Below are positions 1-64,000 of a DNA stretch of 64,000 nt, piece by piece (the stretch's first letter is position 1; every line of letters starts with the position of its first letter). The position numbers and the translations under genes were made by a program. Source of the stretch: Octopus vulgaris (Eukaryota); assembly GCA_951406725.2 (NCBI GenBank), contig OX597835.1, forward strand, positions 3,410,001-3,474,000. Reading direction: 5' to 3'. The notes under the pieces are model-generated. The model saw only the letters and a program-made list of their open reading frames with translations. It was not told the DNA's origin and ran no database searches.

Positions 1-599
1 AGGTAGAAAAAGTACTGACAAATTTGCAAGTCAACTTAAATACATATTCTTCATTTGTTGACATGCACAGTGACAGACAGACAGACACAGAAACAGCAGC
101 AGCCACCACAGCTATCACTACTAAGATCATCATTTTTTAACGTCCATCTTTCATGCTAGCATGGGTTAGACAGTTTGTAAGGATCTGATGGATTTGAGGG
201 TTACACCATGCTCCGATGTCTCCTTGTTGTTGAAACAAATGAGAACCATGGAATACATATAATGTCACACACAGCATTCTTCACATATTGTTTATACTCT
301 GCAACAAGCAAACACAATAGATTTTCTGTTAATCTGAAACCTAAGTTTCCACAGGGGAAAATTTCCCATTATACACTTCAAGCTGCTGATCCTGTGAGTG
401 CTACTTGAGGTAAGAGCTTAGATTACCTCTAATCCCTCCTTGGTTTTATGTGTGTGTGTGTATGCCAGCAAGGGATTGCCAATAAATCAGTTTGTTCATA
501 AAGAATGAGTTTATAGTACGAGTTATGTCCCATTACAGAGTGGTAGTGACGGTGGACGTAGCCATTTGATAAATGGATATCTATAAAATGAGTACAGCA

Positions 600-2600
600 C
601 AAAAGTACTTTAATAACAATGAACTTATTGCACACAGTGCTCAGAAAAAGTAGTCAGAAGTGAATAAACAGGACATAGAATGTGCACAAGAATTGAACAG
701 TAAACGAAAAAGGATGAGGGACATCAGGTGATCAGGGGTAGTGTTGGCAAATATCAGGAAACGGGGAAGGTTTGAAGGTGTAGTGTCCTAACAGCTAACA
801 ATTGGTGTGGGTAGTTTATTCCATGCTTCAGCAATTCTGAGCGTGAAAGAATGTTTCTGAAGGACTTGGGTGTTGGGTTGTTTTTTGATTTTGTAAGCAT
901 GTCCATCAGTGTTAGACATAAGGAATTCAAAAAGGTGCCCAAGGTTGTTGTTGGAAAGATGGTGGATAATCTTGTCAGTGTCTACCGAGTCAGTTGCCAG
1001 ATGTCAGGACTTTAATGAGTCCATGCCCAGGGAATCAAGACGTAAGAGTATGGTAGACGCCTAACGGCAGGTATCTGTCTGGTTGCACGTTTCTGAACAG
1101 TTTCCAGAAGATTGATATGCTGAGCAAGATGGGGTTCCAGATTGGTGATGCAAACTCTAAGTGTGGATGAACCATAGTCATATACAGCTTATAGCTGGAG
1201 AATGGCTGACAAAAAGGTCTTACTGAGTAATGCTAAGACACTCTCAAGTCTCTTGACTATTTTAGAGATGTGGTTTGTCTAATGCAAATCACTGCTGACA
1301 ATAATATTCAGGTCAGGTTTGTTAGGAAACTTCTTGAGATTGGAACTGTTGAGGGAGTACGTAAAATCCGGGTTTTTCCTCCTGAAATTCCTGGAGGTGC
1401 ATTTGTCCACAGCCAGCTTCAGCTGCCAGTCAGTAATCCATTGCTGCATTGTGTTCAGGTCTGACTGCAGGAAATATCTAAAGCATATAGGATGTTCTTT
1501 TTATCTCAGAGTACAGCTTGATGTCATCTGCATAATTCCACACTTTAACGTTTTTGAAGTTGGCATCTGAGTCATTAACATGTGCAACAAACAACAAGGG
1601 TCCAAGAACGGATCCTTGTGGTACACCAGATGTCATCTTATAGGATAAAGAATGGTGTCCTAGAACCGTGACTACCTCTTTTCAACTGAGAATGAAGGAC
1701 TTCAACCAGTTATAAAAATCATCTTTCACACTCATTGCATAGAGTTTTGCTGAGTCGTTTGTGTGGCATAGAATTGAAGGCTTTAGTAAAGTCAAGTTAG
1801 ATAACATCCACCCATAAGCTGCTACTAATGATTTTGGTGATGTCTTCAAGAAACTAGATGAGTTGGCTACAGCAGCTGGAGACAGGCAAAAATCCAAATT
1901 GAGGGCTGAATAAGGCTGTGAGAGCTCCAGAAGTCCCAGAGTGTTTCTCTGACACCGGACTCCATCAGTCTGGTGATGCAGCTAGTAAGACTGATTGGAT
2001 GGTAGTCGACAGGTGAGGTGTGATCACCCTTTTTGAATATGAGAATGATGCTGGCAATTTTCCACTGGTCTCAGGTGACACATTTATTAAGGCAGAATTG
2101 AAAAAAGAATGAAAGCAGGTGTAAATGAAAGAACCCACCACGTTTGAGAAACAGATATGTCATCAAAACCAGGAGAGGCATAATTGCGCTTATTCCTGAG
2201 GTGGCGTCACAGTTGCAGTTGTAAATTTCACAAATGTTACAGAGGTGGTGAAGAAGCTACATTTGGATTTTCAACAGTAAAAATGCCAGCATAGTAGTCA
2301 GCAATAAGTTCTGTACATTCTTTGGGATCATCAGTAATCCGACTTGAGTGGGGATTGCAAAGAGGGCCAACTGGAAAGTGAGATCTCTGCTTCGAGAGTA
2401 CAATATTTCCAGAACACTTTGTTGTCAGGGCTGGTTGCTATATGTCGTTCAAATTCAAGCACGACCTTTTTTTTTGTTACCTGTTTGAGATGGTTAGATG
2501 ACCTATTGTGTCTGCTGCTATTCTCCTCTGTTCTATGTTGTCTGTATTCTTGTTCAGCATCACAATGCTCTTTCCTGGCAAGTTGGACTGCTGAAGTCTT
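600..2600 (-). mobile_element. Degenerate CR1/L2-type LINE remnant in GCLM intron 6
   Basis: - strand SGVPQGSVLGPLLF near 1590-1635 and many stops; 3' end near 610-800 resembles the LINE 3' fragments at 39245-39340 and 52320-52530. Confidence 0.75.
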
Positions 2601-2735
2601 CTAAATGGCACCTCTGAGATTTTTAAAACCAATTAACTAAGCTATCTAAAGGTAGGGGGGGGGTCCCAGCATAGCTGCAGCCCAAAGGTTGCAACAAGTA
2701 CAAGAATATAATAAAAAAAAAAGCAAGACGAATAC

Positions 2736-2850
2736 CTTTGGGGTCATTGTGGGTGAGTAACTGGATGTCTGTAGCCTTGGCATATTCAATCAACTCAGGA
2801 GGCATGGTACAGCAGCTGGCTAAGTTCACTTGGTTTATACAGGGTTTTAC
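2736..2850 (-). CDS. GCLM: GCLM coding exon 6 (115 bp)
   Basis: Acceptor ttctgttag|; [38 protein letters not shown]; donor AAG|GTATTC. Confidence 0.93.
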
Positions 2851-5800
2851 CTAACAGAAGTGAAATGGAAAAGAAACTCAAGTGAATGATACACACAAAC
2901 GCAAAATGTATACACATATTTACACATAATTTCACACATACCTACACATACATAAATTCACTGGCATGCATATTTACACACACACATTTACATATGCCTA
3001 ACACATTTACACAGGTTTATAGAAACACACACAGGCTTACATATATTTACACATACTTCTATACGTGTACACATACATAGACACTCACACACACACATTT
3101 GTACAAACCTACACACAGAAGCATACATATCTATACTTACCTATACACACCTACACATGCACGCACTCACACACCTACACACACCCACAACTTACATGGT
3201 TCCACTCCCCCAACAAACACATCTACAAAGAGCCACTAAATAGCTCCTACATCGTGTCTTTTCCTTCTTTTTTACAATGCTAGTGTAAGGGGTTGAAGAA
3301 GATTTGGCTGTTATTTCTAGCAGTATGCAATACAGAAGGTGACATCTGTTGGTTATGCAAAGATGCGAGGAGGAGGAGGAGGAAGAGGAAACACTGAGTC
3401 CTCTTTCTCCTCGTCCTCCTTCTAAACACTTCATTAACACTCTGCTTTGTGAATGAATTTAGTGTTTTTTACCAGTTGACTTTTATTCTACTACGATGTT
3501 GATTTCACAAGAAGTTGGTGCAGAGGGCAGTAAAAAGAAAACGGGTCAAATATTAGGACCAATATTGGGACCAAATATTGGGACCAAACATTGGGACCAA
3601 ATATTGGGACCAAATATTGGGACCAATATTGGGACCAAATATTGGGACCAATATTGGGACCAAATATTGGGACCAAATATTGGGACCAAACATTGGGACC
3701 AAACATTGGGACCAAATATTGCATACCAGTCAAATATTGGGACCACTGAGTCGTGCCTGGCCAATTAAAACGTTAACAAGTTTTGTTCATGTTCGAACAC
3801 TAACCTTTGCCCAATCATATAATTCTTCCAACAGATCTCGGTCCAAGTCGGAGACTCCAGCATTAAGTAAGAGATCGTCATCGTGTAAGTCTTGCAGGAC
3901 TTCCCAGTAAGGTTGCAAGTGCTTTAATCTTAGTTCATCTTCATCTTCATCTTCACCAAACTCAGCATGCCACGATAGCAAAACAGTTTCTATGTATTCC
4001 ACATCAAGTTCACTGAGAACTGGAATCATAAAGTACAGAAAACAACATTTTGTTTACTGATATATATACGTATATATATATATGTGGATATATTCTTTAT
4101 ATTCTACAATACAAATCTAGTCTAATAGCAGCCAATTCATAAAGCCGAACGGTTTCATGCTGAAGAACGTTCCAAAGGTGGAAAGATAAATTAACAATCA
4201 TCAAGAATAGTTAATGGGAAACCATCATCATCATCATCATCATCATCATTTAGCATCCGCTTTCCATACTAGCATGGGTTGGACGGTTCAACTGGGGTCT
4301 GGGAAGCCAGAAGGCTGCACCAGGCTCCAGTCTGATCTGGCAGTGCTTCTACAGCTGGATGCCCTTCCTAACGCCAACCACTCCGTGAGTGTAGTGGGTG
4401 CTTTTTACGTGCCACCCGCACAGGTGTCAGACGGAGCTGGCAAACGGTCACGAACGGATGGTGCTTTTTACGTGCCATCCATATAAATTATAAATTGACT
4501 GTTATGAGACTATAAGACAAAATAAAATACACATATATATTTATGATATAAATCACACACATACACAGAGTTTAAAGATCCAATAGAGACAGAATCAACA
4601 AAAAAGAACTCCATCCGGTGAGCGATAAATAACAATTTAAATACACAAACGAAAAAGCTACCAATAGTTTCAAGATATGCCTTGTATCTAAAAGCAAACT
4701 TTCAGACCCTGTTTATGCATCTTTATACATCATCATCATCATCATCATCGTTTAACGTCCGTTCTCCATGCTAGCATGGGTTGGACGGTTCGACCGGGGA
4801 TCTGGGAAGCCAGAAGGCTGCGCCAGGCCCAGTCAGATTTGGCAGTGTTTCTACGGCTGGATGCCCTTCCTAACGCCAACCACTCCGTGAGTGTAGTGGG
4901 TGCTTTTTACGTGCCACCTGCACAGGTGCCAGGCGAGGCTGGCAACGGCCACGGTCGGATTGGTGTATTTTACGTGCCACCGGCACGGAGGCCAGTCGAG
5001 GCGGCGCTGGCACTGGCCACGAGTCGGATAGTGCTTTTTACGTACCACCAGACCAGGGATCCTGGCTGGTTCAATTCGATTTCGATTGCCCCATGTTTTA
5101 AAAACAAGCATGCTGGGCAGTAAGAAAATAAGAAAAACACATGTAGAAGGTTGGTGCAAAAAATGGAACGGGGGAAAAAAGACAAAGAAACGAAATGAAG
5201 AAAACTATGATCTTCGTCATCTCTGACACATGCAAGAAAGGAAAAGTGGGCATTAAAACAATGGTGCTGATGGTGCTGATGAGGATAAATAGAATAAAAA
5301 CGAACATGTACCTTTCTCAACTGCATCTCTGACAATTGTCGCAGGTTGATTGTTGTATAAAAATATTTTCACTGCAAAACAAAATAAACTTCTGTATTTA
5401 CCGATTATTTGTGTGTACGCGTGTGTGTGTGTGTGTGTGTATGTACGTACATACGTATGTATGTGTGTGTCATTGTGTTTGTTTACCCATCACCAATTGA
5501 CAACTGGTGTTGGTGCATTTACATCCCTGTAACTTAGTGGTTCAGCAAACAGGATAAATACTAGGCTATAAAAAAACAATTCCTGGGGTTGATTTGTTTG
5601 CCTAAAACCCTTCAAGGTGGTGCTCCAGCTTGGTCACAGTCATATGACTGAAACAAGTAAAAGAATAGAGGAATAATACACAAAATATTTTCACAAATTT
5701 TTCTTGTATACAATTCCTAATAATAAGTAACTATAAAAATAGGATTTTTTAAACATTGAAAGGCTATGAGGGTCCACCCAAGTAAACTAGGAATCAAAGA

Positions 5801-6649
5801 GGTCTATGGGTAAAAGATGGCTGAGAACGAATGGTTTCAATCGCCATTGCACCAGCATGGGCTGCAAACAAAAAATTATTTATAATTTATAAAAAACAGA
5901 ATTTTCAATCAGTTTTGGCTGCTTGCAACTGGAAGAAACGTTACCTGTTAATTAACATACCTGTTAATTTCAGTTCTGATCGTTCTTCCTTTGGTAAAGA
6001 TTCTTTCAATTCAGAATGGATGCAGTTGAGTTTTGGAATGTTCTAGAATGGAGACAAAACAATCACTTTATGCTGTTATTATGAATTGAAAGCTTATGAA
6101 ATTTAATAAATATTAAAAAGAGGCAGAAAAAAGAACCCCAACAGCCTGTCTATGATAAATATTCTTTATAACACAATAAAATTACTTTTAGCAATAACAT
6201 TTTTCCCACCTCAAAACAAGTTTCCTGATTCCTCAGGTTCTTTAGAAGAGAAAAATGTTTGGAGCACTATTTTAACATCATCTCGGAGTGGTTGGTATTA
6301 GGAAGGGCATCCAGCTGTAGAAACTCTGCCAGATCAAGATTGGAGCCTGGTACAGCCATCTGGTTCGCCAGACCTCAGTTGAAATCGTCCAACCCATGCT
6401 AGCATGGAAAGTGGACGTTAAATGATGACGATGATGATGATCTCCACTTCTCAATGTTTTCCCACTTGTAAAATGTTCAAGTTTATCTGAATAAGTGAGT
6501 GGCTGTGTGGTAAGTAGCTTGCTTACCAACCACATGGTTCTGGGTTCAGTCCCACTGTGTGGCACCTTGGGCAAGTGTCTTCAACTATAGCCTCGGGCTG
6601 ACCAGAGCCTTGTGAGTGGATTCAGTAGGCGGAAACTCAAAGAAGCCCG

Positions 6650-6695
<46 letters not shown>

Positions 6696-9436
6696 GTGTC
6701 TGTTTGTCCCCCCCAACATCGCTTCACAACTGATGTTGGTGTTTACGCCCCTGTGACTTAGCGGTTCGGCAAAAGAGACTGATAGAATAAGAACTACGCT
6801 TGCAAAGAATAAGTCCTGGGGGTGATTTGCTCGACTAAAGGTGGTGCTCCAGCATGGCCACAGTCAAATGACTGAAACAAGTAAAAGAGTAAAGAGTATC
6901 TGATGGTGCTAGGTCTGGTGAGTAGGGCGGGTGAAGAAGAGTTTCCCAGTCTAAAGAATGTCACAGCAATTCGTAGTTCTTTGGATTAACAGGCTTACAG
7001 TCTTCTCCGCTGCTCACTGATGTGAGTAGAGGTGCATAAGAAGAGAATTGTGTCTCTGTTACGAAATAGTAGCCAGAAAGAGGAAAGTTAATATACTGCA
7101 GCTTTTGATAGTAGTTTACCTGCAAAGCGTCCGTTTGTGATGACTCAAGGAATGATGATAATGTTCCCTTCACACTTTCAATGAACTGAAGAAGACAAAA
7201 CGGAAAAAAAAGAAAAAAATCAATATCAACATCATTGTGATTACATAACAACAACAACAACAACAACAACGAATCTCCGGTTAACAAAATATTTTCAGTC
7301 TACATCACAATATTGTATACTATATGTTAGTTAGTTAGTTAGTTAATTTGGCTCAAAAGCAAATAGCAAGGCCATGTAGGGGGGCATGGAGTTAAGTACA
7401 GGGTGGTGTTCATGTAAAGAGTTCAGGCCACTTGAACAAAGCGGTCGTCGGCGTCTTCACCATCTCATCTGGCAGCTTGTTCCACGGATCCACAACCCGG
7501 ACGGAGAAAGCTCCTCTCCTTCAAATGAGATGAAATCATCGCAGGTAGAGCTTTTCGGAATGATAGAGGACATGTAACAATATCAAAAAAAAAGCAAACA
7601 AATTTGTGGACCAAATTCCCAGCAGCTCCAAAATAAGAGAATTGCAAAAAAAAAAAAATCTTTCTAACAGGTGCCTCATAATATTTTACATAAATTCCTC
7701 TCCAGGTAAATACAATCTTACTCATTCAGTTGTATTATAAATTTTATAGAATGATTTTGTTTCTCTTAATAACACACAAATGTCAATTTTATCAGTTGCA
7801 TGGTGTCACACCTGTTTGTATCTTTAGGTGTAAAATCCTGTCCCTTGGTGTCCCTGATTGAGACTTGGGTGCAGCTTGTATAAATTAAAGCAAAAGCAGA
7901 ACATGATTATAATAAGCAAACTTTAGGTTAATTAAAATATGTTTGTGACATATTTCAACTTCTAAAGGCAAATTCACTTATGGCAAAAATGTGTAAAAAC
8001 ACTATATCTGTCCAGCGCTGTCCCCTGTTAGATTCTCAGATGTGTTTCTAGCCCTTTAGCCATTATCAATGGGAAATTTCGAAGAGAGACAACTCTGGAC
8101 AGACTTACAGCTGTAGCTTTAACTAAAACACAGTCATCAACATTGACTAAGTTGTGCCATTAGACTACTAAGTCATAGAAAATTACTACAGTATCAGTAC
8201 CAAGCAGTTTTTAGGCATAAGCTAAAGTTTGTGACTTCAACTAATCTAAAGTTCACTCATGCCTAAACACTGCTCGGCACTGATGCACAATAATAATAAT
8301 AATAATAACAATAAGCTTGGAATTTAAAGAATACAAAAGAAGCACAACTGGTGCAAGTAAGAAGGCAAGTGTGTGTTACATAAACATTGCAAAGGAAGCA
8401 CTGTTTGTGCTGGTTAGGAAGGCAGGTGCTTGATATATAAACAACAGAAAGGAAGCACTACTTGTGCAAGTAAGAAGGAAGGCAGGTCTGTTACGTACAG
8501 AAAGCATTCAGGATCAGATGAATTACAAACGAAAGGCAGAAGCAAAGAGGGAAAAACAATTGGATGGAGAAGAAGATGCATGGTTAGTTCTGGAGAGAGA
8601 AATACAAAGTGACACAGATCCAGATAAAAGATGGATGTGGTTACAAAAAGAGACTTGAAACAGGGAGCCAGGGGCCTAGAGATACAGTATTTAGGACAGG
8701 AACAAAGGCATATTTAATAGAGCCTAGATATTATGCATTTTAGGAACAAGGCAAAGATGACTTTGGTTTGATTTGAACTCAGAACCTAAGGACTCGAAAG
8801 AAATACGACAAGGCATTTTTTTCTGTTGCTCTAACAATTCTGCCAATCCGCCATCCTTCTGTATTATTGTTACAGTAGCTCTGTATAAGGGATAGCTTAC
8901 AAGAAATTGTGGGGATTTACACAAAAATCAAATGAAATAAGAATAGCATACATGATAAAGAATATAATATTGAATATATGGTAAAGTTTCCAAGAGGAGG
9001 ACCACCATTTATGGCCAATTAGATCCAGGATTATTCTGATTACCAATACTGAGTGCCTCCCACCCAAATACATTCCCTAGCCTACCAGTAATTAGCAAGG
9101 CCATACTTTGCAGGCACCAAACTTTTTGGATCACCCTTTGCCTTTTTAAAATCCCGCATTTGAAGCCGAATGAAACTTTCCTCTCCTTGGGGAAGAAATA
9201 GGTTACTGTTCCCTTTCCTTTTTCTCGTTAATGTACTCTTCAAACGAAGAGGCATGGGCCCCTTATGGCATACCTAACCCGTGTCTTTTTTTTCCTTCTG
9301 TAATATCCTTGTTAGGTTCGGCTGTTGCCAACAACACAAACCCAAAATTGTTATTGTTGCTCACATTAATTTTACGGCTGCTTTTGCCAATATCAGCACG
9401 AATAATGGTAGTGTTGTTGTTTACATTAATTCTATT

Positions 9437-9516
<80 letters not shown>

Positions 9517-9611
9517 TAATTATCATTGTTTTCTATAATTACCATTTTTATTGTAATTGTTAAAAATGTTTATGAAGGCATACTACAATCAAAACCACAC
9601 ATCCACACCTC

Positions 9612-9670
<59 letters not shown>

Positions 9671-12091
9671 GCAGCTACATACTTCAGACAGTACTATAAT
9701 TTCTAAAGCACAGAACTGACAGTAAGATTCAAACAGGTCTGACTGGTAGTAAATACAAAATAATAATAATAATAATAATAATAATACCAATGGCAGTTTC
9801 TATGTTTTACTATTATAAATTTTCCCATGGAGCAATGGCAGCGAACTGCGTGCACCAGATGATTTTAATTGTGTCATGACTCACTTCCGGGTTGCAAGAT
9901 TTTCAGTTGAGTTAGAAAATGTCTGGTTATTTAGAAAACTGCTTTTAATGAACAGCACCAGGTTAGATACATTTTTTTTTTCTTTTTGTAGGGAAGTACA
10001 ATGTCTTGGCATCCATCTCTGGTTTTAAAACAATTCTGAAACTTTTATTTATGATTTTACATGACCTTTTATTATAATTACTAGCATTATGACCTGGCAA
10101 CGCTGGGTCATAGTGCTAGTGCATGCATATACAGCTGCGTGCGCGCGCACATACACGCGAGTACTGTCCAAATTTCCGACCAATTACATACAGCTAGCTG
10201 GCATTCAATTGGCATATCAAGTTTTGGGCATTTTGATTGGGTTTTGGATAGAAAATTCACAAAAAGGTCACTTTTATAGATTTTTTTAATGGCTTTGCAA
10301 GGGTGACTAAGGAAATGTAAAGATGTGCACGACCACCCTCGGACGGTTTTAAATGACCATAGAAAGTGTGAGCCCTCTAACTGAAAAATTGTGGATTTGT
10401 ATAAAGGATACACACACACAGACAGACATTTTGCCATTTATATATAGAGAGATTACAAGAACATAGATGTTATTGTGTAAGCTTAAAAATCCCCTTCAAA
10501 AATTCCATACAACTACCCGTGTACCTACACACCCTTTCCTCTTAATAGTTCTTTTATTGTTCATTTTACTGTCCTTTTGCTTTTTGTCCTGTGAACTATT
10601 GAACTATACATGCACTTTTGGCCATCACTGCTGTCTTTCTTTACTCGACTTATTGTTGCTTTCTATCCCTGCTTTTTGCAGGAATGAAAGGCAAAGTTGA
10701 CCTTGGCGGAATTTGAATTTAGAACACAGCGACAGGTGAAATACTGCCAAGTATTCTGCCCAGCATGCTAATGATGCTGCCAGCTGAAAAGTTCATAGGC
10801 TGACCGTGAAAAGTTCATAGGTAATGATCAAACTAGACCAAAAGTGTTTTATTTTCCAACATAGTCTAACCTTTGGTCCATGCACTTCTTCCGTCAGTGT
10901 TGCAGTGTTTGGATTCCCATGGCATAGAAGCTCTCGCCCTGGCCCTCAAAAAAGTCCTCAACAGCAGCTATGACATCATCATCAGTTAGATAATGTAATT
11001 GACTATCCCCCCACCCCACCCCACCCAAATTTCAGGCATTGTGCCTATCGTAGAAAAAACTATTATCCACGAGTAACCTTTCGAAGCGCCTCCCCCTATT
11101 GGGAGATTTTACTTGTTATATTTTCGTTGTTATCTTGCATTTTTACAGACTTCTCAAATGGACAAAACCCTTTTTCTAACTTTTGTCCCGTATTTTGTCC
11201 TTACATGTTTTATTTGATTTTTGTTAGCCCTTGTGGCCAATAAATGAGAATTAATTAATTATTATTATTATTATTATTATTAGGTCAAGTTGAAATATTA
11301 ACCTGATTGAAACATTGGTATGAAGAGACAGGGAGGGGCATTTAGAAAGAGCCCCCCCCCCCCTAAAGCACTGAGCCAGTCACAGACTTCAGCACAGTTG
11401 TATTCCTGAAGCCGTACCTTCATTGCTCCTGTTTGTCAGTGTTCTACCTGTGTAGGTGTCAAGTGTTCTTACCTGTGACGAGTATAAAACATCAACATAG
11501 GCATCATAAAAATCATATCCAGTCATCATGGAAGTTCATTGTTTGAAAGACGAGGAGACGAGGGTAAGTCAGTGAATATATATAGAAAGTGCATTTTGCA
11601 GGAACCCAGTTTCCTAACATATGGGGGGGGGGGGGGTCGGAGAAGGGGTCAGCAGCCTGTCAGCACTTTGTGTGTCACAAAACGAGGGGGCATTGACAAC
11701 TTCCCTCATATTCTGCTCTTTAGTCTTTTCTGTTCTTATCTCTTCCTTCCATCCCCAACCCACCACTATCCTCTTCCGGCTTCTCCACCAACTCCCTCCC
11801 TCCCTCCCTCCCCCTTCTCTCTCTCTCTCTCCTTCTCTTTCTCTTTTCGCACTGTTTCAGTTTTATCACAAATTATAATTGATTCAAACTGTTGATTCCA
11901 TTGTTTTGCCAACAACATAGGGGGCAAAAACGAGGTCATGGCTGTGTGGCTTATTTCCACATGTCCTTCCCTTCACTTAGTTGTTTGCTTCAGTTCTCAA
12001 AACTTTTCAAAACTGGTTCACTTTAAACTCTTTCTTTTTCAATTAAATTTCCATTTAATTTTCAGTTTCTGTTTGTACATTGCATGATTAT

Positions 12092-12133
<42 letters not shown>

Positions 12134-12218
12134 CATACATAGATATAGACACACACACACATATATATATATACATATATATATATAAACATATACGTAC
12201 ATATATATATATATACAT

Positions 12219-12263
<45 letters not shown>

Positions 12264-12292
12264 TATTTATATACATATATATATATATACAG

Positions 12293-12323
<31 letters not shown>

Positions 12324-12438
12324 CATACACACACATATATATATATATACATACACACACATATATATATATATACATACACATACACACATATATATAT
12401 ATACACACATATATATATATACATGTACATAATGTACA

Positions 12439-12475
<37 letters not shown>

Positions 12476-12480
12476 CATGA

Positions 12481-12517
<37 letters not shown>

Positions 12518-13332
12518 CATGAACGACTGTGTGTGTACCGTTGGCGACTTTTTTCCCTCCGTCTTCCCTTCTCTGGATCTTTCATTTTCCTATGCTTCTG
12601 ACGGAGAGCTCCGCTCAAAACGTAAAACCCTCCTTCTTCCCTTCCTTCCTGAGCATCCAATAATATTATATTTGTTCCACGTCCTCGCGTTGTTGTGTTT
12701 TCTCTTTGTGTTTTCATGTATGGATTAACTTTATATATATACATACATATATACATACATTTAGGATCAGAATTGAAATCGATCAATGGAAATTGCAGAT
12801 GTGTTACCAGTGCCGGTGGCATGTAAGAGAACCTTCCGTTTCGCGACCGTTGCCAGCGCCGCCCCGAATGGCCTCGTGCCGGTGGCACGTAAAAAGCACC
12901 ATCCATTCGTGGCCGTTTGCCAGCTCTGTCTGGCACCTGTGCGGGTGGCACGTAAAAAGCACCCACTACACTCACGGAGTGGTTGGCGTTAGGAAAGGCA
13001 TCCAGCCGTAGAAACACTCCCAGATTTGACTGGGCCTGATGAAGCCTTCTGGCTTCACAGACCCCAGTAGAACCGTCCAACCCATGCTAGCATGGAAAAC
13101 AGACGCTAAACGATGATGATGATGATGATGATGATTTACAAATATATATATACATAAATATATATATATACATACATATATATACATATATATATACATA
13201 GATATATATATACATACATGCATACATATATACATACATACATATATATATATACATACATATATATACATATATATATACATAGATATATATATACATA
13301 CATGCATACATATATACATACATACATATATA

Positions 13333-13363
<31 letters not shown>

Positions 13364-16300
13364 GCATACATATATACATACATACATATATATACATACA
13401 TATATACATATACATACATATATACATACATACATATGTATACATACGTACATATGTACATACATACATATATACATACATATATATACACATACTGCCT
13501 TAATAACACTAGCTCTGTTCTCAGTATTTCAGTTGGAAAAAGTCTCCTCTCAGACCAGAACATGATACTCTGCAATTTTAATTCCTGACATATCAAAACC
13601 AAACTAGCCAATCCCATTCCACTGCACTTATTTGGCAACATAAACTTCCACAAAGCGGACTGGGGAGCAATCAGAAAGGATCTGTCCTTCATCGACTGGT
13701 CTTTCACTCTCATTCATTCACATTGAGACGGCATGGCAGCACTTTGAGAACATTGTCACCTATACATGCTCAAAACACGCTCCTACGAAATCCACTAACA
13801 TAAACAGAAACCGGCTCCCTAAAAAGAAAAAAACACACTCATCAGGCGCATCAAAAGACTCAATAAAAAAATCAACCAATTAAAATATTCCCACACACAA
13901 CATCCACATTCAACAACAATGAAAAGGCTAGAGCTGGAAAAACTTCACCTGCAGACCGACATGAAACCTCCACTGAAAATCAAAGAGCTGTGGAGGAACA
14001 GTGGGTAATCAAAAACATCAAACAAAACCCAAAAGTGTTCTATTATTATGCAAATAAGCATAGAACCGCTGTCTCATCCATTGGGCCATTGATTGATGAT
14101 AACGGCATTCCCCAACACGATGCTAAAGAAATGGCAGAAATACTGCAGAAACAATACTGCTCTGTCTTTAGTGATCCCACTGATACTGACGTAAGAGAAG
14201 CATGCAAAGTTGATTCCTAACATAAAATCTCGGACATAACCTTCACTGCCTCTGACATCATAGCAGCAATAAATGAGGTCAAATACTATTCTGCTGTAGG
14301 CCCTGGTAGATTCCCTGCTAGTCTCCTGAAGGAATGTAGACACCAACTTGCAGTCCCTCTGACCAACCTCTGGAGAAATTCTTTAGACTCAGGTTATATA
14401 CCGAAACAGCTCCTAACCCAGTCTGTCATCCCGGTTTTCAAACAGGGAAACAGATCCCTCGCACTCAACTATCGCCCAATCTCACTCACCTCCCACATCA
14501 TTAAAGTGTTTGAAAGAGTGGTAAAATCAGGGATAGCTGGCTTCCTGGAGATCCACAAACTCCTAAATGCAAATTAGCATGGCTTTCACTGTGTCAGAGA
14601 CTGTCTTTTCTTAGATGATTGGGTGTGATTTGAGGGAATACGATTGTTATTTCTAGCAAGTAAACTACAATATTGAGACTCTTTGGTTTGTAAATTCAAT
14701 ACTACAATGAGGACCAGCGATTTGAGACGTGCACGTTTTGAAAAACAATTATTTTTGCTTTGTCATGTCATTAGACAAGTAAGAAGAGTGTTAGTTGTCT
14801 TTTCTCAGATGGTTGGGTATGGTCGGAGGGAATGTGGTTAAATTCAAGCAAGTAAACTATGATATTGAGACTCCTTCCTTGGTTTGTAAAGTCAATGTTA
14901 CAATGAATGTGAGAGTGAGTTGAAGTAGGCATGTTTTGAAAGACAATTATTTTGCTTTGTCATGCCCCCCTTCCCCCCACCAACAGATAAGAAGAGTGTC
15001 AACTGCTTTTTTCTGAGAGGGTTGGGTATGGTTTGAGGGAACACAGTTCCACATCAAGGACTCCGCCCTGGTTTGTTGCAAGGTTTGTTACAATGAGCAT
15101 GAACTACATAAATTTCCAAAAAAATAAAATAAAATTTATTAGCTTTGTCGTTAGACAACAGTAACTGTAGAAACAAGATATGGGGCAGTTGAGTTTATGT
15201 ACACTGCAGAAAATGCATGTGAGTGGATTTGCTTCTAATCCATTAGACATGGAGTAAACAAATGCCAGTAACATTTTTGGGTTGACTTAAGGGCTTATAC
15301 GGCCTCCTATTTAACACTTGACCTTCTGCGGCTAATTTCAGATATAAAACCAGGGTGGTAGAGATTATTATTAGATTAGATACGTTTTACGTATGTAGTC
15401 AAGAGCCTCTCACTTCTGAGTTCAAATCCCACTGTTGCCAACAGATTTTTGTTCCTTCAAATTCAATTGAAGTGATTGATGTCTTTCCTTCACAAAATTT
15501 GACCTTTGCTCTGAACAAGAAACCTATTTTCCATTTCCAGCCTCAGTGGAAAGGTGAAGATATTTTGGAATTGTTTATTTATTAGCACTTCACTTATCCT
15601 CCTGGGGTCTGCCATCAGTGAACTGTCTTCTTAAAACAGTGGCCCTTGTAGTTAACCGAGGCAGATTCTTTTGCAAACTTGTAGAAGGCTTTAGAGTCCA
15701 TTTTGATATTGTCCACTGCCCTGGTTTCTCTTTCTACCCTTTCTTTTTATGGGAAGAGTCTGAGTTTATTTTCAATCACTAAGAGTACTTCTTTGAGAAG
15801 GGATTCCTCACCATCATGATACTTTTGATCCATACACTTCATTTGATTTATACATATCATTTGTTTCTTTTTTTTTTTATTTTGCTTCCATATAAAATTT
15901 GGTCCATTGGTTTTGAAATTTATATTTTTATGTCGGTGGCACGTAAAAAGCACCATCCGAATCGTGGCCGAAGCCAGTGCCGCCTCGACTGGCTTCCGTG
16001 CAGGTGGCACGTAAAATGCACCAATCCGACCGTGGCCGATGCCAGCCTCGCCTGGCACCAGTGCAGGTGGCATGTAAAAAGCACTCACTACACTCACGGA
16101 GTGGTTGGCATTAGGAAGGGCATCAAGCTGTAGAAACATTGCCAGATAAGACCGGAGCCTGGTGCAGCTTTCTGGCTTCCCAGATCCCCGGTCGAACCGT
16201 CCAACCCATGCTAGCATGAAGAACGGACGTTAAACGATGATGATGATGATGATGATGATTGCCACAATATATACAAAGGGGTACCCAAAAGAAACCGAAA

Positions 16301-17167
16301 TTTTGCAACATTATTTCCTGTGTTTACACTTTTACCACCTTCAAAGTATTCTCAATTTGAAGCAATGCATCAGACTCGACACATTTTCCACTGTTTGAAG
16401 CAGACCTGGAAATCTTGCAAAGTGATGCTATTTTACACCTTCATCATTTTTTTTCTTCACTACTTACACATCTGTAAATTGTGAGGACCAACTTTCATCA
16501 TCAGTGATGACCTTCGAGAAAGGGACCAGACCAACTTCCAACTGTTCTTTCAATTCACAACATGCATTTAGTTTTGACTGCTTTCGATCTTCTGTGAACA
16601 AATGAGGCACCAATTTTGCTGCAACTCTTTCCATTGGCAATTCCTCACTCAAAATTCGTTGGCAGGAGTTCCAGGACACACCAGTCATAACAAAAAAGTT
16701 TGTCAATTGTTCGGTGATGGTCCTCCAAAATCAGTCCATGAATTTTCATGATGTTTCCATTTGTTCAGGAGGTCGACAGTCACCCGGAACAAGGCTGGTC
16801 CTCAAGCAACAAGTGACCGTTCCTCAAATGTGAAAACCTCTCATAGACCTGTGTTTTGCTCATGGCAGCATCCTTGTCAGCTGTTTGAAGCATGACAACC
16901 GTTTTGGCTACCATTTCCCCCAGTAAAAAAAAAGAATTTCACAGAAGCACGCTGTCCCTTCATTTCAGCTATTGCAAAATTCAACAAACAGGGGAGAGGC
17001 ACTGCAAAACAAAGGGGCACCATGTGGAAGTACAACCAGACTTAATGCCAGTCAGCAGCAGACTGATGCCTGAGGATTGCATCAAGTGGCTTCTAGCAGC
17101 AGAAGGCTGGACTACAACAGGTTTGTCCCACAGAGAACATTTCCAGTTTATTTTGGGTGCCATCTTG

Positions 17168-17213
<46 letters not shown>

Positions 17214-18455
17214 ATAAAATTAAAAACAGAACGCAAAGGATATCGTGGTACATGTGTTTCAAGCTTTATAAACAATCCGTTATTATTGTATTATTGATAT
17301 AAATCAGTCTACTATTGATATAAAAGATGGTTTAAAGCTCTCTTCAACCACATATTGATAGAAATGGTAAGACAACAGAAGAATGAAAGAGACCTCGATA
17401 TTATGTAAATAGAGGAATTTATCTGTAAATGTAATATGTGATAATTATTCGGTAGTCATGATGGCCAGATAACTGAAGAAAGAGATGGCGGTGTGGATTT
17501 CCACCTTGGTATCCGAAACTCGGAGTTTTATCATGGCTACCGAATAATTGTCACATATTATATTTACAGATATATCATCATCATCATCATCATCGTGTCA
17601 CCTCGAACTGTGAGCTACTCAGTAAAAGAAGAAAGTTAATAATGCAAAGGCATATAAAAGTGAGGAAACTCACTTTTATAGGCGCAGGAGTGGCTGTGTG
17701 GTAAGTAGCTTGTTTACCAACCACATGGTACCGGGTTCAGTCCCACTGCGTGGCACCTTGGGCAAGTGTCTTCTGCTATAGCCTCGGGCTGACCAAAGCC
17801 TTGTGAGTGGATTTGGTAGACGGAAACTGAAAGAATCCCGTCATATATATGTATATATATGTATATGTGTGTGTGCGTGTATGTTTGTGTTTGTCCCCCT
17901 AGCATTGCTTGACAACCGATGCTGGTGTGTTTACGTCCCCGTCACTTAGCGGTTCGGCAAAAGAGACCGATAGAATAAGTACTGGGCTTACAAAGAATGA
18001 GTCCCGGGGTTGAGTTGCTCGATTAAAGGCGGTGCTCCAGCATGGCCGCAGTCAAATGACTGATACAAGTAAAAGAGTAAACTGAATGTGATCCAGCAGT
18101 TCTTTAAAAGCAACATCCCTGATGAATTACTGGTGCACAACTGCAGCTGGGTTGCATCTATTTCTGCAATTATTTATAAAAGAATTCCTGTAATGATACG
18201 AGACTGGAAACTCAACAATTTGCAGCTGCTCCCACAGAATGGAAACAAATGTAATTGTAATTAAAGCCTGTCGTAGGAATTTTTACACACACTCACACAT
18301 ATACGTACATATACACACATATATATGCATATATATATGCATTGCGGCCATGATGAAGCACCGCCTTTAGTCAAGCAAATCGCTAAGTGATGGGGACGTA
18401 AACACACCACCATCGATTGTCAAGCAATGCTATGGGGACAAACACAGACACACAA

Positions 18456-18501
<46 letters not shown>

Positions 18502-19491
18502 GACAGGCTTCTTTCAGTTTCCGTCTACCAAACCCACTCACAAGGCATTGGTCGGCCCGGGGCTATAGTAGAAGACACTTGCCCATGATGTCACGCAGTG
18601 GGACTGAACCCGGAACCATGTGGTTGGTTAGCAAGCTACTTACCACACAGCCACTCCTGCGCATATATATATATATATATTATATCATCATCATCATCAT
18701 CATCATCATTTAATGTCCGTTGTCCATGCTAGCATGGATCGGACGGTTTGATCAGAGCTGGCAAGCTGGAGAGCTGCACCATTATGAGGGACAGAAGCAG
18801 TATTAGTTCAAAATAGCAGTCTGTGCATCATACTCAATGCAGATACAATATTCAAAGCCTGATACGACTGCAATATTTGTTTCAAGATAACATGGCTTAT
18901 AAACGCATGGTTTTAAAAGAAACTGAAATATATCATCTGCTACTGGTATGGGTTTATTTTTTGTGTGTGTGTGTATTTTAACACTCAAAGTCTTAACAAA
19001 ATGCCATCTAGAGACGAATACTGTAACGTATCAAGCTTTGAATGATGTATCTGCTTGAAGTCTGATTCTATATGTGTATACGCGCGCGCGCACTGACTTG
19101 TAAACACAAAAACTGATAAAATATAATTACGGTGAAGGAAAAAAAAAGAATGGAAGGAAAGAAGGAAGAAGTATAAACAATACGGTGTCTGTGGTCTGTT
19201 TTAAAAAAAGAAAAAAAAGAAAGGTGAAAAAAAAAAGAGGTCAAATCACCAAATTATAAATAAATCGGTGGTCTTTTGATTTAGCCAATAAACCATAGCA
19301 AAATGCCAAGTTTCCAACAATATCAAATTCAAGGCCAGTGGTCAGTTATATAACCTGATATACCTGAAATCACAACTATTGAACACAAAAACCGGGTTTT
19401 TTTTTAATTAGGAATCGCAAACACTCGAAACAAAAAGTTTACCTAATTGTAAAAATTTACCGATCGACTTTTTTTTTTCTTTTTTAGTGAA

Positions 19492-19570
<79 letters not shown>

Positions 19571-19704
19571 AGATGTACTTGCATAGCAAGTGATTTGATC
19601 TGAGATCGTAGTGCTGAAACGAAAACGATTGCAGCGTGGAAGTTGACAAATTAAACTTTTGTGTGTTTCTTAAATGGCTTAGAAGCACCTTCCACGCTGC
19701 AATT

Positions 19705-19747
<43 letters not shown>

Positions 19748-19807
19748 ACGGATAGACTGACGCACAGACAGACAATGACAGGCAGACAGACAGACAGACA
19801 GATAGAC

Positions 19808-19874
<67 letters not shown>

Positions 19875-20870
19875 CAGATGGATGGATGGATGGATAGATA
19901 GATAGACAGATAGGCAGGCAGGCAGGCAGACAGACAGAAAGACAGACAGACTTAGAAATACAGACAGAAAGACAAATACAGACAGAGTGATGGAGAAATA
20001 CACATACAGAACCAACAGAAAGATTGACAGACAGACAGAGAGAGACAGACAGAGTTCCAGATAGAGAGAGAGACAGCAGACACAGAGAATATATTTAAAT
20101 GTCTTCTGATAAACAAGGGAGAAAAATATATTCTCGCAGACAACCTGGCACTAACACAATTTGCAACGACGAACTAGATGGACTTGGTCACAGAGGGGGG
20201 TAAGGTGTGCTCCACGGGGAAACGAAATAAGAAAGCCCTTACATCAAGATTGAACTCACAACGAACAGTTTACTCAGCTAGTTAAACTTGAATATATACG
20301 TACACACGTGCGGTACGTGTGTGTAGAAATGTACACATACACACACACTAGCGTAGTGTGTGAGATAAACGGAGATGAACATGTGGACTAATTGGTGCGA
20401 ATCTATGATTTTTTTAGGGTTGGGCTTACCTTTGATGCAATCTATTACAAAAATGGAGACACCCTCTAATAATCAACGCAATAACTTTTTTTAATAAACA
20501 GTTTTATTTCTTTTTCTTTATAATTCTATTACCTAAGTACACCACGTCCACAGTACTTATATATATATAGATATATATTGTTTTATGCGATCACCTCACA
20601 TGCATTAACAACCCAAGCTCCACGTACATGGAAACCCCAAGTACATGAAACTTATCAGAAGCGTGGTTTATGTATGTGAGGTGATCGTCAAAAAACAGTA
20701 TTTTTTACTCTCGCCACATAGAGTACACTTCTTTGTTGAGCCTTACTACACAATCCTTATGAATTCACACATAAATAAATCAGGAGTATTTAGTACACTG
20801 ATTACTAAAATTAATTAACGAGCTATTTAAAACAGAACCTCCACACCACATCAGGGCAAGGCCAATTTTC

Positions 20871-20921
<51 letters not shown>

Positions 20922-21214
20922 TATCATCATCATCATTATCATCATCATTTAATGCCCGTTGGTAAAGAATAAGAACATCACACTTTTTGCGTGTTTAGGT
21001 TAAGGGTTAGGGTTACGCCCAAAACGGGTGGTGTGCGTATTCTTTACCTCCGCCATATAGATATATATATACACACACACACACAAAAACATATATACCC
21101 TTTACTAGTGCAGGGTTACATAAACTGGTTATTATCTAACACTCCGTTGAACCCCTAATGCCAAACCGATTGGTTACATCGGCCGTAATAGACATATAAT
21201 ACTGTACACTTGGA

Positions 21215-21309
<95 letters not shown>

Positions 21310-22007
21310 ATGAATTTGTTATTACAAAAGGGGAGTAAGATTCGAGATGTGAATTTGAGTTCAATGGATTTTGTTAAAGTGCTTTTCGGTTTCGACTTTT
21401 TATTTGACAAAGCCTAAGTTCTTTGATCAACGGCAACGCAAGCAATAATAACTATATAATAATAATGATAGAATCTTCGCGTGGATCACCGTTACATAAC
21501 AACCAAAGAGCTTATAATAATGATAAATAATATAATAATGATAAATACACAATTTGTGCGTATTGAGTACTGCGGAGGGGTTTTTTTTACCCCCTCGTTC
21601 GAAAGCGTTTACGTATGTGTGTGCATATGCACAAGCAAAGAAGATTCTTCAATCATGTCGAAATGCTAGAAAGAGCAACGAAATCTTCCTAAAATTAAAC
21701 ATCCTACGATCATAAAATAAAGGCAAGAACATAATTGAAGTATCGCAGTTCTTCTAGATCACTCTAAAACGAAATTAAAATCAAAAGGACGAGATGGTTC
21801 CAATTCGATCAATAGGGTCAGCTAAATCAGGGCTGGCCTGGGACAGCAAACACAATCACACAACAAAAAATAAACAAGGGACATTCTCTTTACCTCTTCT
21901 TGTTGACTCTGTAATGGTTTTTTCTTAAGTCGATTCCAATTTAATATGTTGCCACTGTGCACGAACAATGATGAGGCGTTCGGAAAGACTGGACATGGAT
22001 AGGCCAT
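2736..22007 (-). CDS. GCLM: Glutamate-cysteine ligase modifier subunit, spliced gene (coding exons 21894-22007, 7120-7185, 5961-6042, 5312-5371, 3805-4019, 2736-2850; final exon probably outside the window)
   Basis: Joined exons read in frame with GT-AG junctions: [30 protein letters not shown]...[14 protein letters not shown]...VKIFLYNN...[14 protein letters not shown]...[56 protein letters not shown]. These match GCLM motifs (GNxLNW, LQPYW, [13 protein letters not shown], QLLTHNDP). Confidence 0.95.
3549..3745. repeat. 12-13-bp minisatellite (ttgggaccaaata)
   Basis: Direct reading; lies in GCLM intron 5 about 60 bp from the donor. Confidence 0.95.
3805..4019 (-). CDS. GCLM: GCLM coding exon 5 (215 bp)
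   Basis: Acceptor tatgattccag|; [17 protein letters not shown]...LQPYWEVL...[18 protein letters not shown]; donor AAG|GTTAGT. Confidence 0.93.
5312..5371 (-). CDS. GCLM: GCLM coding exon 4 (60 bp)
   Basis: Acceptor ttttgttttgcag|; (V)[19 protein letters not shown]; donor AAG|GTACAT. Confidence 0.88.
5961..6042 (-). CDS. GCLM: GCLM coding exon 3 (82 bp)
   Basis: Acceptor ctccattctag|; [27 protein letters not shown]; donor CAG|GTATGT, phase 1. Confidence 0.88.
7120..7185 (-). CDS. GCLM: GCLM coding exon 2 (66 bp)
   Basis: Acceptor ttttgtcttcttcag|; [22 protein letters not shown]; donor CAG|GTAAAC. Confidence 0.88.
10081..10452 (-). mobile_element. Non-autonomous Helitron-like element
   Basis: CTAG end with a long palindrome at 10081-10119; TC start; second copy at 59516-59882. 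Confidence 0.7.
11473..11529 (-). CDS. GCLM: Candidate alternative first coding exon of GCLM ([19 protein letters not shown])
   Basis: ATG ATG preceded by an in-frame TGA; 19 codons; strong donor CAG|GTAAGA in phase 0, compatible with exon 2. Confidence 0.45.
12790..13135 (+). mobile_element. SINE family A with (GAT)n RTE-type tail and internal ~59-bp tandem units; at least 15 copies (e.g. 4222-4480-, 4728-5090-, 6280-6440+, 15932-16259+, 45505-45822+, 51635-51940-, 55044-55450-, 57800-58063-, 59153-59368+, 62860-63068+)
   Basis: Recurring ggcacgtaaaaagcacc, tggcgttaggaagggcatccagcc and gcatggaaagcggacgttaaacgatgatgat. Confidence 0.9.
13500..14600 (+). mobile_element. Degenerate CR1-like ORF2 fragment
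   Basis: [37 protein letters not shown]; frameshifts and stops; related to the intact LINE. Confidence 0.85.
14600..15160. repeat. Three diverged ~195-200-bp tandem units, each ending in an ARE-like motif
   Basis: Units start near 14601, 14795 and 15001; shared ttggg(t/g)..gagggaa, ttggtttgt and tacaatga; (T/A)GCTTTGTC at 14756, 14953 and 15141. Confidence 0.75.
15585..15790 (-). mobile_element. Short CR1-like ORF2 fragment
   Basis: - strand [22 protein letters not shown], resembling intact ORF2 RAIENIKTNPKAFFKFAKET. Confidence 0.7.
16274..17167 (-). mobile_element. Degenerate Tc1/mariner element with TIRs and TA TSD
   Basis: TA|CAAAGGGGTACCCAAAAGAAACCG...CCAGTTTATTTTGGGTGCCATCTTG|TA; [17 protein letters not shown]. 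Confidence 0.85.
17468..17532 (+). ncRNA. Minimal hammerhead ribozyme motif (Penelope-type) inside an inverted repeat
   Basis: GAUAA-CUGAAGA-..stem II..-GAAA-CUCGGAG-UU-UUAUC; sister copy at 42890-42950(-) with CCGAAGA core. Confidence 0.65.
17681..18080 (+). mobile_element. tRNA-derived SINE family B with (GAGTAAAA) tail; other copies at 6497-6897(+), 18343-18662(-) and 60407-60828(-), plus partials
   Basis: A-box tggctgtgtggtaag, B-box ggttcagtcc, CORE-like ccttgggcaagtg, internal (TA)n/(TG)n, and a 3' end shared with the LINE. Confidence 0.9.
21894..22007 (-). CDS. GCLM: GCLM coding exon 1 (38 codons)
   Basis: ATG at 22007; [38 protein letters not shown]; donor GAG|GTAAAG, phase 0. Confidence 0.9.
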
Positions 22008-22139
22008 TTGCGATCAGTCGTCGGAGGGAAGGATATAGACAGAAAGTATTATTATTGCTTCGATGGTGAGCTGTGGCCAGTGCTGTGTGGTGTGTAATTA
22101 GTGAGTCGGGACTGCTGCAATATAGAGGTCAGCGGAAGA

Positions 22140-22366
22140 TTAGACGGAGGTAAACGGGACAGACCTGAAGTACGGAGAGGAAGGAAGAGGAAGGACGAGG
22201 AAGGGAACAAAAAGAGAGAAGGCGGAAGAATGAGAGAGGAAGAATGTGTAGAGTTCAGACAGAGAGAGAGAGAGAGAACGTGTATGGTACAGATAGAGAG
22301 GAAGAAATATATAGAGTACGAAAAGAGGGGAGAAAACGTATATGGATAGAGAGAAAGAATGTACAG

Positions 22367-22401
<35 letters not shown>

Positions 22402-22938
22402 AGAAAGAGTAAGAGCGAAGACGGAGGAGAAGGAATTTAAAGAGTTGAGGATGTTGATGACAGAGAGGGAGGGAGGGAGCAAAAAAGAAAGCGTATAAAA
22501 TAGAGAGAGAGAGGGAGGAGGATGAAAGCAACAAAAGAAAAAGTGTATAAACCCTCTCCTCCCTTTTCTGGAGGAGGAGAATTGAAAAGAGTTGAGGATG
22601 TTGCAGAGAGAGAGAGAGAGGGAGGAAGATAAGATTGAGAGAAGGGCAGAGTTGAATCCGGGCCAATAATGAATAATGAGAGAGAGAAATGAAGTAGAAA
22701 TAAATCGAAACAAAGAAAGAATAAAGAAATAAGGATAAAAGCAACAAGAAAAGGGGATGAAATGGGGGAAAAGTGAAGCTGTGGAATAATGCGGGATGGA
22801 GTTTAGATCAAAGGAATTGCGGGGGGAGGAGAGGTAAAACAAAAAGAACAGCAATGTAGATACGAAGAAACACTCAAGTGTACAAAGATTAAAAACGATT
22901 AAAGAGTGAGAGAGTAAGTCGGAAGGAAAGCAGAAAGG

Positions 22939-22980
<42 letters not shown>

Positions 22981-23030
22981 AAGACAGGTCGCGTGAGTGA
23001 CAAAAGAAGCAGAAAGAAACACAAATAAAA
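22140..23030. repeat. Purine-rich (GA)n low-complexity tract upstream of the GCLM ATG
   Basis: Direct reading. Confidence 0.85.
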
Positions 23031-25324
23031 GGCGCAGTGTCGTCGTTTTGGAGTTCAGTCGCCAACCGCGTAGTTTCGGGTTCGATACCACAGCGGGGTA
23101 TATATTGAGTGTTTTTTCACTGTAGCACCTGACCGATCAAAGCCTCTTAAATGGATTTAGTAAACGGAAACTGTATGAAGCCTGTCGAGTTAGAAAAACA
23201 TTAAATAAATAAAAATAAACCTTTTGTAATTTTTTTAAAATCCGATCCTAATCAGTATTTTTTTTTCGTTATTAAGTTAGGTGGGGGGGGGGGGCGGATA
23301 CCACTTTTAAAAATACAGAGATTATGATTATGAAAATGCTTTTTTTTTTTGTTAAAATTACAAGATTCTTTTTTAAAATTACAATGCCGGGGTCTTTTCT
23401 GTTTGATAGACGGAATTTTCTAGTAAACTAAAAAATATGAAATTTCGTATACTGGTAGAATGTGTCAAAAAAAAAAAACATTATTGTTAAACAAAATTGA
23501 AAACAAAATTGTAATTCGTAACTTAAACGTAGTTTAATTTTACGAATTTTATATCCGTAGAGACTAGAGTCAGATTTTGTTTTTATTTTTATTTTTTTTT
23601 TTTCAGATTTGTACTCTAAAAAGTTACGCATATTTTTGAGGAATCGTAATTATGGACATTTAAAACTTATACAATGCTTAAAAAAATACACACTCCAAAA
23701 CATTACTATTTTGGGCACATTAGATATAATTTCCGACTCTATTCTCCTATAATGCCCGATTGCTTACGTTTTACTTCTTTCGATTTGTCATCATAAACCA
23801 ACGGTGAACAAAGGTTGGTGCACTTTTAAAAATACAGAGAAAGAATGTACATTCATTCTTTCTCTCTGTATTGCAGACTTCGACTTCGACTTCGACTTCG
23901 TCAATCGTGATTGTGTAATAATAATGCGTCCGTGGTCCCAAGTTCTATAAGTTGAAACTCAGAGAGCATCGCTATTTCGTGCTTTTTTGTGGGGTTCTAT
24001 CAATCAGTGTTGTAGAGCGAAATGACGACCTTCTAAAACTTCATATCCCGTCGGGGTTAGTTTTATTTTGCTTCAGGAGTCGACAAAGCAATTGTACCAT
24101 TATTGGATCGGGTGGAGTTTGGCAATAGCCATTGTTGACTCGTGAGAAGAAAAAAGGCCAGGGATTGAATAGAGTCTCCCACCCAGTCTCTCTTCTTTTT
24201 AAAGATCCTTGTGCTTCATACAGCAGAACTTAGGGATTCGGGAAAAGAATTACGTTTTCTCCCCCAAAATTTCAATATTTTTAATATGTCTCACCCACCT
24301 AATTACGAACCTTTTTTCTTTCCCAATAAAGTAGTAAGAACTGTTCCAAAACTCCGCCGATTTATAACAGAAGACCCCCGGAGGGCTTCAAGGCAAGGTC
24401 GACTTCAATGGGTTTTGAACTCAGAACGTAAAGAACTGTAGCTAAACTTCTCAAGGCATTCAGTGCAGCCTGCTTGTGTCTTTCTTAGATACTGCCGATG
24501 GAAGGGCCATGGGTAAGGCATAATATTAACAAAATAACGATGGTCACAAGAATTCCAATCGAATTTGATGGTTGATGACAGTTTTCGGAATTCTCCGGTA
24601 ATTTACGGAAGTGACACCAGCGTTCTAAACGACAAACGGACGAAAGGTACCATGGAAACGGTTACTAGCCTCTTAGCATCATGAGAAAACAGTGTACACC
24701 GCCAAAATACACATTTTTTAAATAAAAAAAAATATACAACTTTTGTTATTGATTAGCTCCAGCTTCGTCCTGACCAAAGGCGTTCCAATCGTGAATATCC
24801 ATCGGATATAGTCTATCTGGGATTGTATTCTTCAATGTGACTCCTTTTTTGGAACTGTGATGGTATATTATTTAAGTGGAATTTTGCTGTTATTTCTAGC
24901 AGGTCGGATAACCTTGTAGAGGGTTTCTCATTAGCTTGTTTATAAGTTTACATCTCCAGCCAATAAACAAATATTTATCGTCGTTGCTCACCAAAATACT
25001 TCAACCTCCTGACCCACTGATGTGCTGTATCCTCTCTACCTTTTCTGTTGCTACTAAAATGGTTTCTGCTTCACAGAACTATCTGGTACTCTACTGCCTC
25101 CTCTCGAGGTACTCCCAATCCACTTGTCTCTAGTACTCGTACCACATATTGTGTGTCAAATTCTTCCTTATCAGGATTTTGACTCTCTGGAAATTCCCAC
25201 TCAGCACATGTTTTCTGTGCTACACTTGGAGTGATGCAAGCAAAACATGAACACCATTAAACTTTTGATGCTAGCAGGCCTGACACCACCTTTGGTTCTA
25301 TGATACAAATTCTTTGTTTTAAAG

Positions 25325-25858
25325 TGTAGCGTAGCTGACATCCTCCCTGTTTGAGACATATATTAGAAATGGTCTTGTGTTAGATAACAACCATCTTCGG
25401 CTATCTGGACCCTGTTGTGTCCACTGCTCTGATTGGTTGGCATTGGCGCAGTTTGTCTCTTGACTTATTTCGCGCCAATGTGTAAACCAACCAATCATAA
25501 CCTTCTGATAAGGTCCCGTGACACTGTTTTTCCTATGCCTTGTTTGAGCCCACCTTCGGATATAAAAGGCACCAGCAAATCACTATTTCTCGTCTTAGGT
25601 TCTAGTCCTTTTCAGGACTAACCTCTGACCACAGAGTGACTCAACCAATTCCATGTTCCACCCAACTAGCTCCAGCGACCCAGCCATGTTCCTTGCTCCA
25701 GCAGCGCTGACGCCATCATCATTGTCGTCCTCATTATTCCCTTTGGCACTTATTCTTTATATCATGTAAATGGTTTATTCTTTTGTGGGACGACTGTGCG
25801 GCGTTTAAAAGGGGACACTTCTGTCACCAACTCCTTACGTACGGTCGTTTTCACTACA
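25325..25858 (+). mobile_element. Solo LTR (Gypsy-like) with 4-bp TSD
   Basis: AAAG|TGTAGCG...CACTACA|AAAG; internal CCAAT boxes and TATAAAAG at 25561; related LTR-like sequence at ~59897-60363. Confidence 0.75.
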
Positions 25859-26138
25859 AAAGGGATCAAAATTAAAAACTTCCATCAAAATTTCATGTTA
25901 ACTTATATTCCAAGCCCCAGCTTCACGACTGCTTCCAATTTTGGTATAAAGCCAGTAATTTTGGGAGAGGGGTTAAGTTAATTACATCAACCCCTGTGCT
26001 CATCTGGTACTCATTTTATTGACCCCGAAAGGATGAAAGGCAAATTTGACCTCGAAATTTGAACTTGTAGGATTTTTATTATCTATCTGTGTGTGAAATC
26101 TGCACTTGTAGGGTGCCTCACACATTTCCCCACAATGT

Positions 26139-26878
26139 TGTAGAAGGGAATAAAATGGCAGGAACACGAATGGCTGAACAAATAACAATAATAGTTTATT
26201 ATTTCACAGAAGGAGATACTTCATTGCTGGTCATCGGTAGCATGAACGCCTGGGTTAGGAGAGGCAGCAGAGTGGGATTAAATCACCATGGTTAAAACAA
26301 TCTTCACCACCCTTCGAGTCTGGTTTGCCCTTCGAGTCTGGTTTGCCCTTTGAGTCTGGTTTACCCTTCGAGTCTGGTTTGCCCTTCGAGTCTGGTTCGC
26401 CCTTCGAGTCTGGTTCGCCCTTTGAGTCTGGTTCGCCCTTCGAGTCTGGTTTGCCCTTCGAGTCTGGTTTGCCCTTTGAGTCTGGTTTGCCCTTCGAGTC
26501 TGGTTCACCTTTTGAGTCTGGTTTGCCCTTCGAGTTTGGTTCGCCCTTCGAGTCTGGTTTGCCCTTCGAGTCTGGTTCGCCCTTCGAGTCTGGTTTGCCC
26601 TTCGAGTCTGGTTTGCCCTTCGAGTCTGGTTTGCCCTTCGAGTCTGGTTCGCCCTTCGAGTCTGGTTCGCCCTTCGAGTCTGGTTCGCCCTTCGAGTCTG
26701 GTTCGCCCTTTGAGTCTGGTTCGCCCCTTCGCTCGGAGCCTTGTCAGGACACATCTTAATTCATCAACCGCCAAGAGCCAAGAGAGCTTGGAATTGCGGG
26801 AAAGGCTAACTGCTCCTGATTACTGCACATGCACAGATGGACATCCCCAAATGGCACCGAAAACCTGGCATCACTACA
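26139..26878 (-). mobile_element. Possible solo LTR carrying an 18-bp minisatellite
   Basis: TGTAG...CTACA termini and - strand AATAAAC near 26195; no clean TSD. Confidence 0.45.
26311..26730. repeat. 18-bp minisatellite (cccttcgagtctggttYg), ~23 copies
   Basis: Direct reading; explains the PFESGL/RRANQT pseudo-ORFs. Confidence 0.97.
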
Positions 26879-29570
26879 AACTCAAAATGTAATGGTGGAC
26901 GAAAGGGCCTTGAAGTATTTTGCCCAGCATGATAACAATCCTGCCAGCTCACTCTCTTACACCAACTTAATAATGACAAAGTCATTTGACCAAATTCTTC
27001 ATTATTTCCAAAATTAATTAAAACAAAGGTGGTTCATTTTGACAAATATGGTAACGGTAACACTATCATCATCTGGTCAAGCTTGCTCAGACATCTTTGA
27101 ATGTCTTTCCTCATCATCATCGTGATCATCATCATCATCATCATCATCTAATGTCTGCCTTCCATGCTGGCATGGGTTGGAAGGTTTGACAGGAGCTGTC
27201 CAGGCAGGAGACTGTTCCAGACTTCTGTGTCTGTTTTGTCTCTCCTACTCTCATACCCCATATTGTGTTCATCTTAGACCCTATACTACATTCTGTCAAA
27301 TTCTTCCTTACCAGAACTTTGACACTCTGGAAATTCCCACTCAGCACATGTCTTTATGTGCATCTGCCAACTCTTGCATTTCATTCTTTACTACTATCCC
27401 ACTTTTCCAATGATGGAATTTCAGCTCTTTTCAGGGCTTCGGGATTTCACTGTGACTTTGGCTGGGTGGCTAACAGGTGCTATATCTTGCCAAAGAGTAA
27501 CCCAAGATTTTCTCTCTCTTTCTTTTTCTCTTTTTCACCACTCTCCCTCCCTGGCTTGGTAACCATGTACCTTCTCTACAGTAAGATACCTGTTTCCATC
27601 TCTGTCACACTCTAACCATTCATCATCTGACACAAGATCACCCCTCCAATGCCCCTTTCCCTCCCAAAGATTCCTTGTCTTGCAAAGTTACTTGGTGACC
27701 CTACCAGTTCTGGTGCCACTTAAAAAACTTCACACCACAATGTAGTTGGCATTTGGAAGGACATCCAGTTGTAAAAGCCATGCCAAAACTGACCTCACCT
27801 AGGATGCAATCTTCTGCCAGGTCAGCTCCTGTCAAACTGTCCAACCCATGCCAGCATGGAAGGAGGACGTTAAATGATGATGTTGGTAATTGGAGACTCT
27901 AAGTCATGTTCATTCTGCTGCGAGCATTCAGATCTGTCTCTTTCTATTCTTCTCAAAGAACTCAGGTTATGATGGTTAAAATCCTTTTCACCTTTTTATA
28001 CCAACCTGCTTGAGACTGCTCTCTAGATCTATGATTAAATAAATAATAAAAAAAAGATCCCCTTATTTCAAAAATGCTTTTTTTGAAATTAAAACTGATC
28101 ATCATTTTGTGATGTCCCAAACACTGGGGTTTTATTAAAAAAATTTCTTTTAGTTATTTTACCTTATCCCACCAAATTATTTCAAAAATTAATTGAAATA
28201 CGTTGGTCGAGTATTTCTTCCACATTCTCAGGGTTTTTTTTAAGCAAGCTTCTTAACCATATGGTTTTGGGTTCAGTCTCACAGCACAGCACCCCACACC
28301 ATGTGGGTGGATTTGGTAGAAGGAAACTGAAAGAGTACCACTGTGTGGCATGTAAAAAGCACCCACTACACTCTCGGAGTGGTTGGCATTAGGAAAGGCA
28401 TCCAGCCGTAGAAACTCTGCCAGATCAAGATTGGAGCCAGTCCTCAGTCAAATCGTCCAATCCATGCTAGCATGGAAAGCGGACGTTAAATGATGATGAT
28501 GATGATATTCATAAGTTTGGTGAATATGCAAATGACAGTTTTGTTGTGTCTAGGGAGAGTCATTATGCTAATATAATTAACACACATAATAGGCTCTCAG
28601 TCCTTGATACTGAACTTTGGTTAAAGACTGCAATCAACAGTGTACAACTCCTCCATTCCTACAATACGAAACCCATAGCTTCTAAATACGTTGTTCACAA
28701 GGACTCAGCCTTGTCACACAATATGAATAATCAACATTCTGATAGCAGATTTACTTGGGATAATGAATAATATGTCCCCCCCCCCCCCCACAAGGAAGCA
28801 CACCCAGAACTTCATGAACACAAACACGCGAATATACAGAATACATACATGCACACATACATATGCATGTACATACACAACCACACTCTCGTGCTACCAC
28901 ACACACACACACACATGCTCACGACAAATCTCAAACCGACAAATGCAACCTCCATAATGGATTGAGTCAATAGTTACTGAAAAGGTCGCAAATAACAATG
29001 GAAAAGCTTTGACAAGTAAAAACACAACAAATTGGTTAGTTGGATATTTAACCAATTGACTAATAATGAAAAAAGGTACACTATACACACAAACATTTAT
29101 ATACACTTGTATACACTCACATTCATAAGATTACATAAATTAAATCATAAAAGTGCTGAATCACTGTTACTTGATATCTTTAGAATTTCTGGAAGGTCAA
29201 CCTTTACACTGAATAACCATTGGTTTCAAAAATTGTTTTATCATTGCAGTCACAGAGGTTGATAAAACACACCAATGAAGGAGGCTCTATGTTATTGTTT
29301 GACCTGCTAGAAATAGTAGCCAATTTGTGATCAAACTGTAACATCATTTCAGCATCTGCTTTTCAATTCTTGCATAAGTTTAGTGGAATTTGTTGAGGCA
29401 AATTTTCTATGACCAGATGCCCTTCCTGTTGCTAACCTTCACCTCTTTTCAAGTAAGGTATTTTTCCCTCTGTAGCTGGATGTTTACAATATGCGATGTC
29501 AAGAACAAACACAAATACTGACATACACACATATACATACCTCTCTCTCTCTTTCTCTCTCTCTCTCTTG

Positions 29571-29605
<35 letters not shown>

Positions 29606-30097
29606 GGTGCCATGTAAAAAGCTTTGGTGTTGGTACTATGTAAAAAGCACCCAGTACACTCTGTAAAGTGGTTGGCATTAGGAAGGGAATCCCGCTGCAG
29701 GAACTATGCCAAAACAGACTATGGAACATGGTGTGGTTCCTGGGCTTGCCAGCTCCTGTCAAACCATCCAACCATGCCAGCCTAGAAAGCAGATGTGAAA
29801 TGATGATGATGATAAAATTTTGAATTATAATCAACTCTAATAATGTCAACATACATACTGTATGTGTTTTGTTTAGGCACACAGACAATGACGAAGCACA
29901 CCTTATGTTGTAATGTGACGCACACACTCGCAAGTGCAAGTTTGTTTGCATATGCACACAACACACATCCTCACATACATACACCAATCAATTCAGATAA
30001 TCCACAAACACACAGTCGATTATATTGATTACAATAACCAGCTTCAACCAACTGACATTACCTAAGTAATTAGTAAGTAAAACTCCCACTACAGCAA

Positions 30098-30620
30098 CCG
30101 TAAATCCTCAAGTATAATCCGCATTATTTGTCCCAAAATTTAAAGGTCAAAATCCCTAGTGCATACTATATACGAGGTTAAAAATGAAAATTATTTTCTA
30201 AGCAATGTCCGAGTCTCTATTTGCTGTCCGGCAATGTTTATCCAGATGCATTTTGTGATGTCGGGCGCGAAAATACCTTAAGCTAAGCCTGAAAGCAATG
30301 AAGTCATAAAAGAATCATCCATAACTTGCAGTAAGCAACATTTACTAAAATAAAAGTATTCAGAACACAGAATAACATGTAACAAAAACAATTTGCAAAC
30401 ATATTTACATTCCCATATAACAGTTAAGAACATCACCATTATTGTATTACGCATGCGCGGAAGTATTTGTTCAACTAGGTGCTGCTGTCTTAATTACGCA
30501 CGACTCAAGTTAGAGAAGGGGTGCGTATTATACACAAGGTTTAAGTTTTTCAGACGTACAGCCCCTTAAAAATCCCCTGTGTATTATACTCAAGGGTGGA
30601 CTATACTCGAGGATTTACTG
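30098..30620. mobile_element. Pogo/Tigger-like MITE
   Basis: TIR CCGTAAATCCTCAAGTATAATCC / GGACTATACTCGAGGATTTACTG, followed by TA. Confidence 0.7.
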
Positions 30621-31879
30621 TACGTGAAAATTTTGCCCACTGCTTCTCAACTGAGGTCCATATGGCCCTAAGGAGGAGATTCATATAATATTTTGATGTT
30701 AAAATTTAAGTGCCATAAAGTGGCCATAATTTTACGATACATGAAATATTATATATAAAAGCACAGTAAGAACTTTTATATATATATATAATGAATGATT
30801 ATGGAGGTTGAGTAGAATAAAATGAGAATCAAGGGGGACCATTGGCATAAAATGGTCAAGAACCACAGCTGGAAATAAAAGAAGCAAGGGAGATAACTAC
30901 TTTGTTTTGTCATCTACCTACTCCCGGGGCACTCCCCTGCTCCCCGGGCATATTGCCGATATTCTTAAGAATTTCTAATTTAGACAGAAGGGCAGCGATT
31001 AAAACGATCGCAGTACTTGACTGGTATCTTTATTCATCAATAAAACCCCGATGGATAAAAAGCAAAGTTGACCTTGGCGCTATTTGAACTTAGAATGTAA
31101 AGATTCGGAACAAATGCCTACCGCAAGACATTTTGTCAATCACCCTGATTGTTGATATTTATAATGGTTTTTGATTTAGGTATAGGGCCAGGAATTTTTT
31201 TTTATTTCAGAAGATCTTGATAAAATAAAAGCAATGGTGGGATTTGAACTCAGAATGCATAAAGAAACACCACGAGTCATTTTCCCAATGCCTCAATGAG
31301 TCAGCCGTTCCACCAGCCTTGGTTTCTGCTTCAGGCACGAGGCCAACAATTTTGAGTGGATAGGGTTAGTCGATATCATCGACCTTAAGATTTATTTAAA
31401 TGGCCCCGGAGGGGTAAAAGACAAGATTGACCAAAGCGAGATTTGAACTCAGAACATAAAGAGCCGGAATTTTGTTGATATTCATAAATTCCAAACATGT
31501 CTGTAACTTTTATCCGTTGGTTTTAACGACCAAATCCAGTCAAATTTACTTTGGATACGTTATGGGAAAAAAATTGATAAATTTAATTGGAGTTATCTTC
31601 CTTACATTATTTAAATGTACGTTTAAACACCCGGAGAGGGAGGTGGTTTTTGTCCTTTAATTGCTTAAATACTTTCAATTGGTTCAACTTATGACATTAC
31701 ATATTTAATATGCTACCGTATTTGAATTTAGTATGTAAGACACTTGCTGAGATTTTTCTCTCAAGTATACTGTGCTTCAGAGAGTGACAGACACGCACAC
31801 AAACTCTGCTTTCATCTTTCCAAGGTTGATAAAATAGCACCAGTTAGAAAACTGCCAGAACCTATTTGCATGCAATTGG

Positions 31880-32648
31880 AAAATCAAAAAAGCTCGGCAA
31901 ATGGGTAGGTACCACACGATTTGAATGAAAATCAGAAAATACGCAGGTCTTAAATTTGCTCGTCGCTTTTTCTCCGTAACCAGACCGATCCATTTCTCGA
32001 CCGTATTGTAACTTGCGACGAAAAGTGGATTCTGTACAATAATAAGAAACGTTCTTCGCAGTGGTAGGACCAAAAGGAAGCACCGAAAACCGTCCCTAAA
32101 CCTGAGCTCTTCAAAAAGAAGCTTACAGTAGCTGTTTGGCGGTGTGCTGCTGGACTCATTCACTATAACTTCTTAAAACCTGCAAAAACCATTACTACAG
32201 AAACATATTGCCAAGAAATTGCCAAAATGAACGAAAAATTGTTACTCCTCTGTCCCAGACTAGTCAACAGAAGAGGACCAATCATTCTTCATGGAGTTCT
32301 AAGGACACTCCAGAAGTCGAGGGAATCAGGCTACGAAGTTCTTCTCCACCCAGCTTATTTCCCAGACCTTTCTCCTACCGACTACAACTTTTTCAAGTAC
32401 CTTGATGATTAGCTGCGAGAGAAGGAGTTCAAAATCAAACCGATGCTGCAAGTGCGTTCAAAGAGTCCATTAGTTCCAGAACTCTAGATTTTTTATGTTA
32501 CCGGAATAAACAAACTTGTAACTCGTTGGCAAAAATGTGTTGATTGTAATGGTACTTAACTTTGATGAATAAAATTTCCGCATTGTTGAAATGTATTGTG
32601 ACGAATTTCATGTTTCAAAACGTTGCTTACTTTTTACTCAGCCTGATA
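31880..32648 (+). mobile_element. Degenerate mariner transposase remnant
   Basis: WVPHDL, IVTCDEKWILY and HPAYFPDLSPTDY motifs with stops; 3' TIR-like end. Confidence 0.85.
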
Positions 32649-33166
32649 GATTCTACTTTTGTTTTCGTGTTCTGTTGAAGCCGATATTTGCATTGAAGTC
32701 GACGAGGGAGGTGAAAAGGGAAACACACACCCGCGCACATTTCCCCATTGACTTCCCACAAGTTGAAAGGTGAGACACATTCGCGCGCGCACTCCCCATT
32801 ATCTTTCACATGAACGTACATATATAAATACATATACATACATCAGTTTTTTGTATGTATGTGTGTATTTATGTATGTCCATTTATGTATCAAAGATAGT
32901 GGCTGTGTGTGCGAGCGTGTTCAGCTTTATGTATTCGTGTTCACTCACACACACACCTATTGACTTTCATGTCCAGGAATTGCATTGCGAAACACTTGCA
33001 TTTCATCCCTCCATCCATCCATACATACAGGATCTAGGGGTTATTTTTTTTCATTCGCAAAATATGCATTAAAAAAAAAAAAGACAATAAAAAATCCGAA
33101 AATCGGCTCTAATAATGATGTAGCCTTTCAGTCTCTTGGCTTTGAAGGTATGATGTGGAGAAAAAA

Positions 33167-33394
33167 GGCGGCGAGCTGGTAGAAACGTTAGCACGCCGGG
33201 CGAAATGCTTAGCGGTACTTCGTCTGCCGTTAAGTTCTGAGTTCGAATTCCACTGAGGTTGACTTTGCCTTTCATCCTTTCGGGGTCGATAAATTAAGTA
33301 CCAGTTACGCACTGGGGTCGATGTAATTGACTTAATACCTATGTCTGTTTGTTTGTCCCCTCTGTGTTTAGCCCCTTGTGGGTAGTAAAGAAAT
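33167..33394 (+). mobile_element. Complete tRNA-derived SINE with Nin-like central domain and 21-bp TSD
   Basis: TSD aggtatgaYgtggagaaaaaa at 33146-33166 and 33395-33415; B-box gagttcgaattcc; gcctttcatcctttcggggtcgataaa. Confidence 0.88.
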
Positions 33395-33850
33395 AGGTAT
33401 GACGTGGAGAAAAAAAAATTGGAGAAAAAAAGTTATAGAGGTTTAAAAATCGAAAAAAAACCCCGGTATATTTTTAGCCAATAGCGAGAGAGACTTTCTG
33501 CGTTTAGCGGAGCTGTGTCGTGAAATTGAGTTTAGCGTCTGACCCGTTCATTGTAGGCTTCTAAATAAACAGAAATTCCCTACAAAATCAACATGTGTTA
33601 CTCTTTCTTTTGTCTCTTCATTGATTGTTATGGTTTTATTATCTTTTAAAATTTATTAAATCAATATATTTGTCTGCATGTGTTTGCTTTTGGGAAACGG
33701 CGGTGTTTTCCTTCTCTCTCTTCAAAGAATCCAAAATCCAAACGAATCCTCTGCGTTCTGCTAGTGAAACTTTACGATAAGTATATTTTTATTAACGTAA
33801 CATATTAAGACAACTTTTTTGATATATTTGACATCTTTTCATGAAAATTG

Positions 33851-34230
33851 ATAACATTTTTCCTCGTTTGAAAACGCACGCGTGTTTATTTTCGATTTCA
33901 GTACGTTTTGATTCAGAGCGGCTTATCTATTTATTTACTCTATTTGTACGTCGAGTGTATTGTTTACTATTGCTTTGCTTATTGTATTGCTGTATATATG
34001 TCGTGTGTTTATTTGTGTTTTTGTGCTATTGGTCTTTTGGTATAACATTTTTCCTCATATGAAAACGCACGCGTGTTTGTTTTCGTTTTCGATTTCAGTA
34101 CGTTTTGATTCAGAGCGGCTTATCTGTTTATCTACTCTATTTGTGCGTCGAGTGTATTGTTTACTATTGCTTTGCTTATTGTATTGCTGTATATATGTCG
34201 TGTGTTTATTTGTGTTTTTGTGCTATTGGT
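33851..34230. repeat. Near-identical ~190-bp tandem duplication upstream of the LINE
   Basis: 33851-34033 approximates 34042-34230. Confidence 0.9.
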
Positions 34231-35053
34231 TTTCCTAATTAATTAATTTAGATATCTGTGTATGTAAGTGCTTTCGTACAGGTTTCGATCTAATTGATTA
34301 ATTATTCTGTTGATATATGTGTGTATGCGTGTATATATATGTATATATATATATATATGTATATATATGTATCGCGTGTATTGGAGAAATTGATCTTGCG
34401 AGATATACCTTTAAAACTGTTTTCTTATCTTTCGCTATCGTGCGCGTGTGTTATATATTTAGAACGGTAAATTCCGTGACAACAAGTGTCGATGTCTACA
34501 GGTTGTACATATCTGTGATGAATGGATATTTTTACTTTTATCTATATCTATATATGTAAGTATGTGTGTATATGTAACATATTGTAGCTATTCCTTCTCT
34601 TGCATTCTCACACTCTCTCCCTCTCTCAAAATCTCTTTCTCTCTCTTTCTTTCACAGCCTCTCTGCCCCTCTATCTCTCCCTCGTAATCTTTTTTCTCGC
34701 TTTCCTGCACTACCTCTTTCTCCCCCCTCTCTCGCTCTTTCCATCACACTATCTCTCCCCCTCTCTCTCCTCACTCTCCCTTTCTCCTTCCTTTTCACTA
34801 TCCCTTTCTCTTTCCCTCACGAACTCACTCCCTCCCTCCCAATCTCTCTCTTTTTCTTTCCTTCAGACCCCCTTTCTCTATCTCTCTCGCCCTCTCTCGC
34901 TTTCCTTCCCTGCCTCTCTCTCACCCTCTCTCTCTTTCCCCAAAACAGTCTTCTTTTCCTCTCTCTCACCCTCCCTTCCTCACAATCTCTTCATCTCTCC
35001 TCCCTTCTCCCTTTTTCCCTCACAGCTTCTCTCTCTCTCCCCGCTACAACGGA

Positions 35054-36007
35054 ATGGACAACATGCAAAAATTAGAGGTAAATGCAAACACTGGCGTCAA
35101 CAAAAGCCAGCGTAACTGGACGAAAGTAGAGCTGGAAGTTTTCATCAGAGGATGGACCTCGGCCGACAGATCGCAACCAACTAAAAACATAGTGGCGACC
35201 CTGAAAAGCCATGGCTTTATGAGGACGTTGGCGCAGGTAGAGAGGAAGAAAAGAGAAGTTGAAAGGGCCTACACTCTCATTGCACCACACATGGTTTTGC
35301 TAAGCCAAGTCCTCAAGGTGGATAAAGACAAAGAGAGAGAGATGGAAACAGGAAACACCAACCACAGAGTGTCAAAAAATGACACACCCACAGCCACAGT
35401 CGAAGAAGGCAAGCAGGGCAAACAACAGATAGGCGGCGATGGGGAAACAGAAAATAACCAGCCGGATGAAAAGACCTATGCAGAAAGGAACCAGTGGACA
35501 ACCGTCCAACGGAGGAAGAAAAAACAGAGAGGAACTGGGGACAAGAAAGCCCAGATAACATGCAAATTCTTCCGGAATGGAACCTGCTGGCATGGAGAAA
35601 CAGGGGAAGGATGCAGGTTCGCTCATCCCAGGCCCTATGGAAATTGCATCAAACCCACTCGACCAAAATGCCTTAACCAAAACCAAGACCGAAACCAAAA
35701 CCAGAACAAATTCAAGCTGCCCCAGAAATATGCAGACATAGTGCGGAATGCCCCAACAAGGAGAAGGCGCACATTTGCAGAGGAAATGCAGACGGCGGCA
35801 GCAGAACAAAGAAATTTTGTGGAAATAGCAGAGAAAATTGTGGGACAACTGACCTGGATACATCGTCTTCAGAGCCAGGGGCACTCACAACAGCACTCAA
35901 GACCACCACAATCAAGGGACCCAGGGTGGCCACCGCTGACACCAGCCCAGGTGCCACACCGACAGCCTTTATTGACACCCCAAATATCTCACCAGTGCTT
36001 CTGCTGA
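35054..36007 (+). CDS. LINE ORF1 (317 aa): Myb/SANT-like N-terminus and CCCH zinc finger
   Basis: WTKVELEVFIRGW...TLAQVERK; WTTVQRRKKK; CKFFRNGTCWHGETGEGCRFAH (C-x7-C-x8-C-x3-H). Confidence 0.85.
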   Translation: MDNMQKLEVNANTGVNKSQRNWTKVELEVFIRGWTSADRSQPTKNIVATLKSHGFMRTLAQVERKKREVERAYTLIAPHMVLLSQVLKVDKDKEREMETGNTNHRVSKNDTPTATVEEGKQGKQQIGGDGETENNQPDEKTYAERNQWTTVQRRKKKQRGTGDKKAQITCKFFRNGTCWHGETGEGCRFAHPRPYGNCIKPTRPKCLNQNQDRNQNQNKFKLPQKYADIVRNAPTRRRRTFAEEMQTAAAEQRNFVEIAEKIVGQLTWIHRLQSQGHSQQHSRPPQSRDPGWPPLTPAQVPHRQPLLTPQISHQCFC

Positions 36008-38949
36008 ATGTCAGAGGTCTGGTGAAACCCACTAATATGAGTAAAATTCCTTACCTTAGGGACTTAAGCACAAGCAACCATGCAATATGCATAGCGCTGA
36101 CTGAAACGCACCTGTCAAGCAGTATAGCAGATGCAGAAATACACGTACCAAAGTATACTGTTTTTCGGTCAGACAGGAAGGAAAGAACTCATGGTGGGGT
36201 TGCCCTGTACGTCCGTGAAGATGTCACACCCATAGTACTGTTGACACACTCAAACTCAGTCTGTGACACACTGATAGTACACATGAAACAACCGAAAATA
36301 GTAATATGTGTCACATATCGGCCACCAGACACCCCTAGTCATGAAGGAGTGTTTGAAGATAGCCTCAGAAGAATAGAAGAAGTCCTGGACAAACTGGACC
36401 AGGGTAACACCATTCTACTGCTGGGAGATTTTAACCTTCCGAAAGTCAAATGGCCAGATGGCCATCTCCTCCCTGGAATGACATCACTTGAACAGAGACA
36501 GACAGAGTCCTTGTTGGCTCTCACACGCAAGTTTTTCATGGAACAAGCAGTGCTTCGGCCAACAAGAGGTGAGAATGTCTTGGACCTCTGTTTCACAAGC
36601 AACCCGATGCTCATCCACAACATAATGGTAACACCTACAATTCTCTCAGATCACAACTTAGTAGAGGTAATGATATATGGTATGAGAGAGTTAGTTGAGA
36701 CGCAGCCATTAGAAAATACCACAGGCCTATCCAGTCTAAACTTCCATAAGGCAAACTGGAAGAAGATCAACGAAGAGATCCGAAAACATGACTGGAGTGA
36801 CTTCATCACCACACAAGAGACCAACACACATTTCCAACATTTCATGACAACAATACAGAACATATGCCATAAGTTTGTCCCGGAGAAAAAAGCCAGCGGG
36901 CATAGGAACGTTATTCCCAGAGACAGGAAAATACTTATGAGGCGAAGAGCTAAGCTCTCGAAGCAACTGAATGCACGGCAGAGAAACAATAAGGGACTCC
37001 ACCTGAAACTTTTTGAAACGGAAACTGCACTCAAACTTTCCTATGAGAAGGAGAGGGCAGAGAGAGAAGCCAGGGCCATAGAGAATATTAAAACAAACCC
37101 TAAAGCTTTCTTTAAATTTGCGAAAGAAACCACCTCGGTACACTGCAAGATTGGCCCACTCTTTGATAAAAAGGGCTCTCTAACTGAGGACCCCCAAGGG
37201 ATAAGTGAAATACTAAAGGAACAGTATAAAAGTGTGTTCACATCCCCTCTGGGGCACATGCAAATCACAAACCCAGAAGTTTTCTTTGATGCCACAACAC
37301 TCCAAAACCAAACAACAACCATCGACCACATAGACATAACAGAGAGGGATGTAATATCTGCCATAGAAGAAATGAGAATAAACTCAGCTGCTGGACCAGA
37401 TGGATTCCCAGCAGTCCTCCTAAAAACATGCAGGCATGCCCTAGCGGGACCACTGAAGATGCTCTTCAGTGGTTCCTTGGCTAACGGTAAACTGCCCAGG
37501 GCGCTAAAAGAAGGCACCATATGCCCTATCCACAAAGGAGGGAGTAGAGCAGAGGCAAAAAACTACAGGCCAGTCTCCCTGACGTCACACATAAGTAAGG
37601 TCATGGAACGAATCATCAGAAAAAAACTGATCACGTTCCTCGAAGAAACTAACCGTCTCACTGACACACAGCATGGCTTTCGCCCAGGAAGAAGCTGCCT
37701 TACGCAGCTGTTACAACACTACGACTGGGTACTGAAACAACTACTGGATCGCTCACAGGTGGATGTGGTATATCTCGACTTTGCGAAGGCCTTTGACAAG
37801 GTCGACCACGGAGTGATATGTCACAAATTACTCAGACTCGGCATAACAGGAAAAGTAGGTGAGTGGATACATGACTTCCTGAAGGACAGAAGCCAGATGG
37901 TTGCAGCCAATGGAGCCCTCTCGGGAAAGACACCAATAGCAAGCGGGGTGCCACAGGGCACAGTCTTGGGACCCTTGCTGTTTTTGGTGGCGCTCTCTGA
38001 CATGCCCTTGGTAGCACAAACAACATCCCTCACTAGCTATGCTGATGACACAAAGGTAGCACAGGCAATCAAAAACCCAGCTGATGCTGACCTTTTACAA
38101 CAAGATCTGGATGCCATATACAAATGGGCTGAAGACAACAACATGCAATTTAATGCTGGTAAATTTCAAGCCTTACAATATCAAGCTGTAAACACATATA
38201 CATTACAACACAACTATACTGGTCCAGGAGGGATCGAAATCCCAGTATCGAAATCAATACGGGACCTGGGGATAGACATGAGTGACGATGCATCTTTTTC
38301 TTCACACATCGCGAAGGTGGCGACAATGTGCAGACGACTCACTGGCTGGATCCTGAGGACATTCCGGACAAGAGACTGCGAGACCATGTTGACACTATGG
38401 AGGACATTTGTCCTAAGCCGCCTAGACTACTGCTCCCAACTGTGGTCACCGCATAGTGTCAAACTAACCACAGAGCTTGAGACAATCCAAAGACATTTCA
38501 CCAAGAGGATTTCCACCATGAAAGAAAAGAACTATTGGGAGAGGCTTAGGGAACTCAATTTGTACTCCTTGGAACGAAGACGAGAGAGATATGCAGTGAT
38601 ATACATATGGAAAATCCTGGAGGGACTAGCACCAAATTTTGGAATTGAGAGCTGTTCCAATCCCCGTACAGGTCGTCACTGTGTGGTGCCAAAGGTCCCG
38701 TCTTCCACATCCAGGGTAAGGAGCAGATACTGTAATAGCCTGGGGTTCAGGGGCCCTCAGCTGTTCAACAAACTGCCAAGAAAACTAAGAGATCTACATG
38801 ATGCGGATGTGGACATTTTCAAAAAACATCTAGACAAGCTGCTTTCCGGGATCCCAGATGAACCCACTGCAAGGTACGAAGGTAACCTAAGGGCAGCAGC
38901 TACAAACTCTCTCTTAGATCAGTGGCCAGCCACGGCAAACTGGACTTAG
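35926..38949 (+). CDS. LINE ORF2: apurinic-like endonuclease plus reverse transcriptase (frame open from 35677; true start unresolved)
   Basis: APE motifs LLNVRGL, LTETHL, GGVALY, YRPP, GDFN, LDL, SDH; RT motifs NYRPVSLTS, QHGFRPGRSC, YLDFAKAFDKV, GVPQGTVLGP, YADD, RDLG. Confidence 0.97.
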   Translation: MATADTSPGATPTAFIDTPNISPVLLLNVRGLVKPTNMSKIPYLRDLSTSNHAICIALTETHLSSSIADAEIHVPKYTVFRSDRKERTHGGVALYVREDVTPIVLLTHSNSVCDTLIVHMKQPKIVICVTYRPPDTPSHEGVFEDSLRRIEEVLDKLDQGNTILLLGDFNLPKVKWPDGHLLPGMTSLEQRQTESLLALTRKFFMEQAVLRPTRGENVLDLCFTSNPMLIHNIMVTPTILSDHNLVEVMIYGMRELVETQPLENTTGLSSLNFHKANWKKINEEIRKHDWSDFITTQETNTHFQHFMTTIQNICHKFVPEKKASGHRNVIPRDRKILMRRRAKLSKQLNARQRNNKGLHLKLFETETALKLSYEKERAEREARAIENIKTNPKAFFKFAKETTSVHCKIGPLFDKKGSLTEDPQGISEILKEQYKSVFTSPLGHMQITNPEVFFDATTLQNQTTTIDHIDITERDVISAIEEMRINSAAGPDGFPAVLLKTCRHALAGPLKMLFSGSLANGKLPRALKEGTICPIHKGGSRAEAKNYRPVSLTSHISKVMERIIRKKLITFLEETNRLTDTQHGFRPGRSCLTQLLQHYDWVLKQLLDRSQVDVVYLDFAKAFDKVDHGVICHKLLRLGITGKVGEWIHDFLKDRSQMVAANGALSGKTPIASGVPQGTVLGPLLFLVALSDMPLVAQTTSLTSYADDTKVAQAIKNPADADLLQQDLDAIYKWAEDNNMQFNAGKFQALQYQAVNTYTLQHNYTGPGGIEIPVSKSIRDLGIDMSDDASFSSHIAKVATMCRRLTGWILRTFRTRDCETMLTLWRTFVLSRLDYCSQLWSPHSVKLTTELETIQRHFTKRISTMKEKNYWERLRELNLYSLERRRERYAVIYIWKILEGLAPNFGIESCSNPRTGRHCVVPKVPSSTSRVRSRYCNSLGFRGPQLFNKLPRKLRDLHDADVDIFKKHLDKLLSGIPDEPTARYEGNLRAAATNSLLDQWPATANWT

Positions 38950-40471
38950 AGAGGGTAGCAACAAGGGCGGTGCCCCAGCATGGCCTCAGCCGGATGGCTG
39001 AAACAAGTAAAAGAGTAAAAGAGTAAAAGAGTACACCTATCGTGTATTTGTGTATATCATTAATATATAAGTGCATGTGAATGTATGTATTCATATATAA
39101 TTTTATATCTACATTTATGCATTCATGTGTGTGTATGGAGGGAACGTCTGTCTCCAAAACTCCAAAGTTGAGAAACGTTTTCAAGCTTGGATTTGTAAAA
39201 TTACGATAAGAATAACACTGGTCAAAAATATGTAATAATAATAATATTAATGAAATTATTGTATACAGTGCTCAGGTGCACCACAACTTGTCAGAAAGTG
39301 CGTATAAAGTGTATGCAGTAATGTACAAATGTCTGGCAAGCGAACAATGTGATAAACTAATACACAGTAAAATAAAAACAAAACACGTGGTTGAAAAGAA
39401 TCTTGTGGTGCGAAGAATCAACAAAGAACAGCAGCCCAAACGGTGAACCGCGACACTGCGTGTGGTTGTCATGGTAACAAGCCGCTAATGCCACGCTGTC
39501 TGTTGATTGGCTAAAATTACCCAAATTTTCCCAACTTTAATTCCAAATGACATCAGATTCTTTAATTTACGAGATAAAATAATTGGTTGATCGTAACCAA
39601 AATTCAGAGTTGCATCGATACACCAGAATTGAAAGCAATCTGAGCAAAATGAAAGGGGATTCATTTTGCGAATGAAAGACTAGAGCCTACGTACATCCAT
39701 CCATACAAACATATATACATACAAACATATACATACATACACACACATACATATATACATACATACAAACATATACATACACACACATACATATATACAT
39801 ACAAGCATATATACACGCATACACACACACATACATATATACATACACACACATACATATATACATACATACATGCATACAAACATATATACATACATCA
39901 TCCATCCATCCATCCATACATACATACATACATACATACATACATACATGATGCTAGAAATAGCAACCAAATTGTTCATTAATCGTACTTTGGCAAATTG
40001 GCCGAATGAATAGAGCGGCGGAAAATATGCTTCGCAGAATATTTAGTTGCGGTCATTCACATTCAAATTCCACTGAAGTTAGCTTTGACTGTCGTTCTTC
40101 CGCGCCTTGATAAAACTGAACAATGACATACAAAGGGGACAGTGTTTAGCAGAGAACAGGGGGAACTGGAAGGGATTGGAGTTGTGGGTTTATTGAGAAA
40201 AGCGGGGACGAAAAGAAAAGGTGACAGTGTGGGCTGTACAGGAAGGTCTAGGATTATCCCACATTATAAAGGTGAGTATAGATGGAAGGTCGGTGTGTGT
40301 GTGTGGGGGGGGGGGGAATAAGAGGAAGAGAGAAAAAGATTAGATTGGAAAGGAATGGCGAGAGAATGACTGGTACTTTATCGAGACGCGGAAGAACGAA
40401 AGCCAAAGTTAACCTCAGTGGAATTTGAATGTAAATGACAGTAACTAAATACTGCGAAGCATAGAATATTT

Positions 40472-40895
40472 GGCAATCTTTCGTCTCTAGTAGACCTTTC
40501 CGTCGATTTCCGTAAAAATTTTTTTTTTTTTTACATATGGGCTTGCGGGAACTTTTGAAGTAATGAGAGCGAAAGAGACTAAGAGAAAGCGATTGTATGA
40601 CGAGGGAAGTTCTTTTGAAGTTACCGTGCATGGGAAGCATTGATGTACATGTGTGTGTGTGTGTGTTTGATGGGGTGTGGGAGACAGACAGTATGTTGTG
40701 TAAGTGAAGTGCTTCTGTTAGTGTGTGTGAAGAGACAGAGTAATGTGTGAAAGAAAGAGATAACTGAAATTTTTTACTCGGTGTATGTGTATATGTATGT
40801 ATATTACTTCAAAAGTTCCCGCAAGCCCATATGTAAAAAAAAAAAATTTTTTTACGGAAATCGACGGAAAGGTCTACCAGAGACGAAAGATCGCC
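40472..40895. mobile_element. MITE with ~93-bp TIRs (GGC...GCC) and a 24-bp flanking direct repeat
   Basis: 40472-40564 is the reverse complement of 40803-40895; flanks aatactgcgaagcatagaatattt / aataccgcgaagcataggatattt. Confidence 0.85.
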
Positions 40896-41061
40896 AATAC
40901 CGCGAAGCATAGGATATTTTCCGCACCTCTACTCAGTCTGCCAATTCGCTTGGGTACCGTTAACGAATAATTTGGTTGCTATTTCTAGCATCATTTTGGG
41001 GAGACCACTTACACGCCCTCATCAGCGTTCTTTCGGAGACGACTTTTAACTGGTCATGTGA

Positions 41062-41090
41062 TTACGTCACCATGACAACAGGGCGGAAGT
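41062..41090 (+). promoter_or_regulatory. Candidate LRRC27 promoter: RFX X-box, CRE-like and ETS motifs
   Basis: GTCACCATGACAAC (41066-41079) overlapping TTACGTCA, and GCGGAAGT at 41083-41090, ~850 bp upstream of the first coding exon. Confidence 0.5.
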
Positions 41091-41316
41091 AACAATATAA
41101 ACATAATGGTGGACACAGCTCTTCACTTAATTAGTGTAAACTTGCTCCTATGTTTACATGCATATATATACACATAATACATACATATATATATATGTAT
41201 GCGTGAATAGATAAGTCTGCTTACGTATATACATACATACATAATACATACATACGTACGTACATACATACATACATACATACATATACATACATACATA
41301 CATACATACATACATA

Positions 41317-41360
<44 letters not shown>

Positions 41361-41946
41361 CATACATACATGCATACAAACATACATACATACATACATA
41401 CATATACATAATACATACATGCATACATGTTTCTATGTGTGTACTAGTAAAACATCAGCATTTGAATATAACAATAGACTCTACCCAAACACGCCCCCCT
41501 CCAACAACTATATGTTTTCTATACACATACGTGTGGCAGTCTTCACATATATAAATCTAAACGCTTACATGTTGATGCAGTACTGTAAACATACACGCTT
41601 GTATTAGTCCATATATCTTCACTTGCTCAGACATAACATTTATACACGCATAAATGCGTTTATAGACGGATACAGTTGCATTATTTTACAAATTTTTATA
41701 CAAATCTCACATAATCATAAATATGCACGCAATTTTCAAACATACATAAATAAACACACGTAAATTTTATCTTAAATAGATCGACAGATATAGCTAGCGA
41801 TACATACATACATACATACATACATACAGTTGCACACACAAACACACACATTTCGTTCAGAGTCGCTGCACATACAATCTTTCACACACACACATGCATT
41901 GGAAAATCCATTGACTATTTCAGTGTGTTGCTTGTCCCTACATGTG

Positions 41947-42306
41947 ATGAAAGACTCAAATAGTGACCTCATGAACTTTGACCTGCCACCACTTAACCTT
42001 GCCGAAGAAGAAGGTGTCCCTCGTAGCAACCACACGCAAAAAGATGAAGTGAAACCTGTCACCAGTCACCATTTGTTCGACGCGATGCCTGGAGAAAATG
42101 GTACTGTCTGGAATGCAGCTGGGAGTACTTCCATAAAAGGTTTCGATGGGCCCCCAAACTTTGGAAACAATGCCCCATATGCAGAGCCAGAGAATAGAGA
42201 TATGCTTAACAAAGAAGTCTTCTCAAGCCATCTGACTTTACTTGATCTCAGCTCCAGAAAGCTGACCATCATTCCTAACAATGTGATGTCTCTGAACAAC
42301 CTTGTG
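41947..42306 (+). CDS. LRRC27: LRRC27-like coding exon 1 (exon acceptor at 41923/41924, ATG 41947)
   Basis: ttgactatttcag|; MKDSNSDLMNF...HLTLLDLSSRKLTIIPNNVMSLNNLV; donor GTG|GTGTGT. Confidence 0.8.
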
Positions 42307-45300
42307 GTGTGTTGACTTATATTTTCTTTCATTTGGTTAGCTTTGATTTTGTTGTATGTTTTTGATGTTGGTAGAACTGACCAATGATTAAAAACCATTC
42401 TAGCCATGACCATTCCATCTCCTTTATCTTTCAGTTTATCAAAAACACCATTGTTCAATGTGTTTTTCTTTTTTCATTTTCCACTTTTTTAATTTTGATT
42501 TTCAGTGCCATGAGGAAGATTTATCTGTAATTTCTAGCTAGATGAGCCACCACACAGAGGCTCCTCAATGTTGTAGTTTATATGATTGCAGGTATAGGAA
42601 AGTAGGGAGGAGAAGTTTAAAGCACTAGTCCGGTCCTGGGGTCAGTTTTTCCTTTCTCACTCTTACACTTTTTCTCTTGAAGAGATTGACTGTGTTTAGA
42701 TCCAGGGAGAGATGTGCTCCTAATCACGTAATTCTAGGTTCAGTCCCACTGCATGGCACCTTGGGCAAGTGTCTTCTACTACAGCCCCAGGCCAACCAAA
42801 GCCTTGTGAGTGGATTTGGTACATGGAAACTGAAAGAGGCCTGTTATATATATCTGTAAAATAATATGTGACAATTATTCAATAGCCAAGATAAAACTCT
42901 GAGTTTCGGATGCCGAGGTGGAAATCCTCAACACCATCTCTTCGGTTATCTGGCCAAATATTGAGGTCTCTTTCTTTCTTTTGTTATCTTACCGTTTTTA
43001 CCAATATATATATATATATATTTAGGTAAAGTTAGATAAGGCCAGTCTATGGGATTACCCTGGATTTCACATCCATAAAGTGCTTAGTTTACAGCATATC
43101 ATTAAATCTATTGGCCTATATATATATGTGTATATAAATATATATATCGAAACGTGGAGTAGATGAAACTAAGGCGACTGAAGAACGGGAATTTTCCTTG
43201 TATTGTATGTCCTGTACACTATTTTTTCGTTGTTTAAAAGAAATATCCATTTCCTTGTTTTTGTGTTTATGTTTTCGTTTCTCATTGTGTTCAACGTTTT
43301 TTTGGTGTCCTGTACCCATATATGCATGTATATATACATGTAGAGGTAGGTACGTACATATATGTATGTATATATGCATATGTTTTATTTATTAATTTAT
43401 ATATATATATATATTGGGTTGTTCGGAAAGTTCGTGCCGATTTATAGTAGCTTACTTTTTTACTTATTTTAGAACATGGTTGAGTCCATGAAATAGGATT
43501 TGACTACACCTCCATTTAGAGCACAGTTTAAGCTATCTTTTCGTGGAAGAAGGTTTATGTTCCTATAACCTGTGTTAATTCTGTAACCCTTTAAAATGGA
43601 AGATAAGAAAGTTCATTTTTGGCACTTAATGCTTTGGGAACCAGACAAAAATTGCTGCAGCTCGGCTGGGATGAGTTACCCCACCCTCCATATTCACCAG
43701 ATATTGCTTCTTCGGATTTCCATATATTTACGTCTCTGCAGAATAGTCTTAATGGTAAAAATTTAAATTCCTTGGATGATGTAAAAAGATACCTTGATGA
43801 ACTCTTTGCCATGAAAACACCTCAAATCTGGGAAGAGGGTATTTTCAAGTTAAAGGAAAGATGGAGACGCATTGTGCAACAAAATGTTTCATATTTGGTT
43901 GATTAAAAATGTAACGGCAAGTATTTATTGACCTTTTCCTTGCCTTTAAAAATTGGCACAAACTTTCCGGACAACCCAATATGTGTGTGTATGTGTTTGT
44001 CAACCCCGCTGCTTGACACCTTGTGTTGGTGTGTTTGTGTCCCCTTAACTTAGTGGTTCAGCAAAAGAGATCAGTAGAATAAGTACTATGCTTTATAAAT
44101 TAAGTATTGGGATCGATTTGTTTGACAAAAATTCAAGGCTCTGCCTCAGCATGGCCACAGTCTAATGACTGAATCAAGTAAAATATTTTTTAAAAACCCC
44201 TTTTTTTTTCATTTTTCTATTCCCCAGTACTTGTACTTGGCGAATAACAAACTCTGCCAGCTGCCAGACCATTTCTTCAATTACTTCCCAGCACTACAGT
44301 GGCTTGACCTTCGCTACAACAACCTCACTTCACTCCCTGGTCCAGATATTGACAAGAGTCACAACTTGCATTGTCTACTGCTGGAAGGTAACAACATAAT
44401 GAAACTACCAATAGAGTTAGGTAAGTATGTATGTGTGTGTGTGTAGATATATAGATATATATATCAAAATAAGCAACAAGGATATCCAGAGGTAATGCAG
44501 TACGATCGTTTCATGCAACTCCATTTAATTGAACAATGCAAACATTACATTACATCAATTGAAAATGTAGAGCAATCTTCAGCTGCACAAAGACATAGAA
44601 TTTAATTAAATTAGAAGGATACATTAGTATAATTTTACCTAAGATCTCCAAGACGTTAAGGAGATAGACAAAGAACATGTTGTACCAACAACATCAGAGT
44701 TACAACTATTTTGAACTGATGTAATGAAATGATTGCATTGTTCAATTAAACAGAGTTGCATGAAACAAGCGTACTAATTTCCTTCAAAGTTCTTTATAAA
44801 CCCCAAATTCTTTATGAACATCAATTTGTTTTTCACAGTTTCACCATTATTATCAAACTGTCAGCATGTATATATATATGTCTATAAATAATATTTATTT
44901 TACCGTGTATTTCAATAGGTTATGTCCATACTTTGCATGGACTTAATGTCAGAGACAATCCCTTGGAGATGCCCCCAGAGCATATTATAGAGCAAGGAGT
45001 TGAAGAAATACTGAGATACTTAAGGGAGAAATATCAAGAGCAAACACAAGGTCTGCTTGTAGAGTTTTATATACTTTTTTCCATTCATAAAATAATGACT
45101 CCCCCATCAGTTTCAACAAGCGTATTCATTGTTCAATCATATAAATTACTCGTTCTTTGAATTAACATGTGAGTAGTCGGATATCCTACAGAAACTTGTA
45201 CCCTTAATGTAATTTTCAGGCAGATTCAGAGTGTTATGGTGTATTACAATCTATCTGACAGTTCTTCTCTACCTAGTTTCTGGTTTCTGTCACAAGGCTT

Positions 45301-46243
45301 GGATGAATCCAAGTCTACGGTAAAGACACTTGCTCCAAATGCCACACGATAATATCAAATTTGTGACTGCAAGTGTTGTGAAAGAAATTGCAAATTTTCT
45401 AAACACAGAACCATATCCATGTCTATTTTTCACACACACACACACACACACATCTATGTAGCAGTAATGTAGATAAACACAATTAGGCTTGATATATATA
45501 TATATGCCGGTGGCACATAAAAAGCACCATCCGTTCATGGCCGTTGCCAGCCTCGCCTGGCCCCCATGCCGGTGGCACATAAAAAGCACCATCCGATCGT
45601 GGCCGTTTGCCAGACTCGTCTGGCACCTGTGCCGGTGGCACGTAAAAAGCACCCACTACACTCACGGAGTGGTTGGCGTTAGGAAGGGCATCCAGCCGTA
45701 GAAACATTGCCAGATCAAACTGGGCCTGGTGCAGCCTTCTGGCTTCCCAGACCCCAGTTGAACCGTCCAACCCATGCTAGCTTGGAAAGTGGACGCTAAA
45801 CGATGATGAGGACGATGATGATATATATAATAAATATAAATAATTAAGAGACAAAACCTCTATTAAGTAATTCAATTAATAGTGAAAGATATTATCTATA
45901 ATAAACCATATAGAAAGATTTTAAATATATTATAATAAATATTATTCTAAAAATCACTAAGTTAAATAAACATATTTCAAATTATTGTTGGGTTTATGAT
46001 ACAGAGTGTAAAGACCAGTAACAAGGTTCAGATTAACATCCAGCTTATCAACTGAATCATGTTCATTTTCTATAGAGCTAGATATACCAAATCTTTTAAA
46101 AAAGTTATCGAATTTTTTCATATATAGGTTTATTTTTCTGTTGGATTGACTATCAATCAAAAATAGTGCATCATCTCTATATAGTCCACCTTTAATGTCT
46201 GGAAATTCATTATAGAAATGATATAGTATGTATGTATGTGTGT

Positions 46244-46283
<40 letters not shown>

Positions 46284-49200
46284 ATATATGTTTGTATGTA
46301 TGTATGTATGTATGTGTGTGTATGTGTATGTATGTATGTATGTATGTATGTATATATGTTTGTATGTATGTATGTATGTATGTGTATGTATGTGTGTGTA
46401 TGTGTATGTATGTATGTATGTATGTATGTTTGTATGTATATAGATAAGAAAAGAAATGGAGCAACAGTTAACAATTAGAAGCTGATCATTGGTATCACAA
46501 GGTCAGAGTTTAATTGTAGTTCCAGAACATTTACAGCTGTTTCAGTTTGTTATTTTGAAGTAAATTTGCACTTATCTCATTCCATTTAACAAACATTGTC
46601 AGAATGATTTAGAGTTTATTGAAGGAATATAGATAGGAGAAAAAAGAAAAGAGGAAAAAAGGGAAAATGTTTGTTAAGTCTTTAGGCTTACATTTTTGTG
46701 TCTTTTTAGGTTCCACGTGTGTGTATATTTCTTCAGTTAGATGAATGGAGCAATAATTGGGGGAAATGACTGGTTGACCGGCGGTGTTAGTCGAAAGAGT
46801 TTTACCTGAACATCAATCACATCAATCTTATCAATTAGAGAAGGGCTTGGGAAGATCAAAGGCACAATTTATTCAGTCCTCATCAAAAAGGCTGAAGAAT
46901 AAAAAAAAAAATATATTAAGAAAAAGTCTATATTTGAAAATATGAATAAATGTACAAAAAAGAAAAAAATGTAACAACAACATCAACAACAATGTTATTC
47001 TCTTGTTTTGTCAGCATCCAAGCAACCGAGTGAAGCTGTGGAAGAAACTGCCTTGGAAATTGGTGTCAAAGACGATGGTAAGGAGCAGGAGGAGGAGGAG
47101 GGGGAGGAGGAGAATGTCGAGTCAAAGAGTAGGGTCCATGAAATTGGTCTCGAAGAGCAGCAGCAACAACAACAACAACAGCAACAAGACCTACCACAGC
47201 AGCAGGGACCAGATCTACCACAGCAGCAGCAGTTATTTCATCTGAGTGACCTGAAAGAGGAGACGAATGCCAATATGGAGCAGAATTCAGAGTTACAAAG
47301 GTTAGAATGATGAGAGGGGAAGCACAAATCACATCATCATCATCATCATCATCATCAGTTAGCATCTGCTTTCCATGCCAGCATGGATTAGATGGTTTGT
47401 CTGGAACTGGTAATCCCGAGAGCTGCACCAAGTTCCAGTCTGATTTGGCTTGGTTTCTACAGCTGGATGCCTTTTCTTAATGCCAACCACTCCAAGAGTG
47501 TTATGGGTGCCTTTTTTCATGTCACTGGCATAGGTACTTCTATGCGCCACCAGCATGGGTGCCAGTTATGTGTCACCAACACAGGTGCTGTTATGTGCCA
47601 CTGGCACGGGTGCCAGTTACGAGACACTGGCATCAGCCACAACTACAATTTCATTTGGCTTGATGAGTCTTCTCAAGCGTGGCATATTGCCAAAAGTCTC
47701 AGTCACTTGCCATTGCCTCCATGAGGCCCAACATCCGAAGATCATGCTTCACCACCTCGTCCCATGTCTTCCTGGGTCTACCTCACCAATTATGAAAAAT
47801 AGAAAAAGCAATGATCACAACAAAACCAATACCTGCATCATCATCATCATAGGTGTATACACTTACATAAATCACGTGATCACATGACTGACCAGGTTAT
47901 CAGATGTTGTTACACATCGCTGGTCACAATGTACTTTTGCATTGTTTTAGCCTTCAAATGACACAACCCCGCTGGCTAGGTGAGCAGGACAATAATCCCC
48001 TCTGATCAAAAAGGGAACTGGTGCAATGTGAAGTGAAGTGTTTTGCTCAAGAACACAATGTGCCACCCAGTCTAGGAATCGAACCCACAATCTGGCAATC
48101 ATGAGCGCAGCAGCCTAACCACTAGGCCATGTGCCTTCAGATTTACATAAACATGTTCCTATAAGTGGAAGCAAACACTTCCAAAAGGGCAACAAGTGTG
48201 CATTTTGGTTGTCTGATGATCCTTTCATTTACCATGAATATCTCTCTTGGACCTGTTATGTAGCCAACTGATGAAACACTAACAATATTACCATTATCAT
48301 TAACTAGCAGTATCGCCCGGCGGTGCTCGGGTTTGTAAGGGAAATAACTATATAAACATTTTTAGAGAGTTATAGCCAAAAAATAGCAAAAAATGCATTA
48401 AAAATGGAAAAAAAATTATGGTAAATTTTTTTTTAAATCGTTGACTCATCGTAGACATTTTTAGAGAGTTACTCCCCTTATATAATAGCGAAAAAAATGA
48501 TGGTAAATTATTTTTAAAATCGTACCCAGAAGGGCTCGATATGAATCACAACTATAAGATACCCGCTTTTGGTTACACTGCACCGCAAAATGTGGCAGTA
48601 GTTAGGAATCTAAATCATAGGAGACAGACACACAACTTCACTTTTATATATAAAGATTTGTATTGATTCACCAAGAAGCGATAACTCACAGATCTCTGCA
48701 AATCTGGAGCTGTCTCTAACACTTTAGCACTTAAACTAGTCATGTTCAACCAAAACAATCTACCTGTTTTATGTTTGAACTGGTAGGACTCAGCCTCTCA
48801 CATTTCCCCTACAACCTCATTCTAAAAGTAATTAATCACGTCATTAAAATATCAAAGCTATGGGAAAATGCATAATAAATTCAAAGCAGTTTGAATAGAT
48901 AAGCTTTGGACTTGACAGAGTAAGCTGAATGCTAAAGGGTTAACAGAAATTCTAACTCAGTAATTCTGAACAAGAACTGGCTCAGTTTCTCTTTGGCCAT
49001 CAAACTTACACCAGCATTGAAAAGCAGATATAAAAAGATGATGAGGATATGGAATATAGGATAGGATAGGATATGTCTGTGTGTCTGTCTGCTATGACCG
49101 CCCTGAAGTGGAGAGACCCATGCTAGTCCTACTTCTGCCCAAATGACCCCTCTTACTCATCCTCTTCTGGTAGGGCCCCTCTGCTGGTTCATCTCATACC

Positions 49201-49672
49201 CACAGACAGCTGTTGAAACTGCAATTAAGAAAGTAATGAAGGGATCAGAAATGGTGGGTGATAGGGAACACTTGAGGAGGAAATTGAGCAAATCTTACAA
49301 AGAAAAGTCTTTAGATTCATGTCCAATCCTCTACTCGTATATATTCTCTTTATGTTTATGAATTTGTTTTATTTTATATATTTCTTGTTTTATATATAAT
49401 TTTAGTGAGAATATTCCAAAGAAACACAAGAAAGATATGAAGAAATTTCGAGAATATGAATCAAAAATATTGGCACGTCAAAAGAATGCAAAGATAGAAT
49501 ACATTTTACAGAAGAGGAAGTACGTAACTTCTTGTGCCAACTTGTACAGTGTAGAGTATGTTTTATCTTATTTTATAAGATGGTTTTGTTGCTTCCAGAT
49601 TCTCATGGATCCCCAATTTCACTTCATTTATAGTGCTAAGAGTGACAAAGAAATGCCTGTCCAACTCAGGCA

Positions 49673-49717
<45 letters not shown>

Positions 49718-49899
49718 AATTTATAGGTACAAATTATTAATTTAAATACTTTTTTAAATTTTAACTTTAATTTAAATATTTTAAATTTTGAATTTCATTT
49801 TATATATTTTTCATTAATTAACTTTATTTCTATGTATTGGTTTATGATTTGCACTGTTTGATTTGTCTAATAGTGGTTTTATCTCTAATTTAATATATA

Positions 49900-49934
<35 letters not shown>

Positions 49935-52900
49935 ATATATAAACGGCAGTTTGTCTGTGCGTGTTTCTGTGTGTCTGTTTGCTTGTACCCTCACTCTGAC
50001 CACGGCTTTCAACCGATTCTGATGAAACTTGACACACATAGCCCAATGTCATAATTCAAAACTAACGCAGCGAAAATTTTGAAAAGTTCCCCCAGTTCTG
50101 AAAAAAATCGATAAATTCGATATGGGGTCGAGAATAAAAAAAAACAAACCACAGACTATCTAGGGGACGCAACTCAACCTTTTTTTACTCTCAAAAAAAA
50201 ATTTACCATCATTTTTTTTCCATTTTTTTGCTATTTTTTGGCTATAACTCTCTAAAAATGCTTTATAGTTATTTCCCTTACAAACCTGAGCAACGCCGGG
50301 CGATACTGCTAGTATATATATATATATATATACCTAAAGGTATTTCTGTTCAAAAGACCAATTTATTGGTTCTTGTCAAGCAATGTTTATATCAGGTCTT
50401 TAAGAATGAAATGTTTGATTTTGAACTGAAAGTTTATTTTACTTTATCTCAACAAAAACCAATGCAGTTAATCAAGGTATGCACCTAAATTATTGACACA
50501 ATTTTGCCATTTTATCGGTAGCTTGTTAATGCTGGCAGCAAAGAATTCTGGAGAGCAAGAGGTGATGAAATCATAAAAGGGTGTTTTCGCATCTTCTTCA
50601 GATTTGAAGTTTTTTCCTTGAAAAAAGTTGTCTAATGCCTGGAAAATGTGATGGTCAGTTGGTGCAAGGTCTGGGGAATATGGTGGATGACAGAGTACAT
50701 CCAAGTTTTGTTCCTGTAACTTGCATAGCATTCTTTGTGCAACATGTGGTCGAGCATGGTCTTGCAAGAGAATTGGGATCTTTTCACTTTGACCGGCAGA
50801 TTTTTAAAATAATTTCTTTGTAACTAAACACTTTTAAACTTCGTATACTGGTAGAATGTGTTACATAAAACATCTTTTTCTCTTGGCTTTCTTGAGAAAA
50901 TTCTGTAGTTTGTAAGCTATTTGTTGTTTAATTTCTTGCATTTCGGCAATTTTAACCAATCAATGACGTCTATTGAGGTGAATACAATATCTGCCGTATT
51001 TTGTCAACAACATTTCCTCCTCCTCCTCTAATCATCAATAGTCTGTTGTGGGTTTCAGAGATGAAGACTCACTGAAAAAATTCAGACAGGAGACTAAACT
51101 CAAGCAAAAATTGTTAACAGTTTCCGTGAACGGTAAGTTGAAGATTAAATGAGAAAGGACTTTTTGTTTTTTACTCTAAATTTTTATGATTTATGTTTCT
51201 TTGTTGTTGTTTAGGCCCAGTTTAACCCTTTAACATTTAAACCGGCCATATCCGGCCCAAATGGTCTACCTGTTTCATGTTCAAACTGGCCAGATCCAGT
51301 CTCTCCCACCTACCCTACAATGTCATTCTAAAATTAAATGATTACATCTTCAAAATCTTGAAGCTACAAGATAATACGTAATTAATTTTTTAAAATATGG
51401 ATACACGAACATTACATTTGATAAATTAATCTGAATGCTAAAGGGTTAATCTTGAGCTCAAATTCTATGAAGGTTAACATGGCTTTTCGATGTTCCACTG
51501 CCAATAGATCCAAGTACCAATCTAGAGTGGTCATTTGCTAAAATTGTGAGACCAAAATGCCTTGTGGTGTTTATTCTAATTTTTACATCCTCTGAGCCTA
51601 GGCAGGTGCACGACGAAGTCGTTAGTATCTAATTCATCATCATCATCATCATCATCATCGTTTAACGTCCGCTCTCCATGCTAGCATGGGTTGGACGGTT
51701 TGATCGGGGTCTGGCAAGCCCGAAGGCTGCACCAGGCCAGTCAGATCTGGCAGTGTTTCTACAGCTGGATGCCCTTCCTAACGCCAACCACTCCGAGAGT
51801 GTAGTGGGTGATTTTATGTGCCACCGACACAGGTGCCAGACGAGGCTGGCAGACGGTCACGCTCGGATGGTGTTTTTTATGTGCCACCTACACAGGGGCC
51901 AGACGAGGCTGGCAGACGGCCACGCTCGGATGGTGTTTTTGACAAAAGAAAATTACTTTTGCAGGTTCTTTTGGAAATTCTCATAAAAGAAAAATGGTTT
52001 ATTCCTGACAATCCTGCTTTAAGTTATATAATCCTAAATACAGTATACCAGGACTTCATTATCTCATATGTTTACCATTTTAAAGACATGAGGATGTGAT
52101 CTGAGGGGTGGTTAGGCACTATTTCTAGCTGGTCGAATGACTGCATTGTAGTTTTCTTGTTGCCTTGACACAACACAATTGTTTTTGTTCAGCCCTCAAG
52201 TCAAATGCTTGTTATTCTGTACATCGAAAACTACATTCTAAAACTACTGTGTCTCCTTATTTTTTTGAACATCATGTTGTGATTTCAAAAGGATTTGATA
52301 ATAATAATAATAATAATTATAATAATGAAATTATTGTATACCGTGCTCAGGTGCACCACAACTTGTCAGAAAGTGCGTATAAAGCATATGCAGTAATGTA
52401 CAAATGTCTGGGAAGTGAACAGTGTATGAGTCAGATACATGCCTGCGTGTGTATGGAGGGGAGGAGAAAATCAGGTGTAGTGTTGGCGAATCTCAGGAAG
52501 CATGGAAGTTTTGAAGGATGCAGTGCTTGATTGCTATTTCTGGATATTAGCTACATTTTTAAGTAGACCAGATATGGTTTCAGGGAGAATTAGCTGCTAT
52601 TTCTAGCAGTGACTGTGCAGAAGTTTCCATGACCAAATGATGGTATAATTTTTTTGTAAATTACATTTTCTTTTCTTTTTCTTAGAAATCCCCAACACCA
52701 CAGGTGATGCCCCATTTGGAGTTTATGGGGAATACATGAAAATGATGTCCCGTGAAGAAGCTACTAAGGTAAATAATGTGACAATGTGAGGATCTATCCA
52801 TGATTTTCAAATTTACACCACCAACACCACAGTTCTTCTCTTTATTTCCTTACATGTTTTCTCTCCTTTTTTTCCTAAAAGATTCCTTTTGAAGTAAATG

Positions 52901-53264
52901 CTTCTGAGGCACAAAGCAGTAATTCTCCCTTTGTCCCCATATATGGAATTTGGAACATATGTTCTTTTATCCTTTTACTTGTTTCAGTCATTTGATTATG
53001 GCCAGGTTGGAGCACTTCCTTGAAGGGTTTTAGTTGAAGAAGTTGACCCTAGGACTTACTCTTTGTAAGCGAGCAAGCAAGTGAGCCTGTCTGTGAGTCA
53101 GTGAGTGAGCAAGTCTGTCAGTTTTATTTCAAGATTTCCTGCCAATAGAGAAGGTGCCGGTTTCTAACCTAGATCCAAGTGGTTAAGAGCACGGGCTACT
53201 AACCCCAAGATTCCGAGTTCAATTCCAAGCAGTGACCTGAACAATAACAATAACAATAATAATA

Positions 53265-53297
<33 letters not shown>

Positions 53298-53357
53298 ACA
53301 ATAACAATAATAATAATAACAGTAATAATAATAACAACAATAACAAAAATTAAAATA

Positions 53358-53397
<40 letters not shown>

Positions 53398-53468
53398 CAA
53401 TAACAATAATAATAATAATAATAGTAATAATAGTAATAATAATAACAATAATAACAATAATAATAATA

Positions 53469-53519
<51 letters not shown>

Positions 53520-56500
53520 TCAAAAAATACCTTAGGAATGAGAACCCAGGTTCGAAATTTCCCCAAGACACCTGAAGAAGGCTGGAGGGTATATCAGCCG
53601 AAATGTTGTGTTAACAACAAACAAGATAAGGACAAATGTCCATCGAATGTAAATAATGAACTTTTTTCCTCTACCCAAACGGTTTCCAGTCCTCTGTGTC
53701 ATCTAATTTTTTCTCACCTACAACTTTAATCTTTATGCTTTCCAATGCAGTTCACTGTTCACCAATAAATATACCAAGCCATTCCTGAAAAGTTTAGCCT
53801 GGCCGTCCTGTATACACGCTTCCCCTAACTGGAAAATTTGTTGTTTTATACTGTCTTTATTATAAATCCCTTTTTCTTTGCTCATTATTTTCAGGAACCA
53901 GTATTGACAAAACCACTTCCAAAGCTGGTCCCAATTGAAATTAAAAAGCTGATGTCTAAGGAGAAGTGAGTCATGTGTACATAGATATCACACTGTGTTT
54001 ACGCCCACCACACACACACACACACACACGCACACATGCACACACACATGTGCGCACACACTCACACTCACACACATGTATATCATTATTGTGTTTGTTA
54101 TTACGAGATTCTTGGTATGATATCATGTGCTGAAACAAAAATTGTAATTTGGGAGGTTCATACTGCCAATTAAAACATGCACACTAGCTGTACTTCACTT
54201 TGCTAATTATATCTCCTAGGTAACAAAAGCTATGAGCTTCTAGTGAGTCATCTAGGCATTCAAGAGAGTCTGTTTCCAGGATGTTCCTTGGATGTACTGC
54301 TCCAGTCCATCTATCACATATAGACTTGTTTTCTGCTAGTCTTCTTGTGATTCCATTACATTTCTTTTGTCCATAGCATTGAGTTCAATGTATGGTGTTT
54401 ACACCCACTCCTTTCCTGCATATTCAGTAAGGTCATTTCACTGGAGGTACCAGGGTCCTATCTTTTTACCTACATATCAAAATTTCTATCTTTGTTAAGT
54501 TTACCAGAAGACCTCACGATTCTGCATTTAGCTCTCACGCTCGGAACTTCCTCTATAATTCCTTCCCATAGATTGCCAGTCTTAAATTCCACTGTGATGA
54601 CTTGTAGGACTATGATGGATAGGAGAGGACTGAGGACTGAGCATTGACAGATTCCAACCCTCATGCTAAATTCATCAATAAAGTTGTAGATGAATCTCAC
54701 TTGCTGCATCTTTGTCCACGGCATGTGCAGCAGCTCTCACAAGCCACTCATCAGTGCCTAGTTCTGCTAGTGAGCACCAGTTTACCGTATGTGGTATCCT
54801 GTCAAATGCCTTCACCAAGTCAATGCAAATCAGCGACAATGTATTTTTTCCTGCAGTTGTCTCACTAGAAACATTGCATCTGCAGAACCTCTTCCTGGCA
54901 CAAAACCAAACTGCATTTCATTTAGGTCTACTTTTTCATGGGATCAATCATGCTATGGCTTTCTCTTTGACCTTTGTAGCCCGATCCAGGAGTTTGATTT
55001 CTCTAGTGTTGCTCCCTCTAAGGCATCTCTTTTGCCTTTGTAGTCATCATCATCATCATCATCGTTTAGCGTCCGCTTTCCATGCTAGCATGGGTTGGAC
55101 GGTTCAACTGGGGTCTGGGAAGCCAGAAGGCTGCACCAGGCCCAGTCTGATCTGGCAATGTTTCTATGGCTGGATGCCCTTCCTAACGCCAACCACTCCA
55201 TGAGTGTATTGGGAGCTTTTTACGTGCCACTGGTACAGGTGCCAGACGAGTCTGGCAAACGGCCATGAACGGATGGTGCTTTTTACATGACACCGGCACG
55301 GGGGCCAGGCGAGGCTGGCAACGGCCATGAACGGATGGTGCTTTTTATGTGCCACCGGCACGAGGCCTGTCAGGGCGGCGCTGGCAATGGCCACGTTCAG
55401 ATGGTTCTCTTACGTGCCACCGGCACTGGTAACTCAGCTGCAATTTCCATTGATCGATTTGTAGTAGTTTACAATATTACTGCTTTGCTAGTCATTGAGT
55501 CTTGAGTCTTTCTTGTATAACTTGATTAACTCTCCAGGTAGTGACCATTTACCTTATTATGTCACTGGATACTTTGAGTGCCTCTGCCTCCGTCCCTGTT
55601 GGACTTGCAACTTTCCCTCTGATTGTGTTCTTGACCACCTTACTTACCATGCTGTTGTTAACTTGAATTGCTGATCTCTGAGTAGAGTCAGCATAAGGTA
55701 ATCCCTGTTTATCCTAGGCTTTCTCCCCATTCCACAGCCTCTCACTAAAGGAAACCCACACCACCCTCTCGTCTTCCATATCGATTGGGAGTTTGCCTTC
55801 ATTATACTCATACACTTCTCGCCAATGACATCTGACGCTGTCTTGCGATCCTCAACCCCTCACGCCTCTGATTTTCTTGCTGCAGGACATACACAGGTCT
55901 CTACTTCTCAGTGTGCTTATAGGACTATCGTCTTATGTGATCCTCCTCTCCTTTAATGATAGCAAGGTGTGATACAATAAATGTGACTGATATTTCTAGC
56001 AGGTCAATCAATTGCATAGAGGCTTCTTTAATGGTTTGATTTAAAATTTTGTTATAGTTATTTTCAAAAATGTTCCATCCATGACCATCCCATCTTCTTT
56101 TCAAATGATTTATCGAAGACTCCATTAACCAACATGTCATTTTTTAAAGACAGCAGGATATATCATTAGGAGACATTGACTGCTATTTCTAACAAGTTGA
56201 GCTGTTATCAAGAGGCTTCTTCATTTGGATACTATTGATAATGCTGTTGTTAATGGTGACAGTGATGCTGGTGATGATGATGATGATAAGGAAGCTTAAA
56301 ATTGTTTCTTTATTTTTTTGAGATCGGAGAAGATTTTGGAACTGGAGCAGAAAATTAGGTCCCATTATATCAGGATGCATGAGAGACGTAAAAAGCCAAA
56401 AGGGACGATCGCTGAAGAGGTGGAAGCTACGAAAGAATACATGAATATCGTAAGTGCTTTAATTATCATCGGGGATGTACTCGCATAGCAAGTGATTTGA

Positions 56501-57546
56501 TCTGAGATCGTGTGCTGGAACGAAAGCAATTGCAGCGTGGAAGGTGTTTATAAGCCATTTAAGAAACACACAAAAGCCGTTCGATTCACTTCAACATTTA
56601 AGTTTAATTTGTCAAAATATTTTCTTCGCTTTAAGACCGCGACCTGTTCACTGACAAAAATCCGTGCTGCATCATCGTCATCATTTAATGACCATATTTC
56701 ATACTGGTTTGACAGAATCCAATGAATCCAAGGATTGCTCTGTAGGCCAATGTCTCTTTTGGCATGGTTGGGTTCTATTTCTAATGTCGATCACATTACA
56801 GTTTGCACTGGGTGCTTTTTTTTATATGCCACCTGCACTATTAAGGTTACTATGCAGCTCACAGGACTATGAACCTTAGGGTAGGGTGATATCTTCATTC
56901 TGGGGAACAAGGGGTTAAATTATGAGAAGAGGTGAGGCATCAAAGCAGGTCCTTGTTGCAGGTCAGCATGGCCTCTCGAATTTTGATAGAGGAAGGGGAG
57001 AAAGAAAAGAGAAATGATCAGTAGGGGCTGAGAAGAGATGGTGGCAATGAGGTGCCGAGGTGGCCCCAAAAGGCACAAGGTGAGTAGAAGTGGGTGGCAG
57101 GGTGGGTAGTTTGCAAGATTGTATGGGAGAAGATGAGGGGATGGGGTAGTAGACTAAAATCTAAGAGTGCTGAAGGGTGGACGATCAATAATCCATGAGT
57201 TGAAGAAGAAAGAGGGATGTAGGAAAGAGACTGGATTTGGCTCACACCAAACCTTAGTCCCAATTTATGTTCCCAACACCAGCTGAATGATGACTAAATT
57301 ATTTTACTAAATTCTTTCTTATATTTAAAATAATTGAAAGAGTCACAGAGCATCCCAAAGTAAATACGGTAACGAAAGGGTTAAAATTTGGAGTTTTTAA
57401 AAAATCTCTGCAAACAAATAGAAACAAATTAATTTTTATTATTCCATCTTGTTTCAAAATTTCAGGCAATAAATTTACAGCTTGAACTTGAAGAGCAGCG
57501 CCAGAATCTAGAGTACCGTTTTAAAGCATTCACTGCTGACTCATGA
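41947..57546 (+). CDS. LRRC27: Leucine-rich repeat-containing protein 27-like, spliced gene of 10 coding exons (about 506 aa)
   Basis: Exons 41947-42306, 44228-44420, 44919-45050, 47015-47300, 49406-49519, 51059-51132, 52686-52768, 53895-53965, 56323-56449 and 57466-57546 join with consistent phases (1521 nt). N-terminal LRRs (LDLSSRKL, LYLANNKL, LQWLDLRYNNLTSLP, LLLEGNNIMKLPIELG, LNVRDNPLEMPP) and a charged coiled-coil C-terminus ending LEYRFKAFTADS. The symbol is from recalled similarity. Confidence 0.85.
43414..43979 (+). mobile_element. Internally deleted mariner with intact TIRs and TA TSD
   Basis: TA|TTGGGTTGTTCGGAAAGTTCGTGCCGATTT...AAATTGGCACAAACTTTCCGGACAACCCAA|TA; N-terminal MEDKKVHF joined to C-terminal HPPYSPDIASSD. 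Confidence 0.9.
44228..44420 (+). CDS. LRRC27: LRRC27-like coding exon 2 (LRRs)
   Basis: ttctattccccag|YLYLANNKLCQLP...LQWLDLRYNNLTSLP...LLLEGNNIMKLPIEL; donor G|GTAAGT. Confidence 0.92.
44496..44587 (-). ncRNA. Minimal type-I hammerhead ribozyme motif (Penelope-type), intact core
   Basis: - strand UGCAG-CUGAAGA-U-UGCUCUA..(long loop)..UGGAGUUGCA-U-GAAA-CGAUCG-UA-CUGCA; palindromic stem III; GUA cleavage triplet. Confidence 0.75.
44919..45050 (+). CDS. LRRC27: LRRC27-like coding exon 3
   Basis: tttcaatag|; GYVHTLHGLNVRDNPLEMPPEHIIEQGVEEILRYLREKYQEQTQ (LRR cap); donor G|GTCTGC. Confidence 0.88.
45840..46160 (-). mobile_element. Penelope-like element RT fragment
   Basis: VDKLDVNLNLVTGLYTLYHKPNNNLKYV resembles the PLE RT motif vnFLDvtl...YxKP. 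Confidence 0.65.
46528..46606 (-). ncRNA. Hammerhead ribozyme motif with one core lesion
   Basis: CAUU-CUGACAA-U-GUUUGUUA..UAACAAAC-U-GAAA-CAGCUG-UA-AAUG; CUGACAA is probably CpG-decayed CUGACGA. Confidence 0.65.
47015..47300 (+). CDS. LRRC27: LRRC27-like coding exon 4 (polyE/polyQ low complexity)
   Basis: ttgttttgtcag|; ASKQPSEAVEE...EEEEGEEE...QQQQQQQQQQDLPQQQ...; donor AG|GTTAGA; phases 1/2 fit the neighbouring exons. Confidence 0.8.
48304..48656 (-). mobile_element. Non-autonomous Helitron (inverted relative to 49932-50312)
   Basis: Same 3' hairpin and CTAG end on the - strand; TC start at 48656. Confidence 0.78.
49406..49519 (+). CDS. LRRC27: LRRC27-like coding exon 5
   Basis: aattttag|; SENIPKKHKKDMKKFREYESKILARQKNAKIEYILQKR; donor AA|GTACGT. 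Confidence 0.82.
49932..50312 (+). mobile_element. Non-autonomous Helitron
   Basis: A|TC 5' end, subterminal GC hairpin (cctgagcaacgccggg) and CTAG|T 3' end. Confidence 0.8.
50400..50810 (-). mobile_element. Mariner transposase C-terminal fragment
   Basis: QDHARPH...[16 protein letters not shown]. Confidence 0.85.
51059..51132 (+). CDS. LRRC27: LRRC27-like coding exon 6
   Basis: ggtttcag|; KDEDSLKKFRQETKLKQKLLTVSVN; donor G|GTAAGT. Confidence 0.82.
51226..51445. mobile_element. piggyBac-type MITE (related, more degenerate copy at ~48720-48939)
   Basis: TTAA|CCCTTTAACATT...AATGCTAAAGGG|TTAA. Confidence 0.8.
52686..52768 (+). CDS. LRRC27: LRRC27-like coding exon 7
   Basis: Long polypyrimidine tract + ttag|; EIPNTTGDAPFGVYGEYMKMMSREEATK; donor AAG|GTAAAT. 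Confidence 0.85.
53567..53612 (+). ncRNA. Minimal hammerhead ribozyme motif at the 3' end of a tRNA-headed repeat
   Basis: GACAC-CUGAAGA-A-GGCUG(10 nt)CAGCC-GAAA-UG-UU-GUGUU; stem III AUGU is probably decayed ACGU. Confidence 0.7.
53895..53965 (+). CDS. LRRC27: LRRC27-like coding exon 8
   Basis: attattttcag|; EPVLTKPLPKLVPIEIKKLMSKE; donor AA|GTGAGT. Confidence 0.82.
54260..55800 (-). mobile_element. Degenerate RTE-type LINE remnant interrupted by a SINE
   Basis: - strand VGICQCSVLSPLLSIIVLQ (GVxQGSVLSPLLF-like); many lesions. Confidence 0.6.
56323..56449 (+). CDS. LRRC27: LRRC27-like coding exon 9
   Basis: tttatttttttgag| (GAG acceptor); KSEKILELEQKIRSHYIRMHERRKKPKGTIAEEVEATKEYMNI; donor ATC|GTAAGT. 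Confidence 0.82.
57466..57546 (+). CDS. LRRC27: LRRC27-like terminal coding exon
   Basis: aaatttcag|; AINLQLELEEQRQNLEYRFKAFTADS-TGA; AATAAA near 57686 and 58221. Confidence 0.85.
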   Translation, partial: AINLQLELEEQRQNLEYRFKAFTADS

Positions 57547-58749
57547 GTTATCTATGCCCGTTACTGATATGTTTAAAAGTTTTTGAAAAGTGTATTGATA
57601 AGCTTAAGATTGTTTCTCACTTATTTGGAGAATCGTTATCCAATTCAAATATACAACAAAAACAAACTCTTTATATTTAAATTTAAATAAAAAATGCATT
57701 TAAAGATATGAACATATTTTAATGATATTAAAAGTGTTTTGATAAAAACTGCTTGAGCTTGTTTCTCATTTGTTTGTAGAATTTATATCCAATTCAAATC
57801 ATCATCATCATCATCATCATCGTTTAACGTCCGCTTTCCATGCTAGCATGGGTTGGACGGTTCAACTGGGGTCTGGGAAGCCCGAAGGCTGCACCAGGCC
57901 AGTCAGATCTGGCAGTGTTTCTACGGCTGGATGCCCTTCCTAACGCCAACCACTCCGTGAGTGTAGTGGGTGCTTTTGATGTGCCACCGACACAGGTGCC
58001 AGACGAGGCTGGCGAACGGCCACGCTCGGATGGTGTTTTTTATGTGCCCACAGCATGGAGGCCAAATATAAAACAAAAACAATTACACTCTTTATATTTG
58101 AGTTTAAAACAAAAACAGACTAAAAGATAGGAACATATTTTAATGATATTAATATACTATAACGGATATGAAAACTATAAAAAGTATTGTTAAAAAAAAA
58201 AAAAGAAACAACTCTGAACAAATAAAAGAAAAGATCTCTCAAAGTAAACTGTTTTCTAATGTGTGTACATCAGTGAAGGCACATGACTCAGTGATTTGAG
58301 CATTGAGCTCACAATCATGAGGTAGTGAGTTCGATTCCTGGACCAGGATGTGTGTTGTGTTCTTGAGCAAGACACTTAATTTCACATTGATCCAGTTCAC
58401 TCAGCTGTTGAAATGAGTTGCAACATCACTAGTGCCAAGCTGTATCGGCCCCTTTTGCCGTTCCCTTGGACAACATTGGTGGCTTGGAGAGGAAAGGCCG
58501 GTATGCATGGGTGACTGCTGGTCTTCCATAAACAACCTTGCCTGAACTTCTGCCTCAGAGGGTAACTTTCTAGATGCAATCCCATGGTCATTCATTTTGC
58601 TCTTTTACATCAGCTTCAGTTTGTATCAGACATCTAAAAAAGAAGTGTAACAGGATGAGAGATTCCCGCACTGGATGGGGGCTGCTCGCATCCTTTACAT
58701 TAAATATTAATCGATGAAAGAGTCAAGATTTTCCGTTAACTTCAACAGT

Positions 58750-59083
58750 ATAAACATTTATTCTTTGATTTGCAATATGAACATTTCCTTCCTCTGAGCG
58801 AATCGGCAACCTTGGAGCTTATCTGCAGTAGTCAAGAGGAGTGAGTCAATCCTGCCGGTTCAAGCATAGCGGAGATGCACCACGAGGTAGCAGCTCGAGA
58901 GAGCTGATGCAGACACATCTGTCTTGTTCAGCTGCTGGCGTCCAAGAGAGCGATACAAGAGAATTTCGATGCTATTAGTTTTCTGCACATGCACATGAGG
59001 GAACTTCCGGCAGGCCTTCCGGAAAATACCAACCCTGTGCATGCGTGCTGGAGATTTCCAAGATGGCATCGCTACAGAAGCTA
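58750..59083 (-). other. Possible terminal exon of the same - strand gene, convergent with LRRC27
   Basis: Very strong acceptor (t)12ccctctttcag|, unique sequence, and - strand AATAAA near 58757. Confidence 0.35.
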
Positions 59084-59515
59084 CTGAAAGAGGGAAAAAA
59101 AAAAAGGCATCTAGCAGGATAATGTGATGAAGCAGGTTTTCTTTGAGTTATGCTCGTCTGGCACCTGTGCCGGTGGCACGTAAAAAGCACCCACTACACT
59201 CATGGAGTGGTTGGCGTTAGGAAGGGCATCCAGCCGTAGAAACATTGCCAGATCAAACTGGGCCTGGTGCAGCCTTCTGGCTTCCCAGACCCCAGTTGAA
59301 TCGTCCAACCCATGCTAGCATGGAAAGCGGACGCTAAACGACGACGACGATGATGATGATGATGATGTTAGTCCAACTATTTTGGAGTTTTATGACAGTA
59401 CTTGAGGGGTGCACTGCCAACTTTCAGGATGTTGTTCTCTTTGTTTTTCAACATTATGGTTTATATATTTGTAGCATAGACTCGGGTGAAATTCCTCTCT
59501 CCCATTTATTATATA

Positions 59516-59882
59516 CTAGCACTATTATATACTAGAACGCTGGGTCATAGTGCTAGTCCATGCATATACAACTGCGTGTGTGCGCACATACACGTGAGTA
59601 CTGTCCAAATCTCCGACCAATCACATACAGCTAGCTGGCATTCAATTGGCGTATCAAGTTTCGGGCATTTTGATTGGGTTTTGGATAGAAAATTCACATA
59701 AAAGTCACTTGTATTGATTTTTTTAATGGCTTTGCAGGGTGACTGGGGAAATGTAAAGATATGCACGACCACCCTTGGACGGTTTTGAATGACCATAGAA
59801 AGTGCGAGCCCTCTAACTGAAAAATTGTGGATTTGTATAAAGGACACACACACAGACATTTTGCCATTTATATATATAGAGA
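59516..59882 (-). mobile_element. Non-autonomous Helitron-like element (copy of 10081-10452)
   Basis: Visibly near-collinear with 10081-10452. Confidence 0.7.
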
Positions 59883-60622
59883 TATGTGCATTTGAATGTA
59901 ACAGGGAATGGCTAGCCTTTGGCCACTATTTGGATCACATTGTGTCCAGTAGTCTGATTGGTTAGTATTGGCACAATTTGCCTCCCCGATTGTGCCAACT
60001 TGTCACGGATAACCAGTCAGAGGCTCTGAATAGGATCACGTGGGACAGCTTGTTTACTCCCCTGTTTTAGCCTACAGCTCCTTCTAAAAACTCAGCTTTT
60101 CCTCGTTCTGGTGTCTTTGGCTCCAGACCCTTGAAGCTGTAGCCACTGACCACAAAGACACAGCCAGTTCCAGCGACAACAATCACTACCGCAGCAGCTA
60201 TGTTGAGGCCAACTGCGTCACCATGACATTCAATGACCCTCCTTCTTCATCGCCACCATCATGTCCTTCTTAACGTCGTCAACATCATCTCTTTACGTAC
60301 ACAGCTCACCAAGCAATGCACTCAGGTTCTATCGGTTCACTGCTTGTGAATTATTTCACTACAGATCAACAGTGAATTTACGACCTGCATAAACTCCGCT
60401 TTTAATTCTCTTTCTCTTTTACTTGTTTCAGTCATTTGACTGTGGCCATGCTGGAGCACCGCCTTTAGTCGAGCAAGTTGACTCCAGGACTTATTCTTTG
60501 TAAGCCTAGTACTTATTCTATCAGTCTGTTTTGCCGAACCGCTACGTTATGGAGACGTAAACACACCGACATCAGTTGTCAAGCGATGTTGGAGGGACAA
60601 ACACAAACACACACACACACAT

Positions 60623-60663
<41 letters not shown>

Positions 60664-61279
60664 TACGACGGGCATCTTTCAGTTTCCGTCTACCAAATCC
60701 ACTCACAAGGCTTTGGTTGGCCCGAGGCTATAGTAGAAAACACTTGCCCAAGGTGCCATGCAGTGGGACTGAACCCAGAACCATGTGGTTGGTAAGCAAG
60801 CTACTTACCACACAGCCACTCCTGCGCCTAGGAAATTTCATTAAAAAATATCACCTTTCCTGAAAGTTACCAGGTAAAAGAGCTGACTTGTGTGAAGTTT
60901 ATGAAACTGCTCTCCCACCACTCAGGTAAGAAATTTTTTTCTTAATAAATTCTGATATATTTGGAATCTAACCATCTGAAGTGTATTTGTTGAAAGTTTC
61001 ATAAGATATCAGTTTTTCTGGAAGTTATGAGGCAACAAAGTCGGTGGTGGTGTGTGTGTGTGTGTGGGGGACTCACGTGCAGGTATGTCTATATATATAT
61101 ATATATATATTTATATAAATAAGGATAAGATGGTTATTTAAATATCGATCTTATCATGTGGCCAGCATGAGAATAAAAACCGTCAAAGGTAATAATTATT
61201 ATTAAAATTATAATTTAGGGTATCTAATTGATACCACCACGCTGGAAATAGCAGCCAAAACTTGACTCTAAAACCTGAC

Positions 61280-61312
<33 letters not shown>

Positions 61313-62223
61313 GGATGGATGGATAGATAGATAGACAGACAGACAGACGGACGGATGGATGGATGGATGGATGGATAGACAGACTGACATATAGCTAGCT
61401 AGCTATCTGTCTATAAATATTTGCGTATATATGTACGTACATATTTGTGTATAATTATGATAACAACATCAAAATAATAATAATTATTATTATTAGATTT
61501 ATGGTTATTAATACTTCATGAAATTTATGAACGAAAAGAAGTAAGAAAGAACCTAGAAACGTAGGAAGTCTTTACCAAAACATCCCAATTATGCTCCTCA
61601 GATAATCTATACATGCTCCACCCTAATTCCACTTACACCGTTTCACTGTGGAGCTGATTAGATTTCATTGCTTCGTATTATGTCCGAACAAAGTAAGAAG
61701 TTTTTTTTCATTTTATTTACAAAAGATTCGTTTTTATCTTTCTGTTTTAATTAGCATTGTTGAGTAATTAGATTTTCCATGTCTTTTTCTTTTTCTTTAG
61801 ATTTTTGGAGGTGGTTCTTTGAACATGTGGGGGGGCATCTTTAGGGTTTATTTACCTTGAAAGTCTGCGAAGAAATCTCGACGGGGTTGTTGTTTAGAAA
61901 ATGGGATTGCATTCCTTAATCTGCATCTAACTGTTAAAAATGGTAGCTACGTCTTCGAATGTAAGCACGCAGCCATGTCTGTCTGTCTGTCTCCTACACT
62001 CATTCACAGACACGTGTTTATGTATGAACACACACACATATATACACATGTATGTATATGTTTGCATATCATGTCTGGTACCAACGGAGCATCACACACG
62101 AATAAAAGTTTCTGTGTACCGTGTGTGTGTGTCTGTCTGTCTGTCGATGTCGCTCTTTTACTCAGATAAGATCAGGGTCAGCCCTGGGGTCGTTGGCGCC
62201 CCGGCCAAGCTAAACTTCGGCGT

Positions 62224-62517
62224 TCACAAGCTGACAGTCCTGGGAATTTCCTTGTCTTTGTCACGCTCTCCTTGGCGACTGCCCGAGTTGCTGGTACCTT
62301 GAGCCCGCTCTGGGTAAGCTAGGGACCCTTTACAGGCATGTAAGGGTCCTTGAACGTCTCCATCAGTGTCTGAGACACATTCCGAATGTTGGTCGTCCCT
62401 GCGGACTCCAGACATAGGGCTGTTAGGTGGAGCCAATGTGCTGTGCATCAAAGCGATGGTGTATAGGCACCGTTTATGTTGGACTGGACGGACACCTTGA
62501 TCAGATGAATGGCTAGG
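62224..62517 (-). other. Probable 3' exon of an unidentified - strand gene extending beyond the window
   Basis: Acceptor tttatgcgtccttttcaag| followed by unique, GC-richer sequence. One frame gives LAIHLIKVSVQSNINGAYTPSL*; another is open for 98 codons. Confidence 0.4.
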
Positions 62518-64000
62518 CTTGAAAAGGACGCATAAATATTAAAAATAAAAAATATATATTTTAAATTTGTCTACGGCAAACGTTTTGAATATGCAAATAA
62601 AGCTTCTATTCCATTATGCTGGCCTCAGTCTAATGATGCTGACTGGTTTTTGGGGTTGCATCAAGTTGTACCAATATGATGTAGGATAAAGTATAGTAAG
62701 AAAAACAATAACCCTTGGATGGAATTCCTAAACATTTAATGCATTTCTATGCACATTTTCACGAATCACACGTCCCCTAAGGTCACAGTCCAGAAATAAT
62801 TAAATGGTCACCTTAAGAAAGTATCATTTATCAATTCAGACAATGAACGCCACTGCTAGTACCGCCTGACTGGCCCTCGTCCCGGTGGCATGTAAAAGCA
62901 TCCACTATACTCTCGGAGTGGTTGGCATTAGGAAGGGCATCCAGCTGTAGAAACTCTGCCAGATCAGACTGGAGTCTGGTGCAGCCATCTGGTTCACCAG
63001 ACCTCAGTCAAATCGTCCAACCCATGCTGGCATGGAAAGCGGATGTTAAACGATGATGATGATGATGAACTCCAACAACTGATGGCAGTAGTGGCTGTAC
63101 CGGCTGACCTGTTTACTTCAGTTTTCATTGAAGATAGCCATGCCTTAAATGACCAACCATCCCCGACACCTGCAGATTGAATAGCAAAATAAGTGCAACA
63201 CCACTGCACACACCTCCATCTCCGTATACCTACCATTCCTCTCCTCTCTTTCCATCACCTTCCCCTCTTCCCCACCAAATACCTACATAACTCAGTCAAC
63301 CTTCACACTACATAAAACGGATAAACAGCCCCCTGTCAAACATCCATTAATGTTATATCACCTGAAGAAATGAATCCATGAAGATGATCTACCTGATGCC
63401 CACGGATACTACAGACTACGTTGTAATCATTCCAGGAATATGGACTATGATCTTAAGAAACACTTGATTTGTGGAAATGCGTGTAGTGATGCATTAAGTG
63501 TTTATAAATTCCATTCAAGGATTTTTGTTATTATTATTATTATTATCAAAAAATAAGGGAAGGACAAAAACTTCATGTATCACATGACTGAAATGTTTGC
63601 CTGTTTCCCATTTATTCAGCAGTACCAAAGTGTCCGGTATGTGATGAAACGGAGTTTGAAAATATCGATGGAATGTATTACTGTTTGACCTGCTGTAGTC
63701 AAATACCGGTAAGTTACTTAATGGTGTTACCATTTTCATTTTATTAAAGCAGTTGGTTTGTAGAATTGTTAGAACATTAAACAAAATACCTGGCAGGATT
63801 TAGTTACAACTCTTTACATTTTGAGTTCAAATCCTGCCATGGTCAAGAAACATTAAATGTTGCTGCTGCTGATGATGATGATATTCACTTCTTCACCCAT
63901 TCCCTATCTCTCACTTCCCCATACCCTCTCACCCTCTCTGCTCATCCACATGTCCAGTTATTCTTTCCCCATTCACTTCTCTTCACCTTGTACCTTGAGA

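Follow-up and report, generated by a model that had tools for sequence, protein, structure and literature searches.

SINEs are defined by their use of enzymes borrowed from LINEs. Non-coding elements that depend on Penelope-like elements (PLEs) are known or proposed among retrozymes and among derivatives of Chlamys, and the portions of that literature consulted describe no polymerase III head in either group. In S. mansoni, 2,342 of 2,368 tRNA-Gln predictions have been classed as SINE elements resembling Sm-alpha (sections consulted of PMC2770079 and PMC8490949), and, in the account of the same sections, the minimal hammerhead with a short stem III belongs to the W-elements, whose resemblance to the Sm-alpha hammerhead is only weak (PMC8490949). 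PLE insertions are described as containing an inverted 5'-truncated copy, a palindrome at the junction, a 30-40 bp extension at one end and duplications of 8-10 bp (PMC8557442, in the sections consulted). The endonuclease-bearing PLE Pen2a provides a specific case: its duplication is 9 bp long, its palindrome 18 bp, and one inverted pseudo-LTR bears a 31-bp 'tail' (PMC3846280). An octopus repeat annotation lists 893 'Unclassified SINE' families, and hammerheads are never mentioned in the sections of it consulted (PMC13282606). No description of a tRNA-headed SINE with a PLE-type hammerhead was found in the literature searched.

The window analysed here is a stretch of 64,000 nucleotides of Octopus vulgaris DNA, in which an original prediction had pointed to a tRNA-headed repeat ending in a Penelope-type hammerhead. 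A repeat copy composed of a tRNA-like head, an (AAT)n tract and a tail spans window positions 53178-53675 and lies in an intron. It is a dead, 5'-truncated and decayed member of an abundant non-coding repeat, with the following parts and flanks.

53158-53164, + strand: candidate left target-site duplication CGGTTTC, weak, a 7-nt match to 53680-53686
53165-53177, + strand: 13 nt between the candidate left duplication and the element, with no alignment to the family 5' end
53178-53242, + strand: tRNA-like head, 5'-truncated, 97-100% identical to 45 other scored genome places, each starting at 53178
53178-53182, + strand: box A remnant AGTGG, within the head
53193-53205, + strand: anticodon-like arm ggg/CTACTAA/ccc, within the head
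53215-53226, + strand: box B gagttcaattcc, within the head
53243-53517, + strand: internal (AAT/AAC)n tract (TRF: period 3, 91.7 copies, 85% matches)
53518-53675, + strand: tail module (nhmmer: profile positions 2-174 of 189, E = 2.4e-54)
53680-53686, + strand: candidate right target-site duplication CGGTTTC, weak, paired with 53158-53164

Contigs of four sequencing runs depart from the window exactly at 53178, where they read ...GGGCATATGGCGT; because other copies extend upstream of this point, the window copy is 5'-truncated. It is without at least the first 14 nt of the family, including half of box A, and could not serve as a source copy. The A-box originally placed at 53177-53188 therefore survives in part: the last five of its 11 positions (AGTGG) are present and the rest is missing through the truncation. 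The anticodon-like arm and box B were correctly identified, as was the internal tract of about 280 bp, which TRF delimits at 275 bp; this length reflects expansion, the tract being a few tens of nucleotides long in most other head-seeded copies. The 3' segment, once taken to be unique, belongs to one repeat with the head and forms its conserved tail, matched by a profile built from 20 natural tails and 95-98% identical to 44 other scored places. CGGTTTC is the longest string common to both flanks, although about 0.16 chance matches of such length are estimated, so that alone it is not significant. An inverted 5'-truncated arm and a junction palindrome are absent from this copy. Contigs of organisms B and D bridge its element-flank junctions; the copy is old and common to related organisms.

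The properties of the family come from loci collected by separate searches with the head and the tail, which returned at least 1,983 and at least 1,317 first-look candidates, respectively. Head is followed by tail, with an AAT tract between them and on one strand, in all 19 non-self head-seeded loci. Both parts again lie on one strand at 19 of the 27 independent loci collected with the tail: in 17 of these the seed tail is immediately preceded by a head on its own strand, and in two it is a headless arm of a pair whose other arm has the head. This recurrence bears out the proposal of a single element, and head and tail are one mobile element rather than a chance juxtaposition. The family unit consists of a head with boxes A and B, (AAT)n and a tail of 170-190 nt, with a total length of 246-377 bp in 19 non-window copies. 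Short AATGTAAAT-type repeats are present at its 3' end, which makes the earlier statement that there is no LINE-type tail too strong. Pfam matches occur in two of 73 flank ORFs of at least 110 aa, neither being a LINE or PLE reverse transcriptase, and PLE coding sequence within 1.5 kb was found in 0/19 head-seeded and 0/27 tail-seeded loci. By its reading frames the family is non-coding and stand-alone, and, lacking a reverse transcriptase and GIY-YIG endonuclease, it can only be a dependant, not a PLE. Two chance copies in approximately 473 kb of PLE-seeded loci give a rough copy number of ~10^4; summed contig word depth relative to flank depth gives 6x10^4 to 2x10^5, which is not a copy number as such. 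Short, non-coding, dispersed and high in copy number, with target-site duplications of 7-13 bp that enclose complete units, the family has the traits of a SINE.

Internal polymerase III promoters contain box A and box B consensus motifs. Full-length copies continue upstream of the window truncation as ...TGGGCATATGGCGT|AGTGG, completing a box A, TGGCGTAGTGG, that matches the consensus at 11/11 positions, and the family box B, AGTTC(A/G)ATTCC, follows at 33 nt, a tRNA-like spacing. A run of four or more T residues is missing from 14 of 20 element spans, and in five of the remaining six it falls within the last 7-15 nt. The head is not readily recognised as a tRNA. ARAGORN reports no tRNA in the window and none in 19 copies at default settings, with tRNA-Ser(ACT) called in 6/19 only at an 85% threshold; the Rfam tRNA model gives no match at E<=10 to either the window or a 301-nt full copy.

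The manner of insertion bears on the enzymes involved. An inverted arm lies no more than 30 nt from the 5' end in 11/19 loci, compared with 1/19 control segments, and opposite-strand arms accompany 17 of the 27 tail-seeded loci, all 17 of them head-to-head and none tail-to-tail. These arms are 5'-truncated at scattered points. A direct copy in full and a second arm that overlaps it make up the pair, and the two meet in an 18-nt junction palindrome, ATATGCCCATGGGCATAT. A 31-nt 3' extension is present on exactly one arm in 20/22 pairs (8/9 and 12/13 in the two sets) and on both arms in none. Target-site duplications of 10-13 bp surround whole units at L002, L012, L016, L017 and L125. In these features the insertions of the family show the footprint published for PLEs (PMC8557442, PMC3846280), and since relatives of the window copy insert in this Penelope-like way, Penelope enzymes rather than those of a LINE are likely to have copied the family.

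The principal alternative is an ordinary LINE-dependent tRNA-SINE, in which the tail would be LINE-derived, the hammerhead-like motif incidental and the inverted arms the outcome of LINE-type template switching. Short-repeat tails do occur in some stringent LINE/SINE pairs. The short-form end of the family is such a short tandem repeat, AATGTAAATAATGTA(AATAATGTA), and none of the PLEs sampled below carries the tail. LINEs are also the largest TE order in the consulted sections of the octopus annotation (PMC13282606). Twin priming, however, yields non-overlapping parts of one copy, whereas here a full direct copy is joined to an overlapping arm; the motif has four PLE-specific hammerhead features, and no LINE reverse transcriptase appears among the 73 flank ORFs. 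We consider dependence on a LINE unlikely.

The second link to PLEs is the hammerhead motif itself, whose parts in the window copy are as follows.

53567-53612, + strand: decayed minimal type I hammerhead motif, 46 nt, recognised by its fold, the family majority, contig letters and criteria from the sections consulted of PMC4209133
53567-71/53608-12, + strand: helix I
53572-78, + strand: CUGAAGA core
53579, + strand: extra A after A9, unpaired
53580-85/53594-99, + strand: helix II, in which G 53580 pairs with C 53599 (G10.1-C11.1)
53600-03, + strand: GAAA
53604, + strand: T replacing the family C (position 15.2), which makes up 59-80% of depth in three large runs
after 53607, + strand: predicted cut site

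The minimum-free-energy fold of 53567-53612 consists exactly of helix I (5 bp) and helix II (6 bp), with z = -2.0 and with CUGAAGAA and GAAAUGUU unpaired. The majority sequence of 20 copies reads GACAC CUGA(A/U)GA A GGCUGG...CAGCC GAAA CG U U GUGUU, and U at N7 makes up about 76-82% of depth in contigs of four runs. Positions 15.2-16.2 form the palindrome ACGU in the family majority and the non-palindromic AUGU in the window copy. The majority sequence fits four hallmarks published for PLE minimal hammerheads (PMC4209133, sections consulted) and is, in its letters, an intact Penelope-type minimal hammerhead. The window motif keeps the core, the fold, the extra A and the G10.1-C11.1 pair of the family, and the T at 53604 counts against this particular copy. 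A strict minimal-hammerhead descriptor gave four matches in 536,713 background bases and none in each of 20 block shuffles; it is passed by only one of approximately 30 SINE copies in 20 head-seeded loci. The Rfam hammerhead models gave no match at gathering score or at E<=10.

Ribozyme processing of the SINE RNA, which formed part of the original proposal, finds no support, because every copy reads through the predicted cut site. In addition, a 3-nt deletion common to 5/20 copies places G at position 17; if this group is a subfamily, cleavage competence would be unneeded for spread. RNAcofold paired two natural copies as two intermolecular hammerhead-like halves, without the expected helix III dimer, an uninformative outcome. 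Another possibility is a retrozyme-type element, in which dimeric hammerheads would cut tandem transcripts and the products would be circularised and reverse-transcribed, with the head a passenger. Minimal hammerheads are thought to work as dimers (PMC4209133) and retrozymes have been proposed as PLE dependants (PMC7761336; bioRxiv 10.64898/2026.07.22.740005), in each case according to the sections consulted, and one insertion, L125, does contain six tandem (AAT)n+tail units within one target-site duplication. The tandem arrangement, however, is confined to 1/46 loci, unit borders fall at the head and at the tail end, away from the cleavage site, the truncation points of the arms are scattered, and most copies are accompanied by the head, making a retrozyme quite improbable.

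The search for an autonomous partner covered approximately 100 PLE places, a few of them overlapping, drawn from several families in sets of 30, 20, 30 and 20: RT-seeded loci (L021-L050), loci with PLE RT matches (L051-L070), 15 of which have a reading frame open for 595-994 aa, the 3' region of one PLE in 30 copies (L071-L100) and 20 flanks taken downstream of diverged PLEs (L101-L120). The tail was sought by blastn, with the nhmmer tail profile and with 2-mismatch motif scans. The test set beforehand, a PLE that shares the tail, came out negative: no autonomous PLE with the family tail or head was found among these ~100 places, out of at least 5,495 candidates, and the sole tails encountered there belong to two separate SINE copies nearby. 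The family hammerhead was likewise not found inside a coding-PLE pseudo-LTR in any sampled PLE, and a relaxed hammerhead scan of the flanks of the 15 open-frame PLEs returned only an unrelated repeat in L054. A PLE RT fragment 7 kb from the window copy, offered earlier as a hint of a partner, is one of the at least 5,495 first-look candidates and points to nothing specific. A tail at L070, 300 bp behind a PLE endonuclease remnant, was rejected as marking a partner; the tail is present in 0/29 other copies of the 3' region of that PLE, and the 3' sequence that these have in common is a different one.

The same survey bears on whether the repeat could belong to a common protein-coding PLE as its terminal repeat (pseudo-LTR) and not be a separate SINE. 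The tail does act like a pseudo-LTR in its tandems, inverted arms and extension. With PLE coding sequence near none of the 19 and none of the 27 loci, neither head nor tail forming part of the element in any of the ~100 PLE places, and units of 246-377 bp complete inside one target-site duplication, this identity is very unlikely. The joining of unrelated tRNA-like and hammerhead-like fragments by chance at a microsatellite has next to no probability, being refuted by the head-AAT-tail order and strand repeated in 19/19 and 19/27 independent loci and retaining no support after the family analysis.

The window copy is therefore best explained as a dead copy of a family that is probably a tRNA-headed SINE for whose copying PLEs supply, in trans, the reverse transcriptase and GIY-YIG endonuclease. 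The idea of a tRNA-SINE parasitising PLE machinery is sustained by the unity of the element, boxes A and B, the hammerhead hallmarks and the insertion footprint; its weak points are the failure to find a tail-sharing PLE and the ribozyme processing, which is unsupported. In the mechanism we propose, transcription by RNA polymerase III would begin at the head and continue through a body free of T4 runs, and the tail would act as a cis signal recognised by PLE enzymes. Template switching in PLE-type priming could then yield the inverted arm, palindrome, one-sided extension and tandems. The hammerhead would probably be carried along in a borrowed 3' module and not cut the SINE RNA. For the broader proposition, a SINE class that parasitises PLEs and not LINEs, in which a polymerase III head of tRNA type is joined to a PLE 3' module, with (AAT)n as the template-jump site between them, and the minimal hammerhead is part of the signal recognised by PLE enzymes, we judge the case evenly balanced.

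If the explanation is correct, a tRNA-headed SINE with all the hallmarks of PLE insertion would extend SINE biology to a third class of retroelement. Its 10^4 or more copies, each recording the fold-back arm, junction palindrome and one-sided 31-nt extension, would form a natural high-copy record of the PLE integration mechanism, and thousands of short, easily aligned insertions would show how PLEs form these structures. The role of the minimal hammerhead, as cutter or recognition fold, would also become testable.

Among known systems, the Chlamys derivatives, such as MRC1, are also non-coding, share PLE 3' ends and form pseudo-LTRs or head-to-tail multicopies; they are green-algal and, in the sections consulted, have neither a tRNA-like head nor a canonical hammerhead (PMC8557442). 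Metazoan non-LTR retrozymes resemble the family in being non-autonomous, hammerhead-bearing and proposed to depend on PLEs, and it has been written that they 'could be regarded as' SINEs (PMC7229834, PMC7761336, bioRxiv 10.64898/2026.07.22.740005, sections consulted). As described there, retrozymes consist of tandem repeats, carry canonical hammerheads and form circular RNAs, whereas copies of the family are dispersed as single units, have a tRNA-like head and place their borders off the cut site.

Sm-alpha and Sj-alpha of Schistosoma resemble the family in being short, non-coding and very abundant SINE-like retroposons in which a tRNA-like part is joined to a type I hammerhead (PMC2770079, PMC8490949, sections consulted). 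Compared by published description, the family motif differs from that of Sm-alpha in being the minimal PLE form without a helix III hairpin, and the PLE insertion footprint is absent from the Sm-alpha descriptions consulted (PMC2770079, PMC8490949). The minimal hammerheads of metazoan PLE pseudo-LTRs share the CUGANGA...GAAA core, the unpaired nucleotide between A9 and 10.1, the G10.1-C11.1 pair, a 5-bp helix I, the palindromic 15.2-16.2 and thousands of dispersed copies (PMC4209133, sections consulted). The family differs in that a tRNA-like head precedes this motif and the whole forms a unit of 246-377 bp that stands alone.

The insertion units of Pen2a_Av, Naiad and Penelope share with the family an inverted 5'-truncated copy, a junction palindrome, an extension of 30-40 bp (31 bp) at one end, duplications of 8-10 bp, partial tandems and an association with (AAT)n/(AAC)n, as far as the consulted sections describe them (PMC3846280, PMC8557442). 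In contrast to endonuclease-bearing PLEs, the family has no reverse transcriptase or endonuclease ORF, and its 5' end is a polymerase III-type head that takes the place of a pseudo-LTR with TATA/Inr.

The tRNA-like head, (AAT)n tract and hammerhead-bearing tail found in the window belong to a single dispersed repeat. The window copy has the following parts:

53178 onward: head, 65 nt
53193-53205: anticodon-like arm, inside the head
53215-53226: box B-like gagttcaattcc, inside the head
53243-53517: (AAT/AAC)n tract, 275 bp (TRF)
to about 53675: tail (nhmmer)
53567-53612: hammerhead motif, 46 nt, inside the tail
53158-53164 and 53680-53686: candidate target-site duplication, 7 nt, weak

In the 2.8-Gb genome, the head search returned at least 1,983 first-look candidates. 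Scores were computed for 46 places, one of them the window copy itself; the other 45 all begin precisely at the equivalent of 53178, with 97-100% identity. All 19 non-self head-seeded loci carry head, short AAT tract and tail in that order on one strand, which excludes the chance juxtaposition of head and tail that the original prediction had allowed for. The predicted co-occurrence was also borne out from the other end by a reciprocal tail-seeded search (at least 1,317 candidates; 27 independent loci examined). A same-strand head lies directly upstream of the seed tail in 17/27 loci, and another 2/27 are headless arms of pairs whose partner arm bears the head; six are headless and two odd. 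The family as the end repeat of a coding Penelope-like element (PLE) was not borne out in this sample, as 0/46 family loci, head- and tail-seeded together, have PLE coding sequence within 1.5 kb. Only two of 73 flanking ORFs of at least 110 aa match Pfam, one a mariner transposase piece and the other an LTR-element RNase H piece.

The strongest evidence for PLE-type copying of the family is its insertion footprint. The direct copy is preceded at its 5' end by an inverted, variably 5'-truncated arm of the same element in 11/19 head-seeded loci versus 1/19 control segments, with arm pieces of 12-31 nt legible in three more of these loci; opposite-strand arms occur in 17/27 tail-seeded loci, and all 17 are head-to-head. 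Arm and direct copy join at a palindrome, ATATGCCCATGGGCATAT. Some tails are short and others longer by 31 nucleotides; where both 3' ends of a pair can be seen, this extension is present on exactly one arm in 8/9 head-seeded and 12/13 tail-seeded cases, and on both in none. Target-site duplications of 10-13 bp flank whole units, arm plus direct copy, in five loci (L002, L012, L016, L017 and L125). In the tail-seeded L125 (G000:C30:17290174-17293304, about 1255-2608), one 10-bp duplication, AAGCCACCTT, encloses a whole array, in which one head and an inverted arm accompany six (AAT)n-plus-tail units in tandem; these units are 188-197 bp long and differ from one another at several positions. 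Arm, palindrome, one-sided extension, duplications and tandem arrangement are features reported for endonuclease-bearing PLEs (PMC8557442; PMC3846280). Pen2a of Adineta, for example, has a duplication of 9 bp and a palindrome of 18 bp, one of its inverted pseudo-LTRs is extended by 31 bp, and its template jumps fall at (AAT)n/(AAC)n (PMC3846280).

The tail motif has the predicted fold of a hammerhead. The minimum-free-energy structure of 53567-53612 is the exact hammerhead secondary structure (z = -2.0), with a predicted helix I of 5 bp, a helix II of 6 bp, and CUGAAGAA and GAAAUGUU unpaired. The family majority has an intact core; in an alignment of 20 copies the prevailing sequence is GACAC CUGA(A/U)GA A GGCUGG-loop-CAGCC GAAA CG U U GUGUU. 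For PLE minimal hammerheads, Cervera and de la Pena (PMC4209133) list four non-imposed traits: occurrence in families with variation, an extra unpaired nucleotide between 9 and 10.1, a conserved G10.1-C11.1 pair and a palindromic 15.2-16.2. The family majority form shows the last three of these, and it varies (A/U) at N7, the one free core position. A strict minimal-hammerhead descriptor gave four matches in 536,713 background bases and none in 20 shuffles; it matched a single SINE copy among the head-seeded loci, in L007, and one other repeat in the PLE loci examined alongside, in L054. That repeat, of about 210 bp and not part of the adjoining coding PLE, holds an intact minimal hammerhead (L054:3192-3226, extra A, ACGU). 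A (TA)n-flanked copy at 12525-12732 of the window, 93.8% identical to L054:3120-3330, is a second hammerhead-bearing repeat there, decayed by A9 to G and G12 to A.

In most family copies the hammerhead is decayed, mainly at the two CpGs of GCCGAAACG. A 3-nt deletion, GAAACG---TGTT, leaving G at cleavage position 17, is shared by 5/20 copies (L002, L006, L008, L013 and L015), which may form a subfamily spread with a dead ribozyme or else reflect recurrent slippage. The motif is probably carried within a borrowed 3' module rather than used to process SINE RNA, because all copies extend across the predicted cut, the places where arms are 5'-truncated show no clustering there, and these five copies have G at position 17.

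PLE reverse transcriptases are very common in this genome: first-look candidates number at least 5,495, and the longest open frame has 994 aa. No autonomous PLE sharing the tail, the partner originally envisaged, was found among about 100 sampled PLE places, from which head, tail and even terminal motifs are absent as shared sequence. An apparent partner, L070, was shown to be a coincidence. Separately, L070:4623-5787 holds two head-to-head PLE fragments meeting at about 5045, where RT aa 532-669 (-) abuts an endonuclease-region fragment (+), a PLE inverted arrangement among coding copies. The RT fragment 7 kb from the SINE copy (45969-46229, minus strand) is 87 aa long and shares 49% identity with aa 532-618 of an open 994-aa PLE frame. 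This fragment, once read as a partner hint, has no link to it and is one of those 5,495 or more candidates.

The window copy itself is incomplete. Full-length relatives have ...TGGGCATATGGCGT before AGTGG, completing box A as TGGCGTAGTGG, and TGGGCATATGGCGT is the sequence by which contigs of four public sequencing runs depart from the window, precisely at 53178; hence half of box A, and no fewer than 14 nt in all, is missing from the window copy. Its AAT tract much exceeds the few tens of nucleotides of most other head-seeded copies, and it has no inverted arm. Position 53604 is T (C in 59-80% of contig depth in three large runs) and 53576 is A (T in about 76-82% of run-contig depth). Its element-flank junctions are spanned by contigs bearing the labels of two other organisms, as would fit an insertion that is old and shared. 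In run X15, one contig skips 1,126 nt between 52766 and 53893 with GT..AG ends, and the copy therefore lies within an intron of a plus-strand transcript. Other high-copy repeats flank it (52962-53070, 53118-53176 and 53687-53780), with a summed contig depth of up to about 3 million at 52935-53028. Of these repeats, the first recurs in several loci and within an N-terminal stretch of one PLE frame.

ARAGORN found no tRNA in the window, Rfam gave no match there at gathering score, and at E<=10 Rfam found neither hammerhead nor tRNA in the window, 19 related loci or a full-length relative searched singly. The family head is a poor tRNA; its boxes, their 33-nt spacing and a T4-free body suggest that polymerase III may use it.

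Our literature search found no SINE that unites a tRNA-type head, a minimal PLE hammerhead and the complete PLE footprint. Sm-alpha/Sj-alpha of schistosomes are likewise SINE-like, tRNA-like and hammerhead-bearing (PMC2770079); non-LTR retrozymes, for which dependence on PLEs is proposed, 'could be regarded as' SINEs (PMC7761336; bioRxiv 10.64898/2026.07.22.740005); and non-autonomous Chlamys elements have 3' ends in common with PLEs (PMC8557442).
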